Shown: positions 1 through 64,000, numbered from the stretch's first letter. The stretch is 64,000 bases of DNA from Acidobacteriota bacterium (GCA_963666055.2 CAXWPH010000014.1:288001-352000), one strand, 5' to 3'. Translations and numbers: made by a program. The notes: generated by a model from the letters alone, not told the origin.

Positions 1-117
1 GCCAGCTCGTCGACAGCAACCTCGCGTCCACACGACGATCGCCAGGCCGACCTTCCCGAGGCCAGCTAGCGGCGCGCCCGGTGCCCGGGCCTCGACGGTG
101 GCAAGCTTCGGGATAAC

Positions 118-560
118 ATGTGCGGCCGATACGCGAACTTCTCATGCGGCCAATGCTACGAGAGGACATCCTTGACACGAGCGATAACAAGACAATCGGC
201 AGCATTGCTGGGGCTAATCGTTCTGCTCCCGTATCTCGCTGGGTGCTACAACACGCAGGTGCTCCGAGTTGCGCCACCCCCTGCCGAGGAATCTCCACTC
301 GGCAACGTGGTGGGGGTCACCACGATCGACAACCAGGAGGTGCCCTTCGCGCGATCTGGCGAGGTTCGCGATGAGACCGTGTACGGCACGATCGAGACCC
401 GCTCCGCCACGGGGACGGTCCTGACGCCCTATGAGATCGCAGTGTCACAGGTGGCGCGTTTGTGGCTGGAAGAAAGGGAGCTCGAATGGGCCGCCTGTTT
501 ACGGGCGTCGCTGTAATAGCCGGAGCGATCCTTGCAGTCTTGATCGATCCTGCCGACTGA
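118..560 (+). pseudogene. Hypothetical lipoprotein, frameshifted near 487-490
   Basis: Lipobox LLPYLAGC. A hydrophobic tail GRLFTGVAVIAGAILAVLID continues in the -1 frame after a GGG run, stop at 558-560. Start uncertain; may be a sequencing error. Confidence 0.5.
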
Positions 561-880
561 ACCCCGTGCGGCGCTTGTCGGGAGCGTCGTCGAGTTGCAG
601 CTAGCAGCGACCACCCGATATGGGGCTGCGCAACCGTCGACTGGTCGGATGCCATGGATCGCCCCAGCGTTCCGCCCGGGGCGCGCGCCATCATGGGCAA
701 CATCAACTCCGCCGGGGTCGGCGCCAGTCCGGCTACGCTAGCTCTCTACGCGGTAGACAGTGCGACCCCAGAGGCTCTGAACAGGTCGGCGGTTGCCCAT
801 GGGGTTATTGCCGGGGGCTTTATCGAGACTCAATACAACCCCCGAATACACAATACTTTCGGGGTAGGCACCCTGCTACC

Positions 881-931
881 GGGTGCGTAAAACGCACCCT
901 ATACGCACCCTGGGAATCACGCTGGGTGCGG
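881..931 (+). repeat. 51-bp GGGTGCG/CGCACCC motif, inverted copy at 56106-56156
   Basis: 44/51 identical to the reverse complement of 56106-56156. Confidence 0.9.
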
Positions 932-992
932 CTACTGGAGCCCGCCGCATGACGGCCCTCAACGTGGCCACGCGGCGAGTAAGCTGCCGCGC

Positions 993-1199
993 ATGAAGCT
1001 CACACCCGAAACCCAGATCGTCCACCTCAAGGGCATCTGGATCTCTACGTCGCTCGCCCTGCGGCAATGCAACATCCGCACGCTGCAGGACCTGCCGCTA
1101 ATCAACCTCGCTACCACACCGTCGGAGATCCACGAGCAGCAGTTGGCGATTCTGCTAGAGGCTGCTGAGGTGGCTGGGGTTGAGCACCGGGAGACGTAG
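993..1199 (+). CDS. Small hypothetical protein, possibly leaderless
   Basis: 68-aa ORF; TAAGCT -10-like box 7 nt before the ATG. Confidence 0.5.
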   Translation: MKLTPETQIVHLKGIWISTSLALRQCNIRTLQDLPLINLATTPSEIHEQQLAILLEAAEVAGVEHRET

Positions 1200-1311
1200 C
1201 GCGGCAGCGCCGCCAGTGCTCGCGAGGCTCCCCTGAGCGCGCGCTACGGGTCCGTCGGCACGAGCCGCTTCAGCTCGTCGAACCGTGTGAGGACGACATG
1301 CATCCGATGAC

Positions 1312-1674
1312 TCAGAAGTTCATGAGCTTGTCGCTCTCTGCCGCAAGCTCAGCGTAGCGCTTCGGATCGATGAACTCGGCGTTCTTTCCCTCAAGATCGG
1401 CCTCGAAGACCTCACGGGCCTTCGCGCAACCCCCTCAGACGTAGATCGGCACACCGTTATCGACGGCAAACTGGAATAGCTCCTTGAGCGGCGGCATGCC
1501 GACGCCAACGAGGCTCTCCCGCAGCCCGTCCTTGAGGATCACCGGACTGTCAACGGCCAACACGATACCGACATCGTGCCCGGCTTCTTTGGCCCCTTTG
1601 GCGATGTGGAAGGGCAAGCTTGCACGGGTAGGATCATCGGCCCCGTGAGTACCCGTGATCAGGAACTTTGCCAT
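1312..1674 (-). CDS. DsrE-family protein, probable selenoprotein (UGGC = UxxC)
   Basis: DsrE N-terminus THGADDPTRA with RBS. In-frame TGA at 1435-1437 is followed by GGCAKAREV...DKLMNF-stop; SECIS-like hairpin downstream. Confidence 0.8.
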
Positions 1675-1705
1675 AAGACACCTCCCCCTCTTCTGCCCCT
1701 ACGTA

Positions 1706-1790
1706 CTAGGGCAACACCTCAAGCTGCTGGAGTAACGAGAGCATATCGAAGTAGCGACCGGCTTGGCTGCCGGCGATGTGCCCGTCAGAG
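1706..1790 (-). pseudogene. C-terminal remnant of a SnoaL/ester-cyclase-like protein
   Basis: Tail DGHIAG...RYFDMLSLLQQLEVLP. Confidence 0.4.
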
Positions 1791-1884
1791 ACAGGCGCGG
1801 GTGGTGAGTCCTGGCCGCTGCCCCCGGCGAAATCGAGGATCTCATGCGGATCGACTTCGTTGCGAAGCTGAGGGAAATCGGGTG

Positions 1885-2075
1885 CTAGTGCAGCGTGGTG
1901 CTCATGGCGTACCGCCCCTCCTGGAACTCGCCGCACAGCGTGGTCACCAGCGGGTGGCTGATCGGCTGACCGCCGTCGTCCGGCTCGAGGTTTCGCTCGG
2001 CCACGTAGGTCGTGTGGTCAGCTCCGTCGACGAGCACGTGATACCACGGGCTGTCTTTCGGCGATCCGCCCGCGC
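1885..2075 (-). pseudogene. hspQ: HspQ/YccV C-terminal half, 5'-truncated
   Basis: PKDSPWYHVLVDGADHTTYVAERNLEPD...HPLV motif; no N-terminal half. Confidence 0.7.
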
Positions 2076-2084
2076 CGGAGGCCC

Positions 2085-3471
2085 CTATCTCGGCGTCGCC
2101 ACGTCTCCCGCCACCGGCTCCAGCCTCACGATCCTCGTCATCGGCTTTCCTTCGGGGCCCCTCGAGCGCCAGGTAGATGAAGCCGTCTGGACCCTGCCGC
2201 ACGTCCCGGATGCGCCCCAGAACACCTTCGAGCAGAGTCTCCTCGCTCACCGCCCTGTGCCCGTCGAACGAGATCCGGGCAAGCTGCTGACCCAACAGCC
2301 CGCCTACGAACACGCTGCCCTTCCACCACGGAAACTGCTCGCCCGAGTAGATCATCAAGCCCGACGCGCCGATGGACGGGATCCAGGCGAACCGTGGCGA
2401 CTCCATCCCCCGCCGTTGCGTTTCTGTCGTGAAGACCGTCCCGTCGTAGTGGATCCCGTGGGAAACCACCGGCCAGCCGTAGTTTTCCCCGCCGACGATG
2501 AGGTTCAGCTCGTCGCCTCCCCTGGGACCGTGCTCGTTCGACCAGACCTCCCCGGTCACCGGGTGGACGGCGAGCCCTTGCTGGTTCCGGTGCCCGTAGC
2601 TCCAAATCTCGGGGAGGACGTCGGCGCGCCCGACGAAGGGGTTGTCGGCGGGAACGCTGCCGTCCTCGTGAAGGCGGATGATCGTTCCCATGTGGTTCGT
2701 CAGGTCTTGTGCTGGATGGCCCGCCATGAAGTCGGGGGAGACCATCCGGTCGCCCACAGCGACGAACAGGTAACCGTCCGGGTCGAAGACCATTCGGCCT
2801 GCGAAGTGGTTGTTGTTGTCGCCCCAGGCGCTTGACTCGAAGATCTCCTCGACGTCGACCACGCGATACCCTTCCAGATCACCCGCCACCGGACCAGGCT
2901 CCAGGCGCCCCCGCACGACGGTGGTCGTCCCGCGGGAGCCGTCGGCGTTCGGCTTGCCGTAGCTTAGATAGAGTAGACGGTTCGTGGTGAAGTCCGGATG
3001 GGGAGCCACATCCATGAACCCTCCCTGTCCCCGCTGCCGATACACCTGGGGAAGCCCGGCGACCGGGTCGGGCTCGAGCACCCCGTCCCGGACGATCCTC
3101 AGGCGGCCGGGTCGCTCCGTCACGAGCATCTCGCCGCTCGGCAGCCAGGTCATGGACCACGGTTGGTCCAGCGCCTCCACGACGGTCACAACGCGGAAAT
3201 TGTGGCGCGCTGACTCGCGTATCTCGGGCGACTGCTTCTTTCCCGTCTGGCAGGTGATGGAGATGTCTCCCCAATCCACGGGAGGAACTAGGTCGTTTGC
3301 TGCCGTGTAGCCGTAGGTCCCCGAGACCCTGGCGTAGCCAGGGACTATCGCGGCGTCGGATACGATCGCCAGCGCCAGAATTACCAGCACGGAGGGTGCC
3401 GCGCCTGATCTCTTCACATCGCCTCCCAGCAAGTGTTCGGGTTTCCATGGAGCGCGATCAGACGCACCCAC
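2085..3471 (-). CDS. PQQ-dependent sugar dehydrogenase (GSDH/YliI family); +1 frameshift near the 3' end
   Basis: LVTERPGRL, GQGGFMDV, YGHRNQQG, EHGPRGGDELN, RIRDVRQGPDG. Native end PMTRIVRLEPV...TAG (2085) lies in another frame after a C run at ~2155. Start uncertain. Confidence 0.85.
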
Positions 3472-3481
3472 TACCTCATCG

Positions 3482-5038
3482 TCAGATGGTGGCAGGCGGC
3501 AGATGGAGTCGCCACCAGTCGGCCGCTCGACGGGCGGTCCATCGCGGCTCAGGGCAGCTGGCTACCAGAGCTTCCGCCAGCTCCGCGGCGCTCGGATAGC
3601 GGGCGCCCGGATCCTTCTCGAGGCACCTGAGAATGACGCGCTCGAGCCCGGCAGGAATCTCCGTCTCGACCCTTTCGGAGGGTGGCACCGGCGAGGTCTT
3701 GACGTGATCCAGCAGCACGCCGAGCGGCGGGCCGTCGAACACCGGCGTTCCGGTCAACAAGTAGTAGCCGACACAGCCCAAAGCGTAGATATCGGCGCGG
3801 TGGTCTGGCTCGACGCCGTTGAGCACCAGTTCCGGAGCCATATACCCAGGGGTCCCATTGATCTCCCCCTCGAGCGTGAGCTCAGTCGGTTCATCGGCGC
3901 CAAGTGCCGGCAGCGTCCCGCCCGTCACGAGACCGAAATCGAGCACCTTGACGAAGTCGTGGGCCATTCCGAGCCGGCAGGCAAAGATGTTGGCGGGCTT
4001 GATATCTCGATGCGTCATGCCCTGGTCGTGCGCGTCGGCCAACGACTCGCAGGCCTGCTCGAGGAGGTAGACGACGCGCTCAGCAGCAACAGGTCCGTGC
4101 TGCTTGACCAGGCTACTCAGGTCGACGCCGTCGAGATACTCCATCGCATAGTAGAACGTGCCATCGCCGGCGACGCCGAAGTCGTATACCTCGACCGTGT
4201 GGATCGAGCGCAGACGAGCCGTGGCCTGGGCCTCGCGCTCGAAGCGGCGCAATACCAGGGCCGCCTTTGCAGGGCTGTTCTTGTCGACCGCGTCACCACG
4301 AATCAGCTTGATCGCCGCCGGCCGTGCCAGCAGGTTGTGCTCGCCCAGCCAGACCTCGCCCATGCCGCCCTGGCCGATTCTACGCTTCAGCACATACCTG
4401 AGAGTGATCCGGGTGGTACGGGCGAGCGCCAGGTACTGGTCAATCACGTAGGCAGCCAGGATGGCTAGCACCGCGGCAGTTGCCAATACGATCACCGACT
4501 CTGCAACTCGGCCTGGCACAGCGACGTCGCGCAGCCCCGTCGCGCGTTGCGGGCTCGATAGCCACAGGAGCGTCACCAACGCAGCCGGGGTCAACGCCAG
4601 GGCGCCAATGACGCGAGCGGCACGGGACCAGGAGTTGGGTACCGCGGTCCCATACGTGACCATGAGCAACACGAACTGCACGAGGGCGAGGTTCCATCGG
4701 GACACCAGCCCTTGAGCGTCGCCAACGGCCAGCAGTTGATCGAACGCTGCGTAGGCCGTCCAAGCCAGGTACGAGGTCAGCGTGGCGAACACGGCGCGCT
4801 CAATCCAGCGAAGTTCGTCAACGGTGGGATCGTCCCGGACGAAAAGTACGGCGACGGCGCCAGCAAGAACGAGCACTACGAGAAAGAGCCCTGCGGCGCC
4901 GCGCGTCGAGCCCGTCGTCAGGCTCCAGAGCAAGAAACCCGACGCGCCCGCCAGCATCAGCCCGGTCACGGCGCCCAAGAGCATACGCAGCGGCACCACG
5001 TTGGCCAGTTCCTTCGCCTCGTCGCCCAGACCGGGCAA
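3482..5038 (-). CDS. Membrane-anchored Ser/Thr protein kinase
   Basis: N-terminal TM helices; GQGGMGEV, HRDIKPAN, DFG, GTPGYMAPE. Start uncertain. Confidence 0.9.
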   Translation of the reverse strand: MPGLGDEAKELANVVPLRMLLGAVTGLMLAGASGFLLWSLTTGSTRGAAGLFLVVLVLAGAVAVLFVRDDPTVDELRWIERAVFATLTSYLAWTAYAAFDQLLAVGDAQGLVSRWNLALVQFVLLMVTYGTAVPNSWSRAARVIGALALTPAALVTLLWLSSPQRATGLRDVAVPGRVAESVIVLATAAVLAILAAYVIDQYLALARTTRITLRYVLKRRIGQGGMGEVWLGEHNLLARPAAIKLIRGDAVDKNSPAKAALVLRRFEREAQATARLRSIHTVEVYDFGVAGDGTFYYAMEYLDGVDLSSLVKQHGPVAAERVVYLLEQACESLADAHDQGMTHRDIKPANIFACRLGMAHDFVKVLDFGLVTGGTLPALGADEPTELTLEGEINGTPGYMAPELVLNGVEPDHRADIYALGCVGYYLLTGTPVFDGPPLGVLLDHVKTSPVPPSERVETEIPAGLERVILRCLEKDPGARYPSAAELAEALVASCPEPRWTARRAADWWRLHLPPATI

Positions 5039-5314
5039 CAGTCCCGTCTCGGGTCAGAACCAGCACCTAGCATCGGCCGCGTCCGCGTCGAACGGATCGC
5101 TGTCGCCGAGCGCAGGAGACGCTATCGGACCGGTGATGCCTTCATTCCGGGCGTCGCTCATGCGCGCAAGAGTGTCACCGCTGTCGGCAGGGCGAAAGCG
5201 GCCCGGGTCACCGCCGTTTCTTCTGCCAAGAGCCGCTGCGCTCAGGTGTCTCCTGCTATGGTTATCGAACTCTGCTCTGGCCAACACTGAAGATCGACTG
5301 GGGAGGGGCATCAA

Positions 5315-7303
5315 GTGGCACGCTTCGGGCAATTCTTCGCTATTTGCCTCTTGGTGAGCCTTGTTGCCGGGGCACTGCCGGCAGCAACAAGGCTGTTGGA
5401 ACGACCTCAGCAAGACGAATGGCGCTACTTCGGCGGCGACAAGGGTTTCACTCGCTACTCCCCGCTCGATCAAATCCACCGTGAAAACGTCAACGATTTG
5501 CGGATCGTCTGGCGTCGCCCTGCAGTGCGCGACGAACTTACCGAGGCGTTTCCTGATCTGTACCCCGATGCCTACCTGAGGGCGACGCCGATCATGATCG
5601 ACGGCGTGCTCTACACCCAAGATGCCCACGGTTTGGTGATCGCCCTCGATGGCGAGACCGGCGAGACCGGCGAGACCGGCGAGACATTGTGGCAACAGGA
5701 GCTCGTCGTGTCGACACTGGAAGAGGCCGACGCGTCGAGCACTCGTGGTGTTGATCACTGGAGCAGTGGCACCGGCGACGAGCGCATCCTCGCCATCCGC
5801 GGCGAGTATCTCTATTCGCTCAATACCAGGACCGGCGAGCCTTACGCTGGTTTTGGCGATGACGGCAGGGTCAGCCTGCGGTTCCATGAGCGTCAGCCCT
5901 TGGCCCGTGCATTCAGCGACAGCACGGGTCCTCTCGTCGTTGGCGACGTCGTTGTCGTCACCGGGATCACGGGCGGAGCCGGCGATGGCGGCAACAAGAA
6001 GGAATCGGCGCCCGAGGACGTGCGTGGCTTCGACGCCGAGACGGGCCGGTTGCTGTGGACGTTCCATCCGGTGCCGCAGGAAGGCGAGTTTGGCACCGAC
6101 ACCTGGGGCGACGATTCTTGGAAGGTAGCGGGCGATCTCGGCGCTTGGGCTCTGATGACAGCGGACGAAGAGCTCGGCTATATCTACATCGCGCTGTCAG
6201 CGCCGACGTCTGCCTGGTATGGCGGCTGGCGACCCGGTGACAACCTGTTCTCCAATACCTTGGTCGCTCTGAATGTGAAGACCGGCGAGCGCGTCTGGCA
6301 CTTCCAGATGATTCACCACGACCTCTGGGAATACGACAACATCGGCCCCGCGATACTCGGCGACATCACGGTCGACGGCAGGCGCATCAAGGCGGTGATG
6401 CAGCCGAACAAGAATGCGTTTCTATTCGTCCTCGACCGTACCAACGGCGAGCCGGTATGGCCGATCGAGGAGCGACCGGTACCTCGGTCAACCGTGCCCG
6501 GCGAGGAGTCCTCGCCGACGCAGCCGTTTCCGACCAAGCCGCCGCCCTTCGACCAACAGGGCATGACCGACAACGACTTGATCGACTACACACCGGAGCT
6601 CAAGCAACGGGCACGCGAGCTCGTCAAGGACTATCAACTCGGTCCGCTCTATACGCCACCGTCGGTGCCGAGCGATGAACCGGGTGGAACGAAGGGGACG
6701 ATCGTATATCCGGGAGCGTGGGGCAACGGGAACTGGAACACCGGAGCCTTTGATCCCGAAACAGCGATCTACTACGCGGTCTCAAACACCTCGTATGGTC
6801 CGACAAACCGCGCTGTGGTCAAACAAACCGACCCGGAAGCGACGATGGAATATGCCTACGTCCCCAGCGCCCGACTCGAGCTCGACGGGCTCTTCTTCAA
6901 CAAGGGGCCGTACGGCCGGATCACAGCCCTCGATCTGAACCGCGGCGAGCAGCTGTGGATGACCGCCAACGGCGATGGGCCGCGCAACCATCCGCTGCTG
7001 AAGGACCTGAACCTGCCGCCGCTGGGGAGTCCCAACCGTCCCGCTCCACTTGTCACCAAGACCCTGTTGTTCCTCGGCGAAGGCAGCAACGCGGTGAGCG
7101 GAACGCTGAACGAGGACTGGGCATGGGGCAAGAAATTCCGCGCCTATGACAAGGCGACGGGCGAGGTGATTTGGGAGACAGAGTTGCCGTCCGGAACCAC
7201 CGCCGGCCCGATGACCTACATGCTCGACGGCAAGCAGTACATCGTGGTGTCAATTGGGGCGCAGGATCACCCGCCGGAGTACGTCGCACTGGCGCTTCCC
7301 TAG
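5315..7303 (+). CDS. PQQ-dependent quinoprotein glucose dehydrogenase-like protein
   Basis: Signal peptide; RYSPLDQI, WHFQMIHHDLWEYD, PTQPFPTKPPPF, PMTYMLDGKQYIV. Confidence 0.9.
   Translation: MARFGQFFAICLLVSLVAGALPAATRLLERPQQDEWRYFGGDKGFTRYSPLDQIHRENVNDLRIVWRRPAVRDELTEAFPDLYPDAYLRATPIMIDGVLYTQDAHGLVIALDGETGETGETGETLWQQELVVSTLEEADASSTRGVDHWSSGTGDERILAIRGEYLYSLNTRTGEPYAGFGDDGRVSLRFHERQPLARAFSDSTGPLVVGDVVVVTGITGGAGDGGNKKESAPEDVRGFDAETGRLLWTFHPVPQEGEFGTDTWGDDSWKVAGDLGAWALMTADEELGYIYIALSAPTSAWYGGWRPGDNLFSNTLVALNVKTGERVWHFQMIHHDLWEYDNIGPAILGDITVDGRRIKAVMQPNKNAFLFVLDRTNGEPVWPIEERPVPRSTVPGEESSPTQPFPTKPPPFDQQGMTDNDLIDYTPELKQRARELVKDYQLGPLYTPPSVPSDEPGGTKGTIVYPGAWGNGNWNTGAFDPETAIYYAVSNTSYGPTNRAVVKQTDPEATMEYAYVPSARLELDGLFFNKGPYGRITALDLNRGEQLWMTANGDGPRNHPLLKDLNLPPLGSPNRPAPLVTKTLLFLGEGSNAVSGTLNEDWAWGKKFRAYDKATGEVIWETELPSGTTAGPMTYMLDGKQYIVVSIGAQDHPPEYVALALP
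5651..5686 (+). repeat. 9-bp tandem repeat x4 (GGCGAGACC; GET)
   Basis: Seen directly; in-frame DGETGETGETGETLW. Confidence 0.9.
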
Positions 7304-7489
7304 AGCAATCGCTGGTCAGCAGCCAGATACGCTCCGGTATCCCCGAATAGCTGCTCGGCGATCTGGGGCCGTGAAGCCCGACGTCAGAGCGGGCGAGGAT
7401 CGGTGTGACAAATCGGCTACGCTACGCTACGCCGGCTCCAACAACCTCTTGTCAGCACCGACCTAATGAGTTACGAAGTGGCCCACTAG

Positions 7490-7760
7490 CAGGCCGTGGT
7501 GAAAGTGTGGTGGGTCTGGCGACAGGGTCTTGCGAAGTGGAGGCAAGGAGAGAGGAGGAGGCGATGGTTACCCCATCGTTGACGAGGAACGACCTAGCAT
7601 ACGTGCGCAACCCCCTGTCGCCCGAAGGGTTACGGCGATTTGGGGCCATCTGCAGCGTTGGCCTTCCTCGACGATGGCTAGGGCATCGCCTGTGTCAGGC
7701 CGCCTTGCATCTGGCCCCAACTCGCCGTAACCAGACCCACCACACTTTCACCACGGCCTG
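7490..7760 (+). mobile_element. 271-bp MITE, copy 1
   Basis: Perfect 30-bp TIR CAGGCCGTGGTGAAAGTGTGGTGGGTCTGG; CTAG on both sides (7486-7489, 7761-7764); no transposase. Confidence 0.92.
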
Positions 7761-7784
7761 CTAGGGAGTGGCGGAGGAGCATGG

Positions 7785-8297
7785 ATGATGAGCAGCGTTA
7801 CATTGCATGTGAACGGCGCTACGCACACGGTTGACATCGACCCGTCGGCTCGGCTGCTCTATGTCTTGCGAAATGATCTCGGCTTGCGGGGGCCGCGGTT
7901 CGGGTGTGGACTCGGCCAGTGCGGGGCGTGCACGGTGATCATCGACGGCGTCGCGACTCGGTCGTGTGTGACGCGCGCGTCGCGGGTCAGCGGCGAGATC
8001 ACGACGCTCGAAGGCCTCGCCAAGAACGGCACGCTGGATCCGGTGCAGCAAGCCTGGATCGACGAGCAGGTTCCGCAGTGCGGCTTCTGCCAGAACGGGC
8101 AGATCATGACCGCCAAGGCACTGCTGGACCGAAATCCGAATCCGACGGATGCCGAGATTCGCCAGGGCATGGCCCGAGCGCTGTGCCGGTGCATGACCTA
8201 CTACCGGGTCCAAGCGGCGATCAAGCGCGTGGCGCGAGGGGCCTATGCCAGCGCGCCGGGCAGCGAACAGGGCATTGCGACGGAGATGGTCGAATGA
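7785..8297 (+). CDS. (2Fe-2S) subunit, IorA/CoxS-like
   Basis: GCGLGQCGACTV, QCGFCQNG, CRC motifs. Confidence 0.93.
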   Translation: MMSSVTLHVNGATHTVDIDPSARLLYVLRNDLGLRGPRFGCGLGQCGACTVIIDGVATRSCVTRASRVSGEITTLEGLAKNGTLDPVQQAWIDEQVPQCGFCQNGQIMTAKALLDRNPNPTDAEIRQGMARALCRCMTYYRVQAAIKRVARGAYASAPGSEQGIATEMVE

Positions 8298-10693
8298 CGA
8301 TCTTCACGAGAGTTCCGAATGCCATCGAAGATGTATTGGCGCACCGCAACCCCTCGAGCTCTCGGAGGGACTTCCTCAAGACCTCGGGCGCTCTTGTCGT
8401 GAGCTTCAGCGCGACGGCAGTCACGGCTACCGATGCATTCGCGGCGGTGGCCGGCAGCGGCGAAACAGCCCTGGCCCGGTCGGCGGGTCCCTATCCCGAT
8501 CCCGACTTCAGCCAGCTCGATACATGGGTCGTGATTCATGGCGACAACACGGCGACTTTCTATGTCGGAAAGACGGACTGCGGTCAAGGCACGGGAACGG
8601 CATTTCGGCAGATGATGTCCGACGAGCTGGATATCGCCTACGACAAGACCAGCCTCGTCATGGGTAGCACCGACGTCACCCCCGACCAGGGCGGCTCGGG
8701 CGGTTCCGATGCGATACAGAGAGACGGCTGGCCGATGCGGCGTGTCGCCGCCGAGGCCCGGCGCATCCTGCTGGAACTGGCTTCTGATCGGTTCGGGGTG
8801 CCGGTCGAGCAGCTCGACGTCAGCGACGCGGTGATCGCGCTGCGATCGGACCCCTCCAAGAAGGTCACCTACGCGGAGCTGGTCGGCGAGAGGCGGTTCA
8901 ACGTCACGCTGACGGGAGACAACGTCAACGCGATCTCAGGGGTGGCCGACGTCAAGCCGGTCGAGGATCTCCGCATCGTCGGCCAGTCGCCGCAGCGCTA
9001 CGACATTCCCCCGAAGGTGGACGGGTCGTTGACATGGGCGGTGGACGTGACGCTGCCCGGGATGGTTCATGCACGCAACGTCAAGCCGCCGGTTGCCGGC
9101 GCTGCGCTCCGCCGCATCGACGAGGCATCGGTCCAAGACCTGCCGGGATTTATCCGAGTGATCAGCAAGGGGAACTACGTGGCGGTGATCTGCGAGCGGG
9201 AAGAGCAGGCGATCGACGCCGCCAGGCGGCTGCAGGTGGATTGGGACAAACCGCCGGCCGCACCGTTCCCGACGTCCGATGAGTTGTATGCGTACATGCG
9301 CAGCGCGACGCCCACCTCGAGCGGCGAACCCGACGTGGTGGGAAATCCCGAGGTGGCGCTGGCGGGCGCGGCACAGGTAATCGAGGCCGAATACGATTTC
9401 CCGTTCCAGGGACACACGGCCTTCGGTCCAGCTCACGCTCTGGCCGACCCTTCCGACGGTCAGATGACGATCTACTCCAACGACATGAAATCGTACGGGA
9501 TGCGGAACGGCATCGCCGAGTTTCTCGGCATGCCCAGGGACCGGGTGCGCGTCGTGTGGATGGAAGGTTCCCAAGCGTACGGCCGTACGGCCGCCGACGA
9601 TGCGGGATTCGAGGCCGCATTCCTGGCCAAAGAGATCGGCCGACCGGTTCGCATGCAGTGGATGAGGGACGAGGAAACGGCCTGGGAAACGAAGGGGCCG
9701 GCGTTCACCTTCAGGTTGCGTGGAGGGCTCGACGCCCAGGGCGAGCTGGTCGCGTTGGAGTACGACGCGCAGAGTGCCGACTACAACCACGTTGGGTACA
9801 ACGAGGTCGAGACGGTCTTGATCTCACAACTCATGGGAACACGGCTCGCGACACCGAACAGGGGTCGCGCCTCGACGCCGTCCGAGATGTATGTCATTCC
9901 GCACCGGCGCACGACGGCTCAGGTAGTTCGGCTTCCCTTGATTTGGGAAACGCCGCTTCGAACCGGCAACCTCCGGGATCCCAACGGACCGCAGGTCACG
10001 TTTGCCTCCGAATCGTTCATCGACGAGCTGGCGGCAGCGACGCACGCCGACCCCGTCGAGTTCCGGCTGAATCTGCTCACCGGCCGCAGCGACGATGACA
10101 GCGGGTTCAGGCGGGCGCGCTCGATCGCGGTGGTTCGCGCGGCCGCCGACGCCTATGGCTGGGACACGCGGCCTTCGCCGAAACGGCGCGGAACGGGAAG
10201 GATTCTGACCGGACGCGGGATCGCGTACTCCTTCCGTAGCCAAACGATCGTCGCCGAGATCGCCGAGGTCGAGGTGAACCGTGAGACAGGCCACGTCTGG
10301 GTAAAGCGACTCGTCTGCGCGCATGACTGCGGATTGGTCATCAACCCCGAGGGACTCCGCCGCACGATCGAGTGCGGCATGTTGCACTCGCTAAGCCGCG
10401 CGCTCCACGAGGAAGTACAGTTCGACACCGAAAAGGTCACCAGCCTGAACTGGCTGTCCCATCCCAGCCTCAGGCACACCGACACGCCGGACGAGATCGA
10501 GGTGGTGCTGGTCAACGGCGATCCCAATCCGGACCGCTCCGATCTGCCGCCCTACGGGGCCGGCGAGGCGGTCTGCAAACCGATGGTCGCGGCGGTCGCC
10601 AATGCCATCTACGATGCGACCGGCGTTCGCCTTCGCCGCGCACCCTTTCGCGACCAGCGTGTGCTCGCGGCGCTCGAGGCCGCGGGCGCGTAG
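8294..10693 (+). CDS. Molybdopterin-binding subunit, IorB-like (xanthine dehydrogenase family), Tat-exported
   Basis: SRRDFLK Tat motif, GQGTGT, HDCGLVINP, GAGE, ANAIYDATGVRLR; ATGA overlap with the 2Fe-2S gene. Confidence 0.92.
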   Translation: MTIFTRVPNAIEDVLAHRNPSSSRRDFLKTSGALVVSFSATAVTATDAFAAVAGSGETALARSAGPYPDPDFSQLDTWVVIHGDNTATFYVGKTDCGQGTGTAFRQMMSDELDIAYDKTSLVMGSTDVTPDQGGSGGSDAIQRDGWPMRRVAAEARRILLELASDRFGVPVEQLDVSDAVIALRSDPSKKVTYAELVGERRFNVTLTGDNVNAISGVADVKPVEDLRIVGQSPQRYDIPPKVDGSLTWAVDVTLPGMVHARNVKPPVAGAALRRIDEASVQDLPGFIRVISKGNYVAVICEREEQAIDAARRLQVDWDKPPAAPFPTSDELYAYMRSATPTSSGEPDVVGNPEVALAGAAQVIEAEYDFPFQGHTAFGPAHALADPSDGQMTIYSNDMKSYGMRNGIAEFLGMPRDRVRVVWMEGSQAYGRTAADDAGFEAAFLAKEIGRPVRMQWMRDEETAWETKGPAFTFRLRGGLDAQGELVALEYDAQSADYNHVGYNEVETVLISQLMGTRLATPNRGRASTPSEMYVIPHRRTTAQVVRLPLIWETPLRTGNLRDPNGPQVTFASESFIDELAAATHADPVEFRLNLLTGRSDDDSGFRRARSIAVVRAAADAYGWDTRPSPKRRGTGRILTGRGIAYSFRSQTIVAEIAEVEVNRETGHVWVKRLVCAHDCGLVINPEGLRRTIECGMLHSLSRALHEEVQFDTEKVTSLNWLSHPSLRHTDTPDEIEVVLVNGDPNPDRSDLPPYGAGEAVCKPMVAAVANAIYDATGVRLRRAPFRDQRVLAALEAAGA

Positions 10694-10754
10694 GTCACTT
10701 GACGGTGCCACGGCCCATGACCGCAGATTCGATAGCATGGAGGAGAGCGACGAC

Positions 10755-11669
10755 ATGAGGCAAAACAGTGGGATACGCATGACCCGGATCGCGCTCGCGG
10801 TTGCGCTGCTGGCTGCCGCCTCTTCAGGTACGGCAGCCGGAGCTCAAGAATCGCTCAAGGTCTTCATCTCAGTCGACATGGAAGGGATCGGCGGCATCGG
10901 CACGAGCGCCATGACCAGCGCCGGAAGCAGGGGCTACGGGCTCGGTCAGGAGCTCATGACCGAAGAGGTCAACACCGTGGCTGCGGCGATCTTCGAGCAT
11001 GGGCCGGCCGAGATCCTGGTCAACGACTCACACGGCAGCATGCAGAACCTGCTCCACACGCGTCTTGATCCGCGCGTCGAGTACATTCAAGGCAACAACA
11101 AGCCGCTCGGCATGGTGCAGGGGCTCGACGGCTCGTTCGACGCCGCGATCTTCATCGGTTATCACGCCCGGGCGCGTACCGAAGGGGGCTTCCTCGCCCA
11201 CACCGGATCGGGTTCGGTCAAGGGGTTGTGGGTCAACGGAGTGGAGGTGGGAGAAGGCGGCATGAACGCCTACTACGCTGGCTCCCACGGGGTCCCGGTG
11301 ATCGTGGCTTCAGGCGACCTCGTCTTTACCAAGCAGTTCTCGGATTTGGTCGGCTCGGGCACCCGCACCGTGGCCACCAAGGAGGCGATCGGCGCTCAGG
11401 TGGCGCGCCTCGACCACCCGGCAGTGGTTCGCGAGAAGCTCCGCGATGCAACCCTCGACGCGCTCGCCAACCTATCCACGATGTCCCCCCTCGTTCCCGA
11501 CGAACCGACGGTTGTCCGCGTGCGCTTCGCGACCATCACCCGCGCCGACATCCTGCAGGCGGTGCCCGACATGCAGCGCGTCGACGGCACGACGGTCGAG
11601 TACACGGCTCGCAACATGACCGAGGGCTACAAGCTGATCCGGCTGATGTACAAGTACATCAGCTGGTAG
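10755..11669 (+). CDS. dppA: M55 D-aminopeptidase (DppA-like), secreted
   Basis: FISVDMEG, VNDSHG, IGYHA, AHT, GEGGMNA; signal peptide. Confidence 0.88.
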   Translation: MRQNSGIRMTRIALAVALLAAASSGTAAGAQESLKVFISVDMEGIGGIGTSAMTSAGSRGYGLGQELMTEEVNTVAAAIFEHGPAEILVNDSHGSMQNLLHTRLDPRVEYIQGNNKPLGMVQGLDGSFDAAIFIGYHARARTEGGFLAHTGSGSVKGLWVNGVEVGEGGMNAYYAGSHGVPVIVASGDLVFTKQFSDLVGSGTRTVATKEAIGAQVARLDHPAVVREKLRDATLDALANLSTMSPLVPDEPTVVRVRFATITRADILQAVPDMQRVDGTTVEYTARNMTEGYKLIRLMYKYISW

Positions 11670-11690
11670 ATGGACTGCCGGGGACACTCG

Positions 11691-12812
11691 ATGAAGTCAG
11701 CTGTCTACGCATTACTGCTCGCTGTCTTGGCCTCGGACGGTCAGAGCTTGCAAAGCGTGGCGCTCGAGGAAACCGCCGAGACCAGCGCCAACGCCAGCCT
11801 CGGCGACCTCGACGGCGACGGCGACCTCGATATCGTTCTCGCCAAGGGACGCCATTGGCCCCTGGTCGACCTCGTCTTGATCAACGACGGTGCCGGTGGG
11901 TTCGAGCAACGCCACGAGGTCGGCGGCTCGGCAGATCGGACCTACACGGCAGCCCTCGCCGACCTCGACGGCGATGCCGACCTCGACCTGGTGATCGGCA
12001 ACGATCGCCCCGACGACAAGCGCATCTACTTCAATGACGGCGAGGGTCATTTCAGCCTCGCTGGGACGTTCGGCGATTCAGAGTGGCCGACGCGCAACGT
12101 CACGGTGGCCGACTTGAACGGCGACGACCGCCCCGAGATCATCGTTGCCAACCGCGGCGGGCCCGATAATCTCAGCGCCAACTACGTTTGCGTCAACGAC
12201 GGCACCGGTGCTTTTCCCGCCTGCGATGTGCTGTCGGGTGAGTCGGCCACCACGATCGCGGCGGGCGATCTGACCGGTGACGGGTTCATCGACCTGTTCG
12301 TACCGCATCGTGATGGTGGCCAAAGCTACCTGTTCGTCAACGACGGCGACGGTGGCTTCGACGAGCGCCACACTGTCGGCCCGAAGCGCTCGGCGACCCG
12401 CGCGGTGGCGCTCGGCGACCTCGACGGCGACGGCCTCCTCGACATCATCGTGGGTGATGAAGTCGAGGGCGGGGCACGACTGTATATCAACCGCGGCGAC
12501 GCCTCCTTCGAGGAGTCCAGGGCGATCGGTGACCGCGGCGACGTCGTCTTCGCGTTGGCTGTAGCCGATCTGGACGGAGACGGCGACGAGGATGTCGTGG
12601 TCGGCAATGCTGGGGCTCCCGGCGCTATCCTGACCAACGACGGATCCGGTGACGGGTTCACATTGACCCGCTTCGGCGACGCCCAAGGCGCCGTGTACGG
12701 GGTGGCCATCGGCGACGTCAACGGCGACGGAGTCGCCGACATCGTCGCCGGCCGATCGGGCGCGCCGAACACTCTCTATCTCGGCTGCTGTCGATCACCC
12801 AAACCACGATGA
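11691..12812 (+). CDS. FG-GAP/VCBS repeat protein
   Basis: About seven GDLDGDGDLD-type repeats; signal peptide. Confidence 0.9.
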   Translation: MKSAVYALLLAVLASDGQSLQSVALEETAETSANASLGDLDGDGDLDIVLAKGRHWPLVDLVLINDGAGGFEQRHEVGGSADRTYTAALADLDGDADLDLVIGNDRPDDKRIYFNDGEGHFSLAGTFGDSEWPTRNVTVADLNGDDRPEIIVANRGGPDNLSANYVCVNDGTGAFPACDVLSGESATTIAAGDLTGDGFIDLFVPHRDGGQSYLFVNDGDGGFDERHTVGPKRSATRAVALGDLDGDGLLDIIVGDEVEGGARLYINRGDASFEESRAIGDRGDVVFALAVADLDGDGDEDVVVGNAGAPGAILTNDGSGDGFTLTRFGDAQGAVYGVAIGDVNGDGVADIVAGRSGAPNTLYLGCCRSPKPR

Positions 12813-12852
12813 GCACGTCGCGGGCGGCGGTGGCCGAAGAGTCCGGGAGAGC

Positions 12853-12870
12853 CTAGCAGGGTGCTGAAGA
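12853..12870 (+). mobile_element. Isolated IS end CTAG-CAGGGTGCTGAAGA
   Basis: 17/18 match to the reverse complement of 22321-22338. Confidence 0.55.
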
Positions 12871-12887
12871 TCCGCTATTCACAGTGT

Positions 12888-14660
12888 CTATCCGTCCCGT
12901 GATTCCCAGGCGTCAACGCCGTAAAACGTAATCTCGTCGACCTCGAACCAAAATTCGCCGAGGTTCGCGTCGCCTCGGCGCGAGAGATACAGGCCGCGGC
13001 AATCGGCGCCGCTCCAATCGATTGGCGTCTCCGATTCGAAGAACGGCGTCAGCTCGGCGGCGCCGAGCTCTACCCGCCGCCACTCCTCGGACGCCGCTAT
13101 CTCCTTGCCGAACTCGCCGTCAGCACAGCGGAACGTCAGTTCGAGGGAGCTGTTGCCGCGAGCGTAGAAACGAACGCCGCCGAGATTCTCGAGGCTGATC
13201 GCCGTCGCCCCACGGTCGAACGGGACGTACATCTGGGCGAGCGGCCCGCGGGCCGCACCGAGCGCCAGCTCACCGTCGAGCCGGGCGGCCTTCGAGGTGC
13301 CCGCGGCGCCGTCGTCGACCAGCTGCAGGGCCGCGGCGGACACTCCATTGGTGAACGTTTGCCAATGAACGCCGGTGTGTGCGAACAGGTCGCCATCTTC
13401 GAACGAATCAAAGAGCAGCGTGAGTCCGGCCGCCAGCTCGGCGGGAAACGGAGTCGACACGGCGCCCTCGGCCGCTGCAACCGCCGGCGCGATGCCGTCC
13501 GTCATGGCAACAAGATGGCCCGTCGTGCGGATGAAGATCTGCCCTTCGGAGATCGCCGGCGTAGCCAGGCAGACCTCGCCCATGCGGTTGGTTGCCAGCA
13601 GCTCATACTCGGGCCCGGCCCTGACGACGAAGATGTCGCCGTCCTCACTGGTCAGGTAGATGCGACCGTCCGCGGCGATGGGCGAGGCACTGTAGGCACC
13701 GCCGGTGTCGCCGATGCGCCGCTTGTAGACACGCTCACCGGTGGTCGCATGAAAGACCGTCAACACGCCGTTGGCCGAGACCGCGTACAGGTAGCCGCGG
13801 TAGACGAGCGGCGTGGTGATGTAGGGCCCATCGCGTGACGAGCTCCAGGCGACGTGGGCGTTCGAGCTCTCGCCGGCAGCGAGCGAGATGTCGCCGGTGG
13901 CGCCCGCCCTGATGGCAAAGATCGGCCGCGTGCGGTAGCCGCTGGTCACGTAGACGAGACCTTGATCGCTGACCGGCGTCGGCGTCGTGTTCAAGGAACT
14001 GCCCGACATCCTCCACAGCTCCTCGGCGCTCGCCGGGTCGTACCCGTGCATCGTGCCGGCACCGTTCGTCACCAGCTCGGTGCGCTCCGTGCCGACGTGG
14101 ATCGTCGGCGTCGAGAACGACGAGATTAGGTCGCGCGGTGTCCGCCAGACCTCTTCGCCGGTGCCGATATCGAAGGCGGCGATGAACGAGCCCTCCTGCT
14201 GATCCGCCTGCACGATCACCAGGTCTTGCCAAATGATCGGCGAGCTGGCGGCAGCCCACTGGTAGGCAGTGTCGTAGGAGGCACCCGAATCCAGGGGTCC
14301 GAGATCGAGATCCCACAGCAGCTCGCCTTCGAAGTCGTAACAAAACAAGCCGCCGGTGGCCAGCAAGACCACGACGTGCTCTCCGTCGGTCGCCGGGGTT
14401 GCGGATGCGTAGCTGTTCTTGGGGTGGCGCTGCACGCTCGGGTTGCCACTGCTCGCCTGGCGCACCCATACCACCTCGCCACCGCGTCGATCGAGCGCGT
14501 AGACATACCACGCGTTGCGCGATCGATCGGACCTACGATCCTGGCGGCCGTCGGTCCCGTAGCGAAAGATCGAATCGGGATCATCGCTCACCGCCGTTGT
14601 CAGATAGATCCGGTCACCCCAGACGATCGGGCTCGAGTGCCCGAGCCCCGGGATCGTGGT
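12888..14660 (-). pseudogene. PQQ-like (BamB-type) beta-propeller with C-terminal CIA30/CBM-like domain, 5'-truncated
   Basis: GLGHSSPIVWGDRIYLTTA, ASATPATDG, YSASPIAADG; no signal peptide or start, abuts a VOC fragment. Confidence 0.75.
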
Positions 14661-14916
14661 GCTCCACAAAGGCCGCAAGTTCGGACTTCACGAACCTATC
14701 AATGACGAGCAGCAGGCCCGCGTCGGGAAGCAGCGCATTTATTTTCGCGTGCGCGACCTCGACGCCCACCGCACCCGGCTGCAAGCGTGGGGCGTCGAGT
14801 CGGGAGAAACTCACAAGACCAACTGGATGGATTTCTTCATCGTTTCCGACGCCGACGGCCACGAGATCGTGTTCGCGATAACCGACGCCGAGCGCCACCG
14901 GACCGATCCCTGGTAA
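14656..14916 (+). pseudogene. VOC/glyoxalase C-terminal fragment
   Basis: IYFRVRDLDA...FIVSDADGHEIVF. Confidence 0.65.
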
Positions 14917-15072
14917 GAACGTGCACCGGGTGGCTCCCCGGGGCCCACAGACTGTGCCCGGCCGCTAGGGAGACCTCCGATGCCGAGCGCAAGCGCGCAC
15001 ATCAGTACTAGGCGTGGACGGCGCGACCGGTGAACGTACGGCAGGCGAACGCTTGTGGTGGGACGCAACCCT

Positions 15073-15963
15073 CTATTCCATCGGGCCGTCCGAAATCGCC
15101 GCAGCGCGGCGCACTACGCGGGCGATGGCGGACACGTCCTCGTCACCGTGGCCCTGGGCGATCAGCGCGTCTTCCATGCCGGCCACGTACGCCGCCGTTG
15201 GCAGCGGCAGTTCGGCGGCGCGGCCGGTGTCGAGAGCGATGCCGAGGTCCTTGCGATGCAGCCGTACCCGGAAACCCAGCGGGTACTCGTCGCGCACCAT
15301 GTTCTCGGCCCGGTTGTCGAGGATCCAGGACGCAGCGGCGCCGCTGTTGATGGCGGCGATGACCCGGCGCGGGTCAGCACCGGCGCGGAACGCCAGGGCA
15401 ATGCCCTCGGCCAGCGACTGGTAGGTTCCAGCGATGATCACCTGATTCACTGCCTTGGCGATCTGGCCGCAGCCCACCGGTCCGACGTGGGTGACCTTTC
15501 CGCCGATGATCTCGAGCACCGGTAGCGCACGCTCGAAGTCGACCTCCGTTCCGCCGCACATGATCGCCAGGGTTCCGTGGATCGCGCCCTCGGAGCCGCC
15601 GGAGACCGGCGCGTCCACGAAGCCGATCTCCTTGTCCTCCGCTTTCCTCGCCAGGTCGCGTGCACCCTCGGGCGAGATGGTCGAGCAATCGACGACCAGG
15701 CCGCCGCGCGCCAGCCCCGCCAGAGCGCCGTCGGAACCGGCCAGCACCTCGGCCACGTCGTCGGTATCCGAGACGCAGATCAGCACCACGTCCGCCTTCC
15801 CCGCCGCCTCCCGCGGACTCGCCGCGCGCCAGGCCCCCTGGGCCTCAAGGGGCTCTTCGCGGCTCCTGGTGCGATTGTGCACCGTGACCTCGACTCCGGC
15901 GTTGATCAGGTTGGCGGCCATTGGCGCGCCCATCGTTCCCAGGCCGATGACGGCAACCTTCAT
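15073..15963 (-). CDS. NAD(P)-dependent beta-hydroxyacid dehydrogenase (3HIBDH/GarR family)
   Basis: VIGLGTMGAPMA, DCSTISP, DAPVSGG, KAVNQ; GAGGAGG RBS. Confidence 0.93.
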   Translation of the reverse strand: MKVAVIGLGTMGAPMAANLINAGVEVTVHNRTRSREEPLEAQGAWRAASPREAAGKADVVLICVSDTDDVAEVLAGSDGALAGLARGGLVVDCSTISPEGARDLARKAEDKEIGFVDAPVSGGSEGAIHGTLAIMCGGTEVDFERALPVLEIIGGKVTHVGPVGCGQIAKAVNQVIIAGTYQSLAEGIALAFRAGADPRRVIAAINSGAAASWILDNRAENMVRDEYPLGFRVRLHRKDLGIALDTGRAAELPLPTAAYVAGMEDALIAQGHGDEDVSAIARVVRRAAAISDGPME

Positions 15964-16229
15964 GTCGTTGATCCTCCTCCGCGTTCGGGTTTCGCGCCGC
16001 AGGATACCACCGGGCCCCGTGAGCACCCGTCCGTGGTACGGAGGAAGGCAGAGTGCCGTTCGTTCCACCGATGGCCAACAGCCCGGCTCTTGGGGAGGGG
16101 GAGGTGACGGCCAGATGAAGGAGGGCTCGATCATCGGCGGTGCGCCGCTGTCGCTGGGGCCAGCGCCTGAGGCGCCTACGGGTCGAGCTGGGCAGATGAC
16201 GGCCACATCTCGCTAGGCTGGCACGGCGA

Positions 16230-16478
16230 GCTCGTTCACCCAGAAATATACGTTCCACATTTTCTGTACCGCTTCGTAGTGTGGAACGATAAATTTGGGG
16301 TCTTCGACTTGACTGAGCATCAAGTGGGAATCTCACGTGAAAGGATACAGAAGCCTGGAGGCTCGCCCCAGAAGCGTTCGTATCTAAATCCGACCTTGTC
16401 TCGGTAGTAGTTGGCAGACGCAACCACGTCCCTCACCAACAGTATTGGTGCACTCCCCGCGATTTCTGACTTCGCCAT
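16230..16478 (-). pseudogene. VOC/bleomycin-resistance family protein, frameshifted and truncated
   Basis: APILLVRDVVASANYYRDKVGF, continuing in a shifted frame as LMLSQV...VYFWV. Confidence 0.65.
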
Positions 16479-16530
16479 GTCAACAGGCACCCTACCAAAG
16501 TTTCGGCGATCAGCAACGACCGGCCTGTGC

Positions 16531-17198
16531 GTGATCGCCAGCTTGGCGGCGACGGCGTTGTCCCTGGCGGCATGTGGGCCAGCGACATCGACGGTCGACG
16601 AGGCGATTGACATTTGGGAGCAGATGGGCGTGGTCGTCGAGGACATCACGCTGCCTCGGTACCCAACGGGAGCCCTGTTCTCGACCATCGTCACCGTCGA
16701 GAGCGGCACGATCTTCAAGCCCCTGTTCGATGACGGCCGAGCCAATGGAATGTTCTCCTTCAACCAGGACCGAGCCGCGGGGTGGATGGCAGGCCGCATG
16801 ATGCCGGCGGCGGACTATCTGACGGCCCAACGGATCCGCAGTCAGCTGACCCGCGAGGCCGACGAGATCGTCTCTCGGTACGACGCCGTCATCGCCCCCA
16901 CGTGGCCGAACGGCGCGGCGCTTCGTGAGGTCCGAGACGGTTGGCCCATCCCGGCCCGCAACGAGTGGGAGCCCCCGACGAGATCGACGCTCAGACCCCT
17001 CGGCTCAACTACATCGCCAACCTCGTCGGACACCCCGGCCTGTCGATTCCGTGTGGCTTCGACCCTGACGGCCTGCCGCTTTGCCTTCAGATCGTCGGGT
17101 CTCCCTTCGACGAACAAGCGGTGCTCGACTTCGGCATGTCGTTCCAACGCGATACAGACTGGCATCTTCAAAGGCCCCCGTTTCCCTGGAGGGAGTAG
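16531..17198 (+). pseudogene. Amidase (GatA-like) remnant: lipoprotein signal joined to C-terminal third
   Basis: LAAC lipobox, then DYLTAQRIR, NLVGHPGLSIPCGF..GLP..LQIVG. Catalytic GGSS region absent; frameshift in a C run at ~16975. Confidence 0.75.
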
Positions 17199-17233
17199 GG
17201 AGCTTGACGCAACGAAAATTCGCAGGAGTCTTC

Positions 17234-18799
17234 ATGAACATTTCGCGTCGTGCCCATGGCCAGTGGAGCCTGCTGGCGCTGTCCGCTCTGCTCGTGGCGA
17301 TGCCTAGACCATCAGCCGCGCAATCGCACTACGACCTGCCTATTCGAGAGCATGTCTTCGACAACGGGCTCCGTCTGCTCGTCCTGGAGCGCAGCAGAGA
17401 CCCCAGAGTGGCCTGCAAGATCTTCACGGACATGGGCGCGATCCACGAAGTCCCTGGGCTCCTCGGGGCGGCGCACTTCCAGGAGCACATCATGTTCAAG
17501 GGCACTCCCACGCTGGGCACGACCGACTGGGAAGCGGAACAGCCGATCCGGGAGCGCATGTGGGAGGTGGAGGCCGATCTGATCGAAGAGAAGAACCGAG
17601 CCCGGAACGACATCCGGCAGCGCGGCATCATGGACGATTACCGGCATGTTGAGAGCACGCCCGGTATGGACGAGCTGCTCACCGGGCTGGCGGAGCTCGA
17701 GCGCCAGGCGGCGACGTACCGTGAGAGTAGCCCGATGTCGAAGTGGTACCAGGCCTACGGGGGTACGGGCCTCACCGCGACCACCGAGCAGGAGTACATG
17801 AACTTCGACATCATCCTGCCCGTCGAGCGCGTCGACCTCTTCCTTCGGGTCGAGGCGGACCGAATGTCGAACACCGTGTTCCGGGAGTTCGAGCAGGAGC
17901 GGATGATCCTCGTGGAGCAGCGTATCGGCGATCTGAACAACGCGTCGACGCCGTACTACGAGCAGATGAACGCGCTGTCGGGGATCGTGCATCCGGTGTT
18001 CTGGCCCGAGGGTTACAGCACCGACTTCGACGAGTACACGCGCACGTCGCAGAGAGCGATGTACGAGGAGTACTTCGTGGTCAACAACACCACGCTGGTG
18101 TTCGTCGGCGGGGTCTCCCTCGAGGGGCTGATTCCGCGCGTCGAGCACTACTTCGGGTGGATGGAGCGTGCTCCCGAACCCCGCCGGACTCCCGCAGTCG
18201 AGCCGCGTCCCGGCTCGGAGCGCCGATTGGTCTACCGCAACGACGAGATCGAGCCGCGGGTCGAGTTCCGTTATCAGATCCCCGCGGTGGGTCACCCCGA
18301 TCGGCCCGTCTTCGACGTGCTGGGTGAGGTCGCAGCCGGTCGGCTCGTGGAGAGGCTCGCCGGCGAGGGGATCGCGGCCGGGGTCAACGTGAACACACGC
18401 GTGGTGCACACGGCGCGCTTTGGCGTCCCGAGCACGATCAACTTCGAGCTGGTCCTCTTGGATGAAGGGAGGCTCGAAGAGGCGGAAGCCCTGCTTGAAG
18501 AGACGATCCAGTCGCTTATGACGCCCCTGGACGACAGCAAGGTGAGGCGTGCCCAGAAGGTGCTTCGCACCGCGTGGCACCGTACCGCGAGAGACGCGAG
18601 CGCGCTGGCCTTCGAAATCGGGCATTTCCAGACGATGGACCGCTGGGAGTCGCTACAAGCGTTCCTCGACGCGCGCGACACCACGTCAGCAGCCGACATC
18701 GCACGGGTCGCGCAGCTCTACTTCGTGCCGGACAACCGCTCGGTGGGTGTGGCGCGCTCACGAGCGCCCCGGCGGCCAACCTCGGAGGAGCGGCCATGA
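17234..18799 (+). CDS. M16 zinc peptidase, catalytic subunit
   Basis: AAHFQEHIMFKGT (HxxEH); signal peptide. Confidence 0.9.
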   Translation: MNISRRAHGQWSLLALSALLVAMPRPSAAQSHYDLPIREHVFDNGLRLLVLERSRDPRVACKIFTDMGAIHEVPGLLGAAHFQEHIMFKGTPTLGTTDWEAEQPIRERMWEVEADLIEEKNRARNDIRQRGIMDDYRHVESTPGMDELLTGLAELERQAATYRESSPMSKWYQAYGGTGLTATTEQEYMNFDIILPVERVDLFLRVEADRMSNTVFREFEQERMILVEQRIGDLNNASTPYYEQMNALSGIVHPVFWPEGYSTDFDEYTRTSQRAMYEEYFVVNNTTLVFVGGVSLEGLIPRVEHYFGWMERAPEPRRTPAVEPRPGSERRLVYRNDEIEPRVEFRYQIPAVGHPDRPVFDVLGEVAAGRLVERLAGEGIAAGVNVNTRVVHTARFGVPSTINFELVLLDEGRLEEAEALLEETIQSLMTPLDDSKVRRAQKVLRTAWHRTARDASALAFEIGHFQTMDRWESLQAFLDARDTTSAADIARVAQLYFVPDNRSVGVARSRAPRRPTSEERP

Positions 18800-20235
18800 T
18801 GACCCGGCCCCTCCTCATCGCGGCAGCAACGCTAGTGCTCCACACGACCCCGGCGGTCGCACAGGACACCACGCATCCGCAAGACATGGACCTTCCAGCC
18901 CCCTCGTTCGAGCGTCCCGATCCTGAAGGTCTTCGCCTGGAGCTGGATAACGGCCTTCGCGCGTACGTGGCCGAGGATCACCGGGCGCCGCTCATGACGC
19001 TGACGGCGTTCGTCGCGGCCGGATCGGCCCACGGCGAGGCCGGCGAGGCCGCGGCCGTGGCGGCGGCGCTGCGACGCGGGCCGGCATCGATGTCCGTGGC
19101 GGATTTCCGTGCCGCGCTCGATCAGATGGCGGCCGCGTACACGGTGACCCTGGGACGAGAGGAGACCGAGATCACCATGGACGTGCCCGCCGGAGATGCG
19201 TGGAGGGCGCTCGACCTGTTCTCCGCCACCCTCCAGGGGCCGGCGTTGGGCGCCTCGTCGGCCGGCAGCCCGGCGCGCACGTCTCAGGCCGAGGGAATCG
19301 ACTGGGCGAGCTCGATCGCCGGGGCGATCGCCGCGTTCGACAGCCGCTTGTACCAGGGCCATCCGTTCGGGCGCAGTCCGTCCGCTGACGACGTGGACGA
19401 GGCCAACGCCGGGGGCGCCGAGCGTTACCACCGCACGTACTTCGTTCCTGCGAACGTCGTCCTCGCGGTCGCCGGCGACTTCGACGCGGCGGAGGCGCGG
19501 CATCGTACCGCCGAAGCGTTCTCGCGGTGGAGTGGCGGCGAACGTGCCGGTGCCTTGACGTTTCCGAACGTGACGACGGAGTCGCCGCGTCGCGTGCTTC
19601 AGGCGAACGCCGACAAGCTCCAGGGTTGGGTCGTGATCGGCCATGAGATCCCCATCGTGCCGCGGCAGGATCAGGCCGCGCTCGACGTGATGAACTACAT
19701 CCTCGGCGCCTATCACCTCGATTCACGGCTCTACCGTGAGTCGAGGGAGCTGCGCGGTCTCACCAACGACAACAGCTCGTTCCTCGAGCCCGGCGTGCGA
19801 GGTCCCGGCAGCTACACGTTCCGCACCTACGGCCGACCGGAGGCGGTGCGCTTGCTCGTGGAGATCACCTTCCGGGAGCTCCAAAAGATCCGCGACACGA
19901 GAGCGAGCGACGACGAGCTCTTCGTCGCCAAGGGAGCGCTTGCGGACGGAACGTACGCGTCACAGTACGCGACGGGGCTTGATGCGTCGCGGAGCTTTGC
20001 GCTGGAATGGCTGCGTGACCGAGACCATGACTGGTCGGCCGGCTATACGGAGCGGATTCGCGCGGTGACGCTAGAGCAGGTACAGGCGGCGGCACAAAGG
20101 TACATCCACCCCGATCGCATGCTGGTCTCCGTCATGGGTCCGCTCGAGAAGATCGAGGCGTCGCCGATGATCGAGTCGGAGCCCCAATTAGATGCTTGGG
20201 GCGAGATCGAGCGAGTCGATGGCGGAGGGCGTTGA
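18796..20235 (+). CDS. M16 peptidase-like partner subunit (no HxxEH)
   Basis: LDNGLRAYVAEDH, YFVPANVVLAVAGDFD, RIRAVTLEQV; ATGA overlap. Confidence 0.85.
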   Translation: MMTRPLLIAAATLVLHTTPAVAQDTTHPQDMDLPAPSFERPDPEGLRLELDNGLRAYVAEDHRAPLMTLTAFVAAGSAHGEAGEAAAVAAALRRGPASMSVADFRAALDQMAAAYTVTLGREETEITMDVPAGDAWRALDLFSATLQGPALGASSAGSPARTSQAEGIDWASSIAGAIAAFDSRLYQGHPFGRSPSADDVDEANAGGAERYHRTYFVPANVVLAVAGDFDAAEARHRTAEAFSRWSGGERAGALTFPNVTTESPRRVLQANADKLQGWVVIGHEIPIVPRQDQAALDVMNYILGAYHLDSRLYRESRELRGLTNDNSSFLEPGVRGPGSYTFRTYGRPEAVRLLVEITFRELQKIRDTRASDDELFVAKGALADGTYASQYATGLDASRSFALEWLRDRDHDWSAGYTERIRAVTLEQVQAAAQRYIHPDRMLVSVMGPLEKIEASPMIESEPQLDAWGEIERVDGGGR

Positions 20236-20279
20236 AGTGGCCGGTTGCCGGGCCCGCAACGGACCCGTCGCCGCGCTCC

Positions 20280-21893
20280 TCAATACGACAGAGTCTCCCC
20301 TGGCAGTGGTGGGGTGTGACGGGGGAGACGCCGCGCTGCGGTACGCTGCTCGAACGCATAGCCGAGTGCCAGCAGACGCGGCTCGCTGAATGCGCGGCCC
20401 ATGAACGATAGCGTTACCGGTAGCCCGGAAGTCGTGAAGCCCGCGGGGACGGCGAGAGCGGGAAAGCCCGCCAAGCTCGCAATGTTGGTGGGAGTGCTGC
20501 CCATAGTCGCGGTGAGCGCACTCCCGCCAACCAGCTGGGGCGGTGGATCGGCGTCGATCCAGGTGGGTCTGGTAGGAGATGTGGGGTAGACGATGGCGTC
20601 GAGCTCGTTGACCTCGAATAGCCCGGCCACCATATCCCGAATCAGCGGCAGGCCGTGCTTGCGTACGGCGAGATAGTCATAGTCGTTCAACGTGCCGGCT
20701 TCCGTTTCCCTCTTGAGCAGATGCCAGCGCGACGCGTTGGGAACATACCCCTCCGGTGACGGCGACCTGAGCATGGTCGACCGCCGATACAGCTCTTCAA
20801 CGGTCTTTGGATACTTCTCGTCCAAGGTCGCGAGATATTCGCCCATTTGCGGTTTGAACTCGGGAAGGCGCACCGTCCAATAAAGCTCCTCCCGCGAACG
20901 CAGCAGCCACTCCGGAAACTCCACCTCGACGATGGTCGCACCGGCGTCGCGCATCGCCTCCAGCGAGACCTCGACGACCCAGTCCACGTCCCCATCCTGT
21001 CCGAGGAACTGACGGGCGACCCCGATGCGAGCGCCGTCGAGGGCGTCGGCGTCGAGGTAGGCCGTGTAGTCGCTCTCGACCCTGCCGGCGACCCCGGCGG
21101 TGGCTTCGTCGGCGGGGTCGACTCCGGCCAGCACGCCGAGGGAGACCGCCACATCGTAGACGTGGCGAGCCATTGGGCCAGCCATGTCGAAGGACAGGCC
21201 GAGCGGGATGATGCCGTCCCGGCTGAGGAGACCGTACGTCGGCCTCAGACCCACGATGCCGTTGGCCGACGCCGGGGCGCGGACGGAGCCGCCCGTGTCG
21301 GTCCCGAGGCCGAGAGGCGCGTACGCCGCCGCGATGCCGACTCCCGTACCGATGGATGACCCTGAAGGTGACCGTTCGACGTCGTGTGGGTTCCGCGTCA
21401 CTCCCCCGATGGAGCTCAAGGAGTCGCCCGAGGCGAACTCGCTCATGGTCGTCTTCGCCAGGATGACCGCCCCGGCGTCGCGTAGCTTGCGCACCAGAAA
21501 CGCGTCATCCGGAGGTAGCGATCCGGCCAGCACGAACGACCCGCCGGTGGTATCGAAGTTGTCCTTCAGGAGGACGGGAATGCCGTGCAGCGGTGACCTC
21601 GGCCCACTCGTCGCCCTCTCAGTATCGAGGGCCCGGGCCTGCGCCAACGCGCTCCGATTCAATGCCATCACCGCGTTGAGCTCGGGACCGGCATCGTCGA
21701 AAGCCGCGATTCGTGCCAGGCTGAGCTCGATGAGCCTCTCGGAGGTGAGCTTGCCGGAATCGAAGGCGGCGTTGATGTCGGCGATGGTGGCCGTGGTGAG
21801 CTCGAATGTCCTTTACCTGGGCTCCTGCGAGGCCTCGGAGACGGCCAATGAGAGCGCCATGGCGATTGGCGGTATCAGATAACGGTGTCGCAT
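20280..21893 (-). pseudogene. Secreted amidase with an in-frame TAA (21813-21815) and a short deletion
   Basis: PLHGIPVLLKDN, GTDTGGSVRAPAS. TAA follows the signal peptide; KDNFDT-TGGS lacks about 5-6 usual residues. Confidence 0.8.
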
Positions 21894-22017
21894 GATGGTC
21901 GCTTCCACTCACCGAAATGGTCGCATCCTGTCGACCTTTGATCTGGATTACTCGACCCCTGGAGCGGCCGAAACTGAGATGACCGGCGTTCGGCACACTG
22001 TGCCAGCCGGGTAATTG

Positions 22018-22030
22018 ACTTGACAGTGCC
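22018..22030 (-). mobile_element. IS6-like terminal inverted repeat remnant
   Basis: Reverse complement GGCACTGTCAAGT; matches the IR at 42138 next to an IS6 transposase fragment. Confidence 0.6.
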
Positions 22031-22038
22031 AGCGCTAG

Positions 22039-22309
22039 CAGGCCGTGGTGAAAGTGTGGTGGGCCTGGTTACGGCGAGTTGGGGCCAGATGCAAGGCGGC
22101 CTGACACAGGCGATGCCCTAGCCATCGTCGAGAAAGGCCAACACCGCAGATGGCCCCAAATCGCCGTAACCCTTCGGGCGACAGGGGGTTGCGCGCCTAT
22201 GCTGCGTCGTTCCTCGTCAACGATGGGGGTTCCATCGCCTTCTCCTCTCTCCTTGCCTCCCCCTCGCAAGACCCTGTCGCCAGACCCACCACACTTTCAC
22301 CACGGCCTG
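22039..22309 (-). mobile_element. 271-bp MITE, copy 2 (inverted)
   Basis: Same TIRs and length as copy 1; CTAG at 22035-22038 and 22310-22313. Confidence 0.92.
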
Positions 22310-22458
22310 CTAGCAGAGTTTCTTCAGCACCTTGCTAGTGTTCAGGTCGACGCGTTTGCCGTTTTGAGCGAGGCGTGATCCGATTGTCGCCGCGAGCTCA
22401 CCCACGTGGAGCGCGGCATCGAGGTGGCGCGGCGAGAGGATCTCCTGACCATCTCATC

Positions 22459-23919
22459 CTATTTGATGAGATAAAGCTCCTCTTGCGGCGGAGACAAGTA
22501 TTCGACTCCACTTTCGGTGGCAATCGCCTGCTCATGATCCCACCAGAGCAAATATTGGTCTTCGTGTTCGCCGGAAGCCCACGGCATATAGATGAAGTAC
22601 TCCAGAACGAAGTGGTGATTGGGTGGGAGCGGTATGTCCCACATCCATTCGGGACCGTTAGATCCGATCCTGGGGCCAAAATAGTTCTCGAACGTCCTGG
22701 CGCGCGCTCCCTTTCCCATGCCATGGCAGTCGATATTGAGGTGGGTCTTGTCAGGGTCAAAGCCCGCGGTATAAGCGGAGAGCTCGTTCCTTGGGGTGAA
22801 CAAATGCAACTGCTCGTCCCTGAGAATTATCCCTTCGTCTTCGATTATCGCCGTGTAGTTCTTGACTATTTCTCGCGGGGTAAGGCCCACCTTGATGTTC
22901 TCTGCCAGGATCTGATCGATTCTTCGGTACTCTGCCCAGACTTCCTTGATCTCTGGAGGCGGTTCCGTCTCTCCTTCACGCAGCACATAGGCGTACATTC
23001 CCTGGCTCGGGGCCGCAACAATGTCGCCTCCCTGGATCACAACATCCTCGTGACCTGGAGTCCGTCCCCTTTGTGAGACTCCCGTGCCTCTACGGCGAAA
23101 AACAGTCATTCCCACGTCGCGATTCCTTGTTACGCCCGGCACGATCTCCTCGAAGGCGCTCTTTACGCGCTCAACCTCGTCGGCGCGCAGCTTCTTGAGC
23201 AGCTCGATCTCACTTGGCACCGGTGTGGCTACGTACTCCATCATCACGAATTCAGACGAGACGATCCGGTTGGCGTATTTTTCCCCGAGCTCCGCGGCCA
23301 ATAGCAGGTAGTCCGTATACGAGAGGCCGTCTTGCGCTCGTGTCGTGGTGGGATAGGGCCCCAGGTCGAACTTGAAATTCAGGGCAATGCGTTCGGGGTC
23401 ACGTGCTTCAACGAATTCTCCGAGGCCCTGGAATCGGTAGTCATATTCCGTCTCCGGCCCTCCCGGCGGCTGCTTCACCAGAACCGGGTCATGGAGTATG
23501 TCGTAGGCTCCCGATTCCTCGACCGACTCAGTCTCCCAAGTCACCCTCCATGTTTCTCCGGCATGTGAAGCTCCCCAGCGACGTCCGAGAACCGCCCGTT
23601 CGATCCGGTCGCCGCCACGGTCCGTGAAGACGAAAACACCGGAGGTACTCCCCAAGTCTTCTGCACCGAAGGGATCCGGAATGGCCTCTCTCATCACGTG
23701 AATCCACATGTCGACGTCGTTCTTTCGCATGACTCCAGGCAGGACGATGTCGAACTTGTCTCGACGAATCCGATGATTCCATTCCTTCAGGTCGTTCTCA
23801 TCCCGAGCTAGTGCCTCGGTCGTAGTCGTATCGGTCGATGCTGCGTCTCTTTCAGAGCCACAGGAACACAACAAGACAGACACAGGAACGATCAACAGCG
23901 AAGCGATTCGAATAGACAT
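22459..23919 (-). CDS. M24/Xaa-Pro aminopeptidase-like lipoprotein
   Basis: Lipobox LCSC; VMRKNDVDMWI..MRE, DCHGMG, HEQAIATESGVEYL. Confidence 0.7.
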   Translation of the reverse strand: MSIRIASLLIVPVSVLLCSCGSERDAASTDTTTTEALARDENDLKEWNHRIRRDKFDIVLPGVMRKNDVDMWIHVMREAIPDPFGAEDLGSTSGVFVFTDRGGDRIERAVLGRRWGASHAGETWRVTWETESVEESGAYDILHDPVLVKQPPGGPETEYDYRFQGLGEFVEARDPERIALNFKFDLGPYPTTTRAQDGLSYTDYLLLAAELGEKYANRIVSSEFVMMEYVATPVPSEIELLKKLRADEVERVKSAFEEIVPGVTRNRDVGMTVFRRRGTGVSQRGRTPGHEDVVIQGGDIVAAPSQGMYAYVLREGETEPPPEIKEVWAEYRRIDQILAENIKVGLTPREIVKNYTAIIEDEGIILRDEQLHLFTPRNELSAYTAGFDPDKTHLNIDCHGMGKGARARTFENYFGPRIGSNGPEWMWDIPLPPNHHFVLEYFIYMPWASGEHEDQYLLWWDHEQAIATESGVEYLSPPQEELYLIK

Positions 23920-23992
23920 TGGACACTTCCTTTCAAACGTCTTCGATCAAAAAGCGCCGCAAGACTGCGCCAGGTTGGGCGAGCGTCGGGCG

Positions 23993-24490
23993 CTAACGAC
24001 GCTCCGCCTCCAGCCTCCCATCCATGAATACGTACGACGGCACGACCCGGTAGTCGAACGGGTGTCCCTCCAGGACGACGAAATCGGCGTCCTTTCCTAC
24101 CTCGATGCTACCGATCCGGTCTTCGATATCGAGCATCTCGGCCGCGTTGAGGGTCGCCATCCGCAACGCTTCGACCTCTGGCACGCCGTTCCTGAACGCC
24201 CAGGCGCTATTCAGGATGGGCTCACCACCCCGACGGCCGATCGGTGACGCCCGGCGCGACGCACCGGGGCCGAAGAAGGCCACCTTGACGCCTGCCCGGC
24301 TGAGGATCGCTGGGCCCTCGATGCTCCAGCCGTCCCCTCCCCCGCGGATGTCGGAGGCGGCGCTGCCGGAGTTGCCGAGTATGACTCCTACGTCGGCCGC
24401 GGCGAGCTCGTCGGCCAGTTTGTGGGCCTCCACTCCTCCGGTGACCACGAGGCGCAACCCGTAGTCCTGCGCGATGCTCATCGCTGCCCC
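23993..24490 (-). pseudogene. Amidohydrolase C-terminal fragment
   Basis: ALRMATLNAAEML...GSIEVGKDADFVVL...VFMDG. Confidence 0.8.
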
Positions 24491-24564
24491 GCAGATGGAG
24501 TCACGAACACGCCACTGAGGCAGAGCATAGCCGCCACCCTGAGCCTGAGGCACGCCTCCCTCCC

Positions 24565-24672
24565 TACGCTTCCTCGCTTCGCCAGGAGATCCTTGACGTC
24601 GCGCAAGCTCAGGCAGAAGCGTTGGTCTAGCCAGACAGCGTGAACGATGACGTCGATTGGGAAACAGTGTCA
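24565..24672 (-). mobile_element. IS6-family transposase N-terminal remnant
   Basis: Translates HCFPIDVIVHAVWLDQRFCLSLRDVKDLLAKRG (IS6 consensus HRFP.EII..AVW.Y.RF.LS.RDVE.LLAERG). Confidence 0.75.
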
Positions 24673-24787
24673 AGATAGCGCCTCGCGGCGGCGCCAAACG
24701 CGGACCGATGCGACCCCGTAGAGGCCGGTAACGGTTGTTCATCTCGACGATCGTCTGGATATCAGGGCGATAGAGAGAATCAAGCAC

Positions 24788-25393
24788 ATGGAAACACTGG
24801 TTGTTCCAGCCGGGGAGGGCCGCGCGTTTCACGTTACCGACGGCCAGCGCCTGCGCATCATCACCCCCAAGGGGCAGCAGTCCGCCGACCTCTTCGCCTT
24901 CCGCGCCGACGACATCAGCGAGTGCTTTTCCCCAGCGCACACCTGGATGCCGACACGCGCGCTGCACCCGCGAGCCGGCGACACCTTCCTCAGCTGCTTC
25001 CGGCAGCCGATGCTCGATTTTGTCGAGGACGGAGCCGATGGCATCCATGATCTGATCATCGCCCCCTGTGACGCTATCCGGTACAAGCAGTTCGGCGTCG
25101 AGGGTGATCACCGGAGCTGCGCCGAAAACCTCGAGATCGCCATGCGTGAAATTGGCCACGAGATCATCGTGCCCCCCCTGGCGGTAAATTTCTTCACCAA
25201 CACGACGGTGGAGGACGGATTCATGTTCAATACGCCGGTTGCGCCGGTGGTCAAGCCCGGCGGCTACGTCGTGCTCAAGGCCCGCATGGACCTCATCTGC
25301 GCTGTCTCCTCGTGCCCTTACGACCTGGAGGGGCCTGGTTGGGCGATCAATGCGCCCGGTGGACCAACTGAAATCGTCGTCGAACTGCTCTGA
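24788..25393 (+). CDS. Urea carboxylase-associated family protein (DUF1989)
   Basis: G.Q.ADLFAF, HDLI..PC, HRSCAENL, NFF.N, SSCP. Confidence 0.88.
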   Translation: METLVVPAGEGRAFHVTDGQRLRIITPKGQQSADLFAFRADDISECFSPAHTWMPTRALHPRAGDTFLSCFRQPMLDFVEDGADGIHDLIIAPCDAIRYKQFGVEGDHRSCAENLEIAMREIGHEIIVPPLAVNFFTNTTVEDGFMFNTPVAPVVKPGGYVVLKARMDLICAVSSCPYDLEGPGWAINAPGGPTEIVVELL

Positions 25394-25606
25394 GGGTACT
25401 GTCAAGTGAAGTCGGTTCTTAGCAGCTGACGCCAAGCAATCTCGGCGTCGATTTGCAGGATCTAGGAGGCCGCCGCGGTTCCGCCACCGCATGTGGGATT
25501 GCGCACCGCTGGCCAGCCGATTCTCGATCGTTGCTCGATTCCTTCGACGGCTGGGCAGTTTCGCCGACAGCGCGTTAGCCAAATCCAACGCAGAGAAACT
25601 CACACC

Positions 25607-27232
25607 GTGAGCACCGCCCAGCTTGATGCCCTGTTGAATCCCAGGACGATTGCGATCGTCGGCGCCAGCGATCGTGCCAGCTCCTGGACGCTCGAGATCT
25701 ACAACAATCTCCAGAGCTTCGGATTCCGGGGCGAGATTTTTCCGGTCAACCCGCGACGGCCGAGCGTTTGGGACCGGGATGCCTACAAGAGCCTCGCGGA
25801 GATTCGCCACCAAGTCGACCTGGCGATCATTGCGATCCCCGCCAGCGCGGCAGTCGACGCCGTAGCGGCGTGTGGCGCGGCCGGTATCCCGGCGGCAATG
25901 GTCGTCTCCAGCGGCTTCCGAGACGCTGGAAGCGAAGGCGCCGACATCCAGGAGGCGCTCGTTGCCGTCGCCAAGGCGAGCAACGTCACCGTGCTGGGAC
26001 CCAACGTCGAGGGCTTCATCAACTATCGCGATCGAGTCGCGGGCTACGGGGCCGAGATGCCTCCGAGCTCCAGCGTCGGCTCGATCTCGATGTTCTCCCA
26101 GAGCGGCACCGCGGCATGGACATTCGCGCACATGGCAGGCGATCGCGGTGTCGGCCTGCGACTCGTCACCGGGGTCGGCGTGGAGGCCATCCTCGACATC
26201 GGAGACATGCTCCAGTGGGCCGCAACCGACGAGGCGACCTCCGTCGTCGCGTGTTACGTCGAGACGGTTCGCGACGTGTCCCGTCTGGAGAGTGGTCTCG
26301 ACGCCATGGCACAGGCGGGCAAGCACGTTGTGGTGTGCTGCCCCCGCGTGGCGGCTGAAGCGGCGCGTCGGTCGATGATTGCGCACACCGGAGAGCTGCT
26401 GGACGATACGACACTGCGCGACGCCTTCCTACGTCGACGCGGCGCAGTGGTGGTTCACGACCCCATCGCACTCTTCGAGACCGCCCTGCTGATCGAAAGC
26501 TCCCCAGCAGGCGTTCGTGGCACGGTTGCCGTGGCCATGCAGTCCGGCGGAAACTGCACACTCTTCGCCGATGCACTCGACGATGCCGAGGTCACTCTCG
26601 GTGAATTCAGCCGGAAAACAACCGCCGCGCTGCGAGAGATCCTGCCAGACTTCACCGAGCCCCGGAATCCGCTCGACGTAACCGGCCAGGCGGTCTTCGA
26701 CAGCAAGATCTACTGCGGCACGATCGACGCGTTGGCAGCGGACCCGGAAGTGGGTATCGTCGTAATCGACGTCGCGCCCAGTCGCCGCGACCCCGACGGC
26801 GGCTCCCTAGTCAACGTGATCCTGAAGCACGCGGCAGAGGTACAGCGTTCCAGTGGCAAGCCTGTCATCTCCGTGCTCGCAACCCCGTTCTCGTATCCTC
26901 CACGCACGGCGACGCTGCTAGCTGAACATGGTGTCACCGTGTTGCAAGGCCACGCCGCGTCGGCCATCGCGATTGGTGGCCTGATCAGCATTTCTCGACA
27001 GCAGCGGCCCACCTCCAAGCGCAGCGTCGATAGGCCCGACATCTCGATCCCCTCGGGCGTGCTCGATGAGACAGCAAGCGCCCGGATCTTCGCCGCGTAC
27101 GACATCGAGCGGCCCCGCGAGCTCGTCGCGGCTACTGCCGAACAGGCGGCGGAGCGCGCCGAGCAGATCGGCGGCCGCGCCGTGGCTGTGGACGCCCTGG
27201 CCGTCACCAAGGACGAAAAAGGAGAGGAATGA
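25607..27232 (+). pseudogene. Acetate/acyl-CoA ligase (ADP-forming family), ATP-grasp domain deleted
   Basis: PRTIAIVGAS, LGPN, SQSG, AHTG, NPLD; jumps from AEQIGG directly to the terminal AVAVDAL motif. Confidence 0.75.
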
Positions 27233-27618
27233 TGTCGAAAGAGGCAGTGTTGCGCGTGCGCATGTCAGCCCGCGATGCCCACTACGGTGGAACCCTGGTA
27301 GCCGGCGCCAAGATGCTCGAGCTCTTCGGCGATTTGATCACCGAGCTCGCCATCCAACAGGACGGCGATGAGGGCCTGTTTCGCAGCTACGATGAAGTGG
27401 AGTTTCTGGCCCCTGTCTACAGCGGCGACTTTATCGAGGCCAAGGGCCGCATCATCAAGATCGGCAACACCTCGCGACGTTGTGAATTCGAAGCCTACAA
27501 GGTCATCGGCGTTCGGCCAGATGTGAACGATTCGGCCGCGGATGTGCTGAAGGACCCTGTCCTCGTGTGTCGGGCCACAGGCACGACAGTGGTTCCCGAG
27601 ATCAAGAAGCGCCTCTAG
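27229..27618 (+). CDS. kal: 3-aminobutyryl-CoA ammonia-lyase (hotdog fold)
   Basis: RVRMS..DAHYGG.LV.GA..L.LFGD, DGDEGLF, FLAPV..GDFIEA.G.I...GNTSR. Confidence 0.85.
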
Positions 27619-27746
27619 CAGGCCGTGCTAGCAGGCCAACGGCGGGCCCTACTCCACGTCGCGGGCCCCAATGCGAGCGTCGCATCCTTGACTTGACAGC
27701 ACCCGCAAAAGAGATTGTTCTGTCCGGTGGCGATTCGTAATTCATC

Positions 27747-28496
27747 ATGCTCATACACAAACCCGACGGGCACTACAGATTCCTCAAGGGCATTGCCCCC
27801 TACTCGTGCGGTGTCGTCGCGGACGACGGGTGGGAGATCGTGCGTGCCACGCTGGCCGAGCCCTTGCCCTGGCGGACGGGTTTTGACCGCGTCGAAACGC
27901 AGCTGCGGGAACTTGCAAGAGACCGCCACGCCCTCTGCGGCATGGAACTTCGGTCACCCGCACCCTTCACAATGCAAGGGTTCATCGAATTCAACCGGGA
28001 ATACTGTGATGTGCTGGCGTCCTGGGATCTCTACGTTGACGGTGATAATCCCGTCGCCCGCACCAATGTCGCACCGGTCGAGGACCCTCCGGGCAACGTG
28101 ACGCTGCACGCCTTTTCCTACACCATCGAGGCAGCGGCTGATCGACCTGCGACGTTGGTGGTCGCCGGCGCCGGAGAGTTGCGGAAAGGCAGCCTCGACG
28201 AAGCAGCTATTGTCCGCCGGGGTCAAATCGATCCCCGTGCCATGCTCGAGAAAGCAGCGCACGTCATGGACGCTATGGAAGAACGGCTGACCGGACTCGG
28301 TGGCACATGGGCATCGGTCAACGCTGTGGATGTCTATACCTGTCACCCGGTCGACCTGCTGCTGAACGATCTTCTCTGGAAGCGACTCGGCCCGGCACGT
28401 CGTCATGCCGTTCGACTGCATCACACCCGGCCGCCGGTGATCGGCATCGAATTCGAAATGGACGTGCGTGGCGTGCGCACCGAACTGGTGATCTGA
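27747..28496 (+). CDS. CnbZ-like (aminomuconate deaminase-like) protein
   Basis: YRFL.GI.PYS.GV, ELRSPAPFT..GF..FN..Y, NPVARTNV, RPPV..IEFEMD.RG. Confidence 0.75.
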   Translation: MLIHKPDGHYRFLKGIAPYSCGVVADDGWEIVRATLAEPLPWRTGFDRVETQLRELARDRHALCGMELRSPAPFTMQGFIEFNREYCDVLASWDLYVDGDNPVARTNVAPVEDPPGNVTLHAFSYTIEAAADRPATLVVAGAGELRKGSLDEAAIVRRGQIDPRAMLEKAAHVMDAMEERLTGLGGTWASVNAVDVYTCHPVDLLLNDLLWKRLGPARRHAVRLHHTRPPVIGIEFEMDVRGVRTELVI

Positions 28497-28599
28497 TGAC
28501 CACAGGCCCCACCCGAACCGCGGACATCGAACTGACCCTCGTCGTCGGAGTGCACGGACCGGGCGCGCTTCACGCCCTACTCCTGCGAACGGCCCTCCC

Positions 28600-29115
28600 T
28601 TGAGACCCGACGTGCGCATCCCGCCTGGAAGCGTCGAGGTCGACTACGAGGCTGAATTCGGTGTCGTGATCGGTCGCCGCGTATCGCGCGTCTCGACGGC
28701 TGACGCCATGAACTACGTGTTGGGCTACACCAACATCAATGACGTCAGCGCGCGCGACTTCCAGTTCGCCGACGGACAATGGCAGCGTGGCAAGTCCTGC
28801 GATACCTTCTGCCCCACGCGCGAAGCCATCGTTACGCGCGACGAGATCGCGAATCCGCACTCCCTCCAGATCCAGTTCCGCTTGAACGGCGAGACGCTGC
28901 AGAACTCGAGCACGGACCAGCTGATCTTCCAGGTGCCTGAGCTCATCTCGAGTCTCTCCGCGTTCACAACGCTAGAGCCCGGCGATGTCATCGCCACCGG
29001 CACGCCCGCCGGCGTTGGCTTCGCGCGCCAGCCTCCCGTCTACGTTCGCCCGGGCGATGTGACGGAGGTCGAGATCGAAGGACTCGGCATCCTGACGAAT
29101 CCGGTCGTCGAGTAG
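28600..29115 (+). pseudogene. Fumarylacetoacetate hydrolase family protein, 5'-truncated
   Basis: DYEAEFGVVIG, NDVSARD, GKSCDTFCP, GDVIATGTPAGVG; N-terminal part missing. Confidence 0.8.
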
Positions 29116-29117
29116 CT

Positions 29118-30311
29118 ATGGGCAGCGGTGTGGAGCCTGCGGTCCAGCGCGTTGCCACCCGTTTCGAAACGCTCCGCGAGTCCGACTACGCCCTCCCGGA
29201 CGACTTCGCTCGGCGCGTGCTCAGCCCCGCGCTGGTCGTACATCTCGACAAGGTGCGCGACAACCTGCGTCGCGTGATCGACTGCGCTGGCGCCGATGCC
29301 AATCGCTGGCGCCCACATGTCAAGACCACCAAGATCCCCCAGGTCTTTGCGGAGGTGGCGCGCATGGGGGTGCGCAACTTCAAGTGCGCGACCACCCGCG
29401 AGGCGGCACTCCTGGCCGACGCTTTCAGGCAAGAGGGCATCGAAGATGGCGACTGCCTGCTCGCCTATCCGCTCGTCGGCCCGGCCCTCGTGCGCCTCGG
29501 CCGCATCGCCGAACAACACCCCGAGACGCGCCTGTCGGTACTTTGCGAGGAGCCGGTCCGCGTAGCGGAGGTTGCGCCACAGCTGTCCGTGTTCGTCGAC
29601 GTCAACCCCGGCATGAACCGCACCGGCATACCGATGGCCGACGCCGAAGAGATCCTGGCCGTCGCGCGGGCTGCAGGCGATCGCTTCCGCGGCGTGCACC
29701 TCTACGACGGGCACCTGTACGATCTTGCCAGCGCGGATCGCAGGCGCGCAGCCTTCGAGTGCTACGACAGACTGCTCGAGCTGGTCTCTGCGCTCGAGTC
29801 TGCGGGACATTCAGTGCCCGAGATCATCACCAGCGGCACACCGACGTTTCTACACGCGCTGGCCTTTGAGCGCTTCGCGGAGCTCGGGGAGACACGCCAC
29901 CGCGTCTCCCCGGGCACGGTCGTCTATCACGACGTGAACGGCGAACAGGCGAATCCCGAGCTCGCGCTCACGCCTGCAGCCACCCTGTTCACGCGCGTGG
30001 TCAGCCACCCGAGCGCGGCGCTCGTCACCTGCGACGCGGGAGTGAAGTCGATCGCCGCGGAAGATGGTGATCCCTGCGCCTTCGTCATCGGGCATCCCCA
30101 CCTTGTTGCGCAACCGCCGAGTGAAGAGCACCTGCCGCTCCACGTGACGAGCGGCGAGCGCCCGGCGCGCGGCACGCCCTTGCACCTGGTGCCGAAGCAT
30201 GTGTGCCCCACGGTGAACCTTGCGGAGCAAGCCGTCTTGATGGACGGCGGAGTAGTGCAGGACGTGGTTCGCGTCAGTGCTCGGGCTCACGAGCTCTTGC
30301 TCGACGAATGA
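29118..30311 (+). CDS. PLP fold-III D-threonine aldolase/D-serine dehydratase-like enzyme
   Basis: WRPHVKT.K, RTG, YDGH, SGTP, DAG.KS, SEEH, P.HVCPTVN. Confidence 0.85.
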   Translation: MGSGVEPAVQRVATRFETLRESDYALPDDFARRVLSPALVVHLDKVRDNLRRVIDCAGADANRWRPHVKTTKIPQVFAEVARMGVRNFKCATTREAALLADAFRQEGIEDGDCLLAYPLVGPALVRLGRIAEQHPETRLSVLCEEPVRVAEVAPQLSVFVDVNPGMNRTGIPMADAEEILAVARAAGDRFRGVHLYDGHLYDLASADRRRAAFECYDRLLELVSALESAGHSVPEIITSGTPTFLHALAFERFAELGETRHRVSPGTVVYHDVNGEQANPELALTPAATLFTRVVSHPSAALVTCDAGVKSIAAEDGDPCAFVIGHPHLVAQPPSEEHLPLHVTSGERPARGTPLHLVPKHVCPTVNLAEQAVLMDGGVVQDVVRVSARAHELLLDE

Positions 30312-30425
30312 CCACGGGGCCGATTCCTCCGAAGACAAATCGCACGAGGTAATCCGGTACTGGTGTGTCAAGTTCCGACGCCTCTTCAGAACACAAGCGC
30401 GCGGTTATTGCGGCGGAACCGTATC

Positions 30426-30456
30426 CCATATCGTAAACATAGTGGCTACTATATGG
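30426..30456. promoter_or_regulatory. 31-bp AT-rich palindromic site, copy 1 (candidate operator)
   Basis: 9-13-9 inverted arms; 23/31 identical to 35715-35745 in inverted orientation. Confidence 0.55.
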
Positions 30457-30730
30457 TCGAAATCTCGACATCGAACCCGGCCAATTGGGCATCCTCACGC
30501 GATCATCTTCGCCGAGTGGACTGAGGGCGCCCCTGACGCCGATCGTCCCGCCGTCTATGATGCAAACTCAGAGGGAGACCCTGTCATCGGAACCAGGCGC
30601 GACTTCCCCTCTTCTTGAGCTGGGCGCGAGACGCGCCCAACCACGTGTTTGTGGTTCAGGGATTCTCCCCTCCACCTGCATCTCGCACCGGTGCTCGCCG
30701 GGGCGGTCAACCGCGAGCGAGGTCGCGATC

Positions 30731-31708
30731 ATGACTATCGAAGTTCAACAGCAGTTGGATGTACCCCAGTTGGTCCTGGAGGCCAGCGAGAGATGCCGGG
30801 ACCACCTCTCGCCCACACCTCTGGAGTACTCCTTGTACCTCAGCAAGGAGATCGAGGGCGATGTCTGGCTCAAGCTGGACTCGATGCAGAGAACCTCCTC
30901 CTTCAAGTTCCGCGGTGCGATCAACAAGATCCTCTCGCTCACGGAAGAGGAACTGGACCGTGGGGTGGTCTCGGCCTCGACAGGCAACTACGCGTTGGCG
31001 GTTGCCGAGGCCATGAGGATCCGCGGACGCCGCGCCACCGTCTACGTGGCGGAGGATCTCCAGCCATCACGTCTGGAGCTGTTGCGGTTCCATGACCTGG
31101 ACCTGGTCATCCACGGCGAACGAGCCTGGGACGCGGAGGAGGGGGCCCGGCGCGCTGCGGAAGAAGACGGCAAGACCTACGTGTCGCCGTACAACGATCC
31201 GCTCGTGGTCGGCGGACAGGGAACCTGCGGGTACGAGATCTCCACGCAACTTCCCGACCTGGATGCCGCCCTCTTCGCCTGCGGGGCGGGGGGATTACTG
31301 ACCGGGTCGGCGGGCTGGCTCAAGTCCCACAACCCCGATGTAGAGGCCTTCGGCGTCTCGCCGGAGAACTCCCCGGTGATGCATGAATCGATGCGGGCCA
31401 ACAAGGTGGTCGAGATGGAGACCTTCGCGACGCTGGCCGATACCTGCGCCGGCGGCGTCGATCTGGACAGCATCACCCTGGATCTGTGTCAGCGGTATGT
31501 GGATGAGATCGTGCTGCTCACCGAGACAGAGATCGAAGACGCCATCCGCCTGCTGTTCGAGCAACATCGACTGGTGGTCGAGGGTTCGGGGGCCCTGGCG
31601 GTCGGGGGTCTCCTGAAGCAGAAGGAGCGCTTCAAGGGAAAGAAGGTGGTCGCGGTGCTCTGTGGACGAAATATCGATCTGGAAGTGTTCAAACGAATCA
31701 TCGGGTAA
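30731..31708 (+). CDS. PLP-dependent threonine/serine dehydratase
   Basis: SFKFRGA, ASTGN, SPYND..V.GGQGT, G.GGL, LVVEGSGA, CGRN. Confidence 0.9.
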   Translation: MTIEVQQQLDVPQLVLEASERCRDHLSPTPLEYSLYLSKEIEGDVWLKLDSMQRTSSFKFRGAINKILSLTEEELDRGVVSASTGNYALAVAEAMRIRGRRATVYVAEDLQPSRLELLRFHDLDLVIHGERAWDAEEGARRAAEEDGKTYVSPYNDPLVVGGQGTCGYEISTQLPDLDAALFACGAGGLLTGSAGWLKSHNPDVEAFGVSPENSPVMHESMRANKVVEMETFATLADTCAGGVDLDSITLDLCQRYVDEIVLLTETEIEDAIRLLFEQHRLVVEGSGALAVGGLLKQKERFKGKKVVAVLCGRNIDLEVFKRIIG

Positions 31709-31820
31709 GCCCTCTGCTTGAGTATCCCTGGTTGACCGATCTGGTCCTCCCCGTCACGTTGCCGCGACCCGTCAAAGTGCTTTACCTACGGCGGGGCTCA
31801 CCGCCGGTGTACGAGCTCCG

Positions 31821-33182
31821 ATGAGAAGCGACAGCGCATTGCCGAAGGCGGCCGGCCCGGGAAGGGCGCGGAATGAGGGACTGGTGCGCGTGATTGGAAC
31901 CGGCGCACTTGGCTTGAGCGTTGTGAACATGGTGGTCGGCGCAGGAATCTTTGTCCTGCCGGGCCGCATCGCAGCAGAGCTGGGGTCTGCCGCGATTCTT
32001 GCCTACCTCGTCTGTTCGGTCGCCTTAGCGTTGATCTTCCTGTGTTTCGCCGAAGTCGGCAGTCGCACAACCCGCAGTGGCGGCGCCTACGCGTACATCG
32101 AAGAAGCGTTCGGACCGCTTGCCGGATTCATCGCGTCGATACTGCTCTGGTTTGGCTATTCTGCCCTGGCGGATGCGGCGATCACCGTCGCCATGGTTGA
32201 AGTAATGACCATCGCGTTCCCGATTCTTGGCGGGAGCCTTCCACGTGCAGTGTTTATCATCGCCTTGTTCATGTTTATGGCCGTCGTAAACATCAGGGGC
32301 GTCAGGGCGGGCGTACGACTGTACGTGTTCAACACGCTGGCCAAGTTGATCCCGTTGGTGCTGCTGTTGGTCGCCGGACTGTTCGCCATCAACATGGAGA
32401 ATCTTGTAATACCCGAATGGCCTTCCGCTGGGGAAATTGGAGCCGGCGCCATCCTGCTGTTTTTTGCCTTCACCGGGGCAGAGTCTGCGCTCAACGCCAG
32501 TGGAGAGATCAAGAACCCATCGAAGACCGTGCCGATGGGGCTATTGATCGGGATCAGCGGTCTTCTTGTGCTTTACGTTGGGCTACAAACTGTGGCGCAG
32601 GGCGTGCTCGGGCCGGAACTTGCAAACAGCACCGAGGCGCCGCTGGCGGCTGTTGCGGTCGAAGTGTTCGGCAGTTGGGGCGGCACGATGCTGCTCGTCG
32701 GCGTTGTTATTTCGATTTATGGCGCGATCAGCGGAGACATGCTGGGTGCCCCGAGGGTCATATTCGCGTCATCGCTGGACGACAACCTACCGAGGTCCCT
32801 GTCGAAGGTGCACCCAACGTACAAAACGCCGTATGTGGCCGTGGTCTTCTTCGCAATCGTCGTGTGCGCGTTTGCCTTGAGTGGCACGTTCAGGTACCTG
32901 GCCGTATTCGCCACCGGGTCGCTGCTGCTCATTGACCTCGGCGTGAGCCTTGCCGTGCTGCGTTTGCGCCAGCGTGATGGTCTGCCCAAAGCTGGAGAGT
33001 TCCGATTGCCACTCGGACCTCTCATTCCGCTGTTGAGCTGCCTCATCGTCGGCTGGCTGCTTTTGCAGGTGCCGGCCGAAGAGGCCGTCAGCATTGCCGC
33101 GCTTATTAGCGCCGCGGCCGTCGCATACGCCATTCGCGCTTTGGCTCGCGGATCGTGGCGCGGCACCAAACAGGCACCTTAG
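31821..33182 (+). CDS. APC-family amino acid permease
   Basis: MVVGAGIFVLPG, SGGAYAY, FAFTGAE, EIKNP; about 12 TM helices. Confidence 0.92.
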   Translation: MRSDSALPKAAGPGRARNEGLVRVIGTGALGLSVVNMVVGAGIFVLPGRIAAELGSAAILAYLVCSVALALIFLCFAEVGSRTTRSGGAYAYIEEAFGPLAGFIASILLWFGYSALADAAITVAMVEVMTIAFPILGGSLPRAVFIIALFMFMAVVNIRGVRAGVRLYVFNTLAKLIPLVLLLVAGLFAINMENLVIPEWPSAGEIGAGAILLFFAFTGAESALNASGEIKNPSKTVPMGLLIGISGLLVLYVGLQTVAQGVLGPELANSTEAPLAAVAVEVFGSWGGTMLLVGVVISIYGAISGDMLGAPRVIFASSLDDNLPRSLSKVHPTYKTPYVAVVFFAIVVCAFALSGTFRYLAVFATGSLLLIDLGVSLAVLRLRQRDGLPKAGEFRLPLGPLIPLLSCLIVGWLLLQVPAEEAVSIAALISAAAVAYAIRALARGSWRGTKQAP

Positions 33183-33227
33183 CAGGCCGTGGTTCTGCTT
33201 CTGCCCCGACTATTCCTTCCACTCATC

Positions 33228-33435
33228 CTACTTTGCGAACGGTACAGGCTCGGGCTTCCTGGGCATACGTTCGTCACGCATGGCGGCGTGATACAGGAAG
33301 CTCGCCATGATCACGCTAGCCTGCTTCCCCCTCGTCCCGGATCTTGTTGATCATGTCGAGATCGACGGGCTCCTCTCCCAGGACCGATCCGGCGCACAGG
33401 AACGCCGCTATGCACACAGCAAGTGACCTTTTCAT
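33228..33435 (-). pseudogene. M28-type peptidase hollowed out to first ~36 and last ~31 codons
   Basis: RBS + MKRS...[15 protein letters not shown] joined out of frame to [25 protein letters not shown]-stop. Confidence 0.7.
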
Positions 33436-33505
33436 TCTTGGAAACTCCTCTATGCGAACGACTGTGTTGTCTACGTCGGCCATCCCATACTCGGGCCTTC
33501 GAGCA

Positions 33506-33627
33506 TTACTCCGAGCGCGCATCAACGACCAGCCTCCCATCGATGAAGACCATCTGTGGCAGCGCACGATAATCGAAGGGGTGACCCTCGAGGACCATGA
33601 AGTCGGCATCCTTTCCGACCTCCAGGC
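33506..33627 (-). pseudogene. Second amidohydrolase C-terminal stub
   Basis: SLEVGKDADFMVLEGHPFDYRALPQMVFIDGRLV; paralogous to the 23993 fragment. Confidence 0.75.
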
Positions 33628-33693
33628 TGCCCCACTCAGCGGCCCCGGGGCCCGAAATACTCGGCCCCGTCGCCAGGCCCGTCAAAGATCTTG

Positions 33694-34449
33694 TTACGAC
33701 GCGTTCCCGAGGGCGACGGTGATCGCTTGGCCGCTCACCCCGCTGGATTCCTCCGAAGCGAGGAAGGCAATCATCTCGGCAACCTCCCGAGGTTTCACTA
33801 CACGGCCGGGCAGATACATCGCATCCCGTTCTTTCCAGATCTCTTCCGGCGAAACACCACGGTCGCGTGCTTCAGCCCGCGCTGAGCGCTCGGCCATCTC
33901 CGTTCGCACCCAGCCCGGCAGCACGGCATTAGAAGTGATGCCATAGGCACCGCCATCCTGCGCGACAGACCACATCAACCCCAGCAGACCAGTCTTGGAG
34001 CAGTTGTAGGCACTGCCGGCCGGCTCGGCAAAGCGGGCTGCTGTCGAGCTCGTGTAGACCATGCGCCCGTAGTTCTGTTCCACCATGCCGGGCAGCAGCA
34101 ACCTCGACATGTGGAACGGCCCGTCGAGATTGATCCGCATGGATTCGTACCAGACGTCGGGGTCCTGCTCCCAGATCACCTTTTCGTGGGCCGAACCGAT
34201 TCCATGGTTGCAAACGAATATCTCAACCGGGCCGAGCCTTCCAGCAGTCTCTTCAACCGCAAGCGTGCAGCCTTCAAGCGTGCCCAAGTCGGCGACGGTG
34301 TACTCGACCCCCAGGGCCACCAGCTCCGCTTCTGAGCGTGCGATCGCCATGACGCGCGCGCCACGCGCGGTCAGAATCTCCGTGGTGGCCTTGCCGATGC
34401 CGCGGCCCGCGCCGGTAACCAACGCCACCCGTCCTTCAACTCCGGCCAT
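33694..34449 (-). CDS. Short-chain dehydrogenase/reductase
   Basis: TGAGRGIG, YNCSK (YxxxK), PGWVRTEM. Confidence 0.92.
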   Translation of the reverse strand: MAGVEGRVALVTGAGRGIGKATTEILTARGARVMAIARSEAELVALGVEYTVADLGTLEGCTLAVEETAGRLGPVEIFVCNHGIGSAHEKVIWEQDPDVWYESMRINLDGPFHMSRLLLPGMVEQNYGRMVYTSSTAARFAEPAGSAYNCSKTGLLGLMWSVAQDGGAYGITSNAVLPGWVRTEMAERSARAEARDRGVSPEEIWKERDAMYLPGRVVKPREVAEMIAFLASEESSGVSGQAITVALGNAS

Positions 34450-34572
34450 CTCTGAATCGCTCCCTTACTGGGGGCATTGTCAACCAACTGGAGGGCTCGG
34501 GTGACCAGGTTGAGATTGCCGCTTTGCAGTAGCTTCGGGGGCACCCTATCAGCTAGTCGCTTGCGCCTGGGG

Positions 34573-35550
34573 TCACGACTCGATTGGTGTCCCGAAGCCC
34601 TTCCCACGAGCGGCGTGCAGTGTGGCGCTGGCGATGGCGGCGTCTTGGACGCCTAAGCCGGTCAGATCCGCAATCGTGATCTGCTCTTCTGTTTCACGAC
34701 CAGGGACCTTGCCCACCACAATAGCTCCGAGCTCGACACAGTCCTCGGCCCGCAACCGGCCGGCGTCGACGGCGTGGTGAATCTCGCCCAGCTCGAGGCA
34801 CTGGGACAACCGGTCCGCGACCACGAGATCGGCGCGATGCAGCAGCTCGACGTCAAGCTCCTGCTTTTCCGGGCCATCGGACCCGACGGCGGTGATGTGC
34901 GTGCCCGGCTCGATCCACTCGGCACGCACCAAGGGCTCGCGGGCGACGGTCACCGTTAGCACCACATTCGCCCCCTGAACCGCGTCCTCGATCCGTTCCA
35001 CCGCTTGCACGTCAACGTCGAGCTCGTCGGCCATCTCGGCAGCGCATTGCTGCGCTCGTTCCAGGTGCCTGTTCCATATGGACACGCTGGGGATGGTGCG
35101 TACCTGGGCCAACGCGCGGAGCTGCATGCGGGCCTGAATGCCGGCACCGATTACGGCGACGCCGCGAAGCTCTTGCGGTGCCAGATAGCGCGCGGCGACG
35201 GCCCCTGCGGCGCCGGTTCGCAGGTCGCTGAGGTGGCTATTGTCAAACAGCAAGCCAGCAGGCTGGCCGTTGTTGGCGTCGAAGGCGAGCACCAGCCCGC
35301 TGGCCATGGGCAGCCCCATCTGCGGATTGCGGTAGAAACCGCACGCGACCTTGAACACGAAGTGATCGCTGCCGTGAATGTGCGCCCCTTTCACATGAAT
35401 CTCGGCGTCGATATCAGGTATGTCGAGGCCGATCGGCGGCGGCTGCGTGACCTGGTCTCGCGCCAGCGCCTCGAACGCTCTCTCGACAACATCAATAGCG
35501 ATTGCCATGTCGACGCTGTCGCGAATCTCCTGTTCCGTTAACAGGAGCAT
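34573..35550 (-). CDS. Ornithine cyclodeaminase/mu-crystallin family protein
   Basis: LRTGAAGAVA, IGAGIQAR, HITAVGSD, DLTGLGVQD. Confidence 0.92.
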   Translation of the reverse strand: MLLLTEQEIRDSVDMAIAIDVVERAFEALARDQVTQPPPIGLDIPDIDAEIHVKGAHIHGSDHFVFKVACGFYRNPQMGLPMASGLVLAFDANNGQPAGLLFDNSHLSDLRTGAAGAVAARYLAPQELRGVAVIGAGIQARMQLRALAQVRTIPSVSIWNRHLERAQQCAAEMADELDVDVQAVERIEDAVQGANVVLTVTVAREPLVRAEWIEPGTHITAVGSDGPEKQELDVELLHRADLVVADRLSQCLELGEIHHAVDAGRLRAEDCVELGAIVVGKVPGRETEEQITIADLTGLGVQDAAIASATLHAARGKGFGTPIES

Positions 35551-35714
35551 CGGTGCGGAGTGCCGCTCCTTGGCTACCACAGCATCGGAACTCGCCGCAT
35601 CGATGTTGCCTACGGACACTGACCTTACCTCCCGGGTTGGTACCACGTCTTGTCTAGGCGACTCCGTACTTGAGATCACTCCGGAATCGCGTGACCACCG
35701 TGCGTGCTACCGTC

Positions 35715-35745
35715 CCACATAGTAGCCATCGTATTCACTATGTGG
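35715..35745. promoter_or_regulatory. 31-bp palindromic site, copy 2, between divergent OCD and GcvT-like genes
   Basis: CCACATAGT-N13-ACTATGTGG, perfect arms. Confidence 0.6.
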
Positions 35746-36026
35746 TTGGTACGCGTATCTTCAGGAGAGACGGTTGGAAGAGTACACCAACAGAGAGAAG
35801 CGTCATGAGGGCCCGGCGACACGGGGATCTCTCGTGCGCGCCTTGGTCGGCGATGCTCGCACGGATGGATTACCCTGCCAGGTGCCGAGGCCGAGTGATT
35901 CGGTCGAGCACCGGTTCGACAGCGACTTGTGAGTGGGTGAGACTTGGGACGTATCTCCGTGGTAACCCGTCTTCCCATGCCCGCGGCATAACATCTGGAC
36001 CTCTGACTGGAAGACCTGCGCTCATC

Positions 36027-37217
36027 ATGGCCATCGGTACACCGCTTCATCCCCGCACCGAGCCGCTCTGTCACAGCTACGACTGGACGCAATGGTCCGG
36101 CTATCTGAGCGTTAGCTCGTACAACGACTTCGTACAGCCGGAGTACGCGTCGATTCGCAACTCGGCGGCGTTGATCGATCTGTCGCCGCTTTACAAGTAT
36201 GCGGTCAACGGTGCCGATGCCGCGGCGTTGATGGACCGGATCGTGACCCACGATGCCGCCGGAATGAGCGTCGGCCAGGTGATCTACACACCGTGGTGTG
36301 ATCCCAATGGAATGGTGCGCCAGGAAGGCACGGTGTTCCGCTACGAGGAAGATCGCTTCGAGCTCTACGCCGCCGAGCCGGCGTTGGAATGGATTCTGCG
36401 CAACGCCGTCGGATATCAGGTCGAGGTGACCGATCGGTCCGCCCAGGTTGCCATGCTGTCGCTCCAGGGCCCACATTCTCGCCACGTGCTCGACGCCGCT
36501 ACCGACGGTGCCATCGGCGCCCTCGCGTTCTTCCGTTGCACCCGAGCACGCATTGGCGGGGTCGACGTGGCGGTTTCGCGCACCGGCTTCACGGGAGACC
36601 TCGGATACGAGATCTGGATCCCGGCCGCCGAAGCCGTGTCCGTCTGGGATCGCCTCATGGAGGTCGGTGCGCCCTGGCAGATCACGCCTTGTGGCCTGGT
36701 GGCGATGGACATCGCCCGTGTCGAAGCCGGTTTGATCCTCATAAGCGTCGACTACGTCAGTTCCGAGTTCGCGCACACCGATGATGATCTGGTGAGGCCA
36801 TACGAGCTCGGGCTCGGATGGGCGGTCAAGCTCGATAGGGGGAACTTCGTCGGGCGCAAGGCGCTGAGAGTGGCGAACAAGACCGGACCACGGCGCCGCG
36901 TCGTTGGTCTGGAAATCGAGTGGCAGCCGCTCGAGGAAGCGTACATGGCTGCCGACCTGATGCCGGAATTGCCGATGACGGTGTGTCGTGAACCGGTACC
37001 GGTCTACTCGGGCGAAGGCCTACAGGTCGGCCGCGCGACCAGCAAAGTGTGGTCGAAGCTGTTGAAGAAGTATATCGCCCTGGCAACCATCGACGCGGAT
37101 TGTGCACAGATTGGCAGCCGCCTCGAGATGGAGGTAACGGTGCAGTATCGACGTTCCCGCGTCGCTGCAACGGTGGCCGACAAGGGCTTCTTCCGCCCGG
37201 CACGCATGCGTGCCTGA
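36027..37217 (+). CDS. GcvT-like (folate-binding) aminomethyltransferase family protein
   Basis: DLSPLYKY, LQGP.S, SRTGFTGDLGYEIW, RVEAG, F.G..AL. Confidence 0.9.
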   Translation: MAIGTPLHPRTEPLCHSYDWTQWSGYLSVSSYNDFVQPEYASIRNSAALIDLSPLYKYAVNGADAAALMDRIVTHDAAGMSVGQVIYTPWCDPNGMVRQEGTVFRYEEDRFELYAAEPALEWILRNAVGYQVEVTDRSAQVAMLSLQGPHSRHVLDAATDGAIGALAFFRCTRARIGGVDVAVSRTGFTGDLGYEIWIPAAEAVSVWDRLMEVGAPWQITPCGLVAMDIARVEAGLILISVDYVSSEFAHTDDDLVRPYELGLGWAVKLDRGNFVGRKALRVANKTGPRRRVVGLEIEWQPLEEAYMAADLMPELPMTVCREPVPVYSGEGLQVGRATSKVWSKLLKKYIALATIDADCAQIGSRLEMEVTVQYRRSRVAATVADKGFFRPARMRA

Positions 37218-37306
37218 GACCCGTTGATTATGTCCCCAACCCAAGTCCACCGTCGCGAACTTCGGCCCGGCGACGATTCCGGGTCGACTGGCACTTTGTT
37301 CAGGCG

Positions 37307-38899
37307 ATGAGTCAGTCCTACGACGCCATTGTCATCGGAGGCGGCCACAACGGCCTCACCTGTGCCGCCTATCTGGGGCGCGCCGGTCGGCGCGTGCTGG
37401 TGCTCGAACGCCGTCATCTGGTGGGTGGCGCGGGGGTGACCGAGGAGATCTACCCGGGGTTCAAGTACACCGTCTGCTCGTACGTGGTGAGCTTGCTGCG
37501 GCCACAGATCATCGCCGACCTGGAACTGCCCAAATACGGCTTCGAGCTACTGCCACTGAACGGAACGCTGACGCCGATGCGCAACGGCGATCACCTGATG
37601 CGCTGGCACGACGCCGCGGAGACGCGGATGGAGTTGATGCGCCACTCCGCCGCCGACGCCGAGGCCTACGAGCATTTCTCCATGCTCATGTATCACCTCG
37701 GCAAGGCAGTTCGACCGATGTTGTCGATGACGCCGCCCGATCCGACCTCGCTGGCACCAGCAACGCTGGCAAAGCTGGCGGATATCGCGCGTACGTTCGG
37801 CAAGCGCACCGACTACCTCTACGACTTCGCCAAGCTGATGACGATGAGCTCGGCGGACTTCGTCGAGCAGTGGTTCGAGACGCCGGCGCTGCTCGGGACA
37901 CTGGCGTCGAGCGGCATTATCGGCACCTTCCTGGGCCCACGCTCGCCGGGGTCGGCCTACGTGATGCTGCATCACTACATGGGCGAGATCGACGGAGAGT
38001 TCCGCGCCTGGGGTTTGCCGCGCGGCGGAATGGGAGCGGTGTCGGAATCGATCGCTTCGGCGGCGCGCGCTCACGGTGCCGAGATTCGCACCGAGGCCGG
38101 CGTGGAACGCGTGCTCGTCAAGAACGGCCGCGTCACCGGCGTGGTGCTGGAAGACGGCGAGGAGATTCACGCCAAGGTGCTGGTGTCGAGCCTCGACCCG
38201 AAGCGCACGTTTCAAAAGCTGATCGAGCCGGAGCACCTTCCGGACGACTTCCGCACCGACATCGACCGTTACAAGATCCGTGGCTCCTCGGGCAAGGTGA
38301 ACCTGTCGCTCGATGCGTTGCCCGACGTGACCTGCTTGCGCCACCTTTCAGCCGACCAGCGCATCCCCTACTTGTCCGGGGCTATCTCCATCAGCCCCGA
38401 CATCGAGTACCTCGAGCACGCCTACGACGACGCAAAGTACGGGCGCCACTCGCGCCACCCGTACATGGACATCGTCATCCCGTCGCTGATCGATCCGACG
38501 ATGGCGCCAGCAGGCAAGCACGTGATGTCGATCTTCTGCGCCTACGCGCCTTACGAGCTCGCCGAGGGTAACTGGGAGGACAATCGCGAGGTGTTCGGGG
38601 ATGCGGTCATCGACACGCTGTCGGAGTTCGTGCCCAACATCAAGGACATAATCCTACACCGGCAAGTACTGTCGCCCTGGGACATGGAGCAGATGATGGG
38701 CCTCACGCAGGGCAACATCTTCCACGGCGAGCTGACGCTCGAGCAGCTGTTCTTTCTCCGTCCAGTGCCGGGATACGCCGACTTCACTACTCCACTGCGG
38801 AGCTTCTACATGTGCGGCTCCGGCTGTCACCCGGGCGGCGGCATCATGGGCGCACCTGGGAAGCTCGCGGCACAGCGAATCATCGCGGACACGGCCTGA
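37307..38899 (+). CDS. Phytoene dehydrogenase-like FAD oxidoreductase (COG1233), paralog 1
   Basis: GGGHNGL, SPGSAYVMLHH, GNIFHGEL, HPGGGIMGAPG. Confidence 0.9.
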   Translation: MSQSYDAIVIGGGHNGLTCAAYLGRAGRRVLVLERRHLVGGAGVTEEIYPGFKYTVCSYVVSLLRPQIIADLELPKYGFELLPLNGTLTPMRNGDHLMRWHDAAETRMELMRHSAADAEAYEHFSMLMYHLGKAVRPMLSMTPPDPTSLAPATLAKLADIARTFGKRTDYLYDFAKLMTMSSADFVEQWFETPALLGTLASSGIIGTFLGPRSPGSAYVMLHHYMGEIDGEFRAWGLPRGGMGAVSESIASAARAHGAEIRTEAGVERVLVKNGRVTGVVLEDGEEIHAKVLVSSLDPKRTFQKLIEPEHLPDDFRTDIDRYKIRGSSGKVNLSLDALPDVTCLRHLSADQRIPYLSGAISISPDIEYLEHAYDDAKYGRHSRHPYMDIVIPSLIDPTMAPAGKHVMSIFCAYAPYELAEGNWEDNREVFGDAVIDTLSEFVPNIKDIILHRQVLSPWDMEQMMGLTQGNIFHGELTLEQLFFLRPVPGYADFTTPLRSFYMCGSGCHPGGGIMGAPGKLAAQRIIADTA

Positions 38900-38903
38900 G
38901 CGC

Positions 38904-40478
38904 ATGACTGATTTCCACGACGTGGTGGTGATCGGCGGCGGCCACAACGGCCTCACTGCGGCCGCCTATATGGCTCGCGCCGGGCGTCGGGTGGTCGTTC
39001 TCGAGGCACAGGGAACGTTCGGCGGCACCGCGGCGAGCGTCGAGTTCGCCCCCGGAATACGAGCGCCCATGCTGTTCGCTACCGTCGACATGCTGCATCC
39101 GTCGGTGGTGTCGGACCTCGATTTGACCAAGCACGGCCTGCAGGTGATCTCAGGTGCCGCACGTACCACCGTTCTCGGCGCCTCGGAGCCCCTGCAGATC
39201 GCCGAGGGGGGAGCGTCGCCCCAGCTTTCGGAGGCCGACCTGCGCGCCTATCAGGAGTTCGAGCGCCTGATGTCGCGCATCGCCGGAGCGCTCGAGCCAA
39301 TCATGGGAGGTGCGCTGCCCGAGCTCGAGGCGGCCGGGGTCGGCGCGGTGTTCGAACTGCTGACCCTCGGATGGCGCATGCGCCGTCTCGGCCGGCGCGA
39401 TATGCCGCAGGCCATGCGCCTTCTGCCGATGTCGCTGTGCGACATCGTCCAGGAACGCTTCGACGACGAACGCTTGCGGGCCGCCATCGCCTGGCGTGGG
39501 TTGGCGGCATCCTGGCTCGGCCCATGGTCACCGGGCGGCGGCTACACGCTGCTCTATCACCGGCCCGCCTGGGGTGGACCGATCTTCGGCGCGCCCAGAT
39601 TCGCTGTCGGCGGCACTGGCAGCGTCGCCGCGGCGCTCGAGTCGGCGGCGAAAGCTGCGGGCGCAGAGTTGCGCAGCTCGGCGCGTGTGGCTCGCATCCG
39701 GGTTGACGACGATCGGGCTGTCGGTGTGGTCCTCGAAGACGGCGAGGAGATCCCCTGCCAGGCCATAATGTCGGCGATCGACCCGCGCACCACCCTGACG
39801 GGGTTGCTTGACACCGGATGGCTCGACCCAGAGCATGTCGCCGCCGCACAGAACATACGTATGCGCGGCACGGTCGCGGCTGTGCGCATCGCTGTCGACG
39901 CCTTGCCGCAGGTAGCCGGCCTCGACGAGTCGGCATGGGCGGGACGTGTTCAGATCGGTGACAGCCTCGCATATCTGGAGAAGTCGTTCGACGCAATGAA
40001 GTACGGTCGCCTACCGGAGCGACCGATTGTGGACATCACGGTGCCCAGCCTTTCGGACTCGACCTTGGCGCCGGCGGGAACGCACGTCATGCACGCTTGG
40101 GTGCAGTACGTTCCGCACGCGTTCAGCGACTCGAGCTGGGACTCGAAGCGCGATGAGCTCGGCAAGTCGGTGATCGATACGATTGATAACCATGCGCCGG
40201 GCTTCGCCTCTTCGGTCCAGCATGTCGACGTCACCACGCCGGCCGACCTGGAGGACGAGCTCGGGATCCTGGGCGGGCATCCGTACCACGGGGAGCTGTC
40301 GATGGATCAGCTTCTCTACATGCGGCCCATCGCCGGATGGTACGACCACCGCACTCCGGTCGACGGCCTGTACCTTGGCGGGCCGGGTTGCCACCCGGGC
40401 GGCGGGATTACCGGGATCCCCGGCAAGAACGCCGCGGCGCGCATCGGCGCCGACTGGAAGGGCGGCCGCCTTGGTTAG
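38904..40478 (+). CDS. Phytoene dehydrogenase-like FAD oxidoreductase (COG1233), paralog 2
   Basis: GGGHNGL, GHPYHGEL, HPGGGITGIPG. Confidence 0.88.
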   Translation: MTDFHDVVVIGGGHNGLTAAAYMARAGRRVVVLEAQGTFGGTAASVEFAPGIRAPMLFATVDMLHPSVVSDLDLTKHGLQVISGAARTTVLGASEPLQIAEGGASPQLSEADLRAYQEFERLMSRIAGALEPIMGGALPELEAAGVGAVFELLTLGWRMRRLGRRDMPQAMRLLPMSLCDIVQERFDDERLRAAIAWRGLAASWLGPWSPGGGYTLLYHRPAWGGPIFGAPRFAVGGTGSVAAALESAAKAAGAELRSSARVARIRVDDDRAVGVVLEDGEEIPCQAIMSAIDPRTTLTGLLDTGWLDPEHVAAAQNIRMRGTVAAVRIAVDALPQVAGLDESAWAGRVQIGDSLAYLEKSFDAMKYGRLPERPIVDITVPSLSDSTLAPAGTHVMHAWVQYVPHAFSDSSWDSKRDELGKSVIDTIDNHAPGFASSVQHVDVTTPADLEDELGILGGHPYHGELSMDQLLYMRPIAGWYDHRTPVDGLYLGGPGCHPGGGITGIPGKNAAARIGADWKGGRLG

Positions 40479-40542
40479 CCGGCGGCAGCCCGTACCTAAG
40501 GGCCACGCCGCCTCTCTGAATCGTCGCGTAGGACTCAACCGT

Positions 40543-41307
40543 ATGAGCTCGCGTTCGGCGCCGGCGGGCACGCAATCGGTTCTCCGCGCGGTGCGCCTAC
40601 TCAAGACGCTCAGCGAGCATGGCGAAGAGGATCTTGCCACACTGACCCGGAAAGTCGGCCTCGCTCGCACCACCACGTATCGCCTGCTCGCGGCGCTGGA
40701 AAGTGAAGATCTGGTGACGCGGGAGCCCAGCGGCGCCTACCGACTTGGACCCGGGATGATACAGCTCGCAATGCGAGCAGGCCGCTCCGATCAGCTACGC
40801 ATTCTCGCCCACACTCATCTACAGAGCCTCGCGGCCGACAGTGGCGAGACCGCCACCCTCCATGTCTTGTCGAACGGTAGTATCTTGATCGTAGATCAGG
40901 TAGTCGCGCGCCAGCTCGTCGGCGTGACTCACGAGGTGGGCACTTCGGCGCCACTCCACGCTACCTCCACAGGCAAGGCGTTGCTGGCGGCGCTGAAGCC
41001 TGACGAGCGCGCCGAACTGCTCCCGGGTCGGTTGGCGCGGCTGACCTCCAAGACGGTGACCAGCAAGCGGCGGCTTGACGAGCACCTGAAGCTGGCGCAA
41101 AAGCGTGGCTATGCTACCGCCGTCGACGAACTCGAGGTGGGCTTCAGTGCGGTGGGCGCCGCGATCCTCGATGCCGATGGGCGTCCGTTAGCGGCTATAT
41201 CGATCGGCGGACCGTCCGGGCGGCTCACCGGCAAGGCGCGGAGCCGTGCAGGCGCCGCCGTCCGCGACGCCGCGGCGCTGCTGTCGGCGACGCTGGGTTA
41301 CACCTGA
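40543..41307 (+). CDS. IclR-family transcriptional regulator
   Basis: QSVLRA..LL, TTYRLL..L, GETATL, PLHATSTGKA, AAISIGGP. Confidence 0.93.
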   Translation: MSSRSAPAGTQSVLRAVRLLKTLSEHGEEDLATLTRKVGLARTTTYRLLAALESEDLVTREPSGAYRLGPGMIQLAMRAGRSDQLRILAHTHLQSLAADSGETATLHVLSNGSILIVDQVVARQLVGVTHEVGTSAPLHATSTGKALLAALKPDERAELLPGRLARLTSKTVTSKRRLDEHLKLAQKRGYATAVDELEVGFSAVGAAILDADGRPLAAISIGGPSGRLTGKARSRAGAAVRDAAALLSATLGYT

Positions 41308-41391
41308 GCCGGGGCAGATAACCACTTCATCTTGCCGACTTGCCCGCTCGGTGATGCCGTCGAAGTTCGATCCGAAAGGGAGCAACGAACA

Positions 41392-42078
41392 ATGCATGAA
41401 GTTGTAGGTGCGCATCACGAATTCCATGACGACGAATACGTCGCGGGATGGGCTAACCGCTTCGCACCGACACCCGAACGCCTGGAATTGTTCAATGTCA
41501 TTCTTTCGGAGCTGACATCACGAATCCCACCGAATAGCTGCGTAGTTGAACTCGGGATTGGTCCTGGGTACTTAGCAGATCATCTGCTGAGCGCGATGCC
41601 CTCGATTCAATATTATGGTGTCGATTTTTCCAGTCCGATGCTCGTTGTTGCGCGGCAAAGGCTGATGCCGCATTCAGCTCGAGCCACTCATATTCAGGCT
41701 GATCTCGTAAAGGACAATTGGTGGACTGGCATCCTTACGCCAGTCGATGCCATCGTTTCAACCTGGGCGTTACACGATCTCGGTAGCCAAGAGAACGTCG
41801 AAGTGGTCTATGCGAGCTGGGCGCAGGTACTTCAAGACGGCGGGATGTTGCTGAACGGAGACTTCATCAAGCCTGACAAGGCCATCTACGAATATGAGCC
41901 AGGCAGATTTCAGATAGCAAGACATATCGAAATTCTGCGCCGTGTCGGGTTCAAGAGCGCAGAATGCTTGGTGCTGCTAGAAGAAGAAATCGACTCGCCT
42001 ACGGCGGCGCAGAACTACGCGTGCTTTAAGGGCGTAATGGGCGAACGCACTGAATGCTTCCGTCGAGCCGATCGATGA
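41392..42078 (+). CDS. Class I SAM-dependent methyltransferase
   Basis: VELGIGPG, GVDFS..ML; lower GC than its neighbours. Confidence 0.82.
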   Translation: MHEVVGAHHEFHDDEYVAGWANRFAPTPERLELFNVILSELTSRIPPNSCVVELGIGPGYLADHLLSAMPSIQYYGVDFSSPMLVVARQRLMPHSARATHIQADLVKDNWWTGILTPVDAIVSTWALHDLGSQENVEVVYASWAQVLQDGGMLLNGDFIKPDKAIYEYEPGRFQIARHIEILRRVGFKSAECLVLLEEEIDSPTAAQNYACFKGVMGERTECFRRADR

Positions 42079-42137
42079 GAGCAGGAAGGCCTCGTGCCCG
42101 CTATGCATCTATGCGGGCAGCACCGCGGCCCTCAGTG

Positions 42138-42298
42138 GGCACTGTCAACTTCATCGCCCGAGCCTTCCGCCCGGTGACTCCCGCATCCGGAGAGACAGCT
42201 TCTCAGGGGGCGGTGGCCCTGTGCGCGGCCCCATAGCTTCCGAGCTTGTGGGTGATCAACCATCGAGGTTCGTTCCCCTGCCCTTTCAGCAACTTGCC
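42138..42298 (-). mobile_element. IS6 remnant (IR plus transposase fragment)
   Basis: IR GGCACTGTCAACT at 42138; KLLKGQGNEPRWLITHKLGSYGAAHR matches the IS6 DDE segment P..ITDKL.SYGAA. Confidence 0.75.
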
Positions 42299-43126
42299 GA
42301 GATCGCCCGCTGTGTGGTAGCGACGGTTCACGTCCTTCGCCAGCGCCTTGTCAATGATCCATTCGAGCTTCAATGGCAGATCATCACGGATCTCGCGAAC
42401 CGCCTGCGGGGTCTTGCTGATGATCCGGCTGAGAGTCTCGTGAATGTTGCCGCCCGCAAACGCCCGCCGTCCCGTGACCATCTCGTAGAACACCGCACCA
42501 AAGGCAAACAGGTCCGCCCGATGGTCGATCTTGTCAGAGCCCTCCACCTGCTCCGGGGCCATGTAGCCAGCAGTGCCCATCACCTGACCCGCGACTGTCC
42601 CCATCATCGTGGGTGATTGCGTTGCACCGCCAGGTGAGCCCGTAACCGCCACCTCGGTCAGCTTCGCCAGACCGAAGTCCAGCACCTTGGCGTGGCGCTC
42701 CTTGGTGACGAAGATGTTCTCCGGTTTCAGATCCCGGTGGATGATCCCGGCGGCGTGAGCTGCTGCCAATGCCTCGGCGATCTCGGTGGCCAAGCCGAGC
42801 GCCTTCTTAAGCGGCAGCGCGCCCTTGCTCAGTGGCTCCCGCAGCGTGTCTCCCTCCAGGTACTCCTGCACCATGAAATGGGTGCCGTCCTCGGTGCCGA
42901 TATCGTGAACGACAGCGATGTGCGGGTGGTTGAGGGCGGCGGCAGCACGGGCCTCCTGCTCGAAGCGGGCCAGGCGCTCGGGATCAGAGGCAAACTCATC
43001 GGGTAGCACCTTGATGGCCACCTTGCGGCCCAGGCGAGTGTCCTCGCCGAGGTACACCTCTCCCATGCCGCCCGCACCGAGCGGCTCGATGATCTTGAAG
43101 TGGCCTAGTTTGGTGCCGGGGTCCAT
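42299..43126 (-). pseudogene. Ser/Thr kinase, C-terminal sensor part lost at the IS6 remnant
   Basis: Complete kinase domain ([25 protein letters not shown]) reading into IS6 sequence. Confidence 0.85.
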
Positions 43127-43391
43127 AGCGCTACCAGAGGCAGGTGGAGGAGCGCCTGAAGCCTATCGCCAGAGCACGCAGGGTTCCACGGGACGAGAGT
43201 CCTGTCCGCCACTCCGGCAAGCGTCGCTCGGCTACATCTGAGCGGGCGCAGATACCACTGCATCTTGCCGACGCGCCGCCGTGTACGCGAAGCTTTTGTA
43301 TGGCGCGGATGCCGTGGCGACAACAATCAAGCGTGGTACCAAGCGAGCGGTACGCATTGAAGGCACTGCCAACGAAGCCACGCGGCGGTCC

Positions 43392-43583
43392 CTAGCCATC
43401 GTCGAGGAAGGCCAACACCGCAGATGGCCCCAAATCGCCGTAACCCTTCGGGCGACCGGGGGTTGCGCGCGTATCCTGCGTCGTTCCTCGTCAACGATGG
43501 GGTAACCATCGCCTCCTCCTCTCTCCTTGCCTGCGCCTCGCAAGACCCTGTCGCCAGGCCCACCACACTTTCACCACGGCCTG
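43392..43583 (-). mobile_element. MITE copy 3, truncated at an internal CTAG
   Basis: Matches copy 2 from its internal CTAG to the TIR; CTAG at 43584-43587. Confidence 0.88.
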
Positions 43584-45857
43584 CTAGTGGCCTTCCACCA
43601 CGCGCAGCGGCATCAGCCGGACCGCCTGGCCATCGGGGGTCGTATCCACTACTTGCAGCTCGACCAGGTACTCGCCGGGGGCGAGATACGGCAGCCGCAG
43701 AAGCCCGCCGTATACGCCCGGACCCTCGGACCGCAATGGTTGGGGCGGTACCCAGGCGATGGTGTTTCGTGTGGTCTCTTGGAAGATCAAGGCAGAAACG
43801 TAGGGGTCCGTCGCGCCGCTAACCTGAACGCTCGCGAAGATCTGGAAGCCCTCGGATACGCCCTGGTCTAGCAGCGGTCTGAACGCGGCATCGGCCTCCA
43901 GTACGCCGAGCATCGGATCCGCCATCGTCCACCCGTCGCTGGACGGAACCTGCACCTGCAGCCTCGACGTGCCGAATCGGTCACCGCCGTCTTCAGCGAT
44001 CAGCAGCCGGATATCGTAGGTTCCTGGCTCGACTGACCACTCCGTCGTGTATCGCATGTGCTGGAACGGTGCAACCGGTGCGTACGCTGCCAGATCGGTG
44101 TGTGGCAGAACCGTCGCGTGAGTCTCGCCGCTGATCTCGCCCGCACGATCCAACGCGATGGCATGCACCTGGAAGTACGGGATGCCGAGCACGTCGACCA
44201 GCTCCTCGCGGTTATCCGCGGCGGGACCGATCCCCTCGAAGGCGGGCGCCCAGGTACCGGCGATCGTCTCCGCGGGCCGCGGCAACCCGACAACCAGTAG
44301 GATCTTGGGCGAGCCGTCGGGCTCAAAGCGGTGGAACGCGGCGGCGGGCACCGGGCGTCCCATGACTGAGCCCGGCAGCGCCAATGCTGCGGCCACCTTG
44401 CGAGCCCTGAGCTCCGAATCCGGCAGCTCTCGATAGCCTGACCGGGCTCGAACCTCCGCCTCCGGGTAGCTAACCTGCACCTCGATCTCGTGGTACTCGC
44501 CATCCTCGTGTGGCGCCGGTGGCTCATAGAAGATCAAGTAGAATTGCGTCGCGTCGTTGTACTGCTCCTCCAACGCCCGGTCGAGATCGCTCCAGCCGAT
44601 GAACGACCGGCCGCCGGTCTTCGCAGCCAGGTCCACGAGCGGTACGGTGAGATCGCGATAGGCTGGCCGCACGTGGCGTCGCAGTGCCTTGGAGACCACG
44701 CCAGTGCCGATGGAGGCACTCTTGCCGAGGCTGTTGAGCTCCGAGGTCGGGCGCGGATCGACCGTGTAAATGCTCACGTTGCCCGTGTTCGCGGTTTCGT
44801 ACACCTCGTCCATCAAGTCGAGGACGCGCTGGCTCAGTGCCGACCTTTCAACAGTCGAAGTCCCCGTCGGAGCGTTGACTGCCTCACGCACCGCTGTTGC
44901 GAAAGCCGAGTAGGGGCCCCCCTCGGTGATCATCGCACCGGAGGAGATCCACACCAGGGCAGTGCGGCCTTCCATTGCCGACAAGGCGTTGATGAAGTGA
45001 AGAAGAGTCCGAAGTGTCTGCTCGGCGCGCCGGCGCTCGCGCTCGCCATCTAACCTGGCCTTTCGCTCGAGGTTGTCGAGAAGCTGGAGCAGCATGACCG
45101 GGGTCAAAGCGGCGCGACGCAGCGCCCCCGGCGAATTCGCCGCGTCGATCGCCAACTGCATGAATGGCTCATACTCCTGCTCCATGCGGCTAAAGATAGA
45201 CATGCTCGTCAGCCCCGCCGCCGCCACCGACGCCGCCGCGTTGCGAAGCACTTCACGATCGGTCGTCAGTGGGGCCATCTCCTGCACTGTGCCGGTGTTG
45301 TCGATCAGGAACACGCTGCGCGGCACCTCCAGGTCACCCTCCCCTTCGAAGAAACTCCCGAGAGTCTTGATAAGCCGAGGGTTGTTCCTTCGATCCAGGC
45401 TCGGCAGGTCGACCAGGTAGACCACAGCCCCGAGACTTGCAGGGCTTCGCCGGACGGGTGTGGGCTCCGCTGGCACAGCGAGCGATTCCGCGCGCGCCGT
45501 GACCGTTTCGTCGTGAGAGGCCACGTTGGTGACCTGTCCCCTTGTCAGGCTGACGAGCTGGACGTTCAAGATCTCCTGCTCGAGCCCATCCTCGAAGATC
45601 CGGAAGTCGTCCGCCTTCAAGTCGTGGATGAAGTTGCCGTCCTTATCGGCAACGATGGCGTCGACACGCACGCGCCTGACCGCCGACCGGAACATCGGCG
45701 TCTGCGCCGGCAGCGCCTCCTGAGCCAGCATCACGAAAGACGCCGCACTCCAGCTCGCGCCGGCCACCGCGACGGCACTCGCAACCGGTAGTCCGGTGAC
45801 GGTCAACGCCAGGACGAGGCCGATGAACCGAATTGCGTGCTCACGCTCTTTCACCAA
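43584..45857 (-). CDS. VWFA-related acidobacterial-type secreted protein
   Basis: FRS.V..V.VDAIV.DKDG..I.DL...DF.IFEDG..Q.I, GRTALVWISSG, SIYTVDPR, LA..TGG, DG.YHEIEV.V. Confidence 0.85.
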   Translation of the reverse strand: MVKEREHAIRFIGLVLALTVTGLPVASAVAVAGASWSAASFVMLAQEALPAQTPMFRSAVRRVRVDAIVADKDGNFIHDLKADDFRIFEDGLEQEILNVQLVSLTRGQVTNVASHDETVTARAESLAVPAEPTPVRRSPASLGAVVYLVDLPSLDRRNNPRLIKTLGSFFEGEGDLEVPRSVFLIDNTGTVQEMAPLTTDREVLRNAAASVAAAGLTSMSIFSRMEQEYEPFMQLAIDAANSPGALRRAALTPVMLLQLLDNLERKARLDGERERRRAEQTLRTLLHFINALSAMEGRTALVWISSGAMITEGGPYSAFATAVREAVNAPTGTSTVERSALSQRVLDLMDEVYETANTGNVSIYTVDPRPTSELNSLGKSASIGTGVVSKALRRHVRPAYRDLTVPLVDLAAKTGGRSFIGWSDLDRALEEQYNDATQFYLIFYEPPAPHEDGEYHEIEVQVSYPEAEVRARSGYRELPDSELRARKVAAALALPGSVMGRPVPAAAFHRFEPDGSPKILLVVGLPRPAETIAGTWAPAFEGIGPAADNREELVDVLGIPYFQVHAIALDRAGEISGETHATVLPHTDLAAYAPVAPFQHMRYTTEWSVEPGTYDIRLLIAEDGGDRFGTSRLQVQVPSSDGWTMADPMLGVLEADAAFRPLLDQGVSEGFQIFASVQVSGATDPYVSALIFQETTRNTIAWVPPQPLRSEGPGVYGGLLRLPYLAPGEYLVELQVVDTTPDGQAVRLMPLRVVEGH

Positions 45858-45888
45858 AGATCTCCTGCGCCCAAGGGCACCTCACACA

Positions 45889-46011
45889 TCACCGCAAACC
45901 TACCTGCCGGCGTCCCAGGCGCGTGTCCTGTGCCAGGTACACCTCACCCATGCCGCCAGCACCGAGCTGCTCGGTGATCTCGTAGGAGCCTAGTCTGGTT
46001 CCGGGCTCCAT
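45889..46011 (-). pseudogene. N-terminal stub of a second Ser/Thr kinase
   Basis: [34 protein letters not shown] then a stop; upstream 21-mer identical to that of the 43126 kinase. Confidence 0.85.
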
Positions 46012-46244
46012 GGCGCTCTAGGAAGGAGGTAGGTGAGCGCCTGAAGCCTATCGCCGGGGCGGGCGAGGGTCCACGGAAAGTGCCGTTTCGTGAGACTGAG
46101 CTACGACGCTACCGATCCATCGGCAGATCCCTGTACGAATGAATGACGCTGGCGCTTCCCGTGAAGCAGGGAGCGTCGAGACTGCGGGGCCCGTTCCCGA
46201 GAGGAGCCGAATCGCGGCATGTACGTGGCATTTCGGTCAGACGC

Positions 46245-46301
46245 AGTAAGTCCCGGTGACCAGCACGGGGAATGTAAGTTGCTGAGCCACCGGGACTTAC
46301 T
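46245..46301 (-). terminator. Hairpin downstream of the tRNA (terminator or att-associated)
   Basis: Perfect 14-bp inverted repeat AGTAAGTCCCGGTG/CACCGGGACTTACT. Confidence 0.55.
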
Positions 46302-46305
46302 TCAG

Positions 46306-46379
<74 letters not shown>

Positions 46380-46391
46380 TCCAGGAAAAAG

Positions 46392-46420
46392 ACGGTACGA
46401 CAGGCTCCAGGGGTCGTCAA
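46392..46420 (-). promoter_or_regulatory. Sigma70-type tRNA promoter
   Basis: TTGACG-N17-TACCGT just upstream of the tRNA. Confidence 0.65.
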
Positions 46421-47349
46421 GCGCGCTGCCGGGACAGCTCGATGAGCGGAAACCCAGCGCGGGCGCGGCGGCGCAGCAAACGTGCCTTGAGGGTGGCCAC
46501 GGCGGCGCGCCAGGCGGCTGGTGGGCGGACCAGGTGGACGGCTAGATGCAGCTGTTCGCTGATCCGCGCCAGCCGCGCCGGGGTCAGGAAACCGATGCCG
46601 CCGAACCAGTCCGTATCGTGGCCGGAGCTGCGCATGGCGCGGCGCTGTTCCTCGAGCATCTGCTCGCCGTCGTGTTCACGATGGTAGTAGGGCGTATCCA
46701 TGACAACCAGGCTGCCGCTCGGGCGGAGCACTCGGAGCGCTTCCGAGAACGTGTCTCGAAGGGCAGTGGAGTAGTGGATGCTGCCATTGAAGATCAGCAT
46801 GTCGGCGTCACTGTCGGCGAACGGCAGGCGATCGAAGCCCGCCTGGATGGTCAAGATCGAGCCGGGTTCGGCGTAGCGTGCGAGAGCGCCGAGGCCGTCG
46901 CGTTCATCGACATTGACATCGACGGCGGCGATTCGATGACCACTACACGCGAGGCGGTGACTGAGCCAGCCATTACCCGCGCCCACGTCGACAATGCGGA
47001 GGGCGGCCGTACGCGACATCGGGCCGACGATGCACCGCTCCAGGCATTGGTAGCTCTGAGCCCGAATTCTCCATACTTCGGGGTAACGGCCGGAGCGATC
47101 CTCGAACGGCAACGCGCGGTAGAACTCGGCGTCGTCGCTGCCCCAGCCCTCGGCCTCGCGCACCCGCTCGTAGTGATCCAGGAAAGCCTGGTGGGCGATG
47201 CTGTCAGCATCACGCAGGAGCCGCCAGATTCCCGCCTCGGCGTTCCACACACGGTTTTCACTCGAGCAACGGCGGGCGTCGCCGACCGACTCCTCGAGGG
47301 GGCCACGGCACTCCGGACAGATGAGCCGAAATACCGGGGTTGCGGGCAC
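46417..47349 (-). CDS. Class I SAM methyltransferase with N-terminal CxxC (Trm112-like) finger
   Basis: LICPECRGPL; DVGAGNGWLS; LPF, EALRVLRP.G. Confidence 0.88.
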   Translation of the reverse strand: MPATPVFRLICPECRGPLEESVGDARRCSSENRVWNAEAGIWRLLRDADSIAHQAFLDHYERVREAEGWGSDDAEFYRALPFEDRSGRYPEVWRIRAQSYQCLERCIVGPMSRTAALRIVDVGAGNGWLSHRLACSGHRIAAVDVNVDERDGLGALARYAEPGSILTIQAGFDRLPFADSDADMLIFNGSIHYSTALRDTFSEALRVLRPSGSLVVMDTPYYHREHDGEQMLEEQRRAMRSSGHDTDWFGGIGFLTPARLARISEQLHLAVHLVRPPAAWRAAVATLKARLLRRRARAGFPLIELSRQRA

Positions 47350-47410
47350 GCCGACAGCCTAGCAGAGCCGCCCCGAGGATCACCCCGGCGATGCTGGTAC
47401 GCTACATCCC

Positions 47411-47908
47411 ATGGTCGAGGCGGAGGCACGAATCAAGCGCTGGCTCTCGGTACCGGGGAGCTCGGCCGCGTTGCAGCCGATCGTGCGGAACATGGCACGT
47501 CTGTTCGCGCCGCGTCACCGGATCGGTGTGTTCGTCGCTACCTTCGACAACGACGACCGCGTGCTCCTGCTGCGGCACGTACTGCATCCGGCGGCTCCCT
47601 GGGGTCTGCCTGGCGGCTGGCTGGCGCGGCATGAGCGGCCGCAGGACGGAGCCCGGCGCGAGTTCCTTGAGGAGACCGGGCTCGACGTCGAAATCGGAGA
47701 GATAGCTCAGCTCGAGATCGAGAGCGAGCCCGAACACGTAACGATCGTATTTCTGGGCCGGGTGCTCGCCGGTGACGTTCGGCTCGGCGCCGAGATTACC
47801 GACCATGGGTGGTTCGACGAGGGAGAGTTACCGACCGGCACGCCGCCATTCTTCAGGGCCGCGATTCGGCATGCGGCGCAACGGGCGCGCGAGGTCGATC
47901 CGCGATGA
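47411..47908 (+). CDS. NUDIX hydrolase
   Basis: WGLPGG.....E.P..GARREFLEETG. Confidence 0.9.
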   Translation: MVEAEARIKRWLSVPGSSAALQPIVRNMARLFAPRHRIGVFVATFDNDDRVLLLRHVLHPAAPWGLPGGWLARHERPQDGARREFLEETGLDVEIGEIAQLEIESEPEHVTIVFLGRVLAGDVRLGAEITDHGWFDEGELPTGTPPFFRAAIRHAAQRAREVDPR

Positions 47909-49041
47909 CGCTCCGCGTTGGCATCGATGCACGGTTCGTCGATCCGGCCTACCCGGGGATAGGGCGTTACGTGTCTAATCTGATTCCCGCGCTAACTCGC
48001 CAGGCCGGCATCGGTCGAGTATGCGTCTTCCACCGCACCGAGCAACCACTCGACCCCCTGGCGCGCGGAGCACGCCCAGATACCTTGCTCTGGATAAGGG
48101 TGCGGGCGCGGGTGCGATCGCTGGCTGAGCAGCTCGAGCTGCCGCGTCTGGCACAGCGCCACCGACTCGACGTGTTCCACGCGCCCTACGTGCTAGCGCC
48201 CATGCGCCTCCCCTGCCCCATGGTGGTGAACGTTTACGACCTGATTCCGCTCCGCCCCGACGGCGGCCTGTCGACGCCGAGAAGAGCGGCCTTCCGGCAG
48301 CTGGTTCGGCTGGCAATGCGGCGCGCCGACGTCGTGGTGGCGCTGTCGGAAGCGGCTCGGGCGCAGATCAACGCCACGTTTCCGCGTGCTCCAACACCGA
48401 TCCATGTAACACCGGCAGCGGCGGGCGAAGAGTTCCGGCCGATCGGCGCCGCTGCGAGCCGCGCGGCGCTCGCCGGGCTGAGCCTTCCCGAGAGCTACCT
48501 GCTCTACGTTGGTGCTCGGCGACCCCACAAGAACCTGGCCCGGCTGCTGGAAGCCTGGGGACGGCTTGGAGACGACAGGCAAGGGGCGCAGTTGCTGCTC
48601 GCCGGCGCCACCGGTGGCGATGAGATGCCGAGCTCCTCCGCGGCGGCGAGTCGTGAGCTCGACAACGTGCGGATCCTCGGTCGTATTCCCAACGCCGTAT
48701 TGCCACCCTTGTACTCGCGAGCCCAGGGGTACGTGCAACCGTCCATCGAGGAAGGATTCGGGTTTACAGTGCTCGAGGCGATGGCCTGCGGTGTCCCCGT
48801 CGCCTGCTCGGCAACGGCCGGCCTCCGCGAGCTCACAGGCTCGGCAGCGATCCACTTCGATCCGTTCAACACGGGCTCCATCGCTGCCGCCCTTCGACAC
48901 CTGCTTGCCGACGAGCGCGGCCGCGCCGATCGAATCCGCGCCGGTCTGTGGCGCGCCGCCGAGCTCGATTGGAACCATACCGCCGCCTCCACGGTCGAGA
49001 TCTACCGGGATATCGCCCGACCGGCGGCACGGGTGGCGTAA
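47905..49041 (+). CDS. GT4 glycosyltransferase (mannosyltransferase-like)
   Basis: IDAR, GIGRY, PHKNL, EGFG..VLEAMACG.PV. Confidence 0.92.
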   Translation: MTLRVGIDARFVDPAYPGIGRYVSNLIPALTRQAGIGRVCVFHRTEQPLDPLARGARPDTLLWIRVRARVRSLAEQLELPRLAQRHRLDVFHAPYVLAPMRLPCPMVVNVYDLIPLRPDGGLSTPRRAAFRQLVRLAMRRADVVVALSEAARAQINATFPRAPTPIHVTPAAAGEEFRPIGAAASRAALAGLSLPESYLLYVGARRPHKNLARLLEAWGRLGDDRQGAQLLLAGATGGDEMPSSSAAASRELDNVRILGRIPNAVLPPLYSRAQGYVQPSIEEGFGFTVLEAMACGVPVACSATAGLRELTGSAAIHFDPFNTGSIAAALRHLLADERGRADRIRAGLWRAAELDWNHTAASTVEIYRDIARPAARVA

Positions 49042-49046
49042 GTCGG

Positions 49047-49072
49047 ATGCGGGTTCTGCACGTGTACAAGGA
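49047..49072 (+). other. Displaced original 5' end of the GT4 gene at 56240 (attL-like)
   Basis: ATG CGG GTT CTG CAC GTG TAC AAG GA = MRVLHVYKD, 5 nt after the upstream GT stop. Confidence 0.85.
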
Positions 49073-49296
49073 TCTAACCGCCTAGTTGTCGTCGCCCGCT
49101 TCTCCGTTGGTCTCGGGCAGCAGCGACACCTGCCCGTCATTCTCGGGTCTACGTGTGTGGTCGTGGACTGTGATGATCTCGTTTCGCTTGTCTAGGCTGC
49201 CATCGCGTAATCGGCGCACGATGCTACGCAGTTCAAGGCTGAGCAGTCCGCCTGCTCCCCTACCCCGTCCGCCCACAGCAAGCCGGAGAGACGAAC

Positions 49297-49422
49297 ATGA
49301 TGCGTAGCCGACTTGCCCTGGTGATCATCGTCGTTCTGTTAGCGTTTGCCTGGCACTCATCGTCGTTCGAATCATCTAGCGCACCCTCCCGTGGTGAGAG
49401 CCGATCTATTCCGCTAGGCTGA
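49297..49422 (+). pseudogene. Signal-peptide-only stub truncated by repeat R1
   Basis: GGAG RBS; MMRSRLALVIIVVLLAFAW runs into the repeat. Confidence 0.5.
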
Positions 49423-49444
49423 GCAGCCTTTGCAGCGCACCGCC
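49386..49444 (+). repeat. 59-bp island direct repeat R1
   Basis: 56/59 identical to R2 and to R3. Confidence 0.95.
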
Positions 49445-49562
49445 CCTTCCGGAACCCGCGACCGGCGATCCGTACACCCGAGACTGATCGACCATGACCC
49501 CGACCACCTACCGAGTCCCCTACACCAAGCGTCCACAGCGAGCAGGAGGAGAACAACACCGG

Positions 49563-50696
49563 ATGACCGCACTTCGCAGCGTTTCAGGGATCGCCGCCAC
49601 GCTCGGGATCTTGATCTACGTCTGGGTGATGGGGCCCGCGGAGGCCGTTTCCGCGCCGGCGTCACCGTCAAACCCGGCTGTAGGAGGCACCGCCGCGCGA
49701 GCCGCTGGCGACTGCCCGACCAGCAACTTCCCGGAGGTCAGCGCCGATCCCGCAAATGGTGCTTACCCGGATCCCTCGGTGCAAGTCTCGTGCAACTCGA
49801 AGTACCTCAAGGTGAGGAGCAACGGCATCCCGAACTATGAGTTCGTGCAGACTACGCCCAACGAGCTGCAGGCACAGGACCACACGTTCAAAGTGCCGCT
49901 GTATCCGGCGCTGGTGGGCGAGACGACCGAAATTCCGCTGCTGGACACCGTCGCCTTCGCGGTCAACGGCATTCCGATCTTTGGCCCCAACGAGGGGCCT
50001 TTGCCTGATCCGTTCGGCGATCCGGTGTTCAACGGCCTTCTCGACGATTGCCTGGGACACACCGCAGAGCGCGGCGACTATCACTACCACGCCATGCTGG
50101 TCACGTGTCCGATCGAGGGTATTATCGGGCGTACTGATGCCTCCCCGGTGATCGGCTATGCCAACGACGGGTTCCCGATCTACGGTCCGTTCGGATGCAG
50201 CGATGCGGACTGCTCGAAGGTCATCGAGTATCAGAGCGCCTGGCAGCAGATCGGCGACCCATCGACGTTCGCCTGGGACGCCTACGAGTACGCTGAGCGC
50301 AAGCAGGACAAGTACCTCGATCAATGCAACGGGCACGAGGGACCCCAGGGCGATTACCACTATCACGCCACCGAGGACTTCCCCTACCTCCTCGGTTGCT
50401 ACTCGGGCAGCGAGGATCCCGGTGCGGCGCCGCCGAGCAACCTGCGGGCCAAGACGCGCTCGAACCAACGCGTACTGCTTCGCTGGAAGGACAACGCCAA
50501 GAGCGAGACCGGCTATCGGGTGGAGATGGCCGCCGGCGACGGGGACTTCGAGGCCGTTACGGAGACTGGCAAGAACGTCAAGAAGTACCTGGTCGAGGAC
50601 CTCGAGGCCGGTGAGACCTATACTTTTCGCGTGCGCGCACTGAGCAAAGCCGGCGTTTCCAACCCATCAAGCGCGGTGTCTGCTACCGCGAAGTGA
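49563..50696 (+). CDS. Secreted YHYH-domain protein with C-terminal fibronectin type III domain
   Basis: Two DYHYHA motifs, IGYA.DGFPIYG; FN3 PSNL...L.W.DN...ETGY..Y.FRVRA. Confidence 0.9.
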   Translation: MTALRSVSGIAATLGILIYVWVMGPAEAVSAPASPSNPAVGGTAARAAGDCPTSNFPEVSADPANGAYPDPSVQVSCNSKYLKVRSNGIPNYEFVQTTPNELQAQDHTFKVPLYPALVGETTEIPLLDTVAFAVNGIPIFGPNEGPLPDPFGDPVFNGLLDDCLGHTAERGDYHYHAMLVTCPIEGIIGRTDASPVIGYANDGFPIYGPFGCSDADCSKVIEYQSAWQQIGDPSTFAWDAYEYAERKQDKYLDQCNGHEGPQGDYHYHATEDFPYLLGCYSGSEDPGAAPPSNLRAKTRSNQRVLLRWKDNAKSETGYRVEMAAGDGDFEAVTETGKNVKKYLVEDLEAGETYTFRVRALSKAGVSNPSSAVSATAK

Positions 50697-50797
50697 TCTC
50701 TCCCGGAGTGCAGGAGCGTAGGGAACCAGGCTCGGAATAGGCGTGAATACCGTGAAGGTCGGGCGCGAACAGCATCTCGACCGGCAAGGCGAATCCT

Positions 50798-51136
50798 ATG
50801 CGGAACCAGCTGACGGAAGTAGCGACGAGTGAGCTACAACGCCACGTAGAGCGCCTACACGACTGCGCAGCGACCTGCAGCGCCGCAGTTGAGGTCCATG
50901 ATCGCTTCGGTAGCGAGACGGCATGGCGTGGCGTCGTCCACGTCTTCGACCTCACGTACCATCCCACGGCTGACCTTTGCTACGCTTGGTCGTCACCCGT
51001 GGCCGGATCTCGGAAGCGGCGTTTCTACGCGGTTCTACACACCGAGCAGGTGGACTCGCCCGCGAAAGCGGTTCGGGCTGCGATTGTCAAAGACTTCAAG
51101 AGAGAGAGTCAGTGGTTGGGGGTTAAGCGCGATTAG
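50798..51136 (+). CDS. Hypothetical protein, mobile-element type
   Basis: 112-aa globular ORF with W.G.V.VFDL..HP.A..CYAWS and SP..AVRAAI. Confidence 0.7.
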   Translation: MRNQLTEVATSELQRHVERLHDCAATCSAAVEVHDRFGSETAWRGVVHVFDLTYHPTADLCYAWSSPVAGSRKRRFYAVLHTEQVDSPAKAVRAAIVKDFKRESQWLGVKRD

Positions 51137-51237
51137 TCGCAGCGTTCAAATTAGGACACCACCTGATGTTGGGTCTTGTCGGTGTCAGCGGGCCAGGATT
51201 CATACATACACCCACGGTTTTGTCGAGAGGTCCTTAT

Positions 51238-51296
51238 CTCCCGTGGTGAGAGCCGATCTATTCCGCTAGGCTGAGCAGCCTTTCCGGAGCACCGCC
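51238..51296 (+). repeat. 59-bp island direct repeat R2
   Basis: 57/59 identical to R3. Confidence 0.95.
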
Positions 51297-51421
51297 GACG
51301 GTAGCCCGGATCAGTGATGACCGCAGACCCCTTCCCGGACCTGCGAGCGAAAGGGAGCAAGAACGAAACATGACTGCGGTCGCTTTGTAGTTGGCGACCG
51401 AAGGACTAACGGGAGGTAGCA

Positions 51422-51655
51422 ATGGCACTCATTGAGTGTTGGGGCTGCGGGCACCAGGTGTCGGATAAGGAGATGAGGTGCGCCGGTTGTGGGACCCCGA
51501 TCGCCAAAGAGGAACCCATCGCGGCGCCCGTTGAAACCACCGCTGGGCCGCGCGACACGGACAATGCGTCCGAGCAAAAAACCCCGCACGCTCTTTCCGC
51601 GAGACTCGCCAAGCGTCTAGCAGGGCTCCGCGCCAAGGCCCGCAAGAGCGAGTGA
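51422..51655 (+). CDS. Zinc-ribbon protein (chimeric or internally deleted)
   Basis: GGGAGG RBS; MALIECWGCGHQVSD...CAGCG.P; tail homologous to the 52168 protein. Confidence 0.75.
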   Translation: MALIECWGCGHQVSDKEMRCAGCGTPIAKEEPIAAPVETTAGPRDTDNASEQKTPHALSARLAKRLAGLRAKARKSE

Positions 51656-51779
51656 CCCCGACCACCTACCGAGTCCTCTGCCCGGGAGCACGAATAGCCA
51701 CGTGACCGACGACGACGGGGACCAAAAGCAAGAGCGCCCGCCGAACACGAACGACTCTTCTTGCGGTCGTTCGTCTGTG

Positions 51780-51920
51780 TCAGCGCTGACCCCGCGACCC
51801 GCCGCTGTGCCTTTGTACTCTTCGGTCGACGCTCCGCTGTGCCTTCGTGTTCTTCGGATCGCGCAAGATCCTGCCGGCTTTCGACGCCACCTTCCTCGAT
51901 GTTCTCTTGTTCTTCGCCAA
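51780..51920 (-). pseudogene. Small basic phage-type protein with a 32-bp internal duplication
   Basis: GGGAGG RBS + TTG; AKNKRTSRKVASKAGRILRDPKNTKAQRSV, with tail VAGSALTQ in another frame. Confidence 0.55.
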
Positions 51921-52034
51921 CTTGCCTCCCGTCGTCTTGCATGCTCGGAACGCCCCTCCGGATTCTACCAGTCGGCTCCGAAACCCTTCGGAAGAGCGGT
52001 CGCGACGCCTCCCCTCGCAAATCGCCCGGCAGCT

Positions 52035-52093
52035 CTCCCGTGGTGAGAGCCGATCGATTCCGCTAGGCTGAGCAGCCTTTGCGGAGCACCGCC
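52035..52093 (+). repeat. 59-bp island direct repeat R3
   Basis: Seen directly. Confidence 0.95.
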
Positions 52094-52167
52094 GACGGCA
52101 ACCCGGAGCAGGCACACCGAAATGACCCCCGCCACCTACCGAGTCCCCGAGTGAGCAGCCGCCGCGC

Positions 52168-52497
52168 ATGAGCAAGCCGGGCTTCGTCGCTGGCGGGCAC
52201 TACTCGGCCTACGTGGAGGTTCGTCGCCTCAAGCGGATAGGCGACCTCGATGGCGCCACGGAGCTTCTCCTGCGCCTGGTGGACGCCACAGAGGCCGAGG
52301 CCGCCGCCGAGAGCGAAGGCTGCGGGGTTGATCCGTGGTACTACGAGCAGCTTGCGATGATCTACCGGAAGAAGAAGCAGTCAGCCGATGAGCTCGCGAT
52401 CCTCGAGCGGTACGAACGACAAGCGAAGGTCCCTGGGGCCGTTCCAGAGAGGCTGGCTAATCGCCTGGCCGGCCTGCGACCCAAGGCGGACGAATGA
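52168..52497 (+). CDS. Hypothetical helical (TPR-like) protein
   Basis: 109-aa ORF, PWYYEQLAMIYRK...E.AILERY. Confidence 0.7.
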   Translation: MSKPGFVAGGHYSAYVEVRRLKRIGDLDGATELLLRLVDATEAEAAAESEGCGVDPWYYEQLAMIYRKKKQSADELAILERYERQAKVPGAVPERLANRLAGLRPKADE

Positions 52498-52850
52498 GAG
52501 GCCGTTCCGCCGTCACCCCGCGCCCTGTCGCCTACCCCCGCTGCACGTTCGGCACCTACCTCGGCGAGTTGATCGACGCTCACCCTACCTCAAGACCCAG
52601 GCTAGCCGAGCGAATCGGCGTGTCTCCGGGGAACCTCAGCAACTACCGCCACGGACGCTACCTCCCGCCGGACCGCAAGGCTATCGGCGTGATCGCCCGA
52701 GTGCTCGCACCGACCAGCGCACAGCAGCCAGAGATCCGCGCGGAGCTCACGCGCCGCTGGATCGCTGACCTGCTAGATGTGCACCTACGCGGGGGCGGCG
52801 TGTCGATGGATGAGGCGCGGTTGGCGATCCGCGATCTAGCGAGGCGCTGA
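52494..52850 (+). CDS. XRE-family HTH protein
   Basis: FG..L..L...LAERIGVSPGNLSNYRHGRYLPP; ATGA overlap. Confidence 0.75.
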   Translation: MRGRSAVTPRPVAYPRCTFGTYLGELIDAHPTSRPRLAERIGVSPGNLSNYRHGRYLPPDRKAIGVIARVLAPTSAQQPEIRAELTRRWIADLLDVHLRGGGVSMDEARLAIRDLARR

Positions 52851-53110
52851 CGTGACGCAGGCGGAGGCGCGGCGGGCGATTGAGGATACGGCGGGGGCAC
52901 GGAGGCGGAGGTAGAGGAACGGCCAACAGCGCGCCAGCCACAGCCCCGGAGCTGTCGAGTTCACGCTCTGCGGCCTCTGTTTGTTTCAAGCTCCGACAGG
53001 GACTACCGTCAGCCAAACATGTCAACAGCGTCCCCCGCTGGAGCACCCCGAAGCGATGATTGTCCTCTATCGTGCTTCTATCGATCAGTCACCTCGAACA
53101 GAGGGCTCCA

Positions 53111-55306
53111 ATGGCTGACGTGTGGGCCCATCTCAAGGCCGACCCAATAATCAGAATCACGGGCCTGCTCTACACCGGCCTCATTCTGGTGTACGGGATC
53201 TCCTTGCTGTCGAGCTGGCAGCTGGCCAGCCTCGGTGACTACCTCGATTTCATTTTTGCCGCCCTCGCAGTCTGGGCACTTCTGTACGGAGTGAGACAGA
53301 TCAAGCACCCAGAGGAACGAAGGTTTTGGTTATTGATCGCCTGTGGGGTCGCGGCCTTCCTAGTAATCGAGATCTTGTATCTCCCCGCGCCCGATGCTGA
53401 GGCAATCCAGCTCCAGACCCGCGAGGGACTTCTGGCTTTGCTGTATTACGCAGCGGTTTTCTTGGCTGTTTCAGCGAACCCTCACCTAAAGCCCGGATGG
53501 AGCCGCGGGAACAGACGGTATTGGACTACGTCCACCGCAAGCCTTCTCTTCGTACTGGGATCAGTAGCCTACGTTTTTCTCATTCAGATAACGGTCGTCC
53601 GCGGTGCTGAATCCTACGTGCCGAATCTACTCATGTACCTCTGTCTCGATGCCTTGGTCGCTGGAACGTTCGTGTACCTCAGCAGAACGTGCGGGAGCAT
53701 TCGTTGGAGAAACCTCTACGCCCTACTGGCAGTGGGATGGGGTCTGTGGGCGATCGCGTCCTCTGTCGATCTCCTGGCGGCTTTGAGCGTATGGCCGCTT
53801 GGTTACAGGGCGGAAACAATCCTTGAATTTACCGTGCCCTACTTGCCACTCATCGCAGTCGCACGATTGCGGCACTACGCAGCTCCCCAACAAACGCCTG
53901 CCGAAGACCACAAGCGGACCTCTCGACAGAGTCCACTAAGACTTGGAGGTTCACCGATCCTGTATCTCACGGTACTCCCGCTATTCCATTTCGGCGGTTA
54001 CTGGGCAGAGATATTCAGTCCGGACGCGAAGCCATATCGAGAGTTCATAATGCTGTCTGTGGTTCTCGTCCTCGCAGCTCTAGCCTTCGTGAACCAGAAG
54101 CAGCTGGAGTCGGAGCGGCGAATCCTCGAGGAGCAGGCGCGCCAATCGCAGAAGATGGAAGCTGTCGGCACTCTTGCTGGAGGAGTGGCCCACGACTTCA
54201 ACAACATGCTCACGGCCATCATTGGTAACGCCGAGCTTCTACGGAGCGACGATCTGAACCTCACCGACCGGCAGCGCGCAGAGGTCGAGGAGATCAGGAA
54301 AGCCTCGGAGCGTGCCACCTCTTTGACCCAGCAGCTCCTGGCCTTCGGCCGTCGGCAGATGCTGGCGCCCGAGGTAGTCGATTTGAACGCCTCCGTGGCC
54401 GAAATGCAGAAGTTGCTCCGCCGCTTGATCGGCGAGGACGTCGAGCTGATCACCGAGCTCGACTCTGCGCTGGGCAGCGTCAAGGCCGACCCGGCACAGA
54501 TCGATCAGGTGATCATGAACCTCGCAATCAACGCCCGAGACGCGATGCCCGAAGGCGGTGAGATCAGGATCGGGACGGCGAACGCGGATGTGGACGAGGC
54601 CGAGGCACAAGTGCAGGACGGCATGGTGCCGGGCCGCTATGTGATGCTGGTGGTGAGCGATACGGGTTCCGGCATGGACGCGGAGACCCGGGAGAAGATC
54701 TTCGAGCCCTTCTTTACCACCAAGGACACGGGCGCAGGGACGGGTCTGGGACTATCGACGGTCTACGGGATCGTCAAACAGAGCGACGGCTTTATCGGCG
54801 TTGATAGCGAGCCGGGGCATGGCACGACGTTCAAGATCTACCTGCCGCGGGTCGATGAGCCCATCGAGCCGCCCGAACCCAGCACTGTCATCTCGCTGCA
54901 GGGCATGGAGACTGTGCTGCTGGTGGAAGACGAAGAGATGTTGCGCGCCCTGGCCCGCCAGGTCCTCCAGAGGAACGGGTACAGGGTTCTAGAGGCGTCG
55001 GGGGGGCCAGAGGCCGTCGAGATCTTCGAGCGGCACGAGGGGCCGATCAACCTGCTGCTAACTGATGTGGTGATGCCGAAAATGAGCGGCCACGAGCTGG
55101 CGCAGCGGTTGACCATGCTGAGCCCGGAACTGAAGGTGCTGTATATATCGGGCTACGCGGAACAGGAACTCGTCGGCCGCGGTTTGTCGAGTAACAGCTG
55201 GGCTTTACTTCAGAAGCCGTTCACACCGGACGCGCTGGCGCGCAGGGTGCGCGAGCTCCTGGATTCTCCCGGCAACGGGGCAGAAGGCTTGCCGTCAATC
55301 GTGTGA
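53111..55306 (+). CDS. Membrane hybrid sensor histidine kinase/receiver (CckA-like core)
   Basis: About 10 TM helices; [31 protein letters not shown]; receiver VEDE/TDVVMP. Confidence 0.93.
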
Positions 55307-55474
55307 ACGTTGGTGCCCATGCCTCCATTCTACGGCTCTGCATCTGCCCGGCAGGACCGACGATCCCGCCGCCATCACGACTCACGAGATCATCGGGCCG
55401 GCGCCGCAGCCAGTATTGGCGCCGTCATTCCCAGCGCCTGTGCCCCGATTGGGGCACAGGGATCCACACTGAAA

Positions 55475-55750
55475 ATGAATATAGCGACGTTGAACGTGGG
55501 GCTGCGAAGCTTAAAGGCTGACCTAGCTTCCTGGCAGGCACGTGCCGCGCGCATCGCGTGCCTACTTGACGACTACGAGATTGACGTAGTCCTTTTCCAG
55601 GAACTCTTCGCTGTGCAGTGGGAGTCGGCGAGTGATTGGCTTCGTTCCTTGATGAAGGAGGCCGGCTTGCCGGAAGCAGATTTCAGCAAGTCCAATATCC
55701 TCAGGCAGGCACTTCCTTCGTTCCACATCGCAGAGGAACTCATTCATTGA
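55475..55750 (+). pseudogene. Endonuclease/exonuclease/phosphatase N-terminal fragment
   Basis: IATLNV...DVVLFQE, stops after 91 codons. Confidence 0.6.
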
Positions 55751-56105
55751 GGCACACCGCAGGGCGGCCTATTCTGGGGCCTTGGAGTCGCCTCACGTTT
55801 TCCGATCCTCGTTTCGGAGCATCACGATCTCACCGGATGTACGAACAGGCTCACGCCCCGCATCCAGCCCCGCGCCTCCAGCGCCTCCTCCACTGTCGCC
55901 CGACCCCACGGCTCGTAGGCCTTGTACAGGCGCACCGTCGGGAACCTGGGTGGAGCGCCGAGACCAGAGGCGATCACGGCGGAGATGGAGCAAATCTACC
56001 CTTCGAACGAAGGAGCTGAACCGGGGTCGGGGTTCGCCAGATCCGCGAGTAGTCGTGCTAGCCTCTCGAGCACGTCGGAGCAGATCAGGCGGAAGTGCCT
56101 CACGC

Positions 56106-56186
56106 CCGCACCCACCGCGATTCCCAGGGTGCGTATAGGGTGCGGAATGAGCACCCAACTGTGAGCTGGTGCCAAGTTGGTGCCAA
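56106..56186 (-). repeat. Island-end motif: 51-bp CGCACCC element plus TGGTGCCAA direct repeat (11-bp period)
   Basis: Seen directly; resembles arm-type recombinase sites. Confidence 0.7.
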
Positions 56187-56239
56187 AAACGGCTCGAAAC
56201 CACCCTGTTTTGCTGACCTTGACCCCCTAAAATCAACCT

Positions 56240-57334
56240 GTGCGCATACTGCATGTCTACAAGGACTATCCACCGGTAATCGGCGGCATCGAGGGGCACA
56301 TACGTCTGCTCGCAGAGGCGCAGGCTCAACGCGGGCTGGAGGTGACCGTGCTGGCCACCTCGCCTGACCGCCGCACATCGATCGACCAGGAGCATGGCGT
56401 ACGGGTGGTCCGCGCCGGCCGGCTTGGGGAGCTGGCTTCGACACCCATCAGCCTGCGGTTGGTGCGACAACTGCGACGCGAGCGCGCCGACGTGGTGCAT
56501 GTGCACATGCCGTATCCGTTGGCTGAGCTTGCCGAGCTCACCATGGGGGGCGGGCGCCCTTGTGTGGTGACCTACCACAGCGATGTGGTGCGGCAGCGAA
56601 CGTGGGCAGGATTGCTCGGCCCGCTGCGCAGGCGGTTCTTGCGACGCACCCGATGTGTGCTGGCTACCAGTGCCGCGTATGTGCGCAGCTCTCCGACCCT
56701 GAGCCGCATGCGCGACAAGTGCCGGGTCGTTCCCCTGGGCGTCGACATCGACCGCTTCGCCGAGCCCGAGCGCACCGTCCGGTCGCCGATCGACGTGGAT
56801 GGACAGGTCGTCCTGTTCGTAGGCCGTTTCCGCCACTACAAGGGGCTGTCCGTTCTGGTCGAGGCGATGACGCGACTCGACGCCAACTTGGTGCTGGTGG
56901 GCGACGGAGCCGAACGAGCCCGTCTCGAGCGTCAGATTCGCCACTCCCCGGCGCGTTCTCGCGTCAGTATTCTCAGCGACGTCACCGACGAGGAGCTGCC
57001 CGGTTGCTACGCTCGCGCCGACGTCGTCGTGTTCCCTTCAACGGAGCGCAGCGAGGCCTTCGGGTTGACGCTGGTCGAGGCCATGGCGAGCGGCACTCCG
57101 GTGGTCAGCACCGAGCTGAGCACTGGAACGAGCGAAGTGAACGAGCATGGCGTTACCGGCTTGGTGGTGCCCCCCGACGATCCGGCGGCACTGCGGGATG
57201 CGCTCCACACGCTGCTGGCAGACACGGCGCTGCGACAGCGCATGGGGCGCGCCGCGTCGCACCGTGCTCGTGCGAGCTACGCCGCGAACCAGATGGTCGA
57301 CGCCACCCTCGACGCCTACGAGGACGCCCTGTGA
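56240..57334 (+). CDS. GT4 glycosyltransferase with an island-supplied 5' end
   Basis: MRILHVYKDYPP..GGIE, H.H.PYP, VTYHSD, YKG, RSEAFG...VEAMASG.PV. Confidence 0.93.
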   Translation: MRILHVYKDYPPVIGGIEGHIRLLAEAQAQRGLEVTVLATSPDRRTSIDQEHGVRVVRAGRLGELASTPISLRLVRQLRRERADVVHVHMPYPLAELAELTMGGGRPCVVTYHSDVVRQRTWAGLLGPLRRRFLRRTRCVLATSAAYVRSSPTLSRMRDKCRVVPLGVDIDRFAEPERTVRSPIDVDGQVVLFVGRFRHYKGLSVLVEAMTRLDANLVLVGDGAERARLERQIRHSPARSRVSILSDVTDEELPGCYARADVVVFPSTERSEAFGLTLVEAMASGTPVVSTELSTGTSEVNEHGVTGLVVPPDDPAALRDALHTLLADTALRQRMGRAASHRARASYAANQMVDATLDAYEDAL

Positions 57335-58463
57335 GCTCGCACCTCGCACCCGCATCGCCACGTGAGAAACGCAGTGCGCGGGAGTCCGGGGGAACTTCAC
57401 CAGGAGTGCTGACTGCGATAGAGCGAGACGTCGTGACGACCATTGCCTACGCCAACATGTTCGACTATCCGCTCACCCTGCCGGAGATACATCGCTACCT
57501 CGTCGGCACCGCCGCAGATCTGGCCGAAGTGACCGCGACGGTCGACCGGTTGGAGGGACGGGGCATCGAGCGTCGCGACGGCTATGTGTTCGTCGCCGGA
57601 CGTCGCCGCACCGTCGACATGCGGCTCCGCCGCCGGCGTTCGAGCGCACCCCGATGGGACACCGCGCGACGCTACGCGCGGGCCTTGAGCCGGTGCCCGT
57701 TCGTACGGATGGTGGCGGTGTGTGGCTCGTTGGCAGTAGACAACGCCGACGACCACGGCGATATCGACATCTTCTGCATCACCGTCCGTGGGCGGCTCTG
57801 GTGGGGGCAGACGGCGGCGATGCTGTTGCGCCGGTTGCCGGCGTTGGCGCGCCAACGTATCTGTCCGAACTCCTTTCTGTCAGCGGGCAGCCTGCGCTTA
57901 GACGACCGCAACCTGTACACCGCCCACGAGATCATCCAGGCTGTGCCACTAGCCGGTGAGGCCGTCTATCGCGAGTTCGTCGACGCCAACGACTGGCTCG
58001 ACGAGCTACTACCCAACGCGCGCAGTGCAGAAATAGACAACACTGGCGGGGCCACCGATGCGCCCGACGGCGGACCATGGGGTGGCCACCAAGGCCGAGG
58101 CGCCGCGTTCGTCGAACGTCTGTTCGCCGGCCGGTTCGGGGACGCGCTCGACCGCGTGGCTTATGAAACGTTGCTCCGTTACTACGGGCTGCGGCTGCGC
58201 GCCCGCGGCGTAGCCCTGCAACAGCTGCGCCACTACTACCGCCGCGATCGCCAACTGGTGGTTGGTGGGGGCTACGAGGCCATCGTTCGATGCCGGTTTG
58301 CCGAGCACTTGCGCGAGCTTCTCGGCGACCCTGGCGCCGCGGCGCCAGGGTCGCGCGCCTGCTCCCTGTTGGCGACGCCAGCACCGCGAACGGGCCGCAC
58401 AGCCGGCAATCGCCGCTGCTGTACGAGCAACAGTTCGAGGCTCGCTACGGAGCAGACCAGTGA
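57331..58463 (+). CDS. Pol-beta-superfamily nucleotidyltransferase-like protein (frameshift at ~58345)
   Basis: FDYPLT..EI; V.GSLA..N....DIDIF.IT..GRLW; C.N; RNLYTAHE. GTGA overlaps at both ends imply one missing base. Confidence 0.72.
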
Positions 58464-60046
58464 GCGACCTGTTGGTGGGCCAGTCCTATTTCCTACGCTT
58501 CGACCCGAAGCTCCACCGGGCAATGCGGCCGCAGCCGCCACTGGGATCGTTGTGGGCCGCATCGTGCGCCCGCGAGCAAGGCCACTCGGTGCAGGTGTTC
58601 GACGCCATGCTTGCAGAGTCGGAGGACGACTGGGCGACGGCGCTGGAGCAAGCGCATCCGCGTTTCGCTGTGCTGTTCGAAGACAACTTCAACTACCTGT
58701 CGAAGATGTGTCTGCTGCGCATGCGCGAGGCGGCGTTTCGCATGATCGCAATGGCACGCAAACGCCAGTGCGAGGTAATCGTATGCGGCTCCGATGCCAC
58801 CGATCACTCGCCTGAGTACCTCGAGCAGGGGGCCGACTACGTGCTCAGCGGCGAGGGCGAGGCCACCTTGATCGAGCTCTTGGCCTCGCGTACCGGGCGC
58901 GGCGAACAACCCGTGGAAGCGATCGCAGGTCTGCGCTTCCTGGCAGCCGATGGCAGCCTTCGCGACACCGGCAGCCGGCCGCTGCTAACCGATCTCGATG
59001 CGTTGCCTGCACCGGCGCGGGACCTGATCGACATGGAGCGCTATGCGTCGATCTGGCGGCAACGCCACGGTGTGTTCTCGCTGAACATGGCCACCACCCG
59101 CGGCTGTCCGTTTCACTGCAACTGGTGCGCCAAGCCCATCTGGGGGCAGGCGTACCACATCCGTAGCCCTGAGCACGTGGTCACCGAGATGGCGCAACTA
59201 GTCGAGCAATACGGCGTGGAGCACATCGACTTCGCCGACGACATCATGGGACTGCAGCCTGGATGGCTGGGGCAATTTGCCGACTGCCTTGCCGACGCCG
59301 GGCTCGGCGTGCCCTACAAGTGTCTGAGCCGCACCGACCTGCTGTTGCGCAAAGGCGAGATCGACGCGCTGCGACGCTCCGGTTGCAGCACCGTCTGGAT
59401 GGGGGCAGAGTCGGGCTCGCAGAAGATCCTCGATGCGATGGAGAAGGGCACCACGGTCGAGCAGGTCGAGGAGGCCAGCGCGAAGCTGCGCCAGGCGGGA
59501 ATTGGCGTCGGGTTCTTCCTGCAGTTTGGTTATCCGGGCGAGACCTACGCTGACATCGATCAGACGCGAAGGCTGGTGCGACGCTGCTCGCCCGATGAGA
59601 TCGGCATCTCGGTGTCGTACCCGCTGCCCGGCACCAAGTTCCATGATCGCGTTCAGGAGCAGTTCGGCGCGCAGCGCAACTGGGTAGATTCCGACGACAT
59701 GGCAATGCTCTACGCCGGCCCGTACAGCCCCTCGTTCTACCGTCGGCTGTACCGCGTTGTGCAGCTCGAGTTCCGTCGCGACCGAGCGCTTGCCGAGTCC
59801 ATCGGCCGCGATCACCGCCCGACCTCGACGCGCCGACGACGACTGCGGTGTGTCGCCGCAGCCACGGCGCACACCCTGCGCTTGCCATTCGAGCGTTGGC
59901 AGTTACAACGGCTGCGGCGGCAATCGCCGGGCGGGCCGCAGCTCACCGCGCAGCCGGTCGATCGTGAAGATGCCGCCACTCCGACCCCGCAGCCTGCGCC
60001 GCACCCCACCCCGCAGCCAACCGCGCTGCGAGCCCCGCAAGGCTGA
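58460..60046 (+). CDS. B12-binding radical SAM protein 1
   Basis: PPLG, GEGE.T, RGCPFHCNWC, FADD, GAESGSQ. Confidence 0.92.
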   Translation: MSDLLVGQSYFLRFDPKLHRAMRPQPPLGSLWAASCAREQGHSVQVFDAMLAESEDDWATALEQAHPRFAVLFEDNFNYLSKMCLLRMREAAFRMIAMARKRQCEVIVCGSDATDHSPEYLEQGADYVLSGEGEATLIELLASRTGRGEQPVEAIAGLRFLAADGSLRDTGSRPLLTDLDALPAPARDLIDMERYASIWRQRHGVFSLNMATTRGCPFHCNWCAKPIWGQAYHIRSPEHVVTEMAQLVEQYGVEHIDFADDIMGLQPGWLGQFADCLADAGLGVPYKCLSRTDLLLRKGEIDALRRSGCSTVWMGAESGSQKILDAMEKGTTVEQVEEASAKLRQAGIGVGFFLQFGYPGETYADIDQTRRLVRRCSPDEIGISVSYPLPGTKFHDRVQEQFGAQRNWVDSDDMAMLYAGPYSPSFYRRLYRVVQLEFRRDRALAESIGRDHRPTSTRRRRLRCVAAATAHTLRLPFERWQLQRLRRQSPGGPQLTAQPVDREDAATPTPQPAPHPTPQPTALRAPQG

Positions 60047-60051
60047 GAGCG

Positions 60052-61434
60052 ATGCGGCGGAATGTCGTCCTGTACAACCCGCAGGCGGTCTTCTTCACCA
60101 TGCCGCTCGGTCTCCTGGCGGTCGGATCGGCGCTCGACCCCAGCCGCTATTCGGTACGGATCATCGATGCCCGGCTGGAAGCGAGGCCGCATGAAGCGCT
60201 CGTTACCGCCGCCAAGGACGCCGTTTGTGTGGGGATCGGCGCGCTGGCGGCTTCCAGAGCCATCAAGAGCCGCTTCCCCGAGCTGCCCGTGGTGTGGGGC
60301 GGCTGGCACCCGTCGCTCTTTCCGACCGCGACGCTCCAGGAGCCCGCCATCGACATAACGGTGCAGGGGCAAGGCGAGCAGACGTTCGCCGAGCTCGTTG
60401 AGCGGCTAAACCGGGGCGATGACCTGGCGGGATTGCCAGGCATCGCCTATCGGGACGGCGACCGTGCATTGCAGAACGCCCCGCGCGCACTTGCCTCCAT
60501 GGACGAGCTGCCACAGCCGGACTACGGGCTCATCGACGTGCCCGCCTACTTCGCCAGGAAGGGCACGCCGCAGTTCGATTTCATCTCCTCGACCGGTTGC
60601 CATTTCCGCTGCGCCTTCTGCGCCGATCCATTCGTATACAAGCGCGGCTGGGTGGCGCTGTCGCCGCCGCGCTTCGGCGACCTGATCGAGGAGCATTGGC
60701 GCCGCTATCGCTTCGATGAGCTGGCGTTCCAGGACGAGACCTTCTTCACCTACCGCGATCGTGTGGCGGCGATCGCCGAGGAGATCCTGCGGCGCGACCT
60801 GCGCTTCAGCTGGACGGCGACGATGCGCGCCGACCAGGGGACTCGGCTCACCAACGAGATCTTCGAGCACTGCGTACGCTCGGGCATGAGCCGGCTGCTG
60901 ATCGGGGTGGAGTCGGGCGATCAGGCAACGCTCGATTGGATGCAGAAGGACATCACGATCGACCAGGTCATGCAGTGCGCCGAGCTTTGCGCACGCCACC
61001 GAGTCGGAGCGCAGTTCCCGTTCATCGTCGGCTTCCCCGGAGAGCGATACGAGAGCGTCGAGCGCTCGCTGCGGCTGGCGCACCGGCTGCGTCGCATGAG
61101 CCCGCGCTTCGAGACGCCGATCTTCTACTTCAAGCCCTACCCGGGCTCGCCGATCACCGCGCAGGCGGTGCGAGACGGATACGAGCTACCGGCCGATCTG
61201 CAGGGTTGGGCCGACTTCGACTTCATCGGCTCCGCCGGCCCCTGGGTGAGCGCTGAGCTCTTTCGCCATGTCGAGCGGTTCAAGTTCTACAACCGTTTCG
61301 CCGGCGGGCCGGACAGGTTGCTCAAGCGACCGCTCTCTTGGTTGGCTCGCTGGCGCTGCCGACACGATTTCTTCGCGCTGCCGATAGAGAAGCTCGTCGT
61401 TGAGCAACTGGCGCCCACACCGCAGCTTTCCTGA
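60052..61434 (+). CDS. B12-binding radical SAM protein 2
   Basis: MPLGLL, WGGWHPS, GQGE.T, GCHFRCAFC, FQDE, GVESG. Confidence 0.92.
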   Translation: MRRNVVLYNPQAVFFTMPLGLLAVGSALDPSRYSVRIIDARLEARPHEALVTAAKDAVCVGIGALAASRAIKSRFPELPVVWGGWHPSLFPTATLQEPAIDITVQGQGEQTFAELVERLNRGDDLAGLPGIAYRDGDRALQNAPRALASMDELPQPDYGLIDVPAYFARKGTPQFDFISSTGCHFRCAFCADPFVYKRGWVALSPPRFGDLIEEHWRRYRFDELAFQDETFFTYRDRVAAIAEEILRRDLRFSWTATMRADQGTRLTNEIFEHCVRSGMSRLLIGVESGDQATLDWMQKDITIDQVMQCAELCARHRVGAQFPFIVGFPGERYESVERSLRLAHRLRRMSPRFETPIFYFKPYPGSPITAQAVRDGYELPADLQGWADFDFIGSAGPWVSAELFRHVERFKFYNRFAGGPDRLLKRPLSWLARWRCRHDFFALPIEKLVVEQLAPTPQLS

Positions 61435-61438
61435 GCCC

Positions 61439-62866
61439 ATGAACCTACTGCTCACCCACGCGTATTTTCTCCAGCAGGACAGACACGAGCAGCAGCTCAT
61501 GCGCCCGTATCCGCCCCTCGGGCTCCTCTATATCTCGGCCTACCTCAAAGCGCACGGGACAGAGGTGGCTGTCTTCGACACCACCTTCAGCTCGCGGCAC
61601 GAGTTCCGCCGCCACCTGCAGCGTACGCGGCCCCGCATCGTCGGCATCTACGTCAACCTGATGACACGCGCTAGCGCCCTCCAGACGATCTCCGACTGTC
61701 GCGAGTTCGGCAGCATCGTGGTGGTGGGCGGACCGGAGCCGGCCGGGTACGCCGACGAGTACCTCACAGCCGGCGCCGACGTCGTGGTGGACGGCGAGGG
61801 TGAGATCACCCTACGGGAGCTGGTGCCGCACCTGCTGGAACACGGCGTTGCGGACCTCGATGCGATCGACGGGATCATCTACCGCCCCGACACATCGAAC
61901 GGTGCCGACCAACGCGCCCCCGTACGCACAGCCGCGAGAGCACAGATCAGCGATCTGGATACGCTTCCCGACCCCGACCGCGAGGCCATCGACATTGATC
62001 GCTATGTCGACGTGTGGCGCACCCATCATGGGGCCGGCTCGGTATCGTTGATCACCGCTCGAGGGTGCCCGTACAAGTGCAATTGGTGCAGCCACAGCGT
62101 GTTCGGCTTCTCTCACCGGCGTCGATCCCCGGTGCGTGTCGCCGACGAGCTCGAGCACATCGTGAGCCGCTACCGCCCCGACCAGGTCTGGTATGCCGAC
62201 GACGTGTTCACGATCAATCATCGCTGGCTTCACGAGTACGGTGACGAACTGGAGCGCCGTGGTCTCCGGGTGCCATTCGAGACCATCTCGCGCGAGGATC
62301 GCCTCGATACCGAGAGCATCGCGCGACTCGCCTCCATGGGGTGCCGCCGCCTATGGGTTGGCGCGGAGAGTGGATCGCAGCGTGTCCTCGACGCTATGCA
62401 GCGCCAGACAGACGCACCGCGCGTCGAGCAGATCGTCCACGAGCTACAACAACACGGCATCGAGGTCGGTCTGTTCATCATGCTCGGCTACGAAGGCGAG
62501 CGGATGAGCGACATCGAGGAGACCGTGGCGTTTCTCAAACGGGCACGGCCAGACCGCTTCGTTACCACGGTTGCCTATCCCATCAGGGGAACCAAGTACT
62601 ATCAGCGCGTCTCGGATCGGCTCGTCGTGCCGCAGTCGTGGGCGACCAGCACCGATCGCGACATCTCGGTGCGTGGCAGGCACTCCGACAGGTTTTATCG
62701 CTGCGCCACCCGCTGGATGGTCAACGAGGTCGAGCGCGCGCGCCTACGCAGCAGCGACCGACCCGGCTATGGGCGGCTCGCCCGCGCCACCGTCAAGGCC
62801 CACGTAGGGCGTCTCGGTATGCACCTCCTGCGGCACCAGCAGCGGACTGCAGCACCGCAGCCATGA
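61439..62866 (+). CDS. B12-binding radical SAM protein 3
   Basis: PYPPLGLLY, GGP, GEGE.T, RGCPYKCNWC, YADD, GAESGSQ. Confidence 0.93.
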   Translation: MNLLLTHAYFLQQDRHEQQLMRPYPPLGLLYISAYLKAHGTEVAVFDTTFSSRHEFRRHLQRTRPRIVGIYVNLMTRASALQTISDCREFGSIVVVGGPEPAGYADEYLTAGADVVVDGEGEITLRELVPHLLEHGVADLDAIDGIIYRPDTSNGADQRAPVRTAARAQISDLDTLPDPDREAIDIDRYVDVWRTHHGAGSVSLITARGCPYKCNWCSHSVFGFSHRRRSPVRVADELEHIVSRYRPDQVWYADDVFTINHRWLHEYGDELERRGLRVPFETISREDRLDTESIARLASMGCRRLWVGAESGSQRVLDAMQRQTDAPRVEQIVHELQQHGIEVGLFIMLGYEGERMSDIEETVAFLKRARPDRFVTTVAYPIRGTKYYQRVSDRLVVPQSWATSTDRDISVRGRHSDRFYRCATRWMVNEVERARLRSSDRPGYGRLARATVKAHVGRLGMHLLRHQQRTAAPQP

Positions 62867-63714
62867 ACACACTGCCCGCCTCGCTCGTTGGCGCTTCGGC
62901 CGCCTTCGACGACCTCGCAAACGATTACGACCGCACCTTCAGCCACCGGACCCTAGGGCGCTGGTTGCGTCAATCGGTGCATTCTCGGCTGCGTGCATAC
63001 ACGGCAGGCGATCGCGTCATCGAGCTCGGCTGCGGTACCGGCGAGGACGCGCTGTGGCTGGCTCAGCGCGGTGTGCGTGTGGTGGCCATCGACGCTTCGG
63101 CGGCAATGCTGTCGGTAGCCGAGCGCAAGCTCCGCAGCGCCGGGCTCGCCGATCGCGTGCGCCTGCAACAGGTCGATCTCAATGCGCCTCCGACCGACCT
63201 GCAACGAGCGCTGGCGGGCGACGAGCCGGTCAACAACGAGCTCTTCGACGGTTGTCTGTCGAACTTCGGCGCACTCAACTGCGTCGGTGCTCGCCCGGCG
63301 CTCGCCGGCGCGGTCGCCAGCGTTATGCGCCCCGGCGCACGACTCACGGTTGTCGTGATGGGCCCCGTATGCCCCTGGGAGATCGCCTCGTTCACGCTCC
63401 GCGGCCGGCTACCGAGCGCCTGCCGGCGGCGGCGTGGACGCGCCCGCGCGCCTATCGGCGACCACACCGTCGTCGTCGACTATCCGACCCCGCGGCGCCT
63501 GCGGCGTGAGCTGACACCGTGGTTTCGAGCTCTCGGCACGCGTGGGATCGGCGTCTTGCTACCGCCCTCGCAGCTCGCCCACCTCGTGGAGCGGCGCACG
63601 GCGGCATTCGAGCGCTTGCGTCGCTGGGAGGAGCGCATCGCACACCTACGACCGGCCGCGTGGTTAAGCGATCACTACCTACTGGAGATGGAGCGTCGTG
63701 ACGATGAACTGTGA
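62863..63714 (+). CDS. Class I SAM-dependent methyltransferase
   Basis: FD.LA..YD..F, ELGCGTGEDA, SNFGALNC; ATGA overlap. Confidence 0.9.
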   Translation: MNTLPASLVGASAAFDDLANDYDRTFSHRTLGRWLRQSVHSRLRAYTAGDRVIELGCGTGEDALWLAQRGVRVVAIDASAAMLSVAERKLRSAGLADRVRLQQVDLNAPPTDLQRALAGDEPVNNELFDGCLSNFGALNCVGARPALAGAVASVMRPGARLTVVVMGPVCPWEIASFTLRGRLPSACRRRRGRARAPIGDHTVVVDYPTPRRLRRELTPWFRALGTRGIGVLLPPSQLAHLVERRTAAFERLRRWEERIAHLRPAAWLSDHYLLEMERRDDEL

Positions 63715-63731
63715 TCGTGCCGGCACACTCG

Positions 63732-64000
63732 TCAGTCGACGTTATCGCGAGCCTCACGGCGTTGAACAACTCGTTCATAGAGCGCCGCCAGGCGTTCCGC
63801 CATCGCGGCGAAGCTGAGCCGGCAATCGAACCGCTCGGCGACACGCCGCGCCACCTCGGCCGGACCCTCGGCCCAGATGCTCTGCACTCTCTGCGCCAGG
63901 GCAGCGGCGTCTCCCACTGGGAACAGCAGGCCGTCGAGCTCCGCGCCGAGCATCTCGCGAAACGCCGGAATGTCGGTGACCACCGGGATTACGCCGCACG
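63732..64000 (-). CDS. GT4 glycosyltransferase, 3' part (runs off the window)
   Basis: CGVIPVVTDIPAFRE, LFPVGDAAALA. Confidence 0.8.
   Translation of the reverse strand, partial: CGVIPVVTDIPAFREMLGAELDGLLFPVGDAAALAQRVQSIWAEGPAEVARRVAERFDCRLSFAAMAERLAALYERVVQRREARDNVD

Follow-up and report, generated by a model that had tools for sequence, protein, structure and literature searches.

How can a gene stay whole when foreign DNA has settled within its opening codons? The question is raised by a locus in the genome of an Acidobacteriota bacterium (GCA_963666055.2, CAXWPH010000014.1:288001-352000; the whole of this stretch, 64 000 nucleotides, was analysed and is called the window). Here a glycosyltransferase gene of the GT4 type has its native start at one side of an island and, at the other, a recoded start that leads into the complete gene. 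The reading favoured, with a probability of about 0.8, is that the island is a grounded prophage-type remnant from a tyrosine-integrase family, lodged in codons 7-9 of the GT4 gene, to which it supplies an in-frame substitute start. The junctions and the host operon comprise:

47905..49041, + strand: upstream GT4 gene of the host operon (PF00534/PF13439); adjoins the target GT in 8/8 empty orthologous loci
49047..49085, + strand: left junction, where the stranded native 5' end of the target GT reads MRVLHVYKD, followed by LTA and a stop; matches the intact start in genome G002 at 26/27 nt
49065..49072, + strand: 8-bp identity block, left copy (codons 7-9), TACAAGGA
49073..56265, no strand: island, 7193 bp; GC 0.618 (flanks 0.674 and 0.663); lacks an integrase and the left arm repeat
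56228..56233, + strand: TAAAAT hexamer, candidate leaderless -10 box, 6 nt before the GTG; conserved in genome G004
56240..56257, + strand: element-supplied codons 1-6 (MRILHV); 15/18 positions shared with the G004 element end and 12/18 with the native start
56258..56265, + strand: 8-bp identity block, right copy, TACAAGGA
56240..57334, + strand: target GT4 gene, intact, 364 aa; pairwise dN/dS 0.18-0.26
57406..63714, + strand: downstream operon with an unknown protein, three B12 radical-SAM genes and a methyltransferase

The stub opens with an ATG at 49047, 5 nt after the stop of the upstream GT4 gene, and the right-hand gene opens with a GTG at 56240. The two in-frame copies of TACAAGGA form an exact direct repeat within the target gene; as each lies 18 nt past its start codon, 49073-56265 can be removed in frame. 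A first-pass annotation of the window, made from the sequence alone, had described an island inside the GT with a recoded start on its right and an excision that restores the frame, and its coordinates are borne out. Its count for the two 26-nt starts (20/26 identical, mostly third-position changes) also holds, with 4/6 differences in the third position. It had placed the stop directly after MRVLHVYKD, which is wrong by three codons, and its label 'surface-modification operon' lacks firm footing: the genes alongside encode NUDIX, GT4, B12 radical-SAM and methyltransferase proteins, and neither the target nor three other operon proteins reached a curated NCBIfam cut-off among the families listed. 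Misassembly does not account for the junctions. In one comparison the left junction is spanned by single contigs in 3/4 runs and in another in 4/4, the right one in 4/4 runs in both, with 0-2 differences; the runs come from 2 studies, one of which is possibly the source of the assembly.

Does the island stand alone? Its membership in a multi-target family of prophage-like elements was missed by the first-pass annotation. Homologues of the right end occur elsewhere; common to them are an arm-type repeat in tandem, a C-run and a degenerate 6-bp core that lies 27 nt beyond. An end model built from 11 ends of four genomes gave 32 matches in 8/26 genomes of the order, those four and the training ends included; 9 are in the window's genome (G000), and the weakest (G014, E 0.009) looks like chance. 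On contig C12 of G000, and in G002, a GST gene is interrupted by such an island, which gives it a GTG start in register; G003 and G004 have the empty site. On C10 of G000 an island splits an SRAP gene and supplies an ATG; G004 is empty there, and element-type ends are found at the SRAP site in G002, G003 and G008. An element on C15, with an excisionase-like gene, occupies an intergenic core; in G002 that core is unoccupied. A further lineage (G004, G007) sits at many different coding-gene positions, at loose GGTG...CACC palindromes. An automatic direct-repeat search gave no clear left junction at the C3, C5, C8, C11, C14:47k, C14:289k and C14:379k ends, so that a sulfatase 3'-end as a further target is suggested only; the same search missed the GST stub, which was recovered via relatives. 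Elements with family integrases or ends carry portal, terminase, Sak4-like, exonuclease, repressor-like, DnaC-like and excisionase genes, and the larger members thus look like prophages.

Which enzyme would have placed the island in the GT gene? The island has no recognisable integrase, as the first-pass annotation had said (0/30 PF00589 matches of the genome fall inside it), and the GT island of a second genome, G004, has none either; integrase genes are present beside sister ends. Of a tyrosine integrase gene the C10 island of G000 retains the final 168 codons, the gene end overlapping the left arm. Full-length homologues have 337-371 aa, and R, K, HxxR, H and Y are invariant in 11/11 aligned; R-K-H-R-H-Y is the catalytic signature of tyrosine integrases. 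It is a narrow family, with 14 representatives at E < 1e-30 among 1.84 billion, and is found in 6/401 genomes of the phylum, all six within the order. The promiscuous copies cluster in one supported group of a 23-row tree (several rows are fragments), nested in a supported 17-row clade; the branching order among lineages is not supported. Integrases of one clade adjoin several homologous ends. It is likely that a tyrosine integrase of this lineage-restricted family inserted the GT island. End homology alone links the two, since the searches turned up no element at the GT site that has an integrase: the arm pattern had 0 matches in metagenome contigs, a GT alignment against metagenome and genome contigs (2/64 parts) returned only distant GT4s (best 46% and 49%), and the end model had no match on the distant-GT4 loci (metagenome and part of the genome loci). 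The integrase and two end patterns had 0 matches against viral contigs, and the best match in phage records was 29%.

What does the island carry today? Its contents are:

49385..49424, + strand (copy 1): repeat D1 (~40 bp), also at 51237-51276 and 52034-52073; at cargo-module breakpoints
49495..49521, + strand (copy 1): repeat D2, also at 51653-51679 and 52123-52149
49563..50696, + strand: cargo, YHYH and FN3 protein (PF14240, PF00041)
50798..51136, + strand: cargo, hypothetical protein of 112 aa; its DNA has 97.6% identity with copies on C6 and C13
51422..51655, + strand: zinc-ribbon protein; weak phrog_6586 match
52168..52497, + strand: cargo, 109-aa hypothetical protein; about ten other genome copies, no family match, Atlas neighbours unnamed
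52494..52850, + strand: Xre-type HTH protein (PF13560, E 3e-4, slightly below the Pfam cut-off)
53111..55306, + strand: cargo, membrane hybrid histidine kinase; a D1-flanked copy at C14:443.6k matches it at 90.8% identity over 2.2 kb
56108..56156, no strand: GCACCC/GGGTGC repeat block, common to five other island-like genome sites
56167..56186, + strand: tandem repeat of arm type at the right end, TGGTGCCAA x2; the G004 island has the identical sequence; family end-model match

The cargo is a mosaic, with modules up to 97-98% identical to those of other genome islands and breakpoints at D1 and D2. The arm-like double repeat near the right end, seen by the first-pass annotation, lies where it was described (TGGTGCCAA at 56167 and 56178). 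Phage head, packaging, replication or integration genes were not detected (PHROGs for 4 small island proteins, Pfam for the scanned island ORFs), nor were conjugation or mobilisation families in Pfam among the 10 island ORFs scanned. Affiliation with an SXT/R391 ICE or an SGI1-like IME was rejected on the latter ground and because the target is a GT4 gene, not prfC, dusA, trmE or yicC. A phage origin of the G000 copy is likely; it rests on the family and on one weak match, that of the zinc-ribbon protein to phrog_6586, a family also matched by one gene of the prophage-like element on C1 of G004. D1, present in 2/26 genomes (15 and 11 copies), was considered as a structured RNA or attC-like site, and 0/12 predicted pairs covary in 22 copies; an integron-like cassette array was likewise set aside, there being no covariation, no Rfam match and no integrase in the island.

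Might the island be a non-autonomous satellite, still excised and moved by an integrase acting in trans? Nothing is missing from the right end or the 8-bp block, tyrosine-recombinase matches in the genome number 30, and G004, whose genome encodes full-length family integrases, has a copy that retains both arms. In G000, however, there is no left arm repeat within the first 400 bp of the island (a left-end likeness to G004 seen by eye failed a shuffle test, 1584/5000 shuffles scoring as well), and the only family integrase in the assembly, which is 95.7% complete, is the 168-aa C-terminal fragment on C10. The first-pass annotation had advised a search for the empty site or the circle junction: among the contigs of 4 runs 3 joints were listed, none at the junctions. 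Contigs drop rare variants, and the missing joint is therefore no proof of absent excision. Taken together these findings make a satellite unlikely. Of the earlier suggestion 'eroded or mobilised in trans', erosion fits, but mobilisation at the present day fits poorly with a missing left arm, a fragmentary integrase and no joint.

How often was the GT gene entered? Orthologues of the GT were found in 11/41 genomes at E < 1e-40, 10 of them in the order and the eleventh in another family of the phylum, in a different gene context. In 8/10 order-level orthologues the site is empty, with the upstream GT adjoining the target and no island. The occupied sites are those of G000 and G004, on different host branches. 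The G004 island (1710 bp) lies in the same codons, has arm repeats at both ends and carries a cargo unrelated to that of G000; the two right ends are 86% identical over 140 nt. From codon 21 onward the GT body of G000 pairs with that of the empty G002 (pS 0.187) and the body of G004 with that of the empty G003 (pS 0.344), cross pairs standing at 0.52-0.55. The stubs follow the host, matching the intact start of the sister at 26/27 (G000) and 25/27 (G004). Because each stub resembles its own sister's intact gene, two independent insertions by related elements would seem to have taken place. The replacement starts of G000 and G004 are 24/27 identical, all three differences being synonymous, and the G004 stub has acquired a K-to-R change; this contrast between the two copies suggests selection on the replacement peptide. 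The dN/dS values of the GT (all ten pairs) fit a working gene, as pairwise values that cannot split selection before from selection after insertion. The first-pass proposal of a site-specific element specialised for a GT4 gene is supported by the empty alleles, the second occupied genome and the synonymous-only differences. It had also advised looking in relatives for islands at the GT and for their integrase; the island was found, in G004, but not an integrase within it.

Could the same picture stem from one ancient insertion, in the ancestor of the genus, that was later excised precisely in G002 and G003? The occupied genomes do share the target and have homologous right ends. Such a history would require functionless stubs to survive nearly intact across a pS of ~0.5, whereas each instead matches the sister's working gene, and the cargo of the two islands is unrelated; it is accordingly considered quite improbable, and two insertions are preferred.

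How did the element come by a start that fits the gene? The in-frame start and N-terminus at the GT are element-supplied, and among the 21 ends compared, 20 were recovered in register. RILH after the start is encoded by the 2 GT ends only (BLOSUM 20, against at most 1 in the other 18). A GTG 15 nt before the core is likewise confined to the 2 GT ends, and a GTG 18 nt before the core to the 2 GST ends, where it corresponds to the native GST start position; otherwise the GST-end peptides weakly resemble the native GST peptide. As peptide and start positions are confined to matching targets, the replacement appears to be a mutated fixed segment of the element's own end rather than captured host DNA.

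How would the repaired gene be transcribed? Integration cuts the GT off from the upstream operon genes, and no purine-rich ribosome site is seen before the GTG at 56240. Before candidate ATG starts in this genome, TANNNT peaks at a spacing of 6 (57/3809, against 5-32 at other spacings; internal controls 24/9085). Before GTG the same arrangement has no clear peak (16 against 8-16). No promoter came up in a sigma-70 scan, and at one SRAP end the identical hexamer is not followed by a start codon at a distance of 6 nt. The odds are about even that the GT element ends carry a leaderless promoter of the form TAAAAT-N6-GTG, which is a candidate suggested by motif and spacing. A promoter and a recoded start within the attachment site would be predicted to keep the GT and the downstream radical-SAM genes expressed.

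Does the island act as a switch? In SPbeta of Bacillus subtilis the prophage lies inside the polysaccharide-synthesis gene spsM, according to PMC4191935 and PMC5499854, and by analogy excision might toggle the form or the expression level of the GT. The native start is kept at the left junction, and excision would rejoin the gene to its operon. Regulated gene integrity of this type was rejected as highly improbable, as the GT is already whole when the island is integrated, the island lacks the machinery for excision, the contigs of the 4 runs show no excised form, and the family integrase is tyrosine-type.

A match of at least 20/26 is reached at 3 sites among 11.45 million genome positions, which makes the match alone weak, so that the case for the stub rests on position, frame and the empty alleles in relatives. 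That the stub is a chance match (two other genome positions reach 20/26), the relic of a tandem paralogue (which the first-pass annotation had named, together with the lack of an empty-site allele, as the finding that would overturn its view) or an assembly error has a negligible probability, given empty alleles that have the stub sequence as the true gene start and independent contigs that bridge both junctions.

The course of events under the remnant reading may be outlined as follows. An integrase would have exchanged strands within the TACAAGGA block, the attachment site of the element having carried the start codon, five recoded codons and possibly the leaderless promoter. Integrase, left arm and phage genes would have been lost later, and the site would then have been filled by cargo modules swapped with other genome islands at D1 and D2. 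A wider scheme, in which belief and doubt are evenly balanced, is that the integrase family switched targets repeatedly, with a fixed 15-18-nt stretch of the end rewritten for each target (GT4, GST, SRAP) and a leaderless promoter added at the GT, while the many-gene lineage persists alongside. If so, the family would represent a natural series from disruptive to harmless, gene-repairing integration.

Elements that replace part of their target are usually seen only as the finished product, and here the fitting of the replacement itself may come into view: some 20 homologous ends at different targets, the many-gene lineage included, can be compared in register. Also of interest is that a non-housekeeping glycosyltransferase can be a recurrent integration site and later a hotspot for cargo. 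Origin of the replacement by mutation of the element's own end can be tested with the intact integrases of G004 and G007.

How does the locus compare with known systems? Islands within coding sequences are common (43.4% of 1.76 million catalogued; PMC12424338), and catalogues that require an integrase gene (PMC12424338) thereby exclude integrase-less remnants such as the GT island. The literature searched contained no precedent for a GT, SRAP or acidobacterial target, in agreement with the first-pass statement that no described element is known to have this target, and no report of the multi-target family; the TIGER/Islander table, outside that search, may list GT, GST or SRAP. The strategy itself is known. 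A piece of the target carried at attP as a replacement is usual, for instance for icd and tRNA genes (PMC10111431). The same paper describes HE-PICIs with one integrase clade over many site groups, a promiscuous member included; these disrupt phage late genes and carry no replacement, whereas the sister lineages of the GT island rebuild three unrelated host gene starts from an end segment at a fixed position. SPbeta differs in having a serine integrase and in leaving spsM broken until excision, while the GT is whole with the island in place. Also close are the dusA elements (IMEVchUSA3) and the ICE SXT at prfC, which, according to PMC8409611, integrate at the 5' end via an imperfect repeat and supply a new N-terminus and promoter. 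The GT island shares 5'-end integration, the imperfect repeat and the element-supplied N-terminus, the promoter here being a putative one. Its relatives are prophage-like and not conjugative or mobilisable, and the G000 copy is without an integrase. The dusA elements and SXT target translation-related housekeeping genes, whereas the target here is a GT4 gene of patchy distribution. The mechanism is of the known SXT/dusA type.

The island in the glycosyltransferase (GT) gene carries three copies of the repeat D1, and further sequences of interest lie in and next to it (window positions):

49385-49424, D1, 40-bp repeat
51237-51276, D1
52034-52073, D1
55475-55750, 91-codon frame
56108-56156, GCACCC/GGGTGC repeat block
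56266-56278, codons 10-13 of the repaired GT gene

D1 is present in 26 copies over two sister genomes, G000, which holds the window, and G002, where the GT site is empty; in G000 the copies lie on contigs C2, C6, C7, C12, C13, C14 and C15. Copies are frequently arrayed; their flanking sequences are shuffled, their 5' edge is fairly sharp, and cargo-module breakpoints coincide with the copies. Covariation was not found in D1, and an Rfam search gave no match. D1 may be a recombination site or hotspot.

The GCACCC/GGGTGC block also occurs in G000 at C8:21.7k, C12:399.8k, C14:47.5k, C14:288.9k and C14:378.9k. It is common to island-like ends whose terminal sequences differ, one of which lies next to a 3-hydroxyacyl-CoA dehydrogenase-like gene, at that gene's 3' end. 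On visual inspection the 91-codon frame is similar to the beginning of an endonuclease/exonuclease/phosphatase protein; Pfam showed no match to it.

Compared with G002, codons 10-13 of the repaired gene show three changes, each at a third position and each towards A or T, and the element-derived or adapted stretch may extend beyond the 8-bp block into these codons. The upstream GT4 gene is apparently frameshifted in the assemblies of both G002 (L002) and the congener G004 (upstream of the stranded native GT start), which may be sequencing error. Genome-wide in G000, TANNNT peaks 6-7 nt upstream of candidate ATG starts, which suggests a class of leaderless genes. Segments duplicated across contigs of this genome, tRNA-SeC and an integrase among them, were also seen (C6:396-8029 and C13:58550-66187; tRNA clusters on C7 and C10), as was an ARAGORN tRNA-Pyl call (C5:65608).

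Other members and ends of the element family are as follows:

G000 C12:397995-399935 (L203) and G002 C8:17970-20820, GST island, replacement start present
G000 C10:103300-105160 (L222), SRAP island, truncated integrase present
G000 C8:21600-23200 (L227), family end, then remnants of terminase small and large subunits
G000 C11:87270-87370, L255 and L264, family ends next to a gene ending GYIQ-stop
L268, L279, L280, L281, L284, L285 and L300, with ends L241, L248, L253, L257, L261 and L262, lineage loci in G004 and a further relative, G007

The GST-island cargo in G002, a TonB-receptor-like gene, matches G000 C10:15453-17967 at 95%. The SRAP-island core starts at the start codon, immediately before Cys2, the residue that SRAP proteins require. 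At the GYIQ-stop gene, a sulfatase in G000, the family ends lie directly against the stop codon; no left junction was found. The gene is a possible 3'-end target.

The G004 and G007 lineage is prophage-like, has the same integrase family as other members and inserts at loose GGTG...CACC palindromes within many genes. For some genes that appear to have been split (ABC transporter, MATE-like), what look like the matching left and right halves are separated by about 450 kb or are found on different contigs, and this suggests rearrangements driven by the elements.
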